Positions 1 to 64,000 of a DNA stretch of 64,000 nucleotides are shown piece by piece. Every line of letters starts with the position of its first letter. The stretch's first letter is position 1. The notes below the pieces were generated by a model. The model had not been told where the DNA came from and made no database searches. It saw only the letters and a list, made by a program, of their open reading frames with translations. This stretch comes from Verrucomicrobiia bacterium (GTDB taxonomy: Bacteria > Verrucomicrobiota > Verrucomicrobiia > Limisphaerales > UBA1319): NCBI GenBank assembly GCA_963664225.1, contig OY760937.1, forward strand, positions 3,424,001 through 3,488,000. The letters are read 5' to 3'. The translations under genes and the position numbers were made by a program.

Positions 1-1302
1 GCGTGCGAAGCGGCGGCGGTCGCGTTTGCCCAGCTTTCGAAATTGGGCCTGGCGGGCCGGCGCAAGGTGATCGAGTTGGTGAAGGAAATTTCGTTCGCGA
101 ACTCCGCTGTGTGGGGCAAGCTCGAGTTGGAAGAGACGCATATCGGTCGTCTGGACCATAAGATCGAGAAGCTCACGGGTCTGCGCGGGTTGCCGGGCGT
201 CGAGTTTTTGCAGCCTTACGCGTTGAGCGGGGATCACGGGATCATGCTGGAGGAATACGCTCCATTCGGTGTCATTGGCGCGGTTACGCCCTCCACGCAT
301 TCCATTCCCACCATGGCGGCCAATATCATCAGCATGGCGGCGGCGGGTAACAGCGTGGTGTTCAATCCCCATCCCGGCGCGGTCAAATGCGCGGTGGTGG
401 CGGCCCGGGTGTTCAATGAGGCGATCTTCGGGGAACTGGGCATCGAGAACCTGGCTTGCGTCATCGAGCAGCCGACGCTCGAATCCTTCCAGGCCATTGC
501 GAAGAACGAGAATGTCAAACTGCTGTGCGTCACCGGCGGCCCCGGCGTGGTCAAGGCGGCCATGTCCACAGGCAAGCGCGCCATCTGCGCCGGTCCCGGC
601 AATCCTCCCGTGCTGGTGGACGAAACCGCCGAGATCGAAAGAGCGGCCCGTGCGGTGATTTTGGGCGGGGCCTACGATAACAATTTGCTCTGCATCGGTG
701 AGAAGGAAGTCTTCGTTCTCGATGGAGTGGCGGATGCCTTCATGAGCGCCCTGGAAAAAAACGGCGCGGCCCGGATCAATGCGCAGCAGTTGGAGCGGTT
801 GACCAAGGAAGCCTTTGTTTTCCCCGAAGGGCAGGGTGGGGGTTGCAGTCATGCGGCGGTCAGCCGTCAATTGATCGGCAGGGACGCCTCGGTGCTGGCG
901 CGCATTGCCGGAGCCCGCGTTCCGGATGGGACTCAGTTGCTTTTTGCGGAAACCGACGCGAATCACCTCTTTGTTGAAGAGGAACAAATGATGCCGTTCG
1001 TTCCCATCGTGCGCGTGCGCAGTGTCGAGGAAGGCATTGCCGCGGCGAAGAAGGCCGAGCACGGTTACAAACACTCGGCGATCATTCATTCCCACAACGT
1101 CTCGAACATGACGGCGATGGGCAAGGCGCTCGACACCACGTTGTTCATCAAGAACGGCGCTTGTGTGGCCGGTCTGGGCAGCGGCGGCGAGGGTTACTCG
1201 AATTTCTCCATCGCCACAACCACCGGCGAAGGCATTTGCACGCCGCGCACCTTCACCCGCACCCGTCGATGCGTGTTGGTGGATAATTTGCGGATCGTTT
1301 AA
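1..1302 (+). CDS. Acylating aldehyde dehydrogenase, EutE/PduP family (BMC-associated); 5'-truncated by the window
   Basis: Frame is open from base 1. Motifs PFGVIGAVTPSTH, VTGGPGVV, AGPGNPP, LCIGEKE, EQMMP; adjacent to EutN genes. Confidence 0.9.
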   Translation, partial: ACEAAAVAFAQLSKLGLAGRRKVIELVKEISFANSAVWGKLELEETHIGRLDHKIEKLTGLRGLPGVEFLQPYALSGDHGIMLEEYAPFGVIGAVTPSTHSIPTMAANIISMAAAGNSVVFNPHPGAVKCAVVAARVFNEAIFGELGIENLACVIEQPTLESFQAIAKNENVKLLCVTGGPGVVKAAMSTGKRAICAGPGNPPVLVDETAEIERAARAVILGGAYDNNLLCIGEKEVFVLDGVADAFMSALEKNGAARINAQQLERLTKEAFVFPEGQGGGCSHAAVSRQLIGRDASVLARIAGARVPDGTQLLFAETDANHLFVEEEQMMPFVPIVRVRSVEEGIAAAKKAEHGYKHSAIIHSHNVSNMTAMGKALDTTLFIKNGACVAGLGSGGEGYSNFSIATTTGEGICTPRTFTRTRRCVLVDNLRIV

Positions 1303-1309
1303 TCAAACC

Positions 1310-1597
1310 ATGAACCTCTGCCGCGTCGAAGGCAATCTGACCGCCACCCGGAAACATTCCAGTTTCCAGGGCTGGCGCTTTCTGATCTGCCAGCCGATTG
1401 GCCCGGGCGGAGAACCGGAGGGCGCGCCCGTGGTGGCCATCGATGGCCTCGGCGCCGGTTTGCATGAGCGGGTGCTCGTCTCGACGGATGGCATGGCCGC
1501 GCGGCTTGCCGTGAAAGACCCCAAAAGTCCCGCCCGCATGATGATTGTCGCCATTGTGGACGAGGTGGAAGCGGCAGCGAAAGGGGCGGCCCGATGA
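1310..1597 (+). CDS. EutN/CcmL microcompartment vertex (BMC-P) protein
   Basis: MNLCRVEGNLTATRKH...VAIDGLGAG..VLV...IVAIVD; ATG at 1310 inside the listed ORF 1163..1597. Confidence 0.9.
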   Translation: MNLCRVEGNLTATRKHSSFQGWRFLICQPIGPGGEPEGAPVVAIDGLGAGLHERVLVSTDGMAARLAVKDPKSPARMMIVAIVDEVEAAAKGAAR

Positions 1598-1896
1598 GAC
1601 TCGGAAAAGTCATAGGCCGCGTGACCTTGAGCCAGACGATCCCCGCTCTCAAGGGGGCGCGCTGGTTTCTCGTGAGCCCATTTACACGGGATCATTTTCA
1701 ACAGGGCGAAGTTGCGCCCGCGGGATTGAGCAAGGACCCTTCGCCGGTCGTCTATGACGATCTGGGCGCCGGAGTTGGCGATACGATCGGTTACATTGAA
1801 GGTCGGGAGGCGGCGATGCCCTTTCCCCAGCCGACGCCGATTGACGCAATCAATGCCGCCATTATTGACCAGGTTTTTTACACACCATTTAAATGA
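1594..1896 (+). CDS. EutN/CcmL microcompartment vertex (BMC-P) protein
   Basis: MRLGKVIGRVTLS...VVYDDLGAGVGD...EGREA...PIDA..AAIID; ATGA overlap with both neighbours. Confidence 0.9.
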   Translation: MRLGKVIGRVTLSQTIPALKGARWFLVSPFTRDHFQQGEVAPAGLSKDPSPVVYDDLGAGVGDTIGYIEGREAAMPFPQPTPIDAINAAIIDQVFYTPFK

Positions 1897-2948
1897 AAAC
1901 TCTTATTAGCGCTCGTGATGTCGAAGAATTGCTCCGCAAAGGCGGCAATCTGGATTCCCTGCCGACCGACGCCATTTATACGCCGTCGGCCATCGATCTG
2001 ATCCGCGACTCGAAGAACGGCAAGGTGTCCCAGCCGGTTGTCCAGGCCAAATCCGAATCCGGTGCGCCAGCGCCAGCCTCCGCAATTCCCAAGGCCTCGG
2101 CTCCCGCGGCGGAGCTCGAAAAGTATTTTAACTCGCCCGAGGTTCACGCCCTCAAGGAATTGATCTGCGGCGTCGGTCACCGTTTGTGGCAGCGCAATTA
2201 CGTGGATGGCAACGGCGGCAATATCTCGATCCGCCTCTCGGACGAACTGGTTCTTTGCACGCCCACGCTCGTTTCCAAGGGCGCGCTCAAGCCTGCGGAC
2301 CTGTGCCTTGTGGACATGGAGGGCAAACAGCTTGCCGGCGTCAAGCCGCGCACGAGCGAAGTGCTCATGCATCTCCAGATCATGAAGGCCCAGCCCAAGG
2401 CCAAAGCCTGCGTTCACGCGCATCCGGCCCACGCCTCGGCTTTTGCAGTGGCAGGCATTGAACCTCCGACCTGCATGATGCCCGAGTACGAGGTGTTCTG
2501 CGCGGTGGCGGTCGCCCCCTATCGCACTCCCGGCACGCCGGAAATGGGCAAGCTCATCGCGGAACTGGTCGATAAGCACAACACGATTTTGATGGCCAAT
2601 CACGGCGTCGTGGCCTGGAGCCATAACAGCGTGGAAGAGGCCTACTGGCGGATGGAAATCATCGAGGCCTACTGCCGCACGATCGTCATCGCGTCGCAGT
2701 TGGGCAAGCCGATGAGTGGCTTCAGCTCGAAACACCTTCAGGATTTGCTCGCCATCAAAAAGAAGCTCGGCTTTGTCGATCCCCGGTTCGACCTCAAGGA
2801 ATGCGAGCTCTGCGACAACAGCGAGTGGAATCCGGGCATAAACTGCCAGATACCCACGGAAAAACCGGTCGCGGCGGAATCGAGTGCCGAGGCGGAGCAA
2901 TTGGTGAAGACGATCACGGACATGCTCGTCGCGAAAATGAAGGGCTGA
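1893..2948 (+). CDS. Class II aldolase (fuculose/rhamnulose-1-phosphate aldolase-like), BMC core enzyme
   Basis: GNGGNIS, TPT..SKG, TSE..MH, HAHP and NHG zinc motifs; C-terminal amphipathic helix. Confidence 0.9.
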   Translation: MKTLISARDVEELLRKGGNLDSLPTDAIYTPSAIDLIRDSKNGKVSQPVVQAKSESGAPAPASAIPKASAPAAELEKYFNSPEVHALKELICGVGHRLWQRNYVDGNGGNISIRLSDELVLCTPTLVSKGALKPADLCLVDMEGKQLAGVKPRTSEVLMHLQIMKAQPKAKACVHAHPAHASAFAVAGIEPPTCMMPEYEVFCAVAVAPYRTPGTPEMGKLIAELVDKHNTILMANHGVVAWSHNSVEEAYWRMEIIEAYCRTIVIASQLGKPMSGFSSKHLQDLLAIKKKLGFVDPRFDLKECELCDNSEWNPGINCQIPTEKPVAAESSAEAEQLVKTITDMLVAKMKG

Positions 2949-3000
2949 GGGTCGGTTTATTAGTTTTTTGGTCAACGCGGAATCCAGACATCAAACGAGT

Positions 3001-3927
3001 ATGAAAGTAACCATTATTGGCGGCGGCGGTCGGGTGGGAAGTTGCGCGGCGTTCGCATTGCAATGCGGCGGTGTGGTTTCTGAGATTCAACTTTTGGACG
3101 CCAATGTGGCCATGGCCGAGGGCGAGGCGCTGGACCTGCTCCATGGTTCGTCCTTCTGCGCCGACCAGCGGATTTACGCGGGCGATTACGCGCGCGCTGC
3201 GGATAGCGATGTGTTCCTCATCACGGCCGGCCTGCGCCGCAAGCCCGATGAATCGCGTCTGGACCTGATCAACCGCAATGTCTCGCTCTTCATGCAGATC
3301 CTCGCGGGGATCAAGACGGCAGGCCTGCGCAAGGACGCCCTCGTTTTTGTGGTCTCCAATCCGGTCGATATCCTGACGCAACTGGCCATGCAACAACTGG
3401 GCCTGCCTTGGAACCAGGTCATGGGCCTGGGCACAATGCTCGACTCGTCGCGTTTCAGCGCGTTCATTGCCGACGAATTCAAGCTCGCCCCCACCCAGGT
3501 CCGGGCGCTCATTCTGGGCGAACACGGGGATTCGATGACCCCGATCTGGTCCTCCGCCAGCGTGGGCGGTCTCCTTCTTACCAGCCTGCCGCAGTGCACA
3601 GCGGGAATCCAAAACAAGCTCTTCGAGCGCACCAAGGGTAGCGGCGCCGAGGTCATTCAGAAAAAGGGCGGTGCGGGTTGGGCCGTCGCGGTGGCCATTC
3701 GCGAAGTGATTCACGCCATTGCCCTCGACCAGAAACGCCTCCTGCCGGTCTCCACATTCCAGCGCGGCTTGTATGACATCCGGGACATCTGCCTGAGCGT
3801 GCCCACCGTGGTCGGCCGCAAGGGAGCCCTCGAACAGGTCGAGCTTACCCTCTGGCCCAAGGAAAAATTGGCGTTGCAGAACTCCGCCAAGGCCCTCAAG
3901 GAAACGCTGGCCAAGGTGAAGGTTTAG
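3001..3927 (+). CDS. Lactate/malate dehydrogenase family protein
   Basis: MKVTIIGGGGRVG, ITAGLRRKPDESRLDL, VSNPVD, GTMLDSSR, LGEHGDS. Confidence 0.92.
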   Translation: MKVTIIGGGGRVGSCAAFALQCGGVVSEIQLLDANVAMAEGEALDLLHGSSFCADQRIYAGDYARAADSDVFLITAGLRRKPDESRLDLINRNVSLFMQILAGIKTAGLRKDALVFVVSNPVDILTQLAMQQLGLPWNQVMGLGTMLDSSRFSAFIADEFKLAPTQVRALILGEHGDSMTPIWSSASVGGLLLTSLPQCTAGIQNKLFERTKGSGAEVIQKKGGAGWAVAVAIREVIHAIALDQKRLLPVSTFQRGLYDIRDICLSVPTVVGRKGALEQVELTLWPKEKLALQNSAKALKETLAKVKV

Positions 3928-3943
3928 TCATTCGGCATGTCAC

Positions 3944-5248
3944 ATGGAAAAATCCCTCGATACAAAACTGGCGCAGATCAAGGCCGACCGTAACTCCAAG
4001 GCCTTCATTATCGCGGATGCCAAGGACGCGGACATGGCCTTTGGCGTGCGCGCTCCCGGGCCACGCGATTATCTTTCGAGCCAGGGCGCCCATGCGGCAC
4101 AATTTTCCCCCGAGGTCTGGACCCGTGACGAGTTCGGCCACCGTAATCTGCCTGAGTTTCTGGACATCATTCGGGATGTGACGCATCAGGGTTTGGTGGA
4201 CATCATGCTCATGTCCGCCAGTGTGAATGAGCGGTTGTCCATCGAGGAAGGTCTATTCAAGAATTCGAAGGTCACGCCCGCCGCCCGCGCCAATGACACC
4301 ACGGATGTCTGGGCCGTGCGGCATGGGACCTACATCAAGGATCCCGCCCAACCCTTTCGCAGCGCCACCATCGATCATATCCAGTGCGGGAAACAGGAAT
4401 GCGCGCGCGATGGCTCGGATTTTCCGGGTGCGAATCTCGGATTATATTCAGTTACTTTCGTCAACGACCTCGAACAGGACCGTGCCACGCTCGAGGCCTT
4501 CAAAGCCTTCCGTCTTGAAGCCGAGAACAAGGGCTTTCGCTATTTTCTCGAAGTGTTCGATCCCAATGTCGATACCGGCATCGCTCCGGAGAAGCTTGGG
4601 GAGTTCATCAACGACAACATCCTGCGAAATCTGGCCGGAGTGACCGAGGCGGGGCGGCCCCTGTTCCTGAAAATCGTTTATCACGGTCCGCGCCTCATGG
4701 AGGAGTTGGCCCAATACGATCCCCAGTTGGTTGTGGGTATTCTCGGCGGCAGCGCGGGCACCACATACGATGCGTTCAAGCTGATCCACGACGCCCAGAA
4801 ATACGGCGCGCGCGTGGCGTTGTTCGGCCGCAAGATCAACGGTGCGGAACACCAGCTCGCGTTCATCGAAATGCTGCGTCTGATCACGGACGGCAAGATC
4901 AGCCCCGAGGAGGCCGTGCGCGCTTATCACGGCGTGCTGCAGGGCTTCGGCATCAAGCCCAAGCTCGCCTTGGAGAAGGATCTTGAGCCGACCGGCCAGG
5001 CCATGAGCTACGGCGGTGAGAAGCCGAAAACGATTGTGAATTTTGCCTCCGCCAAACCGGCTGAAGCGGCCAAATCCGCAGCTCAAACCCCGGTGGAGAA
5101 GCCCAAAGCCCCGGTCGTGAAAGTCCAACCCGGCCCCGCATCTTCCTTGTGGCCCAAAAAAGCGGACGGCTCCCCTGACTTCGAAAAGATGACCTCCGCC
5201 CAGCGCTGCTCCTACGACCTCGCCCGCCTCACCCGAATTTACGGTTGA
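3944..5248 (+). CDS. Hypothetical protein, possibly class I aldolase-like TIM barrel
   Basis: 434 aa ORF, 16 nt after the dehydrogenase; FLEVF, FLKIVY, VGILGG, ALFGRKI pattern. Confidence 0.6.
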   Translation: MEKSLDTKLAQIKADRNSKAFIIADAKDADMAFGVRAPGPRDYLSSQGAHAAQFSPEVWTRDEFGHRNLPEFLDIIRDVTHQGLVDIMLMSASVNERLSIEEGLFKNSKVTPAARANDTTDVWAVRHGTYIKDPAQPFRSATIDHIQCGKQECARDGSDFPGANLGLYSVTFVNDLEQDRATLEAFKAFRLEAENKGFRYFLEVFDPNVDTGIAPEKLGEFINDNILRNLAGVTEAGRPLFLKIVYHGPRLMEELAQYDPQLVVGILGGSAGTTYDAFKLIHDAQKYGARVALFGRKINGAEHQLAFIEMLRLITDGKISPEEAVRAYHGVLQGFGIKPKLALEKDLEPTGQAMSYGGEKPKTIVNFASAKPAEAAKSAAQTPVEKPKAPVVKVQPGPASSLWPKKADGSPDFEKMTSAQRCSYDLARLTRIYG

Positions 5249-5372
5249 GCCAGGTTTCCTCCTGTCATTGGAGCGCCGACACCCTCCCGCAGCACTGGAG
5301 GTGCGGATTTCTCGAATCCGGCGGTTGAAACCACCGTCCTTGCTCACCTGCCCGAATGAGTCCTGCGGCCAA

Positions 5373-6059
5373 TCACCGTCGCTGGTTATAAGTCTCCAGC
5401 GCGTATTTCTCCACAGCCAGTTCTTCGGCACGGCGCGTCAATGTAACATCCGGAGTCACCGACTCCCATTGCGCCTGAAAATCCTTCGTTGCCGCCTCGC
5501 ACATCGCCTTCTGCCAGACGGTCCGCGTGATTCCCGGCGGCTGCGGCTGAACGGAACCCTGGATTAACAAACCGTTTTTTGTGCGACGCTGCGCCGCCCC
5601 GGCCATCTTCCGACCCCGCCACAACAAATCGTATTTCTCCGCCCCGGCAAAACATTGACCCGGGATTTCCTTGCGCGTTTCCGGGCATAACTCGCTGGCG
5701 ATATTGAGCAGCGCCATCGACGATCGAATCCACTCATGAAGCCGCTGGTAGCTCAGCACCGCCTGCAGCCGATACCACGGGTGCTGCGGCGGAATCGCCA
5801 CGCTGTAAGTCCAGTCCGCCTGGTGCGGCACCAGACCTCCGCCCGTGGGACGGCGCAGCAACGGCCGCAAAAGTGTCCACCGCTCGATATCCGCGTAATG
5901 CTGAAAATAACCAAACGTCGCCGCCGGTTCGTTCCACCCATAGAAACGCAGCACCGGACGCCCGCTCTCCGCCGCGCCCAGCAACAACGCCTCATCCAGC
6001 GCCATATTCCATGTCGCGCCGCACAACCCCGAATCCATCACCAGCCATAATTCAGACAT
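5373..6059 (-). CDS. Lipoate-protein ligase / octanoyltransferase family protein (LplA/LipM-like)
   Basis: NMALDEALL, LRFYGW, RRPTGGG..H, CF...KYDL, RKMAGAAQRR; start uncertain. Confidence 0.88.
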   Translation of the reverse strand: MSELWLVMDSGLCGATWNMALDEALLLGAAESGRPVLRFYGWNEPAATFGYFQHYADIERWTLLRPLLRRPTGGGLVPHQADWTYSVAIPPQHPWYRLQAVLSYQRLHEWIRSSMALLNIASELCPETRKEIPGQCFAGAEKYDLLWRGRKMAGAAQRRTKNGLLIQGSVQPQPPGITRTVWQKAMCEAATKDFQAQWESVTPDVTLTRRAEELAVEKYALETYNQRR

Positions 6060-6299
6060 GCCGCCCATGATTAAACGGAGACCCCGCCCCCTCCGCAACG
6101 CAAAATCCGGCAATTGCGGGATAGCGACAACCGCCAATCCCAAGATCCAAATTACATTCCACTTTCCATATCCAATATCCCATATTATTAGCGCGGATTA
6201 GTGTGGATTAGCGGTTTCATTCCTTCTTCCGAAAACCCCACGCGCCGGCCATCTCCGAAACTCAAAACCGCCCCTGCATGCGCCATGTATCCTCCGGGC

Positions 6300-6400
6300 A
6301 ACCCGTTCCGGGTTGCAATCATTCAGCCCCGGGTTGCCCGCCGAGGGCTACCCGGGGTCACCGTCCCCCCGGAATTCCCAACGCTGTAGGCGTTGAATCA
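6300..6400. repeat. Composite palindromic REP-like element, copy 1 (related copy at 12929-13027)
   Basis: AACCCG-N3-GGGTT, CAGCCCCGGGT...ACCCGGGG and ACGC-N-GCGTT stems occur in the same order in both copies. Confidence 0.7.
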
Positions 6401-6790
6401 AAACACTTTTGCGTCCTTGACCCAATCATCGCCTCCTCCTAGTTTGAGTTCATTCACGGAGAAATGGGCACACGCAAAACCCGATTGTAAAATGCGTTAC
6501 ATATTGCAGTTCAACGCAAGCACGCTCAGGGACTGTTAATCGAAGTCAAGATGCACCGTAAGAGCCAAACCATGATAACCTGCCACTCGAACATCTCAGC
6601 GACTTATTTCGCGTCCGGCATGGCACACATATTATGCGAGCAGAAGGCGGAGTTTACCTTTATCTCATCGAGAGATATTACAATGGTTTGCCATGACGAA
6701 TCATCCTGAGAGGGAGAATGTTCAACACCGATCCCGTTGCACCCCGGATCGAACCAGTTTTCGCAATCCATACACAAAAGGAAATCAGCC

Positions 6791-7699
6791 ATGTATCTCG
6801 ACCGAATCCATCGTCGGCTCGCCGAACTCGCGGACCTCGGCTGTCTGGAAATGAGCGATGTGGCGCCCTGCACAGAGGAAGACCTCGTCGCACTCGAAAA
6901 GAAGCTCGGCTTCCGCCTGCCGGGCGTCGTTCGCGAGCTCTACTTGTGGGGAGGGAATGACCTCGGCAGTGTGTTTGGCGCAATGGATGTGGTGGACTTC
7001 GGTCAGCACATGGAACACGACTACCGGCCCGGAGCTCGCGAGACACTCCTGGAGGCGGGCGAAGATCCTGCCATCGTGGACGCCCAGGCGCTGATCGTGC
7101 AAGTGGACTGCGATGGCCAGTTTTCTTTTGTCCGAGCCGACCAGGGTGACGATCCGCCAGTTTATACTCACAACGAGCAGGAACCCACTTTCTGCAGTTG
7201 TGCGCGATTCAGCGACTACCTTGCCCTCATGGTGGAGCAGTCCGCCGGGATTGAGGAGATTGAGTTGGTGCGTTCCATCGCGCGTTTACGACGGCTGGCG
7301 GAGCTTCTGGCGCACCAGGTCCGGCATGTCCTGTTCTCCGGTGAAATTCAGTTCGTGACGATACCTGACGAGGTGTTCGAACTGAAGGAACTGCGCAGCT
7401 TGAACCTCGTCGGTAAAGGTCTTCTTGAATTGTCGCCTCGCATTGGAGAACTGGTTTTCCTCAGGCGGCTCGACCTCGCTCGCAACTCGCTTTCGTCGCT
7501 GCCCATGGCACTGACCGAATTGGACGAACTCGAAGAACTGGATCTCGCCGACAACCAGTTGATAACCGTCATCGGCGCACTCCGGAAACTGCCAGCATTG
7601 CGCTTTTGCTGTCTCGCGGGCAACCCCCTGTCCCCGGAGGAACTCAACCAACTCCGAAACGAGTTGCCCCAGATCGAAATCATCTTTGCCCAACCTTGA
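6791..7699 (+). CDS. SMI1/KNR4 (SUKH) domain protein with C-terminal leucine-rich repeats
   Basis: PCTEEDLVALEKKLGFRLP...DDPPVY...FSDYL, followed by LRRLDLARNSLSSLP / LEELDLADNQL repeats. Confidence 0.85.
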   Translation: MYLDRIHRRLAELADLGCLEMSDVAPCTEEDLVALEKKLGFRLPGVVRELYLWGGNDLGSVFGAMDVVDFGQHMEHDYRPGARETLLEAGEDPAIVDAQALIVQVDCDGQFSFVRADQGDDPPVYTHNEQEPTFCSCARFSDYLALMVEQSAGIEEIELVRSIARLRRLAELLAHQVRHVLFSGEIQFVTIPDEVFELKELRSLNLVGKGLLELSPRIGELVFLRRLDLARNSLSSLPMALTELDELEELDLADNQLITVIGALRKLPALRFCCLAGNPLSPEELNQLRNELPQIEIIFAQP

Positions 7700-7734
7700 G
7701 CCAAAGAGACACCTTCGTAATACCACTTCACCGC

Positions 7735-10700
7735 TCAGTTGCTGACCCGGAGCTTGAAGTAGCACCGACCGCTGGCAGGCAGGGACGCGTGCTTCATGTT
7801 GATGCTAAACTGGCCATTCGTCTGAGACCACGCCGCTGCGTCGCAGAGTGTCCAGTTTTTGAGGTCCTCTGAAAACCAGAGTTCAACGGTGCCCTCCAGC
7901 CCTGCCTCGTCCGCGATCAAAAGGCCTTCGGCGGTGACGCGAGGATTGGTAAATGCCGGCGGCTCGGGGAGCCCGGGCGTGCCGGAGGTCACCCTGCCCG
8001 GACGCCAGTTGTCAGCCGTGCTCCAAATCGGTTCCGGGGCGGCGAGATCGACCGCCACAAGCGAGGATCCCGTGTTGAAGGTCCCGGGATACCAGAGCTT
8101 CGAGTAGGTGAACGTGAGTATATTACTTCCCTTGGGATCGATGATCGACAGCGCTTCACCGCCCCGCGAAAGCTTGCCACTGGTCCAGACCATCACGTTG
8201 ATACTATTCGTGGCATACCGTGTGGCAAAAGCCTCCAGGTTGGCCACAAGCGCCATTCGCGCGCCCGCCGCAAGCACCACGTTCGTGAACGTGTGTGTAA
8301 TGCCGCTCACGAAACTCACCCCGTCGAGATTCAGCGCATTCGTGCCGTTATTGCGCAGCTCAAGCCAGCCAAAGTCGTCGTCGATATACGGACTGCCTGC
8401 ATCCGGCGCGGGCGGCGCATACATGAGCTCGGAGACGCGCAGGGCCGCATAATCCATCGGAGCGCGCTGGACGGTGAGCGCATTTTCAGAAAGTGCGCTC
8501 CATACGGCGCCGTTGTAGGAACGGGCCTTGACGGTGCAGTTGTTGGTAACGGTGATATCGGCACCGATGCGTCCCTGGCTCGCCGGTATCGTGAGCGAAA
8601 AGTCGAAGTAGAGGTCGGAGCTTCCCGCGTTGCCCTGGTGTAGCTCGACGGCCAGGGTGTTGGTGCCAACCCGCAGCATCTGGGTGGCATTGACCGTGCG
8701 CGCGAAGTAGGTGTTCTGATCCGGCGAACCCGCCACGCCCGCGGAGTAGGTGTCATACGTCGGAGTCCCCGGGTTCATGTTCTCGCGCAGTTCGGTGACT
8801 TCCACGCCATTGAGATAAACCACCGCGCCATCGTCCCGCAGTATCTCAGCCAGCAGGTTTGGAATGTCATTAGTAGAATTTAGTGTGAAGGTGTGGCGCA
8901 GATAGGTGGTGGTTACTTGCGGCGCCGTAGTTCCATTGACATAGCGGCGGGTTGTCGTGGCCACCGGATTGACTGTCGCGCTGCCTGCGAAACCAAGGAT
9001 GGCAGGTCCGTGCGACCAGGTATCATCCGGAAAACCATGGGACCGCCATGTGAGTTTGCCCGAGGCGGGCGGTTCGCTGCCGCTATCAAAGTAGCGCCAG
9101 TCCGCGCCGCGCGCAACAAGCGTGCGAGTGCCGGTGTTGCCGCTACCGTATGCGGCCTTGATGGCGGACGGATTGATGCTGCCATCGGGAAGACGCGGAT
9201 CGGAGCCGTCCGTGGTGTAGTAGAATATACCGGCGCCGGAGAGATGCAGGAGGTGTCCCGATGGAACTTCCCTGTTCATTACCGAGTAGTCGGGAGCATC
9301 GATTGACGGGAACCAGCCGCGGGTGCGGAAATGGCCGATAATAATATCACGGCGCAGGCTCAGGTAATTATTGACGACCGCGTTACAGGCCGGAATCCAG
9401 TTCGCGTCCCTTGTCTTGCCCCGGCCCCAGCGGGCGGACTCGGCAATGATCGCGAGATCGATTTCGTTCATGCGGCTGCGAAAGCGCTTCTGGGCGTTTG
9501 CGGGCGTGAGAGCGCCGTCGCCGTAGAGTTGTTTCTGCACGAGATCGGCAAAGCGCAGGCGATACTGCGGGTTCTGGCAGAGCCGCTGGTGGAGCGTCGC
9601 GGGGTTGAAACTACTCTGGGTGGTCAAACCGGCCCCGCCGGTGGTGGTGTCGCAGGTTACGGGAAAACTGTCGTTGGCGCCCAGGGAATGTTCGGCGTCG
9701 TGGCGCAACCATTTGAACCCATCGGGAGCGGTGCGGTGGAAAAGCGCAAACATGTTATTGGGCATCCCACCCCAGATGGAGACGGGCGAGTCCGGGTCGC
9801 CCGTGTAGAGGGCGGTTAACATGTAGAGGATCAGGTTGTCCTCGTCGAGATAGACCGGGTAGGCGGGATTGGGTGTGCCGTCCGGATTGAGGCCTTTGAC
9901 GCGCTGGTAGTTATTGGAGTAAGCGCCGCTAAAACCCTGGTTGATGGCAATGTCATGCAGCGCGTAAAAGGCGTCGAACGTCCCGTCGCTGGCGGTGGTG
10001 GTATAGCCCGGCTGGCTGGTCTTGATGCAGTCCCATTCGTCGTTGTTGCCGCCCATGTAGGTTTGCGCGTAATCCGCATCGCCGCGCTCCTGGGTCTGGA
10101 AGAGGCCCCAGTACTGGCCATTAATATAGAGATGGTAGTATCGGCTCCGCGTGTAGGGCATGCCCATGTCCCGCTGGGAATCGCGCGAGAAGGTCTCCCG
10201 CACGAAGGTATCCTTGGGACTATTCTCATAAGCCCACGAATAGTTCTGGGAAGTGCGCAGATCCACTTTGTCGAACTCGGACGCGCCCTCGTCCCCAAAG
10301 AGCGGAAAGCGCAGCTTGCCATCGCCGTAATCGGATCGGAAGAACAGGCGGAACGAATGCTTGGGATTGGCGGAGCTGCGGCTGTACGCGCCGCGAATGC
10401 GCAAGCCGGCGTCGATGTGGAACTCGGATCCGCTCCCTTTCACAGGGTCGATCAATTCCACCGACACCGGGCGTTCCCAGGCGATGCCATCGTTGTTTGG
10501 ATTGACGTAGATGCCGCGCTGCGGATTGACCAGGTTGCCGAGGTCGGTCACCAGCGAGATGGAGGGGATGGCATTGGTCATGCCGTTGCGCAGGCGGTCG
10601 GCATCCCCCGTCACAATTTCCTGCCGCATCCCATATTCCATCACATGGTTGTTGACCTGTCCGTTGGCGGGCCAGCCCGGCGGCGCTGTGGATGCCTGTT

Positions 10701-12513
10701 TGAGAATGTCTTCGAGGAAAAGCCAGGTCACCGTGGTGATGTTCTGCCGCACCGTGTTGGGATCCACCACGCACGCGCGCAGTGTTGTGGTTCGCGTAAC
10801 GGTGAACGGGCTTGTAAAACGCTGGGAGTTGGTGCCGGGCGTGCTGCCGTCGAGTGTGTAGCGAATTGTCGCATTTGTATCAGGGCAGACGAGTGCAACG
10901 GTGAAGGCGCTGGTCTTGTAGCCCCGAGGCTCGCTGACGGCGACGACCGGCGTCGGCGCAGTGTAGGCAGTGGCGTTGGCAACGCCGGGGGTCGGCTTTT
11001 TGAAATAGGCCTGGAAACTCTCGCCGCTGCGCCAGGCGAGTCGGGGTGCGATGATAAACTCCGACTGCGCGGCGGAATCGTTCAGCGCGGTAATCGCGAG
11101 CGTGTTCGTGCCCACCGTGAACAGCGATGCAGGAACCGAAAACGACAGCCACTGCACCGCCTCTTCCAGCGACCGGGCCGATGTGGCGGCGCTGTTCCAG
11201 GCCAGCGACGCGGGAGTATTCAGCGCCGCAATGGGCGTCCCATTCAGGGTGGCGTTGAAACCGTCCGCGCAACGCACCGATAGCGTGAAGGTGTCCTCCG
11301 CGGCAGGCGCAACCTTGAGGTTGAAATTCCACTCCGCGTCCAGGCGCGAGTTCACATTCTTCATGGCTGTGGCCACGTCCGTCTCCACCAGCGAGCCGAT
11401 CGCGCCCGCGTGAAGTATGCTCCCGGCGGGATCGCCCGTCAGGCGGAAGACACCGGGAGAAAAGAACTCCTGATAATCCTGCGCCGCGGAAAACTCAACA
11501 CCCGCCCCGCCTCCATTTTCGTAATAGATCAGGCGCAGGTCGTAGATGCCCGCCACGGGAAAATTGAATGTGGCCAGCGTGGTATCGAAGCCGCGCCCGG
11601 TCGTGTATTCAGAAACGAACTCTTCGCCGTGTCCGGAAATACGCAGGCGGAAACCGTCGTCGCTGCCCACCGCAAACGTCCACAACCCCGGGGCGGGAAC
11701 GCTGATGGACCCTTCGGCCACAACAACGAAATTGTCCTTGTCCTGCCCTGGGAAAATGTGACCTGGAAAAAGCTGATCGTTCGTGAAGCTGCCGGAACTC
11801 GAGTTGGCGTAGAAATCGATGATGTCGTATTGCCCCACGATGGGGTAAGCCTGATCGGTTTTCCAATACCCTTTGTCGGCAACCATCGTCTCGGCGGTGT
11901 CCACGTTGTCGATGGAGCTGTTCATCTCATAATAACGCACAGTGAAGGTCCCATTCGTGCCGCTGAACCCCAACGCCCCGGTCGCGGACGCCCACGGCGC
12001 GGTGCCGTCCGCATTTGGAATTCGGTAGCGCAAAGCAGCGCCCGCCCCCACAAGCTCAAGCTCGCGGGGAGTTCCGCGGCCATAGGAAATATCCGTCATT
12101 TGCGGCGGATACTTGGGCGCGAACGCGTCCTCAACAGTCACACCATCAGGGCGGACCAGCGCGAGATACTCGCCGCCTGTCGAGAGACTGAAATTGGCGT
12201 GCAATTCGCCGTTCGTGATGGAAAGCGCGGAACCGTCCGCAAAAACGACGCGATAACCATGGGCCGCTATCGTGGTGCCGTCCGGGATGCGCCATTTGGC
12301 TGGCATGGAAACCAGGTCGGTCAGATACCAGCCACTTAAATCCACGGCTTGCGGGCCGTTGTTGACCAACTCGATCCAGTCCGCCGGAACGCCCGCTTTA
12401 GTGCGCAAGCCCCCCTTGTTGTCCGCAACGAACTCGCTGATCCGAACCTCGGCAACCGCGCCCTGCACGATGCACAGGGCCAGCCAGAAAATGGCAAAAA
12501 CGGCCCATCTCAT
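7735..12513 (-). CDS. Large secreted protein: lamin-tail (LTD), PA14-like, chitobiase/FN3-associated and CotH kinase domains
   Basis: VRISEFVADN..DWIEL, GSDDGFRL, IRYTLDGSTP, GLRIRG..SR..PKHSFRL, YHLYINGQYWGL..ER, AESARWG; alternative starts up to 12600. Confidence 0.85.
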   Translation of the reverse strand: MRWAVFAIFWLALCIVQGAVAEVRISEFVADNKGGLRTKAGVPADWIELVNNGPQAVDLSGWYLTDLVSMPAKWRIPDGTTIAAHGYRVVFADGSALSITNGELHANFSLSTGGEYLALVRPDGVTVEDAFAPKYPPQMTDISYGRGTPRELELVGAGAALRYRIPNADGTAPWASATGALGFSGTNGTFTVRYYEMNSSIDNVDTAETMVADKGYWKTDQAYPIVGQYDIIDFYANSSSGSFTNDQLFPGHIFPGQDKDNFVVVAEGSISVPAPGLWTFAVGSDDGFRLRISGHGEEFVSEYTTGRGFDTTLATFNFPVAGIYDLRLIYYENGGGAGVEFSAAQDYQEFFSPGVFRLTGDPAGSILHAGAIGSLVETDVATAMKNVNSRLDAEWNFNLKVAPAAEDTFTLSVRCADGFNATLNGTPIAALNTPASLAWNSAATSARSLEEAVQWLSFSVPASLFTVGTNTLAITALNDSAAQSEFIIAPRLAWRSGESFQAYFKKPTPGVANATAYTAPTPVVAVSEPRGYKTSAFTVALVCPDTNATIRYTLDGSTPGTNSQRFTSPFTVTRTTTLRACVVDPNTVRQNITTVTWLFLEDILKQASTAPPGWPANGQVNNHVMEYGMRQEIVTGDADRLRNGMTNAIPSISLVTDLGNLVNPQRGIYVNPNNDGIAWERPVSVELIDPVKGSGSEFHIDAGLRIRGAYSRSSANPKHSFRLFFRSDYGDGKLRFPLFGDEGASEFDKVDLRTSQNYSWAYENSPKDTFVRETFSRDSQRDMGMPYTRSRYYHLYINGQYWGLFQTQERGDADYAQTYMGGNNDEWDCIKTSQPGYTTTASDGTFDAFYALHDIAINQGFSGAYSNNYQRVKGLNPDGTPNPAYPVYLDEDNLILYMLTALYTGDPDSPVSIWGGMPNNMFALFHRTAPDGFKWLRHDAEHSLGANDSFPVTCDTTTGGAGLTTQSSFNPATLHQRLCQNPQYRLRFADLVQKQLYGDGALTPANAQKRFRSRMNEIDLAIIAESARWGRGKTRDANWIPACNAVVNNYLSLRRDIIIGHFRTRGWFPSIDAPDYSVMNREVPSGHLLHLSGAGIFYYTTDGSDPRLPDGSINPSAIKAAYGSGNTGTRTLVARGADWRYFDSGSEPPASGKLTWRSHGFPDDTWSHGPAILGFAGSATVNPVATTTRRYVNGTTAPQVTTTYLRHTFTLNSTNDIPNLLAEILRDDGAVVYLNGVEVTELRENMNPGTPTYDTYSAGVAGSPDQNTYFARTVNATQMLRVGTNTLAVELHQGNAGSSDLYFDFSLTIPASQGRIGADITVTNNCTVKARSYNGAVWSALSENALTVQRAPMDYAALRVSELMYAPPAPDAGSPYIDDDFGWLELRNNGTNALNLDGVSFVSGITHTFTNVVLAAGARMALVANLEAFATRYATNSINVMVWTSGKLSRGGEALSIIDPKGSNILTFTYSKLWYPGTFNTGSSLVAVDLAAPEPIWSTADNWRPGRVTSGTPGLPEPPAFTNPRVTAEGLLIADEAGLEGTVELWFSEDLKNWTLCDAAAWSQTNGQFSINMKHASLPASGRCYFKLRVSN

Positions 12514-12639
12514 CCGTCCAGGCCTGGCGGATCGAGAAACAAAAACCATCAGGAATTGCATCGTGGTCATCGCACTGAACATTGCGCAACCCCTCCGCAA
12601 TTGTCACTCGATTTCACCTCATACCGGTCATGTTCCGCA

Positions 12640-12699
12640 CAGAACAATATTCTTCAGGAAATGGAAAAAGGCCTTAAAACGCCATAAAAGCATATAGGG
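12640..12699. repeat. 60-bp AT-rich dispersed repeat, copy 1 (copy 2 at 43542-43601)
   Basis: 57/60 identity by direct alignment. Confidence 0.9.
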
Positions 12700-12837
12700 C
12701 GTATGATCGCAGCCAGCCCATGGAATTGAGCACGCGGCCTTGCACCGGTTTTCTCCCTCTTCTCCATGCCAATGAAGGATGAAGGTTGGAGAGGGATCCT
12801 TCCCTGACGTTGTCTGCCATTCCCGGGCGCATTCTGG

Positions 12838-13255
12838 TGGTAGGGCGCGCAGTCCTCTGCGCGCCGCACTTCAACCCCACGCATTCAATAATTCCTTGCG
12901 CGGTCAAATTATTCCTATCTCACTACTCAACCCGGAACGGGTTGAATCAATCAGCCCCGGGTCGCGAGGCACGAGCCACCCGGGGTTCCCGTCCTCAGAA
13001 TTCGCCTACGCTGTAAGCGTTGCATCAAATTCAAACGATGCCCTCCAATCCCCAGCGCCAACGGCGCGACTCCATATCAGCCTGGGCTGGAGCGAGTCCG
13101 CGAGCGGAGGCCCAGGTAAACCGTCCCCAACATCACCAAAAGCCCTGTAGGGGCGTCCCATGCGGTTGCGCACTGGATCGGCAACAAATAGAGCCCGTTT
13201 CCACCCGTATCACGGACATCCTCGTCTGCGGGCTCATCGGGCGTCCCCGCCCGGC
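12838..13255. repeat. Cluster of several REP-like palindromes
   Basis: GTAGGGCGCGCAGTCCTCTGCGCGCCG (also near 51210 and 51322), the 12929-13027 element, and GTATCACGGACATCCTCGTCTGCG. Confidence 0.65.
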
Positions 13256-13656
13256 GAACCGCAATCAGTCTTCCGATGTTTCAAGGCGCGCTCATTCAGG
13301 GGAATCGAAAACTCGGATGTCTTGCACGAAGGGGGGATGGACTGGTTGTGCTCAGAGTATTCAGGATTCAGGAACCAGTTTATGAAACCTAATCAAACGG
13401 AACCGCACCATTCTATGGGCTAACCCCTTTTAAGGTATCGTTTCTTACCAAGCTGTTGTTTACGAAATCAATCCTTCGGGCAACTGAATCACAGGCTTTT
13501 TTTCTTCTGTTTCTCAAGCTCGGCCTTCCGTGTCATTGGGAGTCATCAAATCTTTCTCGCAACTCTATGTTTGGCCTGACCTCTTGTATCGCCTTTAGAA
13601 TCCTTCTATAATGAGGTTGCCCCGATTTGACGGACACAGGAGCGGAGCGAAACTTA

Positions 13657-14010
13657 ATGAAAAACCGTATGAAGCAATCTGTGATTCCCGATTCCAAGAC
13701 TCATCCGAAGTATGATTCTGCATTTAAGCAGGAAGCCGTGAACCTCTGGAAATCCAGCGGGAAATCGGCAGCCACGGTGGCGGCTGAGTTGGGGATAAAA
13801 ATGGAGCGGCTCTATGCCTGGCGCGCAAAATATGTGCCGCTGCCAACAGGGGAAGGAGCCGAAACAAAGACCCGTGAGCAGTTGCTGGCCGACAATGCCG
13901 CTTTGTTGCGCGAACTGGACTATGTGCGCCAGCAGCGGGAGATTCTAAAAAAAACGTTGGGAATTCTTTCGGACCCCCAGAGCAACGCTATCAACGGGTT
14001 GAAGCGATGA
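13657..14010 (+). CDS. IS3 transposase OrfA (HTH)
   Basis: KYDSAFKQEAV...VAAELGI...LYAW...EILKK. Confidence 0.9.
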   Translation: MKNRMKQSVIPDSKTHPKYDSAFKQEAVNLWKSSGKSAATVAAELGIKMERLYAWRAKYVPLPTGEGAETKTREQLLADNAALLRELDYVRQQREILKKTLGILSDPQSNAINGLKR

Positions 14011-14849
14011 AAGTCGATCATCCCATCCGCCTGCTCTGTGAGGCCTTTGATGTGTCTTTTAGCGGCTACTATGATTGGTGCCGACGGCAAATCCAGCCTT
14101 CGTTGCGTGCCCGTCAGGACGCCGTATTGAAAGGGACCATCACAACGATTTTCAATGGCAGCCGCAAAACCTATGGCAGCCCGCGCATCCAGATCGCCTT
14201 GAAGCACCAGGGGCACTGCCATGGTCGCAACCACATCGCCCGTTTAATGCGCCAGGAAGGCCTGCAGGCGCGTTCTAAAAAGCGTTTCAAGGTCCGAACC
14301 ACCGACAGCAATCATGATCAGCCCATTGCCCCCAACCGGCTGGCTCAAGCCGCGCCACCGGACCAACGCAATCAGACTTGGGTCGGGGACATCACCTACA
14401 TTGCCACCGATGAAGGCTGGCTCTATCTGGCGGGAATTGAAGACCTCTACAGCCGCCGCATCGTGGGTTGGAGCATGAGCGAACATATTGACGCCGAACT
14501 GGTTCTGGCGGCCTGGAACATGGCCTGCATTCAGCGACAACCCGAACCCGGATTGCTCTTTCATTCAGATCGGGGAGTCCAGTATGCCAGTCAGGATTAT
14601 CGCCGGGCGATGGAAACCTCCGGTGCCCTGGCGAGCATGAGCCGCAGTGGCAACTGCTATGACAACGCGGCCATGGAATCCTTTTGGAGCACCCTTAAAC
14701 AAGAACTGGTTTATCGCCGGGTCTTTGCGACCCGAGCCCAGGCCCGACAGGCCATCTTTGATTACATCGAGACCTTCTATAATCGACAGCGTTTACACAG
14801 CACACTCAATTACATGTCTCCTGTTGACTTTGAAAATATATCCAAATAA
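14007..14849 (+). CDS. IS3 transposase OrfB (DDE integrase core)
   Basis: YGSPRI, WVGDITYI, HSDRGVQY, GNCYDNAAMESFW; lies in the -1 frame of OrfA. Confidence 0.95.
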   Translation: MKVDHPIRLLCEAFDVSFSGYYDWCRRQIQPSLRARQDAVLKGTITTIFNGSRKTYGSPRIQIALKHQGHCHGRNHIARLMRQEGLQARSKKRFKVRTTDSNHDQPIAPNRLAQAAPPDQRNQTWVGDITYIATDEGWLYLAGIEDLYSRRIVGWSMSEHIDAELVLAAWNMACIQRQPEPGLLFHSDRGVQYASQDYRRAMETSGALASMSRSGNCYDNAAMESFWSTLKQELVYRRVFATRAQARQAIFDYIETFYNRQRLHSTLNYMSPVDFENISK

Positions 14850-15816
14850 CCTATATGTGTCTTCTGTGTCCGATTTATCGAAGCAAGCCCAATAATGAAT
14901 GCCGGGCCTCAGGACGTCTGGAATCCGGTGCCGTTTCCCACCAATGTCCACGAGAAACGCATTGGCATAATCATAGTCTCGCCAATGCTTTCCCTCCCAT
15001 CGCATTCTGTGAAAAACAAGTTCCAACATTTGGACTGAATGCAAAGGTATGCTTCCAGTCCGTTTTTTCTCAGTGTTCTTGGTTATAACCTCCCACCTAA
15101 GTATTCCCTCGTCCACGCTTAAGGTTGCGGATTGACCACGATAGATTGAGCGGACCACCACACATCCCAGAAAAAGCCAGACCGCACTTGCCACACACGC
15201 AATAGTCAGCAGTACAGGGTCTTGCTTTTTAATGGCGCACAAAAGACAAAATCCCGAAAGAGATATCGCAAGCAGAATGGCAAGCACCCCGCTAAACATA
15301 CTCTCTTTAACGTGCACAATAGTTTTCAAGTAGTTCAGAGTATCTGTTTCCTAATTTGTAAACGGGCCACCCATAGTATCGTTCACATTTCATAATCTGA
15401 GCTATTCCCAAACCAGCCTCCAGACCTGCACCCACCCGAACCGGTCAAGCCCAACCGATCTGATTTGGCGCATGAATTAATCGTTCCCATGGCAATCACA
15501 TCGTTGACAACAAACGCAACCTGCTCCCCATTAATCGCCTTGGCAACAGGTAATTCTCCGCCCTCATGTCCATCAAAGTAACAATTTCTTTCCGTTCTAT
15601 GCGTTTGTTTCTTTGAGTTCTTTGCGTTCTTTGCGTTCTTTGCGGTTACTCAACTTCCCCTCCCCCTTTTTCTCCTATTTGGCTTATTTCGTGGTTAAAT
15701 CTCTCATTGCGGAAGAACTTTGTCATGCGCCCGGTGATGTTGAGCGCAGGAAGCTCCGACAGAGCGGCAGCTCATGCCGCCCCGTCGGAAAGGAAGAATG
15801 GTTGATTCGCCCGCGC

Positions 15817-16512
15817 TTATTTCAGCGGCGTGAGACTCACCTTGCGGAAATGCACCTCGCCGCCTTCGGATTGCAGCCCGACGGGTCCTTTACAGACCTC
15901 GATCCCGGTGGCTTCATTGATTTTCTCGCCGTTCATCCAGACGGTGTAGCGGTCGTCCTGGGCCTGGACCTCCACATGATTCCACTCCCCGGCAGGCTTT
16001 TCCTTGTCCATCATCTTTCTCACCCCGGTGATATCCCCGCCGAGCGCGTGCTTGCTGACAAAAAAGGAACGCGGCTGATTGGTGGACATGTTCATATATT
16101 GCAAGGTCAGAATATCCCCCGCGCTGCCATGCTGCAACTGGGTCTCCGAACAGGCAGGCAGGGCCATCAGCGGCTCATGAATGCGCGAAAAAATCCCGCT
16201 GTTGCCCGGCTTGGCACCCGGCGCCCAGCGATATTCCACCACCAGCCGGAAGTTCTTCACCTTTGGGCCGGTCGAAATAAAGCCCACCGGCGAACCTTTG
16301 CAGATGATCATCCCGTCCCTGACCGACCACACATCCGCTTTCTGGACCTTCGGATCCAGCAAAACATAATTCCAGGCATCGATATCCTTGCCATTGAATA
16401 AGCTGATCGCTCCGGCGGTCCCGCTCTTCTGACTCTTGCAGCAGCAGCAGCAGCCGGTGACGAAGCTAAGAGCCACCAGGCTCAACGCTGTTAATACAGG
16501 TTTGATTTTCAT
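15817..16512 (-). CDS. DUF1080 (3-keto-disaccharide hydrolase family) lipoprotein
   Basis: SLFNGKD..W, WSVRDG, NFRLVVEYRW, NSGIF, GEWNHVEV, GPVGLQSEG..VHFR. Confidence 0.88.
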   Translation of the reverse strand: MKIKPVLTALSLVALSFVTGCCCCCKSQKSGTAGAISLFNGKDIDAWNYVLLDPKVQKADVWSVRDGMIICKGSPVGFISTGPKVKNFRLVVEYRWAPGAKPGNSGIFSRIHEPLMALPACSETQLQHGSAGDILTLQYMNMSTNQPRSFFVSKHALGGDITGVRKMMDKEKPAGEWNHVEVQAQDDRYTVWMNGEKINEATGIEVCKGPVGLQSEGGEVHFRKVSLTPLK

Positions 16513-16799
16513 GATGTATTGCAGTCTAATCCAAATTCCAGTTCGACAACAAGGAACCTTTTTTCGACTTCAATGGTTCGGGTTTTCCCGACACAGGCTT
16601 TTTCCATGGCTATATCCTTGCGCCAATCCCTGGGACATCCCACCTGGGCGGCTCGCGCTCGTCCCGTCCCAACTCCACTCCCAATTTGCTTAATTCCATA
16701 ACCCATGTGAATGTAGGGCGGAGGCAGATCCGTCGGCGACATGAGTCCAGGCGATACCCGTTAAGGAGAACAGCAACACATCACACCTTTGAGGATCCT

Positions 16800-17249
16800 A
16801 TGAAACTCATTCTTAAATATCTGCTGGCCGCGTCTTTGCTCGTTGGCGCTCCAGCCCTTTCCGCGGCGGACTCCACAACAAAAGCTCAAGACAAGGCAGC
16901 GGGCGCGACCAAACCGGCCACTGAGAAAAGCACAGTCAAACGCGATTGGTATCCCTTCGCCGGCATCGTCGGTTCGGTGGACAGGCAGGCGAATACCGTC
17001 TCGCTGAGTAAAAAGAGTGGGGTGCGCGTTCTTAAACTCGGCTCCAAATCGACGCTCGAAATCAATGGCAAACCCGCCACCTTGGGAAGCGTGAAAGTCG
17101 GCGACTACGCCCATGGAAAACTGCACAAGGATGCTGCGGGAAACGAGGTGATTACAAACGCCAGATTCGACAAGGAATCCCCAAAGAAAGAAAAGGGAGA
17201 CTCCGCCAGGGATCCCTCAACCACGCCCGCTTCCAAGTCGGCGAAATAG
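16800..17249 (+). CDS. Small secreted basic protein, hypothetical (OB-fold-like beta pattern)
   Basis: GAGGA RBS, signal peptide, G.VGSVD...LGSVKVGD. Confidence 0.7.
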   Translation: MKLILKYLLAASLLVGAPALSAADSTTKAQDKAAGATKPATEKSTVKRDWYPFAGIVGSVDRQANTVSLSKKSGVRVLKLGSKSTLEINGKPATLGSVKVGDYAHGKLHKDAAGNEVITNARFDKESPKKEKGDSARDPSTTPASKSAK

Positions 17250-17309
17250 ACTCCCCGGCACAAATCAATCCTTCGCAATGAAACCTGAAACATGAATCGA
17301 GGAGAGAGT

Positions 17310-18812
17310 ATGAACGAAATGATCGAGCAGTTGAAACAACAGTTTGCCTCCTTCGGTCCCAATTTGTTGGCGGGCCTCGCCATCCTCATATTGGGCTGGT
17401 TGGTGGCGGTTTTTGCAGCCTCCCTGGTGCGCAAACTCCTGGGCAGGACTTCGGTGGACAACAAGATTGCCCAGTGGATGAGCGGCCCTGGCAGCCAGTC
17501 CGCGATTCCGATCGAGCAATGGGTGGCCAAGGCGGTGTTCTATTTGATCATGCTCATAGTGCTGATCGCGTTCTTCGCCACCATCAAACTCACCATGGTG
17601 ACCGATCCGCTCAACGCCCTGGTTCAGCCCATTCTCTCCTATCTGCCCCGGCTTGTCGGCGCGGCCATCCTGCTGCTGGTCGCCTGGGTGCTCGCCACCG
17701 TGTTGAAGAAAGTCACGGCCGGGGCCTTAAAAGCGGCCAGGATCGACGAAAAACTGGGCGGCGCAACCGGCGCGGGCGAAAAGGCCGCCCCCATGAGCGA
17801 CACCTTCGCCGATGTCGTTTACTGGCTCGTCTTCCTGATCTTCCTGCCGCTCATCCTTCAATCGCTCAACTTGCAGGCGCTTTTGGAACCGGTCACCGCG
17901 CTGTTCAACAAGGTGTTCTCGTTCCTGCCGAACATCATCTCCGCCGCCGCGATCATGGCCATCGGCTGGTTCATGGCGCGGATCGTCCAGCGCGTCGTCC
18001 AGGGCCTGCTCTCCAGCGTCGGGGTGGACCGTCTCAGCGAGAAATGGGGGCTGGCCGCTTCGCTCGGGAAACAGAAACTCTCCGGCGTGCTCGGCCTTGT
18101 GCTTTACTTCGTGATCCTGGTGCCCGTCCTGATCAGCGCCCTCTCGGCGCTCCAATTGGATGCCATCACCAAACCCGCCAGCGATATGCTCGGCAAGATC
18201 ATGAGCGCCCTGCCCAACATCATCGGCGCCGCGATCGTCGTGGGCATCGCCATCGTCATTGGAAAAGTGATCTCCGGCATTGTGGCCAATCTGCTGGCCG
18301 GTGTGGGCTTCAACAACGTGCTGGTCATGTTGGGATTGTCCAAAGAGCCGCCGCAGGGCCGGCAGACACCGGCAGCCGTCGCCGGTCTTCTGGTCATGGT
18401 CCTCATAGTCCTGCTCGCCACAGTCACCGCCACCGATATGCTGGGTTTTCCCTCCGTGGGAGTGCTGGTCCAGGACTTCATCAAGTTTGCCAGCCACATT
18501 CTCATGGGCGCCGCAATTTTCGCGCTCGGCCTTTTGCTGGCTCAGATCATTGCCAGAGGCATCCGATCAGGCGATTCGCCCAATGCCTCCCGTCTGGCCA
18601 TGGTCGCGCGCGTCGTCATTCTGGCCCTGGCTGGAGCCATGGCCCTGCGCCAGACCGGCCTCGCCGACGACATCGTCAACCTTGCCTTTGGCATCACTCT
18701 GGGCGCCGCAGCCATCGCATTCGCCCTGGCCTTTGGCCTGGGCGGTCGCGATGCCGCCTCGCACACTCTGGAGGAATGGCGCGCCACCCGCGACAAGGAC
18801 TCATCTCAATAA
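17310..18812 (+). CDS. Membrane protein with conserved TM-helix repeats (mechanosensitive channel / CmpX-like)
   Basis: Repeated (Y/F)LP(R/N)(L/I)..A..I...GW; C-terminal ALAFGLGGRD. Confidence 0.85.
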   Translation: MNEMIEQLKQQFASFGPNLLAGLAILILGWLVAVFAASLVRKLLGRTSVDNKIAQWMSGPGSQSAIPIEQWVAKAVFYLIMLIVLIAFFATIKLTMVTDPLNALVQPILSYLPRLVGAAILLLVAWVLATVLKKVTAGALKAARIDEKLGGATGAGEKAAPMSDTFADVVYWLVFLIFLPLILQSLNLQALLEPVTALFNKVFSFLPNIISAAAIMAIGWFMARIVQRVVQGLLSSVGVDRLSEKWGLAASLGKQKLSGVLGLVLYFVILVPVLISALSALQLDAITKPASDMLGKIMSALPNIIGAAIVVGIAIVIGKVISGIVANLLAGVGFNNVLVMLGLSKEPPQGRQTPAAVAGLLVMVLIVLLATVTATDMLGFPSVGVLVQDFIKFASHILMGAAIFALGLLLAQIIARGIRSGDSPNASRLAMVARVVILALAGAMALRQTGLADDIVNLAFGITLGAAAIAFALAFGLGGRDAASHTLEEWRATRDKDSSQ

Positions 18813-18835
18813 CCCAACCCTGTAAAAGGTCAGGC

Positions 18836-19027
18836 GAGATCGGGAAAACCGCTGACGGGAAATCCACGTTCAATCTCAAGGCCGTCAATCGTCAGATCAT
18901 CGGAAAAAGCGGAATGTATTCCTCGGGAGCGGCGGCTGGGAACGGCATCGAGTCCGTCAGGAAGAACTGCCGCTCCACGGGAATCCAGAATCTGGCTTGG
19001 ACGGGACTCTCAATAAAAGCTCAATAG
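18836..19027 (+). pseudogene. YegP/DUF1508-family fragment without a start codon
   Basis: KTADGKSTFNLKAVNRQIIGKSGMYSSGAAAGNGIESVRKN matches the DUF1508 pattern as recalled. Confidence 0.7.
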
Positions 19028-19812
19028 GAACCGGAAGCAGGCGCATTCGCTCTCCGACGAGCAATGCCTGTGGTTTGGCGCGCGCCGCCGACAACGATGG
19101 CGGATCGGCACCCTGTGCCAGCGCGGTCTTAACACATTTTAAGGGGCGGGAGTATGATGCCCCCACCCCCCGGCCACAAACACCAAACACCCCCAGGGCT
19201 AGGCAGAGGCCTTCGAGCCGTTTGGAATAAGGGCGTCATTTAATACAGCGCAGAGCGCAGAACACTTCAGGCGTGAAGTCTGGCTCCGCTCCTACAGTAT
19301 CGCGGCTATAGCAGCACTGCTTGTGCCATGTTGAGGCCTTGGGCGCTTTCATTGGGCATTTGGCTCGGTTGGTTCCATCTTTGTTCATCCAGTGCTGTCC
19401 CCCCACTATTCACCCATGTGCTTTTCATCAAACGTGTTATGCGTGTTGAGATTCGGTTTTCGGCTCCCATTTGCCAGCGAAACCAAAAATGAACAATTTC
19501 AGATTGATTCACACGCTTGTGTGTGTCTGGCGCACGCGACTGTTAACTCGATCGACACAATCTCGAGCCGCAACGGGACATTCTAATATAGAAATGCATC
19601 GTATTGAGATGCTTATGATGTTTCATTGAGGCGATGAATGTTTTGTTAAATCCCATTACAACTTTCCAATTTAATCGCTGCGAACGCCGGTTGCCTTCCC
19701 GCTTTTCACAAGCAATGACCCTCCTTCTCTCGAATTGTAATTCCTTTTCATGAAACATCCCCTATAAGCTTGCAATTCGCAGCCAATCCTGTCACAAATC
19801 TTTCTCATTACC

Positions 19813-20604
19813 ATGGAAGTTATAATTCGTCCAAATGCCGAATCCGCCGCGATGCTGGTCGCGCACATATTGGCTAAAGATTTGCGGGCAAACCCATCGA
19901 TGGTCATGGGGCTGGCCACCGGCCGCACAATGGAAGCGGTTTACCGTCACCTCGCAGGCATGCACCGCGAGCAGGGGCTGGATTTTTCCCTCAGTCGCAC
20001 TTTCAATCTCGATGAATACGCCGGACTGCCCCCCTCAGATGCCCGTTCGTACCGCTCCACGATGAACATCCACCTATTCAGCCAGGTGAACATCGATTTG
20101 CGCAATACGCGCCTTCTGAACGGCATGGCCGCCGACCTGGATGCCGAGTGCCGCGATTATGAACAGGCCATTGACAAGGCGGGCGGCATCGATTTCCAAC
20201 TCCTGGGCATCGGCCGCGCCGGGCATATCGGGTTCAACGAACCCCTGTCCGCACTCCGCTCCCGCACGCGCGTCAAAGCCCTGGCCCCATTGACCCTCGA
20301 GCAGAATGCCGCCTTTTTCGGAGGCTCCGAACGCGTTCCCCGCCGCGCCCTCACCATGGGTGTGGGCACCATTTTGGACTGCCGCCGCTGTGTGTTGCTG
20401 GCCACCGGACGGGAGAAGGCGGAAATCATCGCCAAAGCCGTCGAAGGTCCCATCACGGCGATGATATCCGCCACCGCTCTGCAACTCCACACCCGATGCA
20501 CCGTCGTCGTGGACGAGGAAGCCGCCGGACGGCTCCAGGGTGCCGATTATTATCGTTGGATTTTTGCCAACGAACCGGAGTGGGCGGATTTTAGAACACT
20601 GTAA
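19813..20604 (+). CDS. nagB: Glucosamine-6-phosphate deaminase
   Basis: GLATGRT, TFNLDEY, LLGIGRAGHIGFNEP, ALTMGVGTI, EGPITAMISATALQLH. Confidence 0.92.
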   Translation: MEVIIRPNAESAAMLVAHILAKDLRANPSMVMGLATGRTMEAVYRHLAGMHREQGLDFSLSRTFNLDEYAGLPPSDARSYRSTMNIHLFSQVNIDLRNTRLLNGMAADLDAECRDYEQAIDKAGGIDFQLLGIGRAGHIGFNEPLSALRSRTRVKALAPLTLEQNAAFFGGSERVPRRALTMGVGTILDCRRCVLLATGREKAEIIAKAVEGPITAMISATALQLHTRCTVVVDEEAAGRLQGADYYRWIFANEPEWADFRTL

Positions 20605-20681
20605 AGGGGCGGACGGAGAGTTTACCTGCGCACAACCGGTCCGCAGGAGTTGGGAGGAAAAACACCGCAGGAGGGTCGATT

Positions 20682-20900
20682 ATGAATGATCAATCCCATG
20701 AGGATGGCCAGAAATGTCCTAATCAAAACAAATCCAGGACAAACCAATCCAGTGGCAAACAGGTTTCGACGAAAACCGCCCGGTTTCACTTCACAGTTGA
20801 GGCCGAAAGCCCCCAGATCAACGTCACTGTGGCCCCCATCGACCTGAAACTTCCTCCCCCAGCATGGCCCGACTGGCCTAAATCACAACCCAATCCCTGA
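20682..20900 (+). CDS. Possible small hypothetical protein
   Basis: GGAGGG RBS upstream; stop is 3 nt before the next start; no recognisable motif. Confidence 0.35.
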   Translation: MNDQSHEDGQKCPNQNKSRTNQSSGKQVSTKTARFHFTVEAESPQINVTVAPIDLKLPPPAWPDWPKSQPNP

Positions 20901-20903
20901 TCG

Positions 20904-21713
20904 ATGGAAACCCACCCCAGCCAAAATCCCGCTCCAATCCGCCTGACCGAAGCCGGGTTGCTCGCCGTGCGCGTTCATGCAAACTCCGGCGCCATGGCGG
21001 CGGACGCTGCCAGCCTTGCGCGACAGCACCTTTGCAATGCGTTGAAGGAACGCGGTTCAGCCTCCGTCATCTTTGCCTGCGCCACCTCGCAAGTTGAATT
21101 CCTTGCCGCGCTGACCGCGCAACAGGGCATCGATTGGAGTCGGATCACCGTTTTCCACATGGACGAATACCTGGGCATCGGGGCCGACCATCCCGCCAGT
21201 TTCCGTCGCTTCCTGCGCGAACACCTGATCGGGCGCGTTCAACCCGGCTGCGTTCATAACCTGGAAGGCGACGCCCTCGAGCCGATGGCCGAGGCCATGC
21301 GTTATGCGGATTTGCTTCAGGCGCGCCCCATCGACCTGTGCTGCCTGGGGGTGGGTGAAAACGGCCACATTGCCTTTAACGATCCTGCGGTCGCCAATTT
21401 CACGGACCCGCTTCAAGTCAAAATCGTCAAGCTGGACGACGTCAGCCGCCTTCAACAAGTGGGCGAAGGTTGTTTTCCCAAGCTCGAAACCGTTCCCCAG
21501 TACGCCCTGACCCTGACCATTCCCGCCCTTTGCGCCGCGCGCCAAATGCTCTGCGTGGTGCCGGAACGCCGCAAAGCCCAGGCCATCCGCATGGCCTTGT
21601 GCGGACCTGTGACTCCCGCCTGCCCGGCCTCCTATTTGCGCCGACAATCCCACGCCACACTCTGTCTGGACGCCGACGCGGCCAGTGAAGTGGATTGGGC
21701 GGCTATTGCCTGA
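20904..21713 (+). CDS. Glucosamine-6-phosphate deaminase-like (NagB / 6-phosphogluconolactonase family) paralogue
   Basis: FHMDEYLG..HPASF, LGVGENGHIAFNDP, CPASYLR. Confidence 0.88.
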   Translation: METHPSQNPAPIRLTEAGLLAVRVHANSGAMAADAASLARQHLCNALKERGSASVIFACATSQVEFLAALTAQQGIDWSRITVFHMDEYLGIGADHPASFRRFLREHLIGRVQPGCVHNLEGDALEPMAEAMRYADLLQARPIDLCCLGVGENGHIAFNDPAVANFTDPLQVKIVKLDDVSRLQQVGEGCFPKLETVPQYALTLTIPALCAARQMLCVVPERRKAQAIRMALCGPVTPACPASYLRRQSHATLCLDADAASEVDWAAIA

Positions 21714-21886
21714 TTTGCCTGACTTGCCTGACGTATTGCGGTCTTGCAGTCCTGGAATCTTGTTGGGGGTGTGGCCTGATCCGGGCATTCGCTTGCGGGC
21801 TCGCTCCAGACCAGAAGAACGGCCTTTCAGCCCTGAAATCCCATTGGCACGGAGATGCGCGGAACTATCACGCAGTCTCAACCAAT

Positions 21887-21921
21887 GAAAAACCCCTCCC
21901 GGAAGATCCGGAAGGGGTTTC
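21887..21921 (-). terminator. Intrinsic terminator after the porin gene (possibly bidirectional)
   Basis: AAACCCCTCCCGGA-AGA-TCCGGAAGGGGTTT stem with T-run on the minus strand. Confidence 0.75.
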
Positions 21922-21945
21922 AAAGGATTCTATCTGAAACTCAGA

Positions 21946-23169
21946 TTAGAACTTGTAGATGACGTTCAAAGCCAGCGACAGAGCGTTCTTGTCGAGTTGG
22001 CTCGCGCCTACTCCACCGAAGGCGCCAGCGCCGCCGTCCATGAAGTGGTCAACGCGGAACTCAGCGCGGGTCACGACATTCGCCCACAGGCTGTAATCCA
22101 CCGTGAAGGTGTCAGCGATGACTTCGTCGTTATGACGTTGGAAGTTGGCAGGCACCACGAAGGAATCATCCGCAAAGAACGTTCCCTTGGTGGCCGAAGC
22201 GTATTCCGCGCGGTTGTTGAATTTCAACTTCTCTGTGGCCTGATAGGACAGATACAGAGCCGTGGCGTTCGCATAGCTGGAACCCTGCTTCCCGATGGAG
22301 CCGTTCGAGCGGTAGTCGAAGGACGCACCGACGCTCAAACCGGTCACAGGCATCGGCAGAGTCACGCCAGTGTAGAAATGGGTCATGTCGCTTGTGGTCG
22401 CGCTGGCTGCGCCATTGAGACCATTGATGACCGCGCCGTAAAGGGTCGCGCCCTTCAGGAAGCCCATGCTCTCGGGAGCCGTCAGCGTCGCGCCGGCCAT
22501 GTAGGTCTTCTCGGACTCTGCGGCCTGTTGCCATCCGCCATTGCCATTAACCCGCCATGCGCGTCCGTTAATGGGACTGTTGATGGTATTGGCCACTCCG
22601 ACCTGCAAGCCCAACCATTCGGCCACCTGATAGCTGGCCAGAACGCCGGTGTGCTGCACTGGCTCAATGTTATAGCCATAGGAACGGCTATAATTGGGGT
22701 TCTTGTAACTATCGAAGGTTTCATAACCCACGATCGTATCGAAAACACCCATTTTGAAATCCAGGCCATTGCCCACGGGAGCGCGCATGTTCACATACGC
22801 CTGCTGGATGGCGAGATCCTCGCTGGAAGCGCCGATGATGCCACGATAGGCATTCGCATCAGGACCGGCCAGGATGTCCGCCTTGTAGCCGGCGGCCCAT
22901 TGACTCTCGTCCAAGGGCTTCTCGAGGGTCAGTTTCACCACATTCAGGTTGAAACCATCCTGTTTGTTGCCGCCGTCAAATGAACGACCCGGCATCTGGT
23001 TATTGCCCGTGCCAAACTTCCAGATGGCAGAGGTATCCACATAGCCGCTCAACGTCGTGGACGAGAGGGCTGTTGCAACGGCGTGCTGAGCCTCCTCAGC
23101 CTGCGCGATCGATCCCAAGCTAACCACACCAGCCGCGGCCAGCGCCAGTGTCCATTTATTAAAGTTCAT
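21946..23169 (-). CDS. Outer-membrane beta-barrel porin (BBP2/DUF1597-like)
   Basis: Signal peptide, LSGYVD, QQAYV, G.FDTIVGYE...NPNYSRSY, C-terminal YKF. Confidence 0.85.
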   Translation of the reverse strand: MNFNKWTLALAAAGVVSLGSIAQAEEAQHAVATALSSTTLSGYVDTSAIWKFGTGNNQMPGRSFDGGNKQDGFNLNVVKLTLEKPLDESQWAAGYKADILAGPDANAYRGIIGASSEDLAIQQAYVNMRAPVGNGLDFKMGVFDTIVGYETFDSYKNPNYSRSYGYNIEPVQHTGVLASYQVAEWLGLQVGVANTINSPINGRAWRVNGNGGWQQAAESEKTYMAGATLTAPESMGFLKGATLYGAVINGLNGAASATTSDMTHFYTGVTLPMPVTGLSVGASFDYRSNGSIGKQGSSYANATALYLSYQATEKLKFNNRAEYASATKGTFFADDSFVVPANFQRHNDEVIADTFTVDYSLWANVVTRAEFRVDHFMDGGAGAFGGVGASQLDKNALSLALNVIYKF

Positions 23170-23713
23170 TCTACTTGTTCCTCCTGCGATGTTTTTTTTA
23201 GCTGCATTGCTTCTGTTAAGTGCGTTTTAAAGGGTAAAATAACCGTTTACCCGCGCACCAAAAGCAAACTAAACAATCCACTTTCGGTTACAACTATGGA
23301 AATTCGACGTCGTTGACAACAAAATATTTAGGCTTTTTTGGTTTTTTTGAAAATTTATCTCCAATAATTCCCAATATTTGCCCAAAAAACGACAAAACCA
23401 CGTTTTGCGCCAGCGAAACAACCCTTCAAAAACTGGCATCGTTAATGCTTCCCATGGAGTTTGATACTTTTCTGAGTGGAAAAGCGGGCGGGTCTTGTGA
23501 TGAAATCCGTGTGACACCCCAATCCCCGCCCATTTATCCGCCCTTTTGGGGCGTTCTTTTTCTATTCAACGCTTTATCGCCAGCCACCGTTTGCCAGGCA
23601 GAGTGTCCCGGCTTTAGAACGCCTGACAAAAGTTTGGACGGTCTGCCGCATTCCAATCCCCAGCATGGTGTTGCTCCCGGCACACATCGATGCGCCGCTT
23701 AACCGTGACCCAT

Positions 23714-24763
23714 TCAGGATCGGGCGGAACCGGCTGGTTCCAACGGGCCATCCTCCTGCGGGACCGGGACGAACTGATCCCGCCAGGCCCGCTTGAACGG
23801 ATAGAGAAATACGGTTCTTGCGAGAATCCCGCGGATTTCCGGACGCGTGATTTTCACACGAACCGTTCCATCCAGAACATTGGAAACGCGCAGCTTCTGA
23901 ATCGTTTTCTGCCCGATCAACAGCGGCCAGGCACAGGCCAGGCGCATCCGCGGGTGGGTGCGCGGCAGCGCGTTGGTGTAGGCCCAGCCTTCGGCCAGAT
24001 GCTGCTCGGCCCGCTGAAGGTAGCTCAAATAAAGGGGTTTGAACCGCCCTTCGGCCGAGGTGTTCAACAAATCGGACGGCTGCAATCCAACCCGGCCCAG
24101 CGCCTGTGAAGGAATGTAACAACGGCCCGTTTTAAAATCCGCAGGCAGATCGCGCAGTATATTCACCAACTGCAGTCCCTGTCCGAAACGAATGCCCGAC
24201 TTGAGCAAAGACACCTCATCCACCGTGTTGGGCTTGAACAAATGCGCGCAGCACATCCGCGTCCAAAACTCCCCCACGCATCCCGCCACCCGGTAGGTAT
24301 AATCATCCAGCTCGGTATCGGTTTGAAGTGCGATCACGTTGGGAGGCGCCGCGCCCCCAAACCGCTGCAAGTCCAGCTCCTGGCCACTGGTTATCGTCTC
24401 GACTACCGAGCGGATTCGCTCCCGGTCGGGAGGGTCAAATCGGTTTAACAGCGTAACGGCCTCCTCGATCCGCTGAAGAAGAATCCGTTCGGCGGGCGTT
24501 CCCTGCTGGCGGGCCAGCAGACTCAGATCCACCGGTTCGGCACGCCGCCCTAAAATCCGTTCGCGTAACGCCTTTAGGGCATCCATCCGCCCCGCCAAAC
24601 CGACCAGGTCCGTATCCGCAATGGTGTCCGTGGCCCGCGCCAGCAGATAGGCCAGGCCAATCTGCGGTCGGATGCCGGAAGGCAGGACTCTGAGCGTCAA
24701 ATAAAAGGATCTCGAGACGTCCTTGAGCAGGAGATCCAGCGAAGCAGGAATCGTGTTTCGCAT
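23714..24763 (-). CDS. Squalene/phytoene synthase family (farnesyl-diphosphate farnesyltransferase-like)
   Basis: VSRSF, YLLARATDTIAD, DDYTYRVAGCVG, GLQLVNILRD...GRCYIP. Confidence 0.88.
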   Translation of the reverse strand: MRNTIPASLDLLLKDVSRSFYLTLRVLPSGIRPQIGLAYLLARATDTIADTDLVGLAGRMDALKALRERILGRRAEPVDLSLLARQQGTPAERILLQRIEEAVTLLNRFDPPDRERIRSVVETITSGQELDLQRFGGAAPPNVIALQTDTELDDYTYRVAGCVGEFWTRMCCAHLFKPNTVDEVSLLKSGIRFGQGLQLVNILRDLPADFKTGRCYIPSQALGRVGLQPSDLLNTSAEGRFKPLYLSYLQRAEQHLAEGWAYTNALPRTHPRMRLACAWPLLIGQKTIQKLRVSNVLDGTVRVKITRPEIRGILARTVFLYPFKRAWRDQFVPVPQEDGPLEPAGSARS

Positions 24764-24818
24764 CGCTCTCAGTCTGGACTTATTTTAAAAAAACGCAATG
24801 GCGGCCCTTTCAAAGCCA

Positions 24819-26264
24819 TCATTTCAAGTCCGGGGAGGGCTGCTTCTTCTCCGCTTCCATCCTCTCGGCAAACGTCCGTTTCCAGCGCGCCAATTGCGCG
24901 CCCACCAGCGCCTGGCCGGGAGAACCCGTGAGCCGCCGCATATTCATGGCCTTGGCCAGATCGAACACCTCGGCCGCATCGGGCCCGAAGGTCGGATTCA
25001 CCGATTGAAGTTCCTTGAGCGTGAGTTTGTTCAGCGGTTTTGCCAGTTTCTCAGCCAGAGCCACAACCGCGCCCACCACATGATGGGCCTGCCGGAACGC
25101 CATTCCCTTGCGCACAAGGTAATCGGCCAGATCCGTCGCGAGAAGCGCCGGATCCTCCGCCGCCGCCGCGCACGGTTCTTCGTTGAGATGCGAGTGGGCG
25201 AGCATCGCCGCCATGATCTGAACCGTCCCACGCGCCGTGTCCATGCTGTCGAAAACCCGCTCCTTGTCCTCCTGCAAATCCCGGTTGTAGGTCATCGGCA
25301 GCCCTTTCAACAAAGTCAGAAGCGCCATTAAGTTGCCGATCGCCCGGCCGGATTTGCCCCGCGTTAATTCCGCCAGATCGGGATTCTTCTTTTGCGGCAT
25401 GAGCGAGGAACCGGTGGTGTAGGCATCGTCGATTTTGAGAAAATTAAACTCCGCGCTGACCCACAAAATAATATCCTCCGAGAGCCGCGACAGATGCACC
25501 GCCAGCAGGGAGGCGACAAACGCGAACTCGATCGCAAAATCCCGGTCGCTGACACCATCCATCGAGTTTTGACTCACCCTCGGCTCCCCCTTGCGATTCA
25601 CAAACCCAAGCAATTGGGCCACGTATTCGCGATCCAGGGGCAGCGTCGAACCCGCCAGCGCCCCGCTGCCCAACGGGCAGACATTGGCCCGCTGAAACGC
25701 GTCCTTGAGCCGGTCCTGGTCCCTCTCCAGCATTTCCACATAAGCCAGCAGGTGATGCGCGAAGTAAACCGGCTGGGCCCGCTGCATATGGGTATAACCT
25801 GGAATGAGTGCCGTGCGGTGGCGCTCCCCCAAATCCACCAGCGCCGCCTGCAATGCGCGAATATCCCGGGCCAGATGGATCATCTCGCGTCGCAGCCACA
25901 GGCGCATATCCAGCGCCACCTGGTCATTGCGGGAACGCCCCGTATGCAGCTTGGCCCCGGCAGGGGCGCGGCGTGTCAATTCCGCCTCGATGTTCATATG
26001 GACATCCTCGAGTTCCGCTTTCCACTCGAATTTGCCGTCCTGGATTTCCACCGCGATGGCATCCAGCCCCTCGATGATCTCCTTGAGCTCCGCCTCGGTC
26101 AGCAACCCGACTTTTTGCAGCATGACCGCGTGGCCGATGGATCCCAGGATGTCGTCGCGCCACAAACGCCAATCGAAGGAGATCGATTCGGTGAACCGGG
26201 CGACTGCCTCTTCCGGACCGCTGGTGAAACGGCCGCTGCGCGATACTGGACTTGAATTGCTCAT
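24819..26264 (-). CDS. argH: Argininosuccinate lyase
   Basis: EDVH, LHTGRSRNDQ, PGYTHMQRAQP, GSSLMPQKKNPD, YNRDLQEDK. Confidence 0.97.
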   Translation of the reverse strand: MSNSSPVSRSGRFTSGPEEAVARFTESISFDWRLWRDDILGSIGHAVMLQKVGLLTEAELKEIIEGLDAIAVEIQDGKFEWKAELEDVHMNIEAELTRRAPAGAKLHTGRSRNDQVALDMRLWLRREMIHLARDIRALQAALVDLGERHRTALIPGYTHMQRAQPVYFAHHLLAYVEMLERDQDRLKDAFQRANVCPLGSGALAGSTLPLDREYVAQLLGFVNRKGEPRVSQNSMDGVSDRDFAIEFAFVASLLAVHLSRLSEDIILWVSAEFNFLKIDDAYTTGSSLMPQKKNPDLAELTRGKSGRAIGNLMALLTLLKGLPMTYNRDLQEDKERVFDSMDTARGTVQIMAAMLAHSHLNEEPCAAAAEDPALLATDLADYLVRKGMAFRQAHHVVGAVVALAEKLAKPLNKLTLKELQSVNPTFGPDAAEVFDLAKAMNMRRLTGSPGQALVGAQLARWKRTFAERMEAEKKQPSPDLK

Positions 26265-26388
26265 ACCTTGGCCCCAGTCTTTCCCAGCGGCGGGAAAAAG
26301 GCATCAAAAAAAGTCGTCGCGCGCCTTATTTTATTCAATAAGCCTGCTTGCCAAAATCAGGCCTTTTCGATTATATACTCAAGCCAGC

Positions 26389-27603
26389 ATGAAACATACC
26401 GCAGGTCTTACGCTGGTCATGACAACCGCGCTGGCGCCAACTGCCGTTTTTGGTCTGGGCTTGCGCGTGCCGGATCAGGATCCAAAAGCCATTGCGCGCG
26501 GCAACGCCTTTACCGCCACCGCCGACAATCCATCCGCCGTCTATTACAATCCCGCGGGCATCACCCAGTCCACGGGACATAATGCCAGCGTCGGTGTCAA
26601 TATCGTGACCCTGGGCTCGGAACGTGAGGCCGGCGGCCAGACCACTTCCACAAGGGACAGCGTCCATGTCCTGCCCCAGGTCTATTACACTTACGGCTTC
26701 ACCAACGTCCCGATTGCGTTGGGCATGGGCCTGTATTCCCCTTATGGCCATGGCATGGAATGGCCCAACAACACCACTTTTCGCCAGACCACCATCGAGG
26801 GGTCCATGACCTATTTGACCCTCAACCCGGTCGTGGCCTGGAAGCCGTTGGAGACTCTCTCCATCGCGGCGGGGCCCACTCTTAATTATGGCGATACCGA
26901 ACTGCGCAATGGAAAACTGCCTTTCAGTTGGGTCAATGGGGCGGATTCGATCCGGTTTCGCGGCGATGATACGGCGGCTGGATTTAATGCGGGCGTTCTT
27001 TGGCATCCATTGGAGCAACACTCCTTCGGTCTGACCTACCGCAGCGCCACTTCGATGAATTTTTCGGGGAACGTCAGGGCCTATGTCCCCCTTCCTCCGC
27101 CCAATTACGCCAACTTCAGCACCGCCGCCACCGCCAAAATAGATTTCCCACAGCAGGTCGTCCTGGGCTATTCCTATCGACCCACGCCCAAGTGGAACCT
27201 GGAATTCGACGTCGATTGGACCGATTGGGATTCCCTGAACACGGTCACCCTCAAACCCGCCATCGGCGCTCCCACCGCGATCCCATTCAACTACCGGTCC
27301 AGCTTCATGTATGAGTGGGGCGTGACCCGCTATTTCGACAATGGCTACTCCCTGAGCGGCGGCTACATGTTCAGCGAAAATTCCGTTCCTGAAAAGTGGT
27401 TCAGCCCGGGAATTCCAGACTCGGACCGTCACGTATTCAGCGTCGGTATTGGCAAACAGTATAAACGGATCCGTTGGGATGCCGCCTATCAATTTGCTTA
27501 CGGTCCATCCCGTGACATCTCTGGCAGCATCAATCCGGGCGTTAGCGGCAGTTATACCTTTTTAAGCAATGCACTCGCACTCTCAGTTGGACTCAACTTC
27601 TGA
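26389..27603 (+). CDS. FadL/OmpP1/TodX family outer-membrane transporter
   Basis: ARGNAFTATADNPSAVYYNPAG, PYG...W, C-terminal F; ATG at 26389 with signal peptide. Confidence 0.9.
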   Translation: MKHTAGLTLVMTTALAPTAVFGLGLRVPDQDPKAIARGNAFTATADNPSAVYYNPAGITQSTGHNASVGVNIVTLGSEREAGGQTTSTRDSVHVLPQVYYTYGFTNVPIALGMGLYSPYGHGMEWPNNTTFRQTTIEGSMTYLTLNPVVAWKPLETLSIAAGPTLNYGDTELRNGKLPFSWVNGADSIRFRGDDTAAGFNAGVLWHPLEQHSFGLTYRSATSMNFSGNVRAYVPLPPPNYANFSTAATAKIDFPQQVVLGYSYRPTPKWNLEFDVDWTDWDSLNTVTLKPAIGAPTAIPFNYRSSFMYEWGVTRYFDNGYSLSGGYMFSENSVPEKWFSPGIPDSDRHVFSVGIGKQYKRIRWDAAYQFAYGPSRDISGSINPGVSGSYTFLSNALALSVGLNF

Positions 27604-28903
27604 AACCAGCGTCCAAACCGCGTTTGGCTTGAAACCGGTCAAATCCGCGGCCGGGACACCCACTGCGGCACCCAAGCCACGCCGCACTTTGATGGTCGTG
27701 GATGACGAGGAAGGTCCGCGCCAATCCCTGCGCATCGTCTTCAAGGACGAATACAACATCCTCATGGCCAATGATGGAATCCAAGCCATCGAATTGACCA
27801 AGTTGCATCATGTGGACGCCGCCATCCTGGATATTCGCATGTTTGGCATGACAGGCGTGGATCTGCTTGAGCGTCTTAAAGCGGTCGATCCCAACATCGA
27901 GGTCATCATGCTCACCGCCTATGAGACTTTCGAAACCGCCCGCCAGGCCTTGCGTTGCGGCGCCTGCGACTACCTTAACAAGCCTTTTGACATCTCCACG
28001 ATGCGTGCCGCCGTTTCCAAAGCCATGGAGCGTCGCTCCCTTTCCGACGAGGTTCGGGCCAATCAACGCATTCTCGAGGAGCTGAAAACCGAGATTCATA
28101 AACAGCGCGAAACCCAGGAGATGATCCGCACCCGCGGCGAAATCTACGCCAGCATTATTCACGACATCAACGGACCGTTGACCATCATCTCCGGATTCAT
28201 CGAGACCATCAACCAGCGCCTGTCTGACTCCCCGCGGATTGAAGGCGAAGACCTGTCCAGCATCAAGGAGCGTCTCGAACGCATCACACGCCAGGTCAAT
28301 AATTGCATCGAAATTTCCCGGCGCTACCTGCGATTCCTGCGCGAAGGCCAGAATGAAGCCAACCTCGTCGCCGTCAATCAGATCCTCCAGGACGTCGTTC
28401 AACTTCTGCGGCATCACCGAAGCGCCGCCGGTCATCAAATCAGCGCCGAACCGCTTGTAACGGAGGCCTATGTCCAGATCAACGGCACCGAGCTCATTCA
28501 AATACTGCTCAATCTTGGCATCAACGCCCTTCAAGCCTCAGCCGCCGCGCATCGGGTCGAAATCATTTGCAAACGACTCGATCACCCTCTGGACATGGCT
28601 GCCTTGGAGGATGGCCCGGAAAACCGCTTTGTCTGCGGCGAATCCTTCAAAAACACCGGGCCTCTCCTGGCCATCGCTGTGGCGGATAACGGCCCTGGCA
28701 TAGCTGCGGATGTCCTCCCGCGCATATTCGAACCCTATTTCACCACCAAGGCCGTCGGTCAAGGTACCGGCTTGGGACTGCCCATCGTTTCCAGACTCGT
28801 CAAGGAGGCCCGTGGAGCCATTCATTTGGAGACCAAGCTTGGCCATGGGAGCTCCTTTACCGTCTATCTCCCAGGCATGGACACAAACGCGCCTTCCAGG
28901 TAG
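27569..28903 (+). CDS. Hybrid response regulator - histidine kinase (cytoplasmic)
   Basis: Receiver VVDDE / LDIRM / YLNKPF; HDINGPL H-box; DNGPGI, FEPYFTTK..GTGLGL. Confidence 0.92.
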   Translation: MHSHSQLDSTSETSVQTAFGLKPVKSAAGTPTAAPKPRRTLMVVDDEEGPRQSLRIVFKDEYNILMANDGIQAIELTKLHHVDAAILDIRMFGMTGVDLLERLKAVDPNIEVIMLTAYETFETARQALRCGACDYLNKPFDISTMRAAVSKAMERRSLSDEVRANQRILEELKTEIHKQRETQEMIRTRGEIYASIIHDINGPLTIISGFIETINQRLSDSPRIEGEDLSSIKERLERITRQVNNCIEISRRYLRFLREGQNEANLVAVNQILQDVVQLLRHHRSAAGHQISAEPLVTEAYVQINGTELIQILLNLGINALQASAAAHRVEIICKRLDHPLDMAALEDGPENRFVCGESFKNTGPLLAIAVADNGPGIAADVLPRIFEPYFTTKAVGQGTGLGLPIVSRLVKEARGAIHLETKLGHGSSFTVYLPGMDTNAPSR

Positions 28904-28962
28904 CCTCGAATCTGCGTCCAACAACCGGTTGCCTTTTCAAGGCCAGCCATTAAATTCATCGC

Positions 28963-30054
28963 ATGGTTTGCGATACAGCCTGTGACACATTGGCGCAGCG
29001 GGTGTGGGATGGCGAACGGATTACTCCGTCCGAGGCCCGCCTGCTTTACGATCTGCCCCTCCACGATTTGGCCGCCTTGGCCAATCGCCGCAGGCACTTG
29101 GCCAAAGACTGCGCTTACGAAGGCCGTGGCAACGAAATCGTCACCTATAGCATCGATCGCAACATCAACTACACCAATATTTGCGACGTCTACTGCAAAT
29201 TTTGCGCCTTCTATCGGGTGGAACGCGACGCCGATGCCTACGTGATCGGTTTTGACGAATTGGACCAGAAAGTTCAGGAGACCGCCGATCAAGGCGGCAC
29301 ACAAATTCTCCTGCAGGGCGGGCACCATCCCAAATTGAACCTCCAGTGGTATCTGGACTTCCTGAACCATCTCAAATCCAGATTCCCGCAAATAAACGTT
29401 CACGGCTTCAGCCCCAGCGAGTTCATCCATTTTGAAAAAGTCTTTCAAATGCCCGTGGAAGAAATCATCCGGCAATTCGTCGCGGCCGGTTTGGGCAGCA
29501 TTCCCGGCGGTGGCGGTGAAATCCTGGTCGATCGCGTTCGCCAGCGGATCTCCCCGCGCAAAGCCATGAGCGACGACTGGCTGCGCGTGATGGATACCGC
29601 CCATCGACTTGGCCTCAAAACCAGCGCCACCATGATGTTCGGCCATGTCGAAACCATCGATGACCGCATCGAACACCTCGAACGGCTCCGCCGCCAGCAG
29701 GACCTGACTCACGGCTTCACCGCCTTCATCTGCTGGACCTTTCAAGCCGAAAACACCAACCTCAAAGTCCCCATGGTCGGTGCCCATGAATACCTGCGCA
29801 CGCAGGCCTTGAGTCGTATTTATCTGGATAACTTCCCCAACGTGCAAAGTTCCTGGGTCACCCAGGGCCCGCACATCGGCCAGATCGCCCTGCAATTCGG
29901 CGCCAACGACCTCGGCAGCATCATGATTGAAGAAAATGTCGTATCTCAGGCCGGAGCCACCTTTCGCATGACCGTTGCGGACATGCACCGCCTCATCGAG
30001 GACTTGGGTTACGAACCCCACCAGCGCGACAATTGGTATCGCCTGGTGAACTAG
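28963..30054 (+). CDS. mqnC: Cyclic dehypoxanthinyl futalosine synthase (radical SAM)
   Basis: DRNINYTNICDVYCKFCAF, LQGGHHP, PGGGGEIL, ATMMFGH, SSWVTQG, EENVV. Confidence 0.9.
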   Translation: MVCDTACDTLAQRVWDGERITPSEARLLYDLPLHDLAALANRRRHLAKDCAYEGRGNEIVTYSIDRNINYTNICDVYCKFCAFYRVERDADAYVIGFDELDQKVQETADQGGTQILLQGGHHPKLNLQWYLDFLNHLKSRFPQINVHGFSPSEFIHFEKVFQMPVEEIIRQFVAAGLGSIPGGGGEILVDRVRQRISPRKAMSDDWLRVMDTAHRLGLKTSATMMFGHVETIDDRIEHLERLRRQQDLTHGFTAFICWTFQAENTNLKVPMVGAHEYLRTQALSRIYLDNFPNVQSSWVTQGPHIGQIALQFGANDLGSIMIEENVVSQAGATFRMTVADMHRLIEDLGYEPHQRDNWYRLVN

Positions 30055-30225
30055 GGACGCTGCCGGGCCTCGATCTTGAAAATCCGACCGGTCGTGGCCG
30101 CGAGATCCATCGGATGCGCTCCTTCCAACGGAAGGTCTATGGTGTGATTCCACCCTCCTGTCCCGCTAATATTTGGATGCAATGCCGTTGTTGCCTGTCG
30201 CCCGCCTTCTTGTTATGTTTTTCCA

Positions 30226-31116
30226 ATGTCGAAGGAACCATTGTTAAAGCTGGACTTGCCGGGAATCCCCAAGGTCAAGAGCGGCAAGGTGCGGGAAGTT
30301 TTCGATCTGGGCCCCGAGTTTCTATTTGTGGCCTCGGACCGCATTTCAGCCTTTGATTGCGTGCTGCCCAACGGCATTCCCCACAAGGGGGAAGTGTTGA
30401 CGCAGCTCTCCCATTTCTGGTTCGACCAGACCGCCGGCCTCGTTCCCAATCATCGCGTGCTGGCCGCCGACGCCCCGCTGCCCGCCGTGCTCCAACCCTT
30501 TGCCGACGTGCTCGCCGGACGGAGCATGATCGTCAAAAAAGCCGCGCCTCTGGCCATCGAATGCGTGGTGCGCGGTTATCTGGCAGGTTCCGGCTGGAAG
30601 GAATACCAGAAGCGCCAGACCGTGTGCGGGCACAAGCTGCCGCCCGGTCTCAAGGATTGCTCCGAATTGCCCACGCCCATTTTCACGCCGTCCACCAAGG
30701 CCGAAACCGGCCATGACGAAAACATTTCCTTCGATCAGGCGGCGGCCATCGTGGGGCCGGCCATCGCCGCCCAGGCGCGGGATTTGAGCCTTAAGATCTA
30801 CAATTTCGCCCGCGCCCACGCCCGGCAGCGCGGCATTATTATTGCCGACACCAAATTCGAGTTCGGCCTGCTCGACGGTCAGCTCATCCTCATTGACGAG
30901 GTGCTCACGCCCGATTCCTCCCGGTTCTGGCCCGCCGGACAGTATGAGGAGGGCCGCAGCCAGCCGAGTTTCGACAAACAGTTTGTCCGGGACTACCTCG
31001 AATCCCTGGATTGGGATAAAACCCCGCCCGCGCCCGCGCTTCCTGCCGATGTGGTGGCCAAAACCACGGCCAAATATCTGGAAGCCTACGAAAAATTGAC
31101 GGGTAAAAACCTTTAA
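30226..31116 (+). CDS. purC: SAICAR synthase
   Basis: GKVRE, SDRISAFD, ECVVRGY, ADTKFEFG, DEVLTPDSSRFW, DKQFVRD. Confidence 0.97.
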   Translation: MSKEPLLKLDLPGIPKVKSGKVREVFDLGPEFLFVASDRISAFDCVLPNGIPHKGEVLTQLSHFWFDQTAGLVPNHRVLAADAPLPAVLQPFADVLAGRSMIVKKAAPLAIECVVRGYLAGSGWKEYQKRQTVCGHKLPPGLKDCSELPTPIFTPSTKAETGHDENISFDQAAAIVGPAIAAQARDLSLKIYNFARAHARQRGIIIADTKFEFGLLDGQLILIDEVLTPDSSRFWPAGQYEEGRSQPSFDKQFVRDYLESLDWDKTPPAPALPADVVAKTTAKYLEAYEKLTGKNL

Positions 31117-31240
31117 ATCAGGGACGCCGCCTGGAGGGTCGAAACCCCGTCCCAGACCCTCGGGAGCGTTCGACGGTATTGGCATTGGTAATTGGGCCGC
31201 GCATGGGGTCTGGTTTGGATTGGTTTTTGACTGGATGGCG

Positions 31241-32161
31241 ATGCAAAATCTCGTTGAGGATTTCCTCCAATACCTGCGCAATGAACGCGGCCAGTCCGGT
31301 CTGACCCAGAAAACCTACGCCGCGCTGCTGGGGGAATTCGTTCAATGGGCGGGCGAAAGCGGCATCCAGAATTGGAAGCAGGTGACGCTGGCGCACCTGA
31401 TGGATTACATCCAGCACGAACGCAGGCGCGCCCTCAAACCTCCGTTTGACAAGCCCGGGCGCATTCTTGGCTCGGAAACCGTCTATCTGGAAATCGCCGC
31501 CCTGCGCGCCTTTTATAAATATTGCGAGACCGAGGATCTGCTGCCCGAGAACATCGCCGAAAACCTGACCCTGCCGCGCCGCTGGAAGCGCCTGCCCAAA
31601 GCCCTGACCGCCGATGAAATCCAGCGTCTCCTTGCGGCCATCACCCCCGAAACGCCCAGTGTCAGTTGCGATCAGGCGGCCCTTGAACTGGCCTATGCCT
31701 CGGGCTTGCGCCTCGCCGAATTGCGCGGCATCCGGCTCGAACAGCTCCATTTGGAGGCGGGATTCGTAACGGTTATCGGCAAAGGAAACAAAGAACGCGT
31801 GGTTCCAGTCGGCCGCAAGGCCATCGAAGCCCTCCGGCATTATCTGGACACGGCGCGCCCGGCTTTGGTCCATCCCAAATCTCCCGCCAATGTCTTCCTG
31901 ACCCGGCGCGGCACCGCTTTCGCCGCCCCGACCTTATGGTTGCGGGTCAAAAAACGGGCGCGTTTGGCCGGAATAGTGCGGAACATCACCCCCCACATGC
32001 TCCGGCATAGCTTTGCCACGCATTTATTGGAGCATGGGGCGGATTTGCGCGTGATCCAGGAATTACTCGGGCACGCCAACATCAGCACCACCGAGATCTA
32101 CACGCATGTGGAAGGGGCGCGTCTGCGGGAGGTGCATCGTAAATTCCATCCCCGTGGATAA
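31241..32161 (+). CDS. xerD: Site-specific tyrosine recombinase XerD/XerC
   Basis: YASGLRLAEL, GKGNKERVVP, TPHMLRHSFATHLL..GADLR..QELLGH...TEIYTHV. Confidence 0.85.
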   Translation: MQNLVEDFLQYLRNERGQSGLTQKTYAALLGEFVQWAGESGIQNWKQVTLAHLMDYIQHERRRALKPPFDKPGRILGSETVYLEIAALRAFYKYCETEDLLPENIAENLTLPRRWKRLPKALTADEIQRLLAAITPETPSVSCDQAALELAYASGLRLAELRGIRLEQLHLEAGFVTVIGKGNKERVVPVGRKAIEALRHYLDTARPALVHPKSPANVFLTRRGTAFAAPTLWLRVKKRARLAGIVRNITPHMLRHSFATHLLEHGADLRVIQELLGHANISTTEIYTHVEGARLREVHRKFHPRG

Positions 32162-32184
32162 ACTTCCCCCGCGACAGCGACGCG

Positions 32185-32931
32185 TTACGCGGAGACTTTG
32201 GCCGGGGCCGGGGCGGATTTTAAGGAGTGCGCTGCGCGTCGTTCCATCGCGGTGGCGATGAGTTCAGCCGCGCCATCGAATCCCATTTGATCCGTGTTAA
32301 TGATCAAGTGATAGAGCAGGGGATTGTCGATGTCCTCGGCAAAATATTTTTTCAGGTAACGGCGGCGCTCACGATCCTCTGAATCCACAAACTCATACGC
32401 CTGGCTCTCGTTCATGTGGTAGAACTCGCTGGCCTGGCGCACGCGTTTCTGCAGCGGAGCGACGAGGCGGACATGAAAACAATTCTTCAATGTGCTGGTC
32501 ACCACCGATCCGCCCCGCCCGATCAGGATCACGCCGCCCATGCGGGCCAGTCGCAACAACGTGTCCGTGGTGTAATGCACCAGGGTCCATTGGGATGGTT
32601 GCACTCCGAGGATCTCCCGCACGCCCGCATTAATCCCCAGCGTCGTTTCCTGACGCATGAACTTGGCGATCCGGGCCGGAAGATTATGGTCCGCCAGAAC
32701 CCGCTCGACCAGGTCGCGGTCGAACACGGTCCAGGGACAGTGATGTGGCTTCTCCCAGGCATCCAGCAGTGCGGCCACTTTATCGGCGATCGTGCGCCCA
32801 CCGGAACCGGTCTGGCGTGAAATGGTTAAAGTCGGACGCGACAACGCGCCGCCGGACGATGCTTCCCGGGAGGTGTTCAACTGGCTGTCGATGAAGCTTT
32901 TGCATCTTTCAAAACTGACGGTGTCGCTCAT
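32185..32931 (-). CDS. Cytidylate kinase-like family protein
   Basis: TISRQTGSGG..IA, ILIGRGG, HVRLVAP...R, DRERRRY, YHLIINT. Confidence 0.85.
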   Translation of the reverse strand: MSDTVSFERCKSFIDSQLNTSREASSGGALSRPTLTISRQTGSGGRTIADKVAALLDAWEKPHHCPWTVFDRDLVERVLADHNLPARIAKFMRQETTLGINAGVREILGVQPSQWTLVHYTTDTLLRLARMGGVILIGRGGSVVTSTLKNCFHVRLVAPLQKRVRQASEFYHMNESQAYEFVDSEDRERRRYLKKYFAEDIDNPLLYHLIINTDQMGFDGAAELIATAMERRAAHSLKSAPAPAKVSA

Positions 32932-33058
32932 ATTATTCCTCCGCGTTACGTCCCCGCCGACGCAAAGCAACATGCAAGCGCCAAAGCCTGGAAGGACTAT
33001 CTAACCATAATCCAACGCAGCCATTTTATCAAGTTCAACTCAGATTGGAAAAAGGCGC

Positions 33059-33093
33059 AAAAAAAGCCCCGCTCTTATCAAGAGCGAGGCTTT
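33059..33093 (-). terminator. Intrinsic terminator
   Basis: AAAGCC-C-CGCTCTT-ATC-AAGAGCG-A-GGCTTT with T7 tail on the minus strand. Confidence 0.8.
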
Positions 33094-33113
33094 GAAACCG
33101 CTCAATGGGACCG

Positions 33114-33995
33114 TTATTGGACCGAACGCGTTGCGTGGTCTTGAAGCCAAAGTACGTCCTTGTTGTTCGGACAAACAATGTTGTTTTGCACCGCCTGACC
33201 TTTTACCAGGGGCGGACGCGTGCGCGCATCCAGCCATTTATGGATCTCAGAGTGGCCGTCCGCGAACGAAAAACCACCGGCGCCGTTGTGATAGGCAGCG
33301 GGAGTATCCACCAGGATATTCTGTGCGGGTTGCGAGGGAAAACCGTTCATCTGCACAACATAGAAGGCGTCGTTGATGCTATCTTCGCGTTCATCCAGCA
33401 GGACGAACGTTTTGCTCGGGCCCGGCGCGGTCATGTCGCCCATTTTTCTATAAACCCGCCAGGTATTATTCGGCCAGCCTTCCTGGCTGTTGTTGCTGAA
33501 TGCCAGATCCCCATTACCCCCCACGTAGTTGTTCATGGACATGCTGCGCACACGCGTCTTGGTCACTCCTCGCGCGTTCACTGTGGAATTGTCGGATGGG
33601 CACTTATAGACGGCCACATTCTTGACGTATTTCCAAAGCAGGCTCTGCTTGATGTCCTTTTCTGGATCCCAATTCGAGAGGTTGTTGCCATTGTAATCCA
33701 GAACTCCGTTGACCCAGGCAAACTTTCTTTTGACGGCGTCCGTTTCGCAATAGGCGTACGGCAGTTGATCGAGGCTCTCCTCTGAGTAGATGCGCCAGGC
33801 CAGCATTAATTGGCGATGGTTATTGAGACATTGAATGCCCTGGGCCTTGGACTTGGCCTTGGACAGGGCAGGGAGCAGCATTCCCGCAAGAATGGCGATG
33901 ATGGCGATGACCACCAAAAGTTCGATCAGGGTGAATCCAGGGGGGCGCTTGGAGCGGTCCCGGAATCTTTTTGAAAGGCACGCGGACAAATTCAT
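33114..33995 (-). CDS. Prepilin-type N-terminal cleavage/methylation protein with H-X9-DG C-terminal motif
   Basis: [47 protein letters not shown]. Confidence 0.93.
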
Positions 33996-34195
33996 AAAGT
34001 TCTCCAGAGTAATTGCACTACACGACTCCGGCTTGCGCCGGAAATTCCACAACGGGCCGTTGGTTTAATTAATTTCATCGGCCTCCAGTCCAACTCAACA
34101 ATTAAGGCAGGCTGAGGTTGCGGCCTGAAACGGTCAATTGATTCAGGAGGGTCGCACCGTAAATAAAATGTGTCCTCAGAGCCATGCGGTCATGG

Positions 34196-34260
34196 ATCCC
34201 CGCCAGGTCTTCCGCCCCGGCATTTATTTGGATGCCGGGACGGAAGGGGACTGGAGGGAT
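34196..34260 (-). other. Long GC-rich intergenic stem-loop (terminator or mRNA stabiliser)
   Basis: CTTCCGCCCCGGCAT / ATGCCGGGACGGAAG core with outer ATCCC..CCAG / CTGG..GGGAT arms; no clear U-tail. Confidence 0.55.
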
Positions 34261-34272
34261 TTGCCGATTTAC

Positions 34273-35919
34273 TTAAGGTTTGTAAACCCGATAGAAGGTC
34301 TTCGCCGCGCTGGACGGGAACACCATGTAATAACCGCGGGTGTCCACCAGCGGCTGGTTGGTGACGCTGGTCCAATTCTTCACATCACCCAGATCGGTGC
34401 TCTTCTGGAGGGTGTAGCCACCAGGAGTCGTCGGCCAGGTCACGCGCACCGAGCTTTCAATCGTCAACTCCGGCGAGCCGGGTTGCACGCCCGGAATGGG
34501 CCAGGAATCCAGTTCAGCGGCCGTCAGCGCGCCCTTGGAGATCTTGAATCGATCGACCGAACCGACGTAAGGGTTGCCGCCCCCTTCCGAGCCAAACCAG
34601 GCCGTGGTGTCCGTGCGGCCAAACAGCACGCCGTCAACATAAGGCACGGTGTCGGCCAGGCCACCATCCACGTAGAACCGGATTTCCTTGCCGTTCTCAT
34701 GAACCACGGCGGCATGGTGCCATTGACCGTCGTCAGGAATGATGGCGGTGGCGGATTTAACGTCGGCCTTGCCGAGCGTGGTGACAAACAAATGGCGGTC
34801 AGTGGCCATCGAGAAGGCCAGGGCGCCGCCCGCGCAGTTATTCAGGAAAATTACGGACTTTTCAGGATTGGGCAGGGCGCCGAATTTCAGCCACGCCTGC
34901 ATGGTGAACGAGGGATCCGCTTCATCGAGCTTGATCAACACAGTGGGATCCGGAATGGTCACCCGGTCGCCGTTTTTGAAGTTCAACGCGTAATCGTTCG
35001 TCTTGCCGGACGGCGTATCGGTGGTGAATGTGGGCGCTCCGGCAAAGGCCAGCTTGTAAGGGTAGGAAATACCGGCGACGAGTGAGGCGTTGCCCGTGCT
35101 GGCGTAAGGTGGCGCCGATTCCGTGAAGTTAAAGTCCACCAATGTGCTGGTCAAGGCCGCCTTGGGCGTGGCCGCCACGCTGTCCAACTGTTCGGCCGTA
35201 AGAACGGCATTGTGAATGCGGAAACGATCGATGTTGCCCTGGAGGGCGTTTCCGCCCACGGATTCAGCGCCGATGGCCAGATAATTGTTGCCGAATGCAC
35301 GGGGCAGACGGGTTTCCGGTATTTGTGCCACGAGGCCGCCGTCCAGGAAGAAACTCGGGCCCACACCCGGTTCCCAAGCCACGGCCACATGGTGCCAGGC
35401 TCCATCTGGAGGGAGGCCCACGTTGCTGTTGATATCTACAATGCCGAACAAAGTGAATTGGATCTCCACTCCAAATGCCCCTGAGCTGTTCAAACCGAGT
35501 TTCCAGGAGCTTCCATACCCGCCGATGCCTTCAAGCACGCGTAAATCGGTCGGATCCATCTTGACCCAGGTCTCGATGGTGAACGCGTTGGTCTGGGTTT
35601 GGGCCAGGACCTTGTTGGCGCTGTCGTCCACGACCAGGTAGGCATCCGTTGCGGGGTTGCCAATGTTCATGCTGACCGATTTGTCCGTCGCGGAACCCGC
35701 GGGATTGTCGGTGGAGGAGACGGCATCGCCCGGGGGAACAAAATTGCCGACCATGCCGACAAGTTTGCTCACCGAGTCCGTCACATTCGTGCCCTTGCCT
35801 TCATCGAAGCTGAAGTCCACCAAGGGAGTTCCGGCGGCCATGGCGTTCGCCGCCAGGCAGACTCCCGCCAATAAGACGCCGGCCCTTCCGGCTGTTCTTT
35901 TCAATTTTCGTGTATTCAT
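34273..35919 (-). CDS. Secreted tandem LamG-like jellyroll protein
   Basis: Signal peptide; two FT(I/M)..W.K...DG.WHH.AV...(F/Y).DG...G.(I/V)DRF repeats. Confidence 0.85.
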   Translation of the reverse strand: MNTRKLKRTAGRAGVLLAGVCLAANAMAAGTPLVDFSFDEGKGTNVTDSVSKLVGMVGNFVPPGDAVSSTDNPAGSATDKSVSMNIGNPATDAYLVVDDSANKVLAQTQTNAFTIETWVKMDPTDLRVLEGIGGYGSSWKLGLNSSGAFGVEIQFTLFGIVDINSNVGLPPDGAWHHVAVAWEPGVGPSFFLDGGLVAQIPETRLPRAFGNNYLAIGAESVGGNALQGNIDRFRIHNAVLTAEQLDSVAATPKAALTSTLVDFNFTESAPPYASTGNASLVAGISYPYKLAFAGAPTFTTDTPSGKTNDYALNFKNGDRVTIPDPTVLIKLDEADPSFTMQAWLKFGALPNPEKSVIFLNNCAGGALAFSMATDRHLFVTTLGKADVKSATAIIPDDGQWHHAAVVHENGKEIRFYVDGGLADTVPYVDGVLFGRTDTTAWFGSEGGGNPYVGSVDRFKISKGALTAAELDSWPIPGVQPGSPELTIESSVRVTWPTTPGGYTLQKSTDLGDVKNWTSVTNQPLVDTRGYYMVFPSSAAKTFYRVYKP

Positions 35920-36221
35920 GGTTTGTGTTGCTTTTGTGTATTACTTTATTTGGTTTTCGCTGGAGGTTACCGGAACAAATTGGTTCGAAGGAGGCGTGGA
36001 TATTCGGGCGGCGCCGCTGGAATTGGCGGAATTAAAAGTCCGCCACGCGGCTGAAGACTGTATTCTTCCCCGTCGTTAAAACAAGAATGGCTGCCCATGG
36101 TTACCCCGAATAAGAGAATCGTTATCCACATGACCCAGCTTGATTCCATAAGCTGGACGCAAAGATCCCAAACAATTCCATTACGCAAATCGATTTATAA
36201 CAGGACACCCCAAAACAAGCC

Positions 36222-37130
36222 ATGTTCTGCAATCTGATACTTATGTCTTTTTGTCTGGTGTTTGGAGGTCTTTTCGAGCAGAATTTCGCCCTTGTGAACT
36301 CCGTGATCGATGGCATTTTGCGACAATCCTTGCGCACTGAATATGTTCAGGCGGAAGTTTCGTCTCTGCCCTTGAATCATACGACCGGCTGGAGGACGAT
36401 GCCCTTCTTTATGTTTTCACGGGCCGGAACCGGCTCCGAGATCATGTTTCTGGAGGATGACAGGCAATGGAGGGCTTCTGCGGGTGAATTAATTGTCCTG
36501 CCCGCTGGTATTCGCCACAAGGTCGATGTGACCTCACCCCGCGAACAGCGCCAGTGGGCCCATGTTAATTATTTCATCCTCGGCAATGTCGATTTATTCA
36601 GTTTTCTGCAGGCGCCAATCCTTGTGGGAAAGGAAATTGGAGAAAAAGCGGGCGAGGTGATCTGCGAATGGGTCAGCCAGCAAATTCAACTGCAGAGGGA
36701 TCCGCTGCTCGTGGCCGTCAAGCAGCATGAATTTGCCATGCGCCTCCTGGCGTTGCTGATTCCGGTTTGCCGCTGGAGATCCGATGCGCAGGAAAAGTTG
36801 GACGGCCTGCAGCGGTTGAATCCGGTGATCCAGCATATGCAGCATCACCTGGACAAATCCATGACACGGGACGAACTGGCCCGCATGAGTGGCCTGTCTC
36901 CCGCCCAGTTCCATGTGGTTTTCAACGCGATCATGCAGGCAACTCCCATGGATTATCTGCGCGCGCTCCGCCTGCGCCACGCGCAGCGGCTTTTGATCAT
37001 GACCTCGGAACCGGTCAAAGATATTGGAGTCCACAGTGGCTACGAAGATCCGTTTGTGTTCTGCAAATCCTTCAAACGTGCCTGCGGTCTCAGCCCCTCG
37101 GAATATCGGAAAAGAACGCGGGTTCATTGA
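36222..37130 (+). CDS. AraC family transcriptional regulator
   Basis: Cupin GELIVLPAGIRH; LARMSGLS..F...TPMDYL..LRL; GYEDPFVFCKSFKR..GLSPSEYR. Confidence 0.92.
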   Translation: MFCNLILMSFCLVFGGLFEQNFALVNSVIDGILRQSLRTEYVQAEVSSLPLNHTTGWRTMPFFMFSRAGTGSEIMFLEDDRQWRASAGELIVLPAGIRHKVDVTSPREQRQWAHVNYFILGNVDLFSFLQAPILVGKEIGEKAGEVICEWVSQQIQLQRDPLLVAVKQHEFAMRLLALLIPVCRWRSDAQEKLDGLQRLNPVIQHMQHHLDKSMTRDELARMSGLSPAQFHVVFNAIMQATPMDYLRALRLRHAQRLLIMTSEPVKDIGVHSGYEDPFVFCKSFKRACGLSPSEYRKRTRVH

Positions 37131-37144
37131 ACCCGAAATTATTC

Positions 37145-38443
37145 ATGAAAACAGTCCACTTTCTCGCCCTGATATTTGCCGTGTTCACTCTCGGCGTGGC
37201 GGCGCAGGCGGGCACGGCGGATGCGCGCGGGGCGTTGCCCGCCCAATTCATCCTCATCAATAACGCGCCGGGCCAGCCATGGAACGCGCAGAATCCCGAA
37301 TCCTTTCAGCGCGCCCAGTTCGAGGAAATCCAGCGCACCTTCCTTGTTCCCACGGATAGTCGTGTTCGCGTCGGCGTCAGCTTCATCTTCGACTACCTGG
37401 CGACCACCAACGACGCCGTGCTGGTCCAGTCCCTCCGGCGTTTCCTGGCGCTGGCGCGGGAGACCGACACCCCCGTGTGCGTGACGCTCAGCGGGGAATA
37501 CTGGTGGCAGGGCCGGCCTGATTTGTGGAACTGGTGGGATTCGGACAAACCAGGATACAATCCCGACAACCGTGAGAACGTGGAATGGTCCTCGTGGAGT
37601 TCCGGAGACGCCCTCAAGATCGCCTGGCTCAACTGGGGCCGCCAGATTCGCATTCCGCCCCCGCCGAATCTCCTGAGCCCGCGCTACCGCCAGGCCTGCC
37701 GGGAGAAGTTGCGCCTGCTGGTGCCGATCCTCGTGGACTGGTCGAAGGCGTTGCCCGACGGGAAGAAGGACCTGTTCGTCGGTCTGAAAGTCAGTTGGGA
37801 ATCCGCCATTGGCGTGAACGGCTTTTATTACACCAATGGCAATTCCCTGCTCGATCAACCGGAAGCCAATGATCCAAAGACCGGCATCAACCCGCAAATC
37901 ATTCCCTCGCGCGGCGTGGCGCAAATCGGCTATGCGGCGGTGAAAACCGGCGGCATTCGTAGCAGCGGGGAAATCACCGAGGCGGACCTCGCCGAGGTCG
38001 TGCGCCGCCACGTCGAGGATAACGCCCGGGAAGCGGCGCGGCTGGGGTTGCCGCGTGATCGCATCTTCACGCACTGCGGCGGATGGAAAACGGGCGAATT
38101 GCTTTTTGACGTTGCTGTGAACAGGTTCTCCTCACCTGGCTGGAGCTTTTACGAGCGCGTGATCGATCCCGCGAAAAACATCGGCGTTCAACGCGCCCTC
38201 AAGCTCAGCGATGCCCCGTGCTGGGCCGCGTCCGAGTGGCTGCACCAGGGTGACAATACCGTGGATGCCTGGCGCGAATCCATCCAGGGCACCCTGGCCG
38301 ATCCCCGTTGCCGGTTTCTTTGCATTTATAACTGGGGCAACGTCCGCGACAGCGTGAACGCCCAACAAGCCATCCGTGAATTTGTGAGTGCCAGCGGAAA
38401 ATTATCCCCGGTCGTGGGGCTTCCGGAACCTGCGGTCAAGTGA
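37145..38443 (+). CDS. Secreted hypothetical protein, possibly a glycoside-hydrolase-like TIM barrel
   Basis: Signal peptide at ATG 37145; Trp-rich; SWE, PGWSFY, WAASEW, IYNW. Confidence 0.65.
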   Translation: MKTVHFLALIFAVFTLGVAAQAGTADARGALPAQFILINNAPGQPWNAQNPESFQRAQFEEIQRTFLVPTDSRVRVGVSFIFDYLATTNDAVLVQSLRRFLALARETDTPVCVTLSGEYWWQGRPDLWNWWDSDKPGYNPDNRENVEWSSWSSGDALKIAWLNWGRQIRIPPPPNLLSPRYRQACREKLRLLVPILVDWSKALPDGKKDLFVGLKVSWESAIGVNGFYYTNGNSLLDQPEANDPKTGINPQIIPSRGVAQIGYAAVKTGGIRSSGEITEADLAEVVRRHVEDNAREAARLGLPRDRIFTHCGGWKTGELLFDVAVNRFSSPGWSFYERVIDPAKNIGVQRALKLSDAPCWAASEWLHQGDNTVDAWRESIQGTLADPRCRFLCIYNWGNVRDSVNAQQAIREFVSASGKLSPVVGLPEPAVK

Positions 38444-38451
38444 CCTTCGAA

Positions 38452-39882
38452 TTAAGGATTTTGATTTGGGGATGGCGTATAGGTGTTCTGCTTTTCCCAG
38501 GCATCGAAATTCCCATCGTTGGATGTGGCCACTTGCACCCTGCCATCATCAAAAAGATAAATGCGCTTCCATGAGCCGTCTGGAGCTTGTCGGGAGAGCC
38601 GTTCGCGAAGAGCCACCATTTTTGGATTTGTATGATCAGGGTCTCGAGCCCCTTTGCCAACGATATCAAAGGAAGCCAGATCAATTCCACCAATTGTGAA
38701 CGATCCGCCCAGTTCTTTTGATAATTGGGCATAATTTGTTGGATATTGATTGCCGTTGTCCATGAAGAACAGTTGCAAGGCAAGGCCAACCTGCTTTGCC
38801 GCAACCGCTGTTGCGGATTGATGCTTTTTGAATTGTTCCTCGGCGGACATCGCCGCCGCCAGTTGCTGCTCGGCGGCCTGCTTCCCCTGTGCCGCTTCGC
38901 TGGCCTGGCGTCGCAGCACGCCCACTTCACCGCGCAATTTCAAAAGCTCGCTTTGATTCGTATTTGATTTGGTTTCCTCATTTGCGTCGCGCAGGGCCGC
39001 CGCGCGTTTCATGGCGTCGTCGCGCTCGCCCTGCAATTGCTGGATTTGCCCGGCCAGCGACGCCTGTTGTTGCTGGAGGGTTTGGTTTTGTCCGCGCAGT
39101 TGGGCGGCCTGGCGGGCTTCGTAGATTCCCGCCCCGGCCAGCATGGCGGCGGTCACGGTGACGATGGTTTTTTGCAGGGTGGTCATGGCAATGGTTTTGG
39201 CGGTTGCGGCAATTACGGTGGATGTGGAAACCGCCGTGCCCGAGAGTGCGACAGCGGAAATGGTGAGGGCCAGCCCAACGGGTGCCGCGTGCACGGCATT
39301 GGCGCTGATGGCGACGGCGAGTCCGCCCGCGCCGATGGTCACGCCGCGGTGGGCGAAGAAATCGCGCAGCCGTTCCACCGCGCGGCTCACGCGCTTTTGA
39401 GCGGCGGCGTTGCTGATGCCCAGAAGTGCGGCTATTTCCGGCGCGGATTTCTTTTCGAAATAGCGGAGCAGGAGCGCGTCACGCTCGGCGTCGTCCAGTT
39501 CGCCGAGGCAGGCGTCCAGGTGCGGCGCGATGTCTTCCCATGGGGCTTCGTTTTCGGCGGAGAGAAGATGATTCATGGCGGCAGCCTCTTGTTCGCAGAG
39601 TTGACGGCGCACAGCGGCGCGGACGGATTTGGCGGCGAGGTGCCGCGAGGTGGTGTGCAGCCAGCCGGAGAGCACGGGATGCCCGGCAAGGCGCGCGGCA
39701 TTTTGCGCCAGCGCCACGAACACGGCCTGGGTCACGTCCTCTGCGGCATGCGATTCGTTGACCATGCGAAGCGCGGCGGAATGGACGAGGTCAACGTGCC
39801 GCCGGACAAGTTCGGCGAAAGCGGCCTCGGAATGGTGTTCCGCGTAGTCGCGCAAAAGCTGCTGATCGGTCAAGGCGTTCAC
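38452..39882 (-). CDS. ECF sigma-70 factor with long C-terminal extension
   Basis: AFAELVRRH..LV...AEDVTQAVF...GWL; region 4 LLRYFE...IA..LGIS..AAQKRVSRA; then hydrophobic segment, coiled coil and globular tail. Confidence 0.92.
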   Translation of the reverse strand: MNALTDQQLLRDYAEHHSEAAFAELVRRHVDLVHSAALRMVNESHAAEDVTQAVFVALAQNAARLAGHPVLSGWLHTTSRHLAAKSVRAAVRRQLCEQEAAAMNHLLSAENEAPWEDIAPHLDACLGELDDAERDALLLRYFEKKSAPEIAALLGISNAAAQKRVSRAVERLRDFFAHRGVTIGAGGLAVAISANAVHAAPVGLALTISAVALSGTAVSTSTVIAATAKTIAMTTLQKTIVTVTAAMLAGAGIYEARQAAQLRGQNQTLQQQQASLAGQIQQLQGERDDAMKRAAALRDANEETKSNTNQSELLKLRGEVGVLRRQASEAAQGKQAAEQQLAAAMSAEEQFKKHQSATAVAAKQVGLALQLFFMDNGNQYPTNYAQLSKELGGSFTIGGIDLASFDIVGKGARDPDHTNPKMVALRERLSRQAPDGSWKRIYLFDDGRVQVATSNDGNFDAWEKQNTYTPSPNQNP

Positions 39883-40472
39883 TCACGAGATAATACCCGC
39901 ACCCGTCAAACTCGGACAAAGAAAAGAAAACAAAGTTCAATTGCATCCCGCCGCGCAAAAGAGTAAGATGCGTTGACATCGGCACACTTGGATCTGGACG
40001 TTATGAAAATCCTGAAAATTGTGATCTGCGTGGCATTGGCCATTGGATTCTTCCTTGGCCTTTTCGGAATCTGATTCGCAAGTCACCCAAGCCCTACAGG
40101 AGTGGAAATTCCACGCCAAGGAAGGTTAATATCCTTCTGCAAGGCCGCCAACCCACCCGCACGCAGTTTCAGCCGAAGCGTTCTTCCATTTTTCGTCCTC
40201 CCGCCTCTCGCTGCACGATCCGAGTTCGAGCAAGAAATGAGGCTCTTCCGCCAATAACCGTGTAGGCGCATTTGCGGCAGCGTGTTAAGATAGGCTTACA
40301 CACGAGTTAAAGCATCTAATGAACAATCATTTACGAAAAACAATTTGAGCCCCCCTTCGTGACTCCCGCCTCACGGCGGTGTCCGCTCGCGACTTCACGA
40401 ATCGGGACATCCATCGCCCATCCGGGAAACGGTCCGAGATTGGACCGATAATCCCATTCGCGGGATATTCAT

Positions 40473-40922
40473 ATGCCGCCACAAATTCTAAGGCTTTTGA
40501 TTCTGACACTGGCGATAGCGGGTTCCTACTTCTCCGCCAGGGCGGTTCTCAAGCCCGCATCCTTCGGCCAATATGGATGGTATCGGGGGGATGCCCTCGT
40601 GGAACTCGCGGACCGACCCATCAACTACGCAGGCAAGGCGACCTGCGAGGATTGCCACGATGAAGTGGTGAAGGTGAAGTCCAAGTCCAACCACAAATCC
40701 CTGTCCTGTGAATCGTGCCACGGGCCGAACGCCGGGCACGCCAGGGATTATTCGATCGAAACCAAAAAAATCAAAGACCCGAAGTTTTGCCTCATTTGCC
40801 ACGAGGCCAATCCGTCCAAACCGGCCAAATTTCCACAAATCGATCCGGCGGAGCATTTCAGCGACTCGAAGTGTGTGGAGTGTCACCTGCCGCATGCCCC
40901 TTCCGAATCTCCACCCAAATGA
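40473..40922 (+). CDS. Tetraheme cytochrome c
   Basis: Four CxxCH motifs (CEDCH, CESCH, CLICH, CVECH) after an N-terminal anchor. Confidence 0.9.
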   Translation: MPPQILRLLILTLAIAGSYFSARAVLKPASFGQYGWYRGDALVELADRPINYAGKATCEDCHDEVVKVKSKSNHKSLSCESCHGPNAGHARDYSIETKKIKDPKFCLICHEANPSKPAKFPQIDPAEHFSDSKCVECHLPHAPSESPPK

Positions 40923-41782
40923 AAGCACTTATGCAAAACCGGCGTCAGGCATTGCAGGCCATGGGAAAGGCCATCGGCGGCTTTTGCACCTTAATGGTGT
41001 TCCAGCCTGCGCAGGCCGCGTTCGCCCAGTTATTGGGTTTGGCAACGCCGTCGCCCGATAAAACGAATTCCGCGGCAGGCTCGGACAAATCCAAGCCCAC
41101 CGCCAAATACGATCCGGCCGCCCACTATTATACGATGGTGATCGATGTCGATAAATGCATCGGCTGCGGTTTATGCGCCAGCGCCTGCAAGCAGGAAAAC
41201 AAGGTCATCGCCGAGCCGTTCTACTTTCGCACCTGGATCGAACGCTACATCATCAAAAAACCCGGTCCGGGCGCCTCCGAGGCACGAGGTGAAACGCTGG
41301 TGGACTCTCCGAATGGCGGCATCGACGGTTTTCCACAGCCAAAGGTCCCCAAGGACGACATCCTCAAATCGTTTTTTGTGCCCAAGTTATGCAATCACTG
41401 CAACGATTCGCCCTGCATCCAGGCCTGCCCCGTGGGCGCGACTTTCGAATCCCCGGATGGCGTGGTGCTGGTCGATCCCAAATACTGCATCGGTTGCGGC
41501 TTTTGCATTCAAGCCTGCCCTTACGGCTGCCGTTTTCTGAATCCGATCACCCGCACCGCCGAAAAATGCACCTTTTGTTACCATCGACTGACCCAGGGCT
41601 TGAGGCCGGCCTGTGTTGAAGTATGCCCCACAGGCGCGCGCCTGTTCGGCGACATGAAGGATCCCGCCAGCGCCGAACCCGTACGGCGTTTTGTGCAGGA
41701 GAACAAGGTTCAGGTGTTGAAACCCCATCTGGGAACACATCCCAAATTGCTCTATGCCGGGCTGGACAAGGAGGTCCGATAG
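40919..41782 (+). CDS. Tat-exported 4Fe-4S protein (NrfC/PsrB/TtrB/DsrO family)
   Basis: NRRQAL signal; CIGCGLCASAC, CNHCNDSPCIQACP, CIGCGFCIQACP, CTFC..CVEVCP. Confidence 0.92.
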   Translation: MKALMQNRRQALQAMGKAIGGFCTLMVFQPAQAAFAQLLGLATPSPDKTNSAAGSDKSKPTAKYDPAAHYYTMVIDVDKCIGCGLCASACKQENKVIAEPFYFRTWIERYIIKKPGPGASEARGETLVDSPNGGIDGFPQPKVPKDDILKSFFVPKLCNHCNDSPCIQACPVGATFESPDGVVLVDPKYCIGCGFCIQACPYGCRFLNPITRTAEKCTFCYHRLTQGLRPACVEVCPTGARLFGDMKDPASAEPVRRFVQENKVQVLKPHLGTHPKLLYAGLDKEVR

Positions 41783-41783
41783 T

Positions 41784-42992
41784 ATGTCCCCCAGCTTGAT
41801 ACAATCCCTGTCCGAAGCCCTCAAGCAGGTCCAGGGATACATCTATCCCAATGACGTCACCCTGCTGTGGAGTATCGTCATCGTCGTTTATCCCTACATC
41901 ACGGGATTGGTCGCCGGCGCGTTCATCCTCGCCTCGCTGGTGCGGGTGTTCAAGGTGCATGCGCTGGAGCCCATCTACCGCCTCTCGTTGTTGACGGCCC
42001 TGGCGTTTCTGTTGATCGCACCCTTGCCGCTGCTGGTTCACCTGGGCCATCCGGAACGCTCCTATGAAGTGATGATCACGCCTCATGTGACTTCGCCCAT
42101 GGCCATATTTGGATTCGTCTATGCCTGGTATCTGATGGCCGTGCTCCTGCTCGAACTCTGGTTCGATTACCGGCGTGACTTTGTCGAATGGTCGAAAACC
42201 TCAACCGGACTGAAACGCCTCCTCTACCAGGTTTTGACTTTGGGGGTGTTTGACGTGTCTGAAAAAGCGTTGAGGCTGGATGATCGCATGGGCAAAGCCA
42301 TTACAATCGTCGGCATCCCCTCGGCCTTTTTACTCCACGGCTACGTTGGTTTCATCTTTGGATCGGTCAAGGCCAACCCATGGTGGGGGACTGTTTTGAT
42401 GCCGGTCATCTTCATCTTTTCAGCCATGGTCTCCGGCATTGCCCTGCTGGTGTTCCTCTATATCGCCATTTCAAAAATACGGAAAACCGTGGTGAACATG
42501 GCCTGTCTTGACGCCATCGCCATGTTTCTCTTTTACGCGCTGGTGATTGACGCCGCCTTTGAATCGCTCGATTGGATTCATCGCTTATATGAAGCCGAGG
42601 AATCCATCGATGTCCTGGTGCTGCTGGCCTCGGGAAAACTCTTTTACTCCTTCCTGCTGGTCCAGGTGTTTCTGGGCACGCTGGTGCCATTTGCCCTGTT
42701 GGGCACAATCCAGATCTTCAAGAACAAGTTTCGGGCCGGGACGCTCGAACGCATTTACCTTCTGAGCAGCCTGCTGGTGTTGGTGGGGGTGTTCGCCATG
42801 CGCTGGAATGTGGTCATAGGCGGACAATTATTCTCCAAGAGCCTGCGGGGCTTTACCACCTACAAGCTCGATCTCATCGGCCAGGAAAGCGCGATCACCG
42901 CGGGGGTGCTGATGCTCCTGCCCTTTGTGGTGCTTTGGATATTTACCGCGTTGTTTCTACCGCGAAACAAACCGCAGGCCGTGGCCGGTTAA
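41784..42992 (+). CDS. NrfD/PsrC family membrane quinol-interacting subunit
   Basis: W...IVVYPYITGLVAG, HLGHPER, TSPMA, RWNVVIGGQ; about 10 TM segments. Confidence 0.92.
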   Translation: MSPSLIQSLSEALKQVQGYIYPNDVTLLWSIVIVVYPYITGLVAGAFILASLVRVFKVHALEPIYRLSLLTALAFLLIAPLPLLVHLGHPERSYEVMITPHVTSPMAIFGFVYAWYLMAVLLLELWFDYRRDFVEWSKTSTGLKRLLYQVLTLGVFDVSEKALRLDDRMGKAITIVGIPSAFLLHGYVGFIFGSVKANPWWGTVLMPVIFIFSAMVSGIALLVFLYIAISKIRKTVVNMACLDAIAMFLFYALVIDAAFESLDWIHRLYEAEESIDVLVLLASGKLFYSFLLVQVFLGTLVPFALLGTIQIFKNKFRAGTLERIYLLSSLLVLVGVFAMRWNVVIGGQLFSKSLRGFTTYKLDLIGQESAITAGVLMLLPFVVLWIFTALFLPRNKPQAVAG

Positions 42993-43029
42993 GTCCGCAC
43001 TGGAACCTGGAATTCGCTCGCAGGGGCGA

Positions 43030-43473
43030 TCAATCCACCGGCTTGGGCAGGGTGCGCCACTGGGTGACCAGGCCGTTCACAAACGTGATCTCCGCGCGCA
43101 CATAATCCCGGGCCTGGTAATCGTGATCCAGATAGCGCTGAACCGAGGAGCGACCATCACCGTAGGTCACTTCGCGGTAGGTCCAATAATACTGCCCCTG
43201 CAAGGTGGTGTCCTGATACAGCCATGTGGTGGTGGCGCCCGCTGCGGTTTCGCTCTTGAGAATCTGGGAGGGCTTGCCCCAGGCCATATACACCGCGTCC
43301 TCGTTCATCCCCACCTTGATTTCGCCCTTGTCCACCAGGCTCTGCAGATTCGTCGGCAACGCCGCATAAGCCGCAGGACGTTCCTGCTTGCGCGATTCGA
43401 CCGTCTGCGTGGCGCATCCGGCCAGTCCAAGAATCCCCGCGAGTGCCCATAAACTCCAAAAACTCAATTTCAT
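43030..43473 (-). CDS. Lipoprotein (SmpA/OmlA-like motif)
   Basis: Lipobox LAGC; IKVGMNEDAVYMAWGKP; ITFVNGLV. Confidence 0.8.
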   Translation of the reverse strand: MKLSFWSLWALAGILGLAGCATQTVESRKQERPAAYAALPTNLQSLVDKGEIKVGMNEDAVYMAWGKPSQILKSETAAGATTTWLYQDTTLQGQYYWTYREVTYGDGRSSVQRYLDHDYQARDYVRAEITFVNGLVTQWRTLPKPVD

Positions 43474-43541
43474 CCCCTCAATGTAACAGATCATCCATCC
43501 ACAACGCCATGGGAATTCACTCTCTCGTCACAGTCAGGATG

Positions 43542-43601
43542 CAGAACAAAATTCTTCAGGAAATGGAAAAAGGCTTTAAAACGCCATAAAAGTATATAGG
43601 G
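43542..43601. repeat. 60-bp AT-rich dispersed repeat, copy 2
   Basis: 57/60 identity to 12640-12699. Confidence 0.9.
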
Positions 43602-43808
43602 AGATTTCCCCCGCTTAACCGCATGAAACGGACGCGCGATTCTTCTCTCCCGCCCTGCGAGGCACGAGCGGGGAGGGAGTTGGAGGGAGGGGTTTCATTA
43701 AGCGTCCTTCCTTTTTCACCGAAGATTTTTGTCATGCACCCCTCACGTCGCCACCGCTTCGCAATATTTTGACCCGAACACCGTTTAATGCTATTTTGGC
43801 AACGAAGA

Positions 43809-44102
43809 ATGCGGTCGCCTCTTACTGCAACGGTTGCTTTTGTCCTGAGCTGGGCCTACCTCTGGGTGGTCCTGGTGACCGGCTGTCTGCATCACCACGA
43901 AAGTGTGGGCGCGCAAAATCCCACGCACCAATGCGCCGCATGCGCCTGGCAGGCCAAGGCGATTTCAGATGCGCCCGTCATTCATCCTTTTCAGTTTCAG
44001 GCGGTTTCTGTGGAGATGCCCGAGCGTTGGGCGGCCATTGCCTGGTCCGCTTCAATTTCCAAAGTCACCGCGGCCCGGGGTCCGCCTTCGATTTTCGCAT
44101 AG
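43809..44102 (+). CDS. DUF2946/CruR-like leader protein (hydrophobic N-terminus, HHH, CxxC, C-terminal RGPP)
   Basis: ...CLHHHE...HQCAAC...ARGPPSIFA*; directly upstream of a metal-uptake operon. Confidence 0.8.
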   Translation: MRSPLTATVAFVLSWAYLWVVLVTGCLHHHESVGAQNPTHQCAACAWQAKAISDAPVIHPFQFQAVSVEMPERWAAIAWSASISKVTAARGPPSIFA

Positions 44103-44259
44103 TTTTTAAGGAGCGTTCGGCCCGCGAGAACCGGACATGTTAATCCGTGTTTGCGTCCGCATAAACGCAAGTGCGGATCGAGAAAAAAATGGAAAGCAAA
44201 AGCACGGGATGCAATAGCCTCCCTGCATGATTTGTTTCCGCGAAAATCGTTAAACCCAT

Positions 44260-45699
44260 ATGAAGTTCCACTATTTGACACTGCTGATTTGCGCGTCGGC
44301 CAGTGTGACCACAGTCCCCGCCGCACAGGTCGATCCCGCCGTTGTTCAGTCCTTGAAACAGGAATTGGAGGACTTGCGCCAGCGCACCCGCGCGATCGAG
44401 GAAAAAATAAACCAGCTCGAAGCCTCCACAGCCTCAACGAATCTTGCCAACACCAATCCCGCGCCCGCCGTTCTGACGCTTCCAGCAACCAATTCCCCGC
44501 CGACTCTCGCGGGCGGTGGCACGGTCGGAACCAATGCCGCGACGCTGAAAAAGCCCTGGTCCGCCTCGGACCCGATCACGGTCGTGCGCTCCGGCTCCTC
44601 CTATATGAACGTGAGCTTTGGTGTGGTGGGGAACGCCGGTTGGTCCACCGCGCCCGACGTGAGCAAGTCCCTGCAACTCGGCGACCACGATCCGATCCAG
44701 CGCGGCTTTTCCCTGCGCAACGCCGAGCTGGCCTTCGATGGCGCGGTGGATCCCTATTTCAAGGGGTTCGCGAATATTGCGCTCAAGCTCGATCAGAACA
44801 ACGGCACGGACATCGAGTTGGAGGAGGCTTACCTGCTCACCACCTCGCTCCCGGGTAATCTCCAATTAAAGGCGGGCCAGTTCAACGCCGAGTTTGGACG
44901 CCAGAACAGCCAGCATCCGCACCAATGGGCGTTCGTGGATCAGCCGCTTATCCTCAACCGCGCGTTCGGGCCGGACGGCATGCGCAATCCCGGCGCACGC
45001 CTCTCCTGGCTCGCGCCCACGCCCAATTACACCGAGCTTTTCCTGGGCGTGTTCAACGGGCAGGGCGGCACCGCATTCAGTTTTCGCGATCCCGATCTGG
45101 TGGCGACTCATGGGCGCACGCCACTGGAGCGCAACATCACCGGACCCGGCGATTTTCTCTACGTGCCCCGCGTCTCCAGCTCGTTTGAACTGACGCGCTC
45201 GCAGACCCTCGTGGTCGGCGCGTCCGGCGCGTTTGGGCCGAACGATTCCGGCCCCAATTCGCGCACGGAGGTTTACGGCGTGGACACTTATTGGAAATGG
45301 AAACCGTCCAACGCGGGCGGCGGTTTCCCATTCGTGGGCTGGCAGAACGAGGCGCTCTATCGCCGTTATGGCGCGGCGGCGGATCCCGTGGCCGGGCTCC
45401 CCGCCGAGACGCTGCACGACTGGGGATTTTATTCCCAACTGCTCTACGGCTTCCGCCAGGGCTGGGTGGCGGGCCTGCGCGGCGAATACGTGGCGGGAAA
45501 CACCGGCGCTTACGATCCCCTGGATGTTTATCGCGGCGAGCGCGAGCGCGTTTCGCCCAACATCACCTGGTATCCGAGTGAATTCTCGAAAATCCGGCTC
45601 CAATACAATTTGGATCACGGCCAATTGTTCGATTACGAGCACTCGGTCTGGTTGCAATTCGAATTCGGCCTGGGCGCTCACAGCGCGCACAAATTCTAA
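44260..45699 (+). CDS. Outer-membrane beta-barrel of a metal-uptake locus (porin / zinc-regulated receptor-like)
   Basis: Signal peptide, coiled coil, EL...GAVDPYF, EEAY, FGRQN.QHPH.W.FVDQP, PSEFS..RLQY, C-terminal GAHSAHKF. Confidence 0.82.
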   Translation: MKFHYLTLLICASASVTTVPAAQVDPAVVQSLKQELEDLRQRTRAIEEKINQLEASTASTNLANTNPAPAVLTLPATNSPPTLAGGGTVGTNAATLKKPWSASDPITVVRSGSSYMNVSFGVVGNAGWSTAPDVSKSLQLGDHDPIQRGFSLRNAELAFDGAVDPYFKGFANIALKLDQNNGTDIELEEAYLLTTSLPGNLQLKAGQFNAEFGRQNSQHPHQWAFVDQPLILNRAFGPDGMRNPGARLSWLAPTPNYTELFLGVFNGQGGTAFSFRDPDLVATHGRTPLERNITGPGDFLYVPRVSSSFELTRSQTLVVGASGAFGPNDSGPNSRTEVYGVDTYWKWKPSNAGGGFPFVGWQNEALYRRYGAAADPVAGLPAETLHDWGFYSQLLYGFRQGWVAGLRGEYVAGNTGAYDPLDVYRGERERVSPNITWYPSEFSKIRLQYNLDHGQLFDYEHSVWLQFEFGLGAHSAHKF

Positions 45700-45736
45700 A
45701 TCTTAACCCAACCCATTTCCCATTTTGAATCCCTTT

Positions 45737-46684
45737 ATGAAATCAATGTTTCGCACCTTGTTTTCCAGAGCGTCGGCAATTGGTGCCGCGCTGTTCCTGA
45801 TCCTTGGATTGCCGCTCATGGCGCAGGCCAAAATAAATGCCGTGTCCACCACACCTGATTTGGGTGCCATCGCCACGGTCATTGGCGGGAAATTCGTGGA
45901 GGTCACCTCGCTGGCCCGGCCCACGGAGGATCCGCATTTCGTGGATGCCAAACCCAGCTTCATTCTCAAGCTCAACCGCGCCGATGCCCTGATCGAGGGC
46001 GGCGCGGAGTTGGAGATCGGCTGGCTGCCCGCGCTGCTTGAGAACGCGCGCAATCCCAAAATCGAGGCCGGTGCGCCCGGACGCATCTCCTGCGTGGAGG
46101 GCGTGGATTTGATGGACGTGCCCGCCACGCTGGATCGCTCCAAGGGCGACATCCATGCCATGGGCAATCCGCATTACCTGACCGATCCCATCAACGCAAA
46201 AATCGCCGCCCAACACATCTGTGCCGGGTTTGTGGCGTTGGACGCGAAAAACGCGGAGTCCTATCGCGCCAGTCTTGCGAAATTCAACGCCCAAGCGGAC
46301 GAAAGCCTCGCGCGCTGGCAGAAAATTCTCGAGCCTTACCAGGGCACACGACTCGTGGCCTTTCATAATACCTGGCCGTATTTTGCCCGGCGGTTCCACT
46401 TGAGGATCGATCTCTTTCTGGAACCCAAACCGGGGATTCCTCCCACACCCGCGCACATGGCCGAGATCATCGACACCATGAAAAATGAACATCTCCGCGC
46501 CATCCTCGTGGAACCGTATCAGAACCGCAAAACCGCTGAAAAAGCCGCCACCGAAACGCACTCGATCATTCTGGATTTCACCCAGTACCCGGGCGGCGTT
46601 AAAGGCACCGATGGAGGCTACATCGAGCTGATGGATTACCTCGTGAACACCCTGGCGAAAACCCTCGCCGCACCCTCGAAATAG
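45737..46684 (+). CDS. Metal ABC transporter substrate-binding protein (ZnuA/TroA cluster)
   Basis: EDPHF, GDIH..GNPHY, FH..W.YF, EPKPGIPP. Confidence 0.92.
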   Translation: MKSMFRTLFSRASAIGAALFLILGLPLMAQAKINAVSTTPDLGAIATVIGGKFVEVTSLARPTEDPHFVDAKPSFILKLNRADALIEGGAELEIGWLPALLENARNPKIEAGAPGRISCVEGVDLMDVPATLDRSKGDIHAMGNPHYLTDPINAKIAAQHICAGFVALDAKNAESYRASLAKFNAQADESLARWQKILEPYQGTRLVAFHNTWPYFARRFHLRIDLFLEPKPGIPPTPAHMAEIIDTMKNEHLRAILVEPYQNRKTAEKAATETHSIILDFTQYPGGVKGTDGGYIELMDYLVNTLAKTLAAPSK

Positions 46685-46693
46685 CATCCTGCC

Positions 46694-47572
46694 ATGAGCG
46701 ATATCATTACTGTCATGCTGTGGCCGTTCCTGGCCTGCCTGTTACTGCCGTGGCTGCTCGTTTACTACGGACTGCACATCGTGAAGCGCGAAATCATCTT
46801 TGTCGATCTGGCCCTCGCCCAGGTCGCCGCAGTCGGTAATTGCATCGCCATCCTCATGGGCTACACCAACCACGACTGGCAAACCTATGCCTCGGCGGTG
46901 GGCTTCACCTTCGTGGGCTCGGTGATCTTCACGCTCACGCGCACACGCAGCCGCCGTGTGCCGCAGGAGGCGCTCATCGGCATCGTCTATGTGGTGGCGG
47001 CCGCCCTGGGCATTCTGCTCCTGAGCCGCAGCCCGGAAGGCAACGAGGAATTGCGTCGCACGCTCATCGGGGACGTTCTGCTCGTCACGCGCCCCGAGGT
47101 GTGGAAAACGCTCGCGCTTTTCGTGGTGATCGGCGTGTTGCACTTCATATTTCGCCGGCAATTCCTGGCCATCTCCTTCGATCCCAAAGGCGAACTGGCC
47201 CAGGGCAAGCGCGGTCCCTGGTGGGATTTCCTATTCTATGTCCTGTTCGGATTCGTGGTGACGAGCTTCCTGCAGATCGGCGGCGTGCTGCTCGTCTTCA
47301 CGTTCCTGATCATGCCCTCGGTGGCGGCCAATATGCTCTCCCGATCATTGCCCGTGCAAATGGGCATTGCCTGGCTCTTTGCCACCACGGGGAGCGTATG
47401 CGGTCTGGTCTTGTCCTACAAAATGGACTTCCCGGCCGGTGCGGCCATCGTGTGCATGCTGGGCGCGCTGTTGCTCTTGCTCGGCTTCGCCACCTGGTGC
47501 GTGCGCAGAAGGAGGAGTCCGCAGGTTGCACCGATCCCCGCAGAGAAAGAAACGCTGATAGACTCCAATTAA
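46694..47572 (+). CDS. Metal ABC transporter permease (ZnuB/ABC-3)
   Basis: GLHIVKREIIFVDLALAQVAA.G, EALIGIVY, GVLLVF.FLI.P, D.PAGAAIV. Confidence 0.92.
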   Translation: MSDIITVMLWPFLACLLLPWLLVYYGLHIVKREIIFVDLALAQVAAVGNCIAILMGYTNHDWQTYASAVGFTFVGSVIFTLTRTRSRRVPQEALIGIVYVVAAALGILLLSRSPEGNEELRRTLIGDVLLVTRPEVWKTLALFVVIGVLHFIFRRQFLAISFDPKGELAQGKRGPWWDFLFYVLFGFVVTSFLQIGGVLLVFTFLIMPSVAANMLSRSLPVQMGIAWLFATTGSVCGLVLSYKMDFPAGAAIVCMLGALLLLLGFATWCVRRRRSPQVAPIPAEKETLIDSN

Positions 47573-47748
47573 CGCGTATGTCCCGGCTGCCTGGAGGATG
47601 GGCGCTTGCGCAGGGGACTGGAGGCGATGAGCAGGCTGCGGTCGCGCAATTTTTCGAGAATCTCAAGTTTCCGGGCAAAAGGCAGCGCGGCGAGTTCCTT
47701 TCGGGCCGCCCGCTTGCTTTCCAACATTTTTTGCATCCAAAGATTCAT
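47569..47748 (-). CDS. Small basic helical protein
   Basis: MNLWMQKMLESKRAARKELAALPFARKLEILEKLRDR; ATGA overlap with the upstream fragment. Confidence 0.65.
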   Translation of the reverse strand: MNLWMQKMLESKRAARKELAALPFARKLEILEKLRDRSLLIASSPLRKRPSSRQPGHTR

Positions 47749-47915
47749 TCGCTTTCCTGCCGGTACTGTTGCACGAGGTTCTCCCATTTCGCAAGCAACC
47801 CGTGGTGCTTCAAAATAGGATCCAAACGATTGGCATCGAGCGCTCCGCTCTCAATGAATTGCCCGATTCGGATATTATCCTTTCTTCACCCAGTCCTCAG
47901 CGCGATGGCCGCGGT
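47745..47915 (-). pseudogene. C-terminal remnant of a nucleotidyltransferase-like gene
   Basis: AAIALRTG*RKDNIRIGQFIESGALDANRLDPILKHHGLLAKW...; in-frame TGA at 47886-47888; N-terminus absent. Confidence 0.55.
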
Positions 47916-47950
47916 CGCGCGATTGACCCAACAAGCATTTGTGCGGGCGC

Positions 47951-48436
47951 CTATGATTCGGGTATGGGCAATTTCGCGTTTGGATGTTCCGCGGCAAACG
48001 CCTTCAACCATTGTGCGTTTGAGTCCCACATTACTGACCCGTCCGTCATCAGAACGTTTATTCCGTAGCCATGGTGATTTCTCATCCGGCAATCATACAT
48101 CAATGGATATTGGACGGCAGTCGCGTCTGGGGCGTGTGGCGGCTTCGACCAATCCACATATATGTAGTCGCTCTGACTACTGGAATTGGAGTTTGTTTTG
48201 ACGCCGGGGCAGGCAAGCAGGCGACCCACCATCTTCTTGTCCAAAGATTCGAGAGTTTCCGGCCACTGATTGGTATGGTCCTGACGGTAAAGCCTGATTG
48301 CCGACCACAAGCTGCGCAACTGCTGCCTGCAATTCTGTCGCTCCGCCAATGAAGCAGCCTTTTCGCATGACGCAAAAAGTCCAATGACGACAAGTCCAAT
48401 CAGCGCGGCGGCAAAGATGTGTTTCGTTACATTCAA
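47951..48436 (-). CDS. Small pilin-like protein with H-X9-DG-type motif
   Basis: N-terminal TM, C..QL..L..AI.LY..D...WP, CP, HHGYGINVLMTDGSV. Confidence 0.75.
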   Translation of the reverse strand: MNVTKHIFAAALIGLVVIGLFASCEKAASLAERQNCRQQLRSLWSAIRLYRQDHTNQWPETLESLDKKMVGRLLACPGVKTNSNSSSQSDYIYVDWSKPPHAPDATAVQYPLMYDCRMRNHHGYGINVLMTDGSVMWDSNAQWLKAFAAEHPNAKLPIPES

Positions 48437-48454
48437 GGTTTTCCACGATTGGGC

Positions 48455-49567
48455 CTACCCCTCCTGGCGCAGCAATTCGAGCATGGCGCGGTCCAGTTTG
48501 TGGCCGTGGAAATCTTCGTAAATCACGCCCGGACGATCGCTGTCCACCACACCAAAGGGGCCCCGCAGGTTCCAGAGCGACCAGCCCCAGCCCGCTTCCT
48601 TCCAGAGCGACAGAAAATCCTTCATCCAGGCCATGGCCACCGCGTGCGGCGTGCGATTGAACGCGCCCCATTCGCCGACATGCACGCCCACGCCCAGTTT
48701 CTGCAACGCCTGCCACGGCTTGATCCGTTCCCGGCGCAGACGTTCCTTATCCACCACGTCCCCTTCCTTGAGCTTCAGCGGCCAGGTCGGCTCCTCCCAT
48801 TTATCGGAACCGCCGATCCAGTTGGCCTTGTAGTGGCTGATGCGCATCGGCTCATACCCGCGCGTGCTCTGGCCAATGCCCAGCGGCGCGAGACTGGTCA
48901 CCGGGCTCGTGCCCCACTTGAGGCCGTCGGCGATGATCAACCGGTTGGGGTCCTCGGCGCGAATCGCCTCCACGAGCCGCTTGACCACGCGCAGATAATC
49001 CGCCTCGGGATAATCCCCCGGCTCGTTCAACAGATCGAAGCTGACTTTTTGGCTCGGAATGCCTTTGTAGCGTTTGGCAAAATGCGCCCAATGATACGCG
49101 CTGGCCTCGAGGGCTTTCTCATCCTTCCACAGGCTCAGCGGTTCGGCGGGCGGATTCACGCAATAGCCGGGCGCGCGGTGGAAATTGATGTTCACATGGA
49201 TCTTGTATTGCTTGCCCCAGTCCACGACCTGGTCAATCTCCTTGAGCACGCTCTCCTTGATCTCCAGCCATTTCGCGGGGTCCGCATCGGCCCAGCAACG
49301 GTAGGACAACGGCAGCCGCACAAAATCGAATCCCCACTCCGCCATCCACGCAAAATCCGACTCCACAAACGGGTGCTGATACTCGCCATTGAATTTCTCG
49401 AGCAGATTGAAACCCCGCCACCGTGGCAAATGGGCCGCGCTCACGACCTCATCGGCCGCCGCCATGGAGTTAAGCGTTCCAAGTGTTCCCAATGTGCCCG
49501 CCGCAATGGCCGCCGCGCTGGTGGTTCCAATAAAATGCCTCCGGCTGATCTGGTGTTGTTGATTCAT
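48455..49567 (-). CDS. Glycoside hydrolase family 5, Tat-exported
   Basis: SRRHFI Tat motif; RGFNL, GFDFVRLP, LLNEP, VGEWG, GWSLWN. Confidence 0.92.
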   Translation of the reverse strand: MNQQHQISRRHFIGTTSAAAIAAGTLGTLGTLNSMAAADEVVSAAHLPRWRGFNLLEKFNGEYQHPFVESDFAWMAEWGFDFVRLPLSYRCWADADPAKWLEIKESVLKEIDQVVDWGKQYKIHVNINFHRAPGYCVNPPAEPLSLWKDEKALEASAYHWAHFAKRYKGIPSQKVSFDLLNEPGDYPEADYLRVVKRLVEAIRAEDPNRLIIADGLKWGTSPVTSLAPLGIGQSTRGYEPMRISHYKANWIGGSDKWEEPTWPLKLKEGDVVDKERLRRERIKPWQALQKLGVGVHVGEWGAFNRTPHAVAMAWMKDFLSLWKEAGWGWSLWNLRGPFGVVDSDRPGVIYEDFHGHKLDRAMLELLRQEG

Positions 49568-49615
49568 GACGCCATGACGCCCGGAAATCGGGAAATGATC
49601 AATCTATTTTGGACC

Positions 49616-49662
49616 AAAAAAGTCAGGGGTCTGCCACCGGTTTTCGCCGGCAACAGACCCCT
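49616..49662 (-). terminator. Intrinsic terminator after purB
   Basis: AGGGGTCTG...CAGACCCCT stem followed by a T-run on the minus strand. Confidence 0.65.
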
Positions 49663-49703
49663 TCGTCGCCTTCAACAGGCAGACTTTAAACTTCCCGCCC
49701 CTG

Positions 49704-51017
49704 CTAAATACCCAGTTTCTTGAACCGCGCCTTCACATGCTTGAAGTGGAATTCGAGGTTGCAGAGCTTGTCGATTTCCGCGCGCGACAGGTGTTTCGCC
49801 ACGTCCGGATCGCCCGCCAATTGCGTCTTGAAGTCCGCATTGACGTCTCCGGCATTCTTGGCCTGCCAGGTTTTCATGGCGTTGCGCTGGACCAGGTCGT
49901 AGGACTCCTCGCGGGTGAGCCCCTTCTTGATCAGCGCCAGCAGGATGGTCTGGGAATTCCACATGCCCAGGGAGAGGCCCAGGTTGCGCATCATGTTGTC
50001 CGGATACACGATCAGGCCCTCGGTCAGCTTCGCCAGAGTCGCCAGCATGTAATCCAGCAGCGTGCAGGAATCCGGGAAGATGATCCGCTCCACCGAGCTG
50101 TGGCTGATGTCCCGCTCGTGCCACAGGGCGACGTTTTCCATGGCCGCAATCGAATTGCCGCGCAGCACGCGGGCCAGGCCGGTGAGACGTTCGCCGGTGA
50201 TGGGATTGCGCTTGTGGGGCATGGCGCTGGAACCCTTCTGGCCCTTGGAGAAAAACTCCTCGGCTTCGAGGACTTCGGTCCGCTGCAGGTGGCGGAATTC
50301 CGTGGACCAGCGTTCGATGCTCGCGCCCACGAGCGCCAGCGTGGTCATGAACTCGGCATGGATGTCCCGCTGCACCACCTGCGTGGCCACAGGCGCCGGA
50401 CGCAATCCGAGTTTCTTGCAGACGGCCGCCTCGATTTTCGGAGACAAATGGGCGCTCGTGCCCACCGCGCCGGAGAGTTTGCCCACGGCCACGGTTTCCC
50501 GGACGGACTCGAGCCGTTGCAGCGCGCGGCCAAATTCATCATACATCAGCGCCATCTTCATGCCGAACGTCGTCGGTTCCGCATGAATGCCGTGACTGCG
50601 GCCAATCATGGGAGTCATCTGGTAGGCGTTGGCCTTTTTGGCGATGATCTCGCGCAGGGCCTTCACGTCCGTGATCAGGAGGTCGGCGGATTGCACCATC
50701 TGGACGGCGAACGCGGTGTCCAGCACATCGCTGGAGGTCAGGCCGAAATGCAGCCAGCGGCTGGCCGGCGCCCCGATGTTCTCGGCCACATTCGTGGTGA
50801 ACGCGATCACGTCATGGTTCAAGGTGCGTTCCAATTCCTTGCAGCGGTCGATGCTGAAGGCGGCCTTGTCGCGGATCTGCTCGAAATCCTTGCGTGGCAC
50901 CAGGCCCTCTTCGCACAACGCCTCGCTGGCCAGCAGTTCGATCTGCAGCCAGGTCTCCAGCTTCCGCTGTTCCGTCCAAATCTCCCGCATCGCGGGCCTC
51001 GAATATCTCTGAATCAT
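49704..51017 (-). CDS. purB: Adenylosuccinate lyase
   Basis: MIQRYSR, HDVIAF, HFGLTSSD, GRSHGIHAEP, GSSAMPHKRNP, WHERDISHSS. Confidence 0.97.
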   Translation of the reverse strand: MIQRYSRPAMREIWTEQRKLETWLQIELLASEALCEEGLVPRKDFEQIRDKAAFSIDRCKELERTLNHDVIAFTTNVAENIGAPASRWLHFGLTSSDVLDTAFAVQMVQSADLLITDVKALREIIAKKANAYQMTPMIGRSHGIHAEPTTFGMKMALMYDEFGRALQRLESVRETVAVGKLSGAVGTSAHLSPKIEAAVCKKLGLRPAPVATQVVQRDIHAEFMTTLALVGASIERWSTEFRHLQRTEVLEAEEFFSKGQKGSSAMPHKRNPITGERLTGLARVLRGNSIAAMENVALWHERDISHSSVERIIFPDSCTLLDYMLATLAKLTEGLIVYPDNMMRNLGLSLGMWNSQTILLALIKKGLTREESYDLVQRNAMKTWQAKNAGDVNADFKTQLAGDPDVAKHLSRAEIDKLCNLEFHFKHVKARFKKLGI

Positions 51018-51094
51018 TGGAGCCATGATAGGGGATGCCGCCGCAAAAGAAAAGCCCTCTGATGCCATAAGGAATGCCTTGCGCCTCCATACCT

Positions 51095-51145
51095 CAACTC
51101 GTAGCGCAGACATCCTGTCTGCCGTATCGCGGATTTCCAATCCGC
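51095..51145. repeat. REP-like element GTAGCGCAGA...TCTGCCGTATCGCGGATTTCCAATCCGC (related copies at 57325, 61434, 61628, 63098)
   Basis: GTAG-headed double palindrome; 26-nt identity with 63092-63117. Confidence 0.8.
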
Positions 51146-51183
51146 CAGCCTTCTCAAATTCCAAGGCACCGAACAAACTTCTC

Positions 51184-51390
51184 CGGTTCGCGACCACCGC
51201 GACCTTCGTGGTAGGACGTGCAGTCCTCTGCGCGCCGTTGGTAGTATCACAATGTAGGCCGGGTGCCCCCACCCGGCGTCCCCGCTGGGATCATCGGTTT
51301 ACGACCACCGCGACCTTCGTGGTAGGGCGTGCAGTCCACTGCGCGCCGTTGGTAGTATCACAATGTAGGCCTGCGTGCCCCCACCCGGCG
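51184..51390. repeat. Two direct copies (period 111 bp) of a double REP unit
   Basis: ACCACCGCGACCTTCGTGGTAGG.CGTGCAGTCC.CTGCGCGCCGTTGGTAGTATCACAATGTAGGCC repeated at 51193 and 51304. Confidence 0.9.
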
Positions 51391-51491
51391 CCCGGAGAAC
51401 GGCCTCACTCAACCAAAGAACCGATCACGCGATTCGCCACTTTTGCCCCAAAACCTGAATTGGCATGAGCGGTGAGAACACAAGAGAATTA

Positions 51492-52776
51492 CAAACACCT
51501 CATCCGTTTTCCCAATCCTGTCCATCCTGAACATTCATGTGAGAATTCTTTTCCTGCGTTCCTTGCGGCAAATCCAAACCGATTTAGTGATCGTCGATTT
51601 CATTCCTCCGTTCGCCAGCCTTACGCGGCGGCACTTTCCAAATCAACCAATCGTTCCAGAACCGTCCAACACTCCTCCCTCTCTCACGGCAGTGGGAGAG
51701 GGGCGGGGTGAGGGTCGGTTCTTTTCAAAACGACAACCCATATTTCCAATATCGCCCAAACACCTCATCGCTTTTCCCCATCCTGAACATTCATGTGAGA
51801 ATTCTTTTCCTGTGTTCCTTGCGGCAAATCCAAACCAAATTGGTGATCGTCGGTTTCATTCCTCCGTTCGCCAGCCCCACGCGGCGGCACTTTCCAAATC
51901 ACCCAATCCTTCCAGAACCGTCCAATACTCCTCCCTCTCCTACGGCAGTGGGAGAGGGGCGGGGTGAGGGTCGGTTCTTTTCAAAACGACAACCCGCATT
52001 TCCAATATCGCCCAAACACCTCATCCGTTTTCCCCATCCTGTCCATCCTGAACATCCATGTGAGAATTCTTATCCTGCGTTCCTTGCGGCAAATCCAAAC
52101 CGAATTGGTGATCGTCGGTTTCATTCTTCCGTTCGCCAGCCCCACGCGGCGGCACTTTCCAAATCACCCAATCCTTCCAGAACCGTCCAACACTCCTCCC
52201 TCTCCCACGGCAGTGGGAGAGGGGCGGGGTGAGGGTCGGTTCCTTTCAAACCACAAACCGCATTTCCAATATCGCCCAAACGCCTCATTCCTTGTCCCCA
52301 TCCTGAACATCCTGAACATTCATGTGAGAATTCTTTTCCTGCGTTCCTTGCGGCAAATCCAAACCGAATTGGTGATCGTCGGTTTCATTCCTCCGTTCGC
52401 CAGCCCCACGCGGCGGCACTTTCCAAATCACCCAATCCTTCCAGAACCGTCCAATACTCCTCCCTCTCCCACGGCAGTGGGAGAGGGGCGGGGTGAGGGT
52501 CGGTTCTATTCCAAACCACAAACCGCATTTCCAATATCGCCCAAACACCTCATCCCTTTTCCCCATCCTGTCCATCCTGAACATCCATGTGAGAATTCTT
52601 TTCCTGCGTTCCTTGCGGTTAAATCCAAACCGAATTGGTGATCGTCGATTTCATTCCTCCGTTCGCCAGCCTTACGCGGCGGCACTTTCCAAATCAACTA
52701 ATCGTTCCAGAACCGTCCAATACTCCTCCCTCTCCCACGGCAGTGGGAGAGGGGCGGGGTGAGGGTCGGTTCTTTT
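51492..52776. repeat. Tandem array of five ~265-bp units
   Basis: Unit starts at 51492, 51757, 52013, 52277, 52542 (265, 256, 264, 265 bp; last unit partial). Confidence 0.97.
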
Positions 52777-52926
52777 CCCAATGCGCCGACCGTGGAGTTC
52801 CGTCGGGGCTTTGAAGCAACATCTTTGGTCTGGAAGATTCTGGCCCTCTCCGCCGCCGGATTCTTTTTGCGGGCGCTGGAATTAACATTGGACAATGTCG
52901 GCCATTGTGGTTTATTGCATCTTGTT

Positions 52927-54036
52927 ATGACCGATCCGCGATACAGCACGCTGGCACGTTTGCTCATTGAATACAGCACCGCCCTGAAAAAAGGCGACCG
53001 CATCCTCCTTGAGATGATTGACGCGCCCGATGATTTCACGATTGCCCTGATCCGCGCCGCGCGCGCGGTCGGCGCCACGCCCATGGTGACTCTGCGCCAT
53101 TCGCGCATCAACCGCGAAATCCAGTTGGGCGGCGGCGAAACGCATGCCGCGCTGCTGTGCGACATCGAGCTCCATCAGATGAAGAAGATGGACGCCTACA
53201 TCGCGGTGCGTGCCGGTCACAACGCCAATGAAAACGCCGATGTTCCCGGAAAAACCGCCGCCATTTACGCGCGCGTCCTCCGGCCGGTGATGAACCACCG
53301 CGTCAATAAAACCCGCTGGGTCGTTCTGCGCTGGCCCACCCCGGGCATGGCCCAGGCCGCCGGCATGAGCACCGAGGCCTTCGAGGATTTCTTCTTCACC
53401 GTCTGCACCATGGATTACCGCCGCATGGCCAGGGCCATGGAACCCCTGCGCATTCGCATGCAGGCCGCCGACCACGTGCATCTCAAGGGACCCGGCACCG
53501 ATCTGCAATTCAGCATCAAGGGCATTGGCGCCAAATCCTGCAATGGCCGCCTGAACATTCCCGATGGCGAGGTTTTTTCCTGTCCCATCAAGAACTCCGT
53601 CAACGGCGTCATCCAATACAACACCCCGTCTGTCTATAGCGGCACGCGCTTCGAAAACGTCCGCCTCTCGTTCAAGGACGGCCGCATCATCCAGGCCAGC
53701 GGATCGAATGAGCATCGGCTCAACGAGATTCTGGACACCGATCCGGGCGCGCGGTTCATTGGCGAATTCTCCCTCGGATTCAACCCCCACATTCTCAATC
53801 CGATGTGCGACACGTTGTTCGATGAGAAAATCGCCGGCTCGCTCCACTTCACCCCCGGACAGGCCTACGAACTGGCCGATAACGGTAACCGCTCGGCGGT
53901 TCATTGGGATTTGGTCCTCATTCAGCGCCCCGAATACGGCGGCGGCGAAGTCTGGTTCGACGGCGAATTGATCCGCAAGGATGGCCTGTTCCTGCCCAAG
54001 GACCTGCGCCCGTTGAACCCCGATCAGCTAAAATGA
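52927..54036 (+). CDS. Aminopeptidase, M29 (thermophilic metalloprotease) family
   Basis: [39 protein letters not shown]. Confidence 0.93.
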
Positions 54037-54347
54037 CCGACCCGGTTCCGCCGGACGGCGGGGACCTCCCGCCGGTCGAACTGCCCATCAACGGCATGCT
54101 CGACCTGCACACCTTCCGCCCGTGCGACACGAAGGAACTGCTGCAGGACTACCTGGCCGAATGCCGCGCGCGGGGAATCCTCAAGGTCCGCATCGTCCAC
54201 GGCAAAGGCACCGGCGCCCTGCGTGAAACGGTCCACACCCTCCTGCGGCGCATGCCCGAGGTGGTCTCCTTCAGCCTGGGCGGCGACGCCTCCGGCGGTT
54301 GGGGCGCGACGATCGTGGTTCTCAAATGCCTGCCAAAGAAGGAATGA
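54033..54347 (+). CDS. Smr/MutS2 C-terminal domain protein
   Basis: [27 protein letters not shown]. Confidence 0.92.
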
Positions 54348-54491
54348 CGCCAGAATAGTCAGCCCTCCCAATGCTTTCCGCAAACGGCGTGACGGGTGAC
54401 TCCGACGCGCCTTCGTTAACCCCGAAATCCAAATAATCCTTCGCCCCGCTACGGATTGGATACATGCCGTTTTTGTTAGACCACGGCATGG

Positions 54492-54824
54492 TCATCTTTT
54501 GTTTTGCGCCACGTAATTTGGTGATTTCTTTCCAAGCCGCCAATTTCGATACGTATCATACAAAACAACCACTAGCATTTGGGCTATGCCTAACCATATA
54601 ACTAACTGCACACAAACGCCAGACAATATGGAAAGCCCATTGAGAATCTTTACCAATCCAACAACAAATAGGAAAAGACCGCAAGAACCGCCTCCAAGAC
54701 GCGACACATGATATTTACTTCCACCTCGTCGAATCGACTTCAAGTATTCAGGACGAAAAACCACGACCGCAAATATTAATATACTGGCAACCAATAAAAC
54801 AATGCCGAGCCAGAAACTTTTCAT
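54492..54824 (-). CDS. Low-GC membrane protein (putative gene cassette 2)
   Basis: Three hydrophobic segments, AT-rich, directly after an attC-like site. Confidence 0.7.
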   Translation of the reverse strand: MKSFWLGIVLLVASILIFAVVVFRPEYLKSIRRGGSKYHVSRLGGGSCGLFLFVVGLVKILNGLSILSGVCVQLVIWLGIAQMLVVVLYDTYRNWRLGKKSPNYVAQNKR

Positions 54825-54855
54825 TGTGAATATCGATCGCAATGCCGCTCTCAAG

Positions 54856-54954
54856 GATTAACGAAAAAATCTCAGCCACCGCCGACTCGCGACGTTAACC
54901 GCGACAGCGGAACGACAAGGGCCAACCGGTGTTGGCTCCGGCGACTGGTCAGGC
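54856..54954 (-). mobile_element. Degenerate integron attC-like site
   Basis: Minus strand GCCTGAC-CAGTCGCCGGAGCCAAC...CGGCGGTGGCTGAGATTTTTTC-GTTAATC; each R box is one mismatch from RYYYAAC / GTTRRRY. Confidence 0.7.
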
Positions 54955-54961
54955 CACATGG

Positions 54962-55321
54962 TCACTCTGGCAAACTCGGTATAAAAAGCGTAATGCACAG
55001 TGTAAATAATAGTGAACCTGCGATGTTCAAAGTCTCCAGCGACTTGTCCTTGATAATCCCTCGTCCGTCAAGAGCCAGGCGAAATACTTCCAGCAACAAA
55101 ATCGCGGCTGCTAAAACCAACGGCTCGAAAAACGCATTGCTGAGCGTCTTTCCGCCAAACGAATTAACCAAAACAAACCACAAACAAATCGGCGCTCCGC
55201 TGGAAATGACCAAATCACCTGTGAGCTTCTTCTTGAACAGCCATAATGCAATCGCAAGCCCAACCGTTACTGGAACCAAATACTCCAGCAGCGGAATCAA
55301 TATCATTGGGATTATGCTCAT
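54962..55321 (-). CDS. Low-GC membrane protein (putative gene cassette 1)
   Basis: Four hydrophobic segments; GTTGGGC just upstream of the ATG and an attC-like site just after the stop. Confidence 0.75.
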   Translation of the reverse strand: MSIIPMILIPLLEYLVPVTVGLAIALWLFKKKLTGDLVISSGAPICLWFVLVNSFGGKTLSNAFFEPLVLAAAILLLEVFRLALDGRGIIKDKSLETLNIAGSLLFTLCITLFIPSLPE

Positions 55322-55727
55322 GGATAGTGTGGCCCAACAGTATTCATTGTCTCAAACTCAGACGCCGGAAACAAACCGGGTTACCGGTGCCCTTTCGGCG
55401 AGATTAAACTGGTATCGCCTTAAAAAGCAAGGAAAAATGGGGTTTTCTTCGTGCCGCATCGGAAAATGGTGTCTGGGGTCGCGAGAGCGGGCGTAAAACA
55501 CCATTCAGGAAGCTGCCAAAACCAAAATCCACCATCACCCTATTGAATCCATGTCCCTCTGGTCTATGGAATAAATCCATCAAGGGCTATATACTCACAG
55601 GCCCTTTTAAAGATCTTTTTCGCTTGCGGAAGTATGGCGTCTGGCGCCCTTGCGGTCAGCGCCCGCTTTTTTGGGACTGGCCAACCGGGCGGGTTCTCGC
55701 TTTACTGGCGCGTCCTGTTTTAAAGGT

Positions 55728-57272
55728 ATGTCTCAGATGCTCAAATCCTCCGGCGCCATGGGCGTCGCCACACTGGCCAGCCGTCTCCTGGGCATGGTCC
55801 GGGAGATGGTGTACGCCCGTTTCATGGGGGATGGCTGGGTGGCCAGCGCGTTTGTGCTGGCGCTCATGATTCCGAGCCTCTTCCGGCGGTTGCTGGGGGA
55901 GGGCGCCCTGACGGCCGCGTTCATTCCCATCTTCAAGGACAAGGAAAAAAACGCCGGTGAGGCCGAGATGTGGAAGGCTGCCAACGCCGTGATTTGCGGC
56001 CTGGTGGTGGCCGGGGCCGTCATCTCCGGGCTGGGCATGTATGGGGTTTCCGTGGTTCTGCTCTACGATTTCACCTCGGGCGAAACGCGGCTCATGCTCC
56101 AATTGCTGCGCGTGATGTTTCCCTACATGCTGCTGGCCTGCCTGGCCGCCATCTTCATGGGAATGCTCAATGCCCGCGGCCGTTTCTTCATTCCCGCCCT
56201 GGGCGCGCTGGTGATGAACCTGGTCATGATCGCCTCCGCCCTGTTTCTGGCCCCGCACATGGGCGCGAACCTGCAAACGCAAATCTTCGGGCTGGCCATC
56301 GGCATTCTGGTGGCCGGCGCGGCGCAGGCTGCGTTTCAATTACCCTCGCTGCAGAACCAGGGCTTTCGATTTGCCTGGGTCTCCCCGTGGCGCGACCCCG
56401 TCGTGCGCGAAGTGGTTCACAAAATGATCCCCGGCGCGATCGGCGTCGCGGCGTTCCAGCTCAATGTGGTCATCACCCAGAGCCTGGCCTTCTGGGTGGA
56501 CAAGGAAATCGTCGCCTCCTTCAACTACGCCGTGCGCCTGATGGAACTGCCTCAGGGCGTCTTCGGCATTTCACTGGCCACCTACATGCTCCCCACTCTG
56601 GCGGGACTGGTGGCGGAGAAGAAATTCGACACCTTCCGTTCCACGCTCCAGCAGGGCCTGGGCTACCTGTGGTTCATCAACCTGCTCGCCTCCGTGCTCC
56701 TCCTGGTTCTGGCCGCGCCCATCATCCGGCTGCTCTTCGAGCGCGGGGCTTTCACGTCTGAATCCACCGAACGCGCCGCCTTTGCGCTCGCCTGCCTGGC
56801 GCCGGGACTCGTCGCCTTCTCCACAGTGAACATCCTCGCACGCGCATTTTATGCCCTGGGCGACACCCGCACCCCCATGCGCGTCAGCGTGTTTTGCCTG
56901 GGATTGAACGCCCTGCTCGCCATTCCACTCGTGTTAAGCTTCAAGCAGGGCGGCTTGGGAATCGCCAACACCCTCAGCGGCGTGGTCAACGTCGGCCTCC
57001 TCTTTTACGCCCTGCGCCGCTCGCTCAAAACGTTCGATCTGGGCGCCCTCAAAAACTCCGCTCTGTCGATGCTCGCCGCCGCCGTGGCTGCGGGCGCAGT
57101 GGCCTGGATCACGCTCTATTTCTGGGAAAAATCCTTCGGCCACTACGGCCTGCTGCTCAAGGTGGGCGCGGTCTTCGTCCCGTCCATTGCTGCCGCTGCC
57201 GTTTATTGGGGTGTGGCCCTGGTCGCAAAAATACCCGAGGCCCGCGCCAAACGCTTCACCGGCGTGGCCTGA
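55728..57272 (+). CDS. murJ: Lipid II flippase MurJ (MviN)
   Basis: SRLLGMVRE, P.LFRRLLGEGAL.AAFIP, RLMELPQGVFG, LFERGAF, FYALGDTRTP. Confidence 0.96.
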   Translation: MSQMLKSSGAMGVATLASRLLGMVREMVYARFMGDGWVASAFVLALMIPSLFRRLLGEGALTAAFIPIFKDKEKNAGEAEMWKAANAVICGLVVAGAVISGLGMYGVSVVLLYDFTSGETRLMLQLLRVMFPYMLLACLAAIFMGMLNARGRFFIPALGALVMNLVMIASALFLAPHMGANLQTQIFGLAIGILVAGAAQAAFQLPSLQNQGFRFAWVSPWRDPVVREVVHKMIPGAIGVAAFQLNVVITQSLAFWVDKEIVASFNYAVRLMELPQGVFGISLATYMLPTLAGLVAEKKFDTFRSTLQQGLGYLWFINLLASVLLLVLAAPIIRLLFERGAFTSESTERAAFALACLAPGLVAFSTVNILARAFYALGDTRTPMRVSVFCLGLNALLAIPLVLSFKQGGLGIANTLSGVVNVGLLFYALRRSLKTFDLGALKNSALSMLAAAVAAGAVAWITLYFWEKSFGHYGLLLKVGAVFVPSIAAAAVYWGVALVAKIPEARAKRFTGVA

Positions 57273-57656
57273 TAAACCCGGTCCTTCAGAGTCCTCGCAT
57301 TATCGCCCTCCGTCACCGCAGTTCGTAGCGCAGACACCGTCGCTGTCGCATCGCGGATTTCCAATCCGCAAACTCTGAACAAATCAGACCATCCTCAGAT
57401 GCAAAATCGATTCCACTCGACAACTCCACCGTTACTAAATACACATCGCAAGCCGGCTGGTAACCGGCGCCACGGAGCCAGGCGCAAGTTCGGTTGGCCT
57501 TGCCGCGTTACACCGCAATCCCCCCGGGTTTCGCGTAACCAGGCTGTTGAATTCATCCCGTTCAATGGCTCCATCAACAAAAAGTGAACCTTTCCCCGCT
57601 CAAACGTTATTAACGGGCAGACTGGATCGCGACGCCAGAAACACGGTAACGAAAAT

Positions 57657-58922
57657 ATGCTTATGAAAACTCTGAAATCGATCTGCACCACAATGCTCGT
57701 TCTGACCGCCGCCGCGGTGGGCGTCGGGGCTCAGGCACTGCGCACCGACATCAATCCCGCGCTGATTTATGGCCGGGCGTTCCTGGCCGCTCCGAATCTG
57801 GCCCAGGCGGACTCGGATTATTTGTTTACGAATGGCTGGAATGGCCAGAAGTTTCCGGAACGCTTCACCAGCCTCGTCAAAGAGTACGACAACGAGTTCG
57901 AGCTGGTTTGCGCCGCCGCACAGTCGAAGGTGCCGTGCGATTGGGGCATCGATATGTCCCCCGGCCCGATGACGCTGCTTCCCGCCTTGTCCCGCGCCAA
58001 GTCCGTGGCGGTGACCACGCGATTGCGCGTCATGTGGCACTTGCAGAATGGACGTCAAACCCAGGCCTGCGATGAATTGCTCGGCGCATTTACGCTGGCG
58101 CGCAATGTCTCCCGCGACGGAACGCTGATTTCCTCGCTCGTCCAATTTGCCATGGAAAACATCGTTTACTCCTCCATTGCCGCCAATTACGGCCGCTTTT
58201 CCCCGGAAAACTTGAAACGTCTGGTGGACGGGATGGATGCCGCGCCTGCCCGGAGCGCCGTCGCAGCATGCATTCCGACGGAGAAAGCATTCTTCTCGGA
58301 TTGGGCGAAAAACAAGATCGTCGAATTACAGAAGAAGTATCCCGGCAACGACGCCAAAGTGCTGGAGGAGGTTCATCAGTTCATGGCGTTTGACAGTCCC
58401 GAAGAGGGGCAGACCAACTCCTGGCCCCGATTGCTGGAAGCCGCCGGTGGCACAAGCGACGGCATTCTCAAACTGCTCCGGGATGGAGAACTGCTTTACG
58501 ATAAAATCGTGGCCTTTCTGAAACTGCCGTACGCGGAGTATCAAAGCCAGGAAAAGGACTTCGTCGATGAATTGGAGAAATCCACAAACCCGATCATTTC
58601 GAAAACCGTTCCTGGATTCGTCAAATCGCGTCAAAAGGAATTCCGCACACAGGCCACTCAGGCCATGGTGCGCGCCGCAGTGGAATACAAATTGCACGGG
58701 GACGCGGGACTCAAGAGCGTGAACGATCCCTGCGGAAATGGCCCCTTCGCCTTCAAACGGTTCGAATTCGAGGGCGTGGACCGCGGTTTTCAGCTCACAT
58801 CCGCCTTTAACATGTCCAAAAACATGGCCGTCCTCATCTTCGTGGAGAAGGAAGGCCCCCCGTTCCAGGTGGACGGAAATTATCCGGGGCGGGCACTTCC
58901 CACAACCGCGCCCAAACAGTAA
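57657..58922 (+). CDS. Secreted helical hypothetical protein
   Basis: Signal peptide; NPALIY..AF, CDWG, TLISSLV; C-terminal EYK...DPCGNGPF. Confidence 0.75.
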   Translation: MLMKTLKSICTTMLVLTAAAVGVGAQALRTDINPALIYGRAFLAAPNLAQADSDYLFTNGWNGQKFPERFTSLVKEYDNEFELVCAAAQSKVPCDWGIDMSPGPMTLLPALSRAKSVAVTTRLRVMWHLQNGRQTQACDELLGAFTLARNVSRDGTLISSLVQFAMENIVYSSIAANYGRFSPENLKRLVDGMDAAPARSAVAACIPTEKAFFSDWAKNKIVELQKKYPGNDAKVLEEVHQFMAFDSPEEGQTNSWPRLLEAAGGTSDGILKLLRDGELLYDKIVAFLKLPYAEYQSQEKDFVDELEKSTNPIISKTVPGFVKSRQKEFRTQATQAMVRAAVEYKLHGDAGLKSVNDPCGNGPFAFKRFEFEGVDRGFQLTSAFNMSKNMAVLIFVEKEGPPFQVDGNYPGRALPTTAPKQ

Positions 58923-59022
58923 ACTAATGTCAGTCTTGGAGGCCGGGCAGCACCTCAGAGGGCTGTTCGGCACTTTTGCTGATGATTGAATTGTGGCTAC
59001 GCTGAGTCCAACACTTCCCGAC

Positions 59023-59631
59023 ATGGAGACGCCGGACACACAGGGGCTGCTCGACCGGGCGCGGGGCGGGGATGCCGATGCCTTCTGCGGACTCTGCCGG
59101 ACTCAAGAGCCCCGGCTGCTGCGACAAGCCGCCGCCCTTTGCGGCAACGCCACCCAGGCCGAGGATCTCGTCCAGGACACGCTGGTGGAAGCCTGGAAAC
59201 ACCTCCACCGCTACAACGGCCGCTGCCAGTTCTCCACCTGGCTCTGCGCCATTCTGCTGAACCGCCACCGCAACAGCCTTCGCGGAAAACGGTTCCTGTT
59301 TTTCAGGTCCTTCTTGAAATCAGAGGACAACGCGGTTCCTGATCCCGTGGAACAAATGGCCGATACCGCGGCATCGCCTGACGAGGCGGTCCAACAACGG
59401 GAGCAAGTCGCGCTCGTGCGAAAATGCGTGCAAGCCTTGTCTGCGAAACACCAGGAAGTGATTTTGCTGCGGTTCCATGCGGACGATTCGTTGGAAGGCA
59501 TCGCCGCAGCCCTGGGCTGTTCCGTGGGCACCGTGAAATCCCGCCTCTTCCATGCCCTTGACAAATTGCGGGCAATGAAGGAATTGACCACGCAGTATCC
59601 GAATCTGGAAATGAAAGCGAGAAGACCATGA
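59023..59631 (+). CDS. ECF sigma factor
   Basis: GDADAF, AEDLVQDT..AW, FSTWL..I..N, IAAALGCSVGTVKSRL; alternative GTG start at 58993. Confidence 0.93.
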   Translation: METPDTQGLLDRARGGDADAFCGLCRTQEPRLLRQAAALCGNATQAEDLVQDTLVEAWKHLHRYNGRCQFSTWLCAILLNRHRNSLRGKRFLFFRSFLKSEDNAVPDPVEQMADTAASPDEAVQQREQVALVRKCVQALSAKHQEVILLRFHADDSLEGIAAALGCSVGTVKSRLFHALDKLRAMKELTTQYPNLEMKARRP

Positions 59632-60203
59632 AACCTTGCGTCGAAAACCAAAAACGAATCGCGTTGCTGGCAGTGAACGCTCTGGAGTCGTCAGAGGCCC
59701 GCGAACTCCGCGCGCATCTGGAGGTTTGCAGTGGTTGCCGCCAATACCACCAGGAAATCGCGCGTGTCACCACCGCGCTGAACGCGTCGGCGCCATCCGC
59801 AGAGACCGAGGTTTCCGAGGCCTTCCATCGCCGGGTGGCCAATGCCGTGAGGGCTCAGAAGACCACCTCTGCGTGGGAGGAAACAGTCGATTTGCTGACC
59901 GGCCGCGTGTGGAATTGGCGCGTCGCTCTTTCGGGTTGTGCGGCGGTGGCTCTGGGATTCGCCCTCCTTTCACATTTCCAGCAGCCAACCCCTGTTCAGA
60001 TTGCTAAAGTAACGATCGCTCCGACCGTAACGGTTGCCGACACCGAGATCGACCTCGAGCCCTCCATTCGCAACTACCAAATCGCCGCCAATCGTTCTTT
60101 TGAAAAGTTGGATGAGCTGCTCACCAAACAAGCGCGGCAAAATCCCTCGTTTGCTCCCGCCTATACCGCTTCGTCATTGGCGCTGGCCAATGGATCGGAA
60201 TGA
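59628..60203 (+). CDS. Zinc-binding (HxxxCxxC) membrane anti-sigma factor
   Basis: HLEVCSGC plus one TM helix; ATGA overlap with the sigma gene. Confidence 0.88.
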   Translation: MKPCVENQKRIALLAVNALESSEARELRAHLEVCSGCRQYHQEIARVTTALNASAPSAETEVSEAFHRRVANAVRAQKTTSAWEETVDLLTGRVWNWRVALSGCAAVALGFALLSHFQQPTPVQIAKVTIAPTVTVADTEIDLEPSIRNYQIAANRSFEKLDELLTKQARQNPSFAPAYTASSLALANGSE

Positions 60204-60232
60204 TGGACCGGAATGACCGGGACGCTCCACAA

Positions 60233-60853
60233 TCATCCCCTTCTCAACCGCCTTTTCATATCCACAGCCGGATAGATATAGCGCACCTCGGCTGCGGGAT
60301 ATTCAATGGGCTGATAAGACACATTCAGGCTCTCCAGGCGGATCACGCTCCCCTCGGGTCCCGTCCGCCGCAGCCGCTTGAAGAGCACTCCCGAGCTGTT
60401 CGCCAGTCGGCACACCACGAAATCCCCGTTTCTCGGCTCCACGTTGGGCGCGAACACCACCAGATCCCCCGCGTAAAACTCCGGCTCCATCGAATCGCCC
60501 TCGAGTATCAGCGCAAAGGAGTTCGCATCCCGGCAATCCGTTTCCACCGAGTCATCAATCTGGTTGCAGAGATCCCCGTAATCCAGCGCCTGACCCGCCC
60601 GGGCCCAGGAAACCACCGGCACCCGCCGTGGAAACTCCTGGTTCACCCGCACGATCCGCGATTCCCCCACCGCCAGCTCCACGTTGCGCAACGCCTGCAA
60701 AAGCTGCGCCGAGGCCTTCTGATACCCCCGCGCAATCTTGCGCATGGTTTCGGACTTGATCGCCACCCGCGCCGCCAGTTCGTCGGGGGCCAGCCCCGTT
60801 CGCCGGCAAATACCGGCAATCTCATCGGCCTGAGCCTGGAACTTGATGATCAT
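60233..60853 (-). CDS. XRE/CI-like repressor with S24 autopeptidase domain
   Basis: N-terminal HTH; VPVVSWARAG cleavage site, GDSMEP (Ser), FKRL (Lys). Confidence 0.9.
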   Translation of the reverse strand: MIIKFQAQADEIAGICRRTGLAPDELAARVAIKSETMRKIARGYQKASAQLLQALRNVELAVGESRIVRVNQEFPRRVPVVSWARAGQALDYGDLCNQIDDSVETDCRDANSFALILEGDSMEPEFYAGDLVVFAPNVEPRNGDFVVCRLANSSGVLFKRLRRTGPEGSVIRLESLNVSYQPIEYPAAEVRYIYPAVDMKRRLRRG

Positions 60854-60876
60854 AGTTAAAAAAGTGCGAACCGCTC

Positions 60877-60919
60877 TTGACAGTGTCACAATAAGACTTA
60901 TTATAGTCTTATTATGACA
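60877..60919 (+). promoter_or_regulatory. Sigma70 promoter overlapped by a palindromic operator
   Basis: TTGACA-N16-TATTAT; inverted repeat TGTCACAATAAGACT-N6-AGTCTTATTATGACA (14/15). Confidence 0.75.
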
Positions 60920-61279
60920 AACGCCACTTCTCCTAATCAACTCCTAAACTCCGCTCAAGTCAAACAGAATAAGCCGTTAATCCACAAATCCGCCGCATCG
61001 GACAGTCTTAACAAGTCTATCGCGCGTCTCAATACGCCAACTCCTCCGGATTTCGATTGGCAGTCTCTCGTTCCCGCCAAAAACCTCCTCCGCGTGCAGG
61101 AAGTCGCCCACATGCTCTCCTGCTCGGTCGATCACGTCTATAACCTGCTCGAGGAAGGCGCCCTGAAAGTCGCCGTCGATATTCGCACCCAGGGCGCCCG
61201 CCGTTCCTGTCCCCGCGTGCTCCGCGCCAGCGTCTTGGAATTCCTCCAGCGCAGCGACCTGGCCAAAAAATGTGTCTGA
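60914..61279 (+). CDS. Excisionase/MerR-like helix-turn-helix protein
   Basis: LLRVQEVAHMLSCSVDHVYNLLEEGAL...RVLRASVLEFL. Confidence 0.8.
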   Translation: MTNATSPNQLLNSAQVKQNKPLIHKSAASDSLNKSIARLNTPTPPDFDWQSLVPAKNLLRVQEVAHMLSCSVDHVYNLLEEGALKVAVDIRTQGARRSCPRVLRASVLEFLQRSDLAKKCV

Positions 61280-61415
61280 AACCAGCCGGGCATCAGACCG
61301 CATCAGGAAAAGGAAAACCACGCACAGGGGGTCGTCGAACCCAGCGCGAATACCAATCCGCCAACCGTCTCAAACCCACAGTCCACGGCCGAAATCGCAA
61401 AACTTAATCCATGTG

Positions 61416-61736
61416 GCGCCGTCACCGCAACTCGTAGCGCAGGTTTCCAATCTGCAAACGCTGAAATGCAAGAGCGCATTCCAATCTTCACGCGTCTGTA
61501 AAACCGCAAGTGGAGCGCCGGTCTCCAGACCGGCTTACCGCTCTGAACCCTCAGCAACCCAAAGCACAGTCACCGTTACTGCCGTTACGCAGCCACCCCA
61601 CCTGCTTGCGCATCCAAACCGCAACTCGTATCGCAGATTTCCAATCTGCAAACGCTGGAACGCACGGGCGCATTCCAAACTTCACGAGCGCGCAAACCCC
61701 AATGCTGCGCGCCGTCACCGCAACTCGCATCGCAGC
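61416..61736. repeat. Cluster of degenerate REP copies
   Basis: GCGCCGTCACCGCAACTCG twice; TTTCCAATCTGCAAACGCTG twice. Confidence 0.7.
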
Positions 61737-61846
61737 TTGCATCATCCGTTGGTTGGTCGTCTTTTTTTCGACTACCCTCGAGCCGATTTACCAGGAGCAT
61801 GAACAATGCGCGCTATAGGAAAAGTGCGCAGTGACGATACACAATT

Positions 61847-62707
61847 GTGACATGCAAGTTCCATCAAATGGTCTGTCTCGGCTTATGGCTGATTCATGCG
61901 GGAATTCCCCAGCATGCGCAGGCCGCGCTGGCGCCCGAAAAACTCTACCAAAAAGTGCTGCCTTCGGTGATGACCTTGGAAGTGGAAAACCAGACCGGGC
62001 AGAGGTTTGTAGGCAGCGCCGTGCTGGCCCGTGCAAATGATGTGGCGCTGACGGCCTGGCACGTCATCGCCGATGCGCGTTCCGTTTGGGCCGTGTTCGC
62101 TGACGGCCAGCGCGTCAGAGTGATTGGGTGCATCGACCATAACGGCGTCCGCGATCTGGCATTATTGAAACTGGAAAAGAAACTCCCCCGGCGACAGGCG
62201 ACTTTATGCCCTGACCTGCAATCTGTGGCGGCCCGGGCTTACGTGATCGGCGCACCCAAAGGTTTTGATTTTAGCATCGGCGACGGCTTGATCAGCCAGG
62301 TTCGGAGCATAAACGGATTTCTGCAGTATCAGCTTTCCTGTCCCATCTCTCCGGGAAATAGCGGGGGCCCAATCCTCAACAATCGTGGTGAAGTCATCGG
62401 CATTGTCTCGTGGACCAAGACGGACGCGCAGAACGTGAGCTTTGCCATTCCAGCCCGGGAATTCATGGGACTTAACGTTTCCCTGCCGCCGAGGACTTGG
62501 GGGGAAATGGCGGCCAGCGCAAGCTCCTTCCCGTCTCCCAAGTCGGGTAAATCGGGTCATAAACCGGCCATGATGTCCGAAGACGACGCCGATGCCAGAA
62601 CCTACGCAGCCTTCAAGAGTCGGCTCAAAGAATCCGCAGGCAAGACCGTGACCGTCGTTCTCCAAGAAGAAGCGCGAACAAACACATTCACGTTTACGGT
62701 CAAGTGA
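61847..62707 (+). CDS. Trypsin-like serine protease (S1C)
   Basis: LTAWHVI, DLALLKL, ISPGNSGGP. Confidence 0.9.
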   Translation: MTCKFHQMVCLGLWLIHAGIPQHAQAALAPEKLYQKVLPSVMTLEVENQTGQRFVGSAVLARANDVALTAWHVIADARSVWAVFADGQRVRVIGCIDHNGVRDLALLKLEKKLPRRQATLCPDLQSVAARAYVIGAPKGFDFSIGDGLISQVRSINGFLQYQLSCPISPGNSGGPILNNRGEVIGIVSWTKTDAQNVSFAIPAREFMGLNVSLPPRTWGEMAASASSFPSPKSGKSGHKPAMMSEDDADARTYAAFKSRLKESAGKTVTVVLQEEARTNTFTFTVK

Positions 62708-63132
62708 TAAATATCTGAATTGGCACATATTGGTTTCAATGCGTTACCACATTATAGGCCGGGTGCCCTCACCCGGCGTCCGTTGAATTGCCCCCCCGAA
62801 CGCCTTTCTCTGGGCGCGGCCTTTGAGGGTTTTGTATGGAGTCCCGTCTTTAGACGGCGCAGCATTCAAAAGGAGGGAAGTTTGAATATTTCTAACCCTC
62901 TCGATAATCCGATGACCTGCTCGAATTCGTAAAACCCACCATTATTCTATTTTCCAATCAAACGATTCCCTTCAAGCATCCCGGCAGGGATCGCAGACCC
63001 TTTTCAATGAGCTCGCGTCCCGCCCGGTCAATCGCAATCAAAATCTCCATCGGACCGCCACGTTTATCCACCTTCTTGCGCGTCCAAACCGCAACTCGTA
63101 GCGCAGACATCCTGTCTTGTATGTTTGAATTT

Positions 63133-63353
63133 GCCACTTGTTTGTTGGTTCGCGTTGAACAAGAAAGAAGTGGTGTCCCTTCCCCGCCTGCAGGCGGGGA
63201 AGGGACGGCGGACGCGTGTTCGTTCCAATCTTGGTCTGGTGAAAGCCAGACCGTACGGCAGCATGAATCGCGCTCGCCTTTGTCCGAAACTCGAACCGTT
63301 ACCAGAGCGGCGTGTTACAACGCCAGCTCGTATTTGCAAGAATGAGTCCGAAC
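63133..63353 (+). ncRNA. Putative IS110 bridge RNA
   Basis: 5' hairpin(s), then two stem/internal-loop/stem domains whose loops match the target REP and the element end; boundaries approximate. Confidence 0.8.
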
Positions 63354-63365
63354 AACTTTAATATT

Positions 63366-64000
63366 ATGACTGAAAAATCCGCCCCTGTCCATGTCGGTCT
63401 GGACGTCGCCAAGGCCACTCTCCAACTTCACCTTCCCGGACGGCTCCTGGACGTGACCAACGATGCGGCGGGGCACACACAACTGGTCCAATGTCTGGGT
63501 GCTGTGCCCGGTGCCCACGTGATCCTCGAAGCCACTGGCGGCTATGAGCGTGCCGTCGTGGCGGCACTTCACACGGCCGGTTTACCCGTCAGCGTGGTCA
63601 ACCCGGCCCAGACCCGTGCCTTCGCCCGCGCCACCGGCCAGCGGGCCAAGAGCGATCCGATCGATGCTGCCAGCCTGAGCGCCTTCGGCAAGGCCCTGGA
63701 GCCCGCTGCCACCACCGCCCCGACGCCAGCCCACACTGAGCTCACCGCCCTGGTGACCTGGCGCGAACAACTCAAAGATCTCCTGACCATCGCCAAAAAT
63801 CAGGCCGAACACCACGACTCACCCTTCGTCCGCACCGAACACGCCAAGCTGATACGGCATCTGGAAAGCCGTTTGGCCGCAGTGCTGGCCGAATTAACCG
63901 CCGCCCTGGCCCGCCACGCCGTCGAGCAAAAACAAGTCACCCGCCTGGCGGAAATTCCCGGCGTGGGGATGCTGACGGCCGTGACGGTAGTGGCGCAGAT
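63366..64000 (+). CDS. IS110-family transposase/recombinase, 3'-truncated by the window
   Basis: VGLDVAK, ILEATGGYE, VVNP...RAFA, AKSDPIDA, IPGVG..TA; missing from the ORF track because there is no stop in the window. Confidence 0.95.
   Translation, partial: MTEKSAPVHVGLDVAKATLQLHLPGRLLDVTNDAAGHTQLVQCLGAVPGAHVILEATGGYERAVVAALHTAGLPVSVVNPAQTRAFARATGQRAKSDPIDAASLSAFGKALEPAATTAPTPAHTELTALVTWREQLKDLLTIAKNQAEHHDSPFVRTEHAKLIRHLESRLAAVLAELTAALARHAVEQKQVTRLAEIPGVGMLTAVTVVAQ

Follow-up and report, generated by a model that had tools for sequence, protein, structure and literature searches.

An IS110-family element in a REP-like repeat of a Verrucomicrobiia bacterium, most likely an IS621-type bridge recombinase with readable target and donor guides

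Bridge recombinases carry, in the non-coding left end of the element, an RNA whose loops specify both the target and the element ends. An IS110-type recombinase gene that interrupts a REP-like repeat and is preceded by a strongly folded left end therefore raises the question of whether this left end encodes such an RNA, and whether the sites occupied by the element can be read from it. The locus is found at the end of the window, the stretch of 64,000 nucleotides analysed here (OY760937.1:3,424,001-3,488,000), from a Verrucomicrobiia bacterium; positions are window coordinates, and the part of the element beyond 64000 was read from the whole genome. The answer proposed here, to which we give a probability of about 0.9 on the basis of sequence comparison, is that the locus is an autonomous insertion sequence of the IS110 group, working as an IS621-type bridge recombinase. 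An initial annotation had already read it as a bridge-RNA recombinase targeting the REPs of this genome, and this reading is now supported by the homology to IS621, by the conserved fold of the left-end RNA, by the position of all five genomic copies in REPs and by the covariation between guides and flanks. The element and its surroundings are composed as follows.

51095..51140, + strand: REP-like double hairpin, intact and unoccupied, of the target subtype used by the window copy, ATCCTGT-CT-GCCGTA
63092..63117, + strand: left half of the interrupted REP-like repeat, with the left target ATCCTGT at 63109-63115 and the core CT at 63116-63117
63118..64314 (window part 63118..64000), + strand: IS110-family element of 1197 bp, with 314 bases beyond the window end
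63118..63124, + strand: left end of the element, right-donor half-site TGTATGT, read with the preceding CT; it matches the right donor guide under a discontiguous 7-base model with one G:T wobble
63366..64304 (window part 63366..64000), + strand: recombinase ORF, 312 aa, whose stop codon ends at 64304, beyond the window

The element is complete, belongs to the IS110 family, and its 1197 bp are inserted at CT within a REP-like double hairpin. On the left side, the REP identity put forward earlier is borne out: the 26 nt at 63092-63117 recur unchanged at 51095-51120 and close with CT, after which the interrupted repeat reads TGTATG and the intact one GCCGTA. On the right side, as read from the whole genome past 64000, the last bases of the element are ...ACACCGTTG-CT and the REP then continues with GCCGTATCGCGGATTTCCAATCCGCC. 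The right junction had been predicted as ACCGTTA-CT-GCCGTATCGC and is ACCGTTG-CT-GCCGTATCGC; the prediction stands apart from one base, a G being found where an A was expected, so that an ACCGTT-type left-donor sequence is present and the REP resumes behind it. The insertion of the 1197 bp was precise: when the flanks are joined in silico, they align straight over the junction to an empty paralogue just downstream, with 99.4% identity over 695 nt. A BLAST search found five genomic copies, all with ends at exactly 1 and 1197, of which four are 100% and one is 99.75% identical; the four 100% identical copies carry intact ORFs. All five read ...CT/TGTATG...GTTGCT/GCCGT, i.e., the CT core is present at both junctions.

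The 312-aa product contains an N-terminal DEDD RuvC-like domain and a C-terminal Tnp domain, matched above the curated cut-off by the Pfam models DEDD_Tnp_IS110 (PF01548; residues 10-148, 9.4e-18) and Transposase_20 (PF02371; residues 192-275, 8.5e-18). The same layout, a DEDD RuvC-like domain plus a Tnp domain with a catalytic Ser, is described for IS621, an IS110-group element of E. coli (PMC11208160; PMC11208158; PDB 8WT6). In a phmmer comparison, residues 9-303, essentially the full length, align with the IS621 transposase 8wt6_A (PDB 8WT6) at an E-value of 7e-34; the IS621 protein has 326 aa, and the identity, estimated by eye over the aligned region, is about 35-40%. The bridge recombinase ISCro4 / IS622 (PDB 9T56; bioRxiv 10.1101/2025.05.14.653916), likened by its protein only, shows full-length homology with an E-value of 8.4e-33. 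The composite active site of IS621 consists of D11, E60, D102, D105, and S241 (Hiraizumi et al., 2024, PMC11208158). In the phmmer alignment with 8wt6_A, on which positions were counted by hand, D13, E55, D97, D100, and S236 stand opposite these residues, i.e., all five catalytic residues are kept, and G237 is also aligned. The DEDD transposase that had been recognized downstream of the folded left end is confirmed by both IS110 Pfam domains and by the IS621 homologue. The exact 312-aa sequence was absent from a large protein collection in an exact-sequence look-up. A scan of GTDB species genomes returned 80 loci encoding relatives; the top one, encoding a protein with 70% identity, comes from a short contig of a Binatia MAG and is followed by Verrucomicrobiota (52-62%) and then by many Alphaproteobacteria (about 40-46% identity). 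The nearest relatives are mostly Verrucomicrobiota MAG records.

The left end, between the element boundary and the ORF, can be divided into the following predicted parts, in which family B denotes a related element of the same genome that is described below.

63133..63174, + strand: first left-end hairpin of the MFE fold, upstream of the conserved RNA model; a comparable hairpin exists in family B
63175..63206, + strand: 14-bp 5' stem-loop of the predicted bridge RNA, from the fold, with compensatory changes at 14 of 14 pairs in 53 distinct relatives
63207..63278, + strand: predicted target-binding loop domain, with outer stem, guides, inner hairpin, and handshake bases, from the fold and the consensus structure
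63223-63231, + strand: left target guide TTCCAATCT, supported by guide-flank matches
63232-63253, + strand: inner GAAA hairpin of the target-binding loop
63254-63261, + strand: right target guide TACGGCAG, supported by guide-flank matches
63262-63263, + strand: handshake dinucleotide CA of the target loop
63280..63355, + strand: predicted donor-binding loop domain, with guides, inner hairpin, and handshake bases
63295-63303, + strand: left donor guide ACCGTTACC
63330-63340, + strand: right donor guide GTATTTGCAAG
63341-63342, + strand: handshake dinucleotide AA of the donor loop

The hairpin at 63175-63206, TTCCAATCT at 63223-63231, the GAAA-capped stem at 63232-63253, and TACGGCAG at 63254-63261 all lie where the initial annotation had placed them, and the same is true of the donor-loop segments ACCGTTAC at 63295-63302 and TGCAAG at 63335-63340. 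Folding of the left end, which had been suggested as a check, gave for 63130-63365 a free energy of -106.3 kcal/mol (z = -6.83) and a 5' hairpin followed by two loop domains; none of 200 shuffles was as stable. The consensus of a seed of 14 left ends consists of one 14-bp hairpin and two subsequent domains, each made of a stem, an internal loop, and a hairpin, with compensatory changes in 27 of 45 consensus pairs. A covariance model, likewise a suggested check, was built from this 14-sequence seed and run over 86 loci, where it gave 81 matches at E <= 0.01. Seventy-nine of these lie directly upstream of recombinase ORFs, and the other two are short minus-strand matches at the palindromic hairpin. 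Over 53 distinct rows, 95.8% of the cells are paired, vs 68.8% in shuffles and 37-43% in slid controls, and changes on both sides occur in 40 of 45 pairs, in an alignment that was fitted to the model and favours its structure. The predicted architecture of the left-end RNA is conserved and covarying across relatives of the recombinase. An Rfam scan of 62000-64000 at E <= 1 gave no relevant match; the sole hit, Antizyme_FSE on the 14-bp hairpin, was rejected as a chance match (20.6 bits vs a gathering score of 40). Written in DNA letters, 22 nt of the target loop were absent from the seven searchable supplementary files of Durrant et al., a search that copies spelled as RNA would escape.

In the IS1111 group, the guide RNA is located in the right end, downstream of the recombinase ORF. 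A placement in this group was rejected: the stop codon ends at 64304 and the element at 64314, so that the only 10 nt beyond the stop codon leave no room for a downstream guide RNA, and the conserved RNA lies upstream of the ORF. The IS1111-group elements with a seekRNA share with the present element the recombinase superfamily and the RNA-guided logic (review PMC13604230). The layout of the left end is that described for IS621, namely an RNA of about 180 nt upstream of the ORF, predicted in the present case, with a 5' stem-loop and a target-binding loop followed by a donor-binding loop; further shared features are a 9-nt left target guide that includes the core, the CT core itself, a REP-type target, handshake positions, and a right donor guide whose pairing with 7 donor bases is discontiguous (PMC11208160; PMC11208158). 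Unlike IS621 as described in these papers, the element has other target and donor sequences and an extra hairpin (63133-63174) ahead of the conserved RNA.

The reading of the loops as guides predicts that they should change together with the DNA flanking each insertion. In the account of Durrant et al. (2024, PMC11208160), the left target and left donor guides have the sequence of the top strand, core included, while the right target and right donor guides are complementary to it. The four guide segments were taken from the model alignment, and the 60 of 81 rows with complete guide columns were kept; the 21 dropped rows are 12 loci of one multi-copy alphaproteobacterial element and five of another, all with gapped left-target-guide columns, together with two minus-strand partial matches and two truncated ones. 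Right ends were located through the first 7 nt of the left donor guide, with at most one mismatch, and were found in 50 of the 60 loci. Left ends were located with the discontiguous 7-base right-donor model in 48 of the 60, a search that partly imposes the CT at the left junction. Two other procedures were discarded: the last 6 nt of the right donor guide located left ends unreliably, with wrong sites in many distant loci, and was replaced by the discontiguous model, and in a best-of-window scan the left target guide gave too noisy a signal (6.97 cognate vs 6.19 non-cognate of 9).

At the right end, the core is CT in all 45 distinct relatives. The 6-nt right target matches its own guide at 4.82 positions on average, vs 1.79 for non-cognate guides, and the 7-nt left target at 5.0 positions, vs 2.04. 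When each guide is represented by one locus, the matching positions are 144 of 174 on the right side (n=29) and 117 of 189 on the left (n=27), and on each side none of 10,000 permutations reaches the observed value; guides and targets therefore covary, an expectation of the initial annotation whose failure would have counted against it. On both sides the match rate drops with the distance from the core, being 1.0, 0.96, 0.93, 0.84, 0.64, and 0.44 at right target positions 1-6 and 0.94, 0.90, 0.81, 0.83, 0.65, 0.56, and 0.31 at left target positions 7 down to 1. The right target guide thus matches over about 4-6 nt beyond the core, vs 2 nt as reported for IS621 (PMC11208160); the label "IS621-type" holds for architecture and homology, with a right target guide that is longer here.

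The donor loop reads the element ends in a similar manner. One G:T wobble apart, the right donor guide agrees with CTTGTAT, as anticipated for the pairing of this loop with the element end CTTGTA. The left donor guide, ACCGTTA-CC, matches the right end ACCGTTG-CT at six of seven positions, with a mismatch (A vs G) at position 7, and its core-binding dinucleotide is CC, not CT; in the family this dinucleotide is CC in 9 cases, CT in 8, AT in 6, CA in 3, CG in 2, and TC in 1. Among relatives, 14 of 18 distinct pairs show no difference between the right end and the opening 7 bases of the left donor guide, so that this element is unusual in its position-7 mismatch. Left donor position 7 is reported to be mismatch-tolerant in IS621 (PMC11208160). 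According to Hiraizumi et al. (PMC11208158), the two bases just 3' of the core-binding bases of each loop pair with the other DNA partner in a handshake and must not pair with their own DNA. In this element, the C of the target loop is complementary to donor G7 and the A of the donor loop to target T7. Across 38 distinct guide sets, complementarity between the handshake position of the target loop and donor position 7 is seen in 37 sets, and with the loop's own target in one; for the handshake position of the donor loop, it is seen with position 7 of the target in 28 sets, and with the loop's own donor in three. The handshake positions behave as in IS621.

The insertion position is common to the five copies of the genome, i.e., the same CT of the REP-like double hairpin GCAG..-LT-CT-GC CGTATCGC GGATTTCCAATCCGC. 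Their left targets are TTCCAAC (two copies), TTCCAGT (two), and ATCCTGT (the window copy), their right targets GCCGTA (three) and GCCGTT (two), and they match the guides at 6, 6, 6, 6, and 4 of 7 positions on the left and at 6, 6, 6, 5, and 5 of 6 on the right. The copies are therefore found at related REP variants, with flanks that resemble the target predicted from the guides, and not at the unrelated sites that would have told against the initial annotation. All five left flanks diverge outside the REP, and the right flank is similar in two copies; the REPs of this genome are embedded within longer repeated units. The entry of IS110 elements at one position of repeated extragenic hairpins is also known, by description, from ISPpu9 and ISPpu10 of Pseudomonas putida, REP-targeting elements with a target next to or inside a stem-loop (PMC12288879; bioRxiv 10.64898/2026.03.19.712850). 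For ISPpu10, the REP hairpin is reported to add specificity, and earlier work on REP targets of IS110 elements is cited by Durrant et al. (PMC11208160). That IS110 elements target REPs, and that hairpins at the target play a role, has thus been described before.

The two target guides together spell TTCCAAT-CT-GCCGTA. For this composite target, the occurrence of TTCCAATCT at 61445 and 61639 holds, whereas the composite itself is nowhere intact in the genome: as a 15-mer it has no site at 0 mismatches and one site at 1 mismatch in the whole genome. A census with the pattern GCGCAG-N2-LT7-CT-GCYGTN counted 30 empty and 5 occupied REP sites in the genome. Four of the eight sites with one mismatch to TTCCAAT are occupied, vs one of the 27 with two or more, and these small numbers point to an occupancy that follows the match to the left target guide in the expected direction. 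TTCCAATCT has five sites in the window, including those at 61445 and 61639, where shuffles expect 0.52 and none of 100 reaches five, and 79 sites in the genome, five of which are the elements' own guides. The remaining 74 have at most three of six right-target matches each, and none is occupied; well-matched left-target sites with poor right targets being all empty, a left-target match alone is insufficient. Sites with a perfect left target plus core are never used, and a site with three left-target mismatches and a perfect right target is used, so that the right target seems to carry more weight in target choice than the left one does. This used site is that of the window copy, whose left target ATCCTGT matches the guide at four of seven positions and the right target at six of six; it is the poorest-matched of the five insertions, and two of its three left-target mismatches concern positions at which 81-90% of relatives do match. 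It is similar to insertions of IS621 that have been described as off-target or "half-match" (bioRxiv 10.64898/2026.08.31.748434).

The same genome contains family B, five copies of a 1173-bp relative with about 70% nucleotide identity over parts of the element. Its ends are the same as those of the element (CT-TGTAT...ACCGTTG-CT), and its donor loop, in which the left guide is ACCGTTGCT and the right one ...TACAAG, matches them perfectly. The target loops are others: copies B1-3 have TTTCCTT-CT and the right target guide CGAGGAG, copies B4-5 CCATTCC-CT and TCGGGAG. The insertion sites of family B are pyrimidine-rich and not REPs, namely CCTCCTT-CT-CCTGGG (two copies), TTCCTTC-CT-CCTCCC, CAGCTCC-CT-CCCCGC, and GAGTTCC-CT-CCCTGC. 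Guides and sites match only in part (left side 4-5 of 7 positions, right side 4-5 of 6), and the core-proximal bases do agree with the guides. Between the two subtypes, 77 of 1173 positions are different overall, among them all seven non-core positions of the left target guide and three positions of the right target guide. The four identical copies of the element and this natural retargeting between family B subtypes lend indirect support to an RNA-dependent recombination that may be reprogrammable.

From these observations and by analogy with IS621, the following course can be proposed. The 312-aa DEDD/Ser recombinase would be bound by a non-coding RNA that comes from the left end, is some 180 nt long and spans roughly 63175-63355. 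The left target guide, UUCCAAU-CU, would pair with the target's bottom strand and the right target guide, UACGGC-AG, with the top strand, and the two would specify about TTCCAAT-CT-GCCGTA, a site in the 3' arm of the first hairpin of the REP-like repeat. The second internal loop would pair with the joined element ends ACCGTTG-CT-TGTAT, and recombination at the CT core would insert the element and leave CT at both junctions. The transcription of the RNA, the circular intermediate, and the strand-exchange chemistry are those expected from the work on IS621. On the + strand of the left end, a search for a sigma-70-like promoter found none, and the best hexamer pair across the circular junction, built in silico, is weak (8 of 12). 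The 23 public runs listed offer contigs only, and the fraction of sampled words present in the two RNA runs among them is only 0.07. All four public runs examined contain a joint from which exactly 1197 bases are left out, but this was rejected as a sign of excision, since it is explained by the empty REP paralogues of the genome. A back-joint of element length was not seen in the contigs of these four runs, and contigs drop rare forms.

Among the other readings, the one that fares best retains the bridge mechanism and assumes that the REP-targeting element is helped, or cross-mobilized, by the donor loop of family B, with target choice resting more on the right target. The shared ends, the perfect donor loop of family B beside the mismatch in the element's own, and the location of the IS621 loops in separate recombinase dimers make such cross-help conceivable, and we consider it unlikely; if true, it would represent a natural modular sharing of bridge-RNA halves between elements.

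Somewhat less probable still is a bridge-type element that is no longer self-mobile, whose copies were spread by duplication of the repeat units or whose imperfect donor loop needs outside help. The position-7 mismatch between the left donor guide and the element's own right end would fit this, as would the longer repeated units in which the REPs sit and the similar right flank of two copies. Against it stand the left flanks, all five of which differ outside the REP, the four 100% identical copies with intact ORFs, an occupancy that tracks the guide match, and the tolerance of IS621 for mismatches at left donor position 7 (PMC11208160).

A structured left end that acts only in cis, as DNA or as a 5'-UTR element (a recombinase binding site or a translational control), and that resembles the REP through a captured REP piece, is very improbable. 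It would accommodate that no transcript was seen in the contig-only public runs, that no promoter was detected in the left end, and that TTCCAATCT is itself a common REP 9-mer with 79 genome sites. Against it, in relatives with unrelated targets both loop segments change along with their own flanks, the stems stay paired through compensatory changes, as an RNA would be expected to show, and the handshake positions change in step with the opposite DNA partner; two enzymes whose structures were solved with a bridge RNA are, moreover, close structural-family homologues of the protein.

The autonomous bridge recombinase thus preferred appears to be a clear but ordinary further example of the bridge RNA recombinases described in 2024. 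It leaves the known mechanism unchanged, and confirms that the published model predicts junctions correctly from the raw sequence. It adds a compact bridge recombinase, of 312 aa in a 1197-bp element, with a readable code for target and donor, whose nearest relatives are mostly Verrucomicrobiota MAG records, far from the enterobacterial systems studied so far. Natural controls are built into the genome, namely five insertions graded by guide match and a sister family in which the same donor code is combined with re-written target loops. Finally, a right target guide that matches at 4-6 positions may attract interest in the engineering of specificity.

The genome carries a second family of IS110 elements (family B), which shares its donor ends with the 1197-bp IS110-family element of the window and has different target loops.

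Genome 1738419-1739591, outside the window: L002, a family B IS110 element of 1173 bp, with further copies L003-L006

All five family B copies (L002-L006), each of 1173 bp, lie outside the window. Their target loops occur in two variants, both unlike those of the window element, and their insertion sites are pyrimidine-rich CT sites rather than REPs, the REP-like double hairpins.

Features related to the window element and its REPs
Window ~62600-64000, continuing past the window end to ~65500: tandem repeat units of ~580 bp with REPs inside
Genome 3572930-3573005, outside the window, plus strand: truncated left-end remnant of ~73 nt, similar to the window element
Genome ~4456921, outside the window, minus strand: altered REP copy, GCGCAGAC-ACCGTTG-CT-GCCGTATCGCGG
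Window 63391..63363, minus strand: promoter-like site, TGGACA, 17 nt, CATAAT (10/12)

The REPs around the window element are embedded in the tandem units, and the flanks of the element recur almost exactly one unit downstream. The remnant is 98% identical to positions 6-67 of the window element, is preceded by GGTTTCCAAC-CT, and begins with TGCAGG, as against TGTATG in the window element. In the altered REP copy, which contains no element, the last 7 nt of the window element stand in place of the 7-nt left target; this copy could derive from a sixth element copy removed by deletion between GACA microhomologies, or else could be a recombination footprint. The promoter-like site, the sole consensus match within the window element, lies opposite the beginning of the recombinase ORF, in antisense orientation.

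A related recombinase was found in another genome.

L007: 1880-nt MAG contig labelled Binatia, a bin label perhaps unreliable because the contig is short; recombinase 70% identical to that of the window element

The predicted guides of L007 nearly equal those of the window element, the left target guide being TTTCAAT-CT and the right one reading CT-GCCGTC, and its insertion site is TTGCAAT-CT-GCCGTATC. This site is a target of the same kind as that of the window element.
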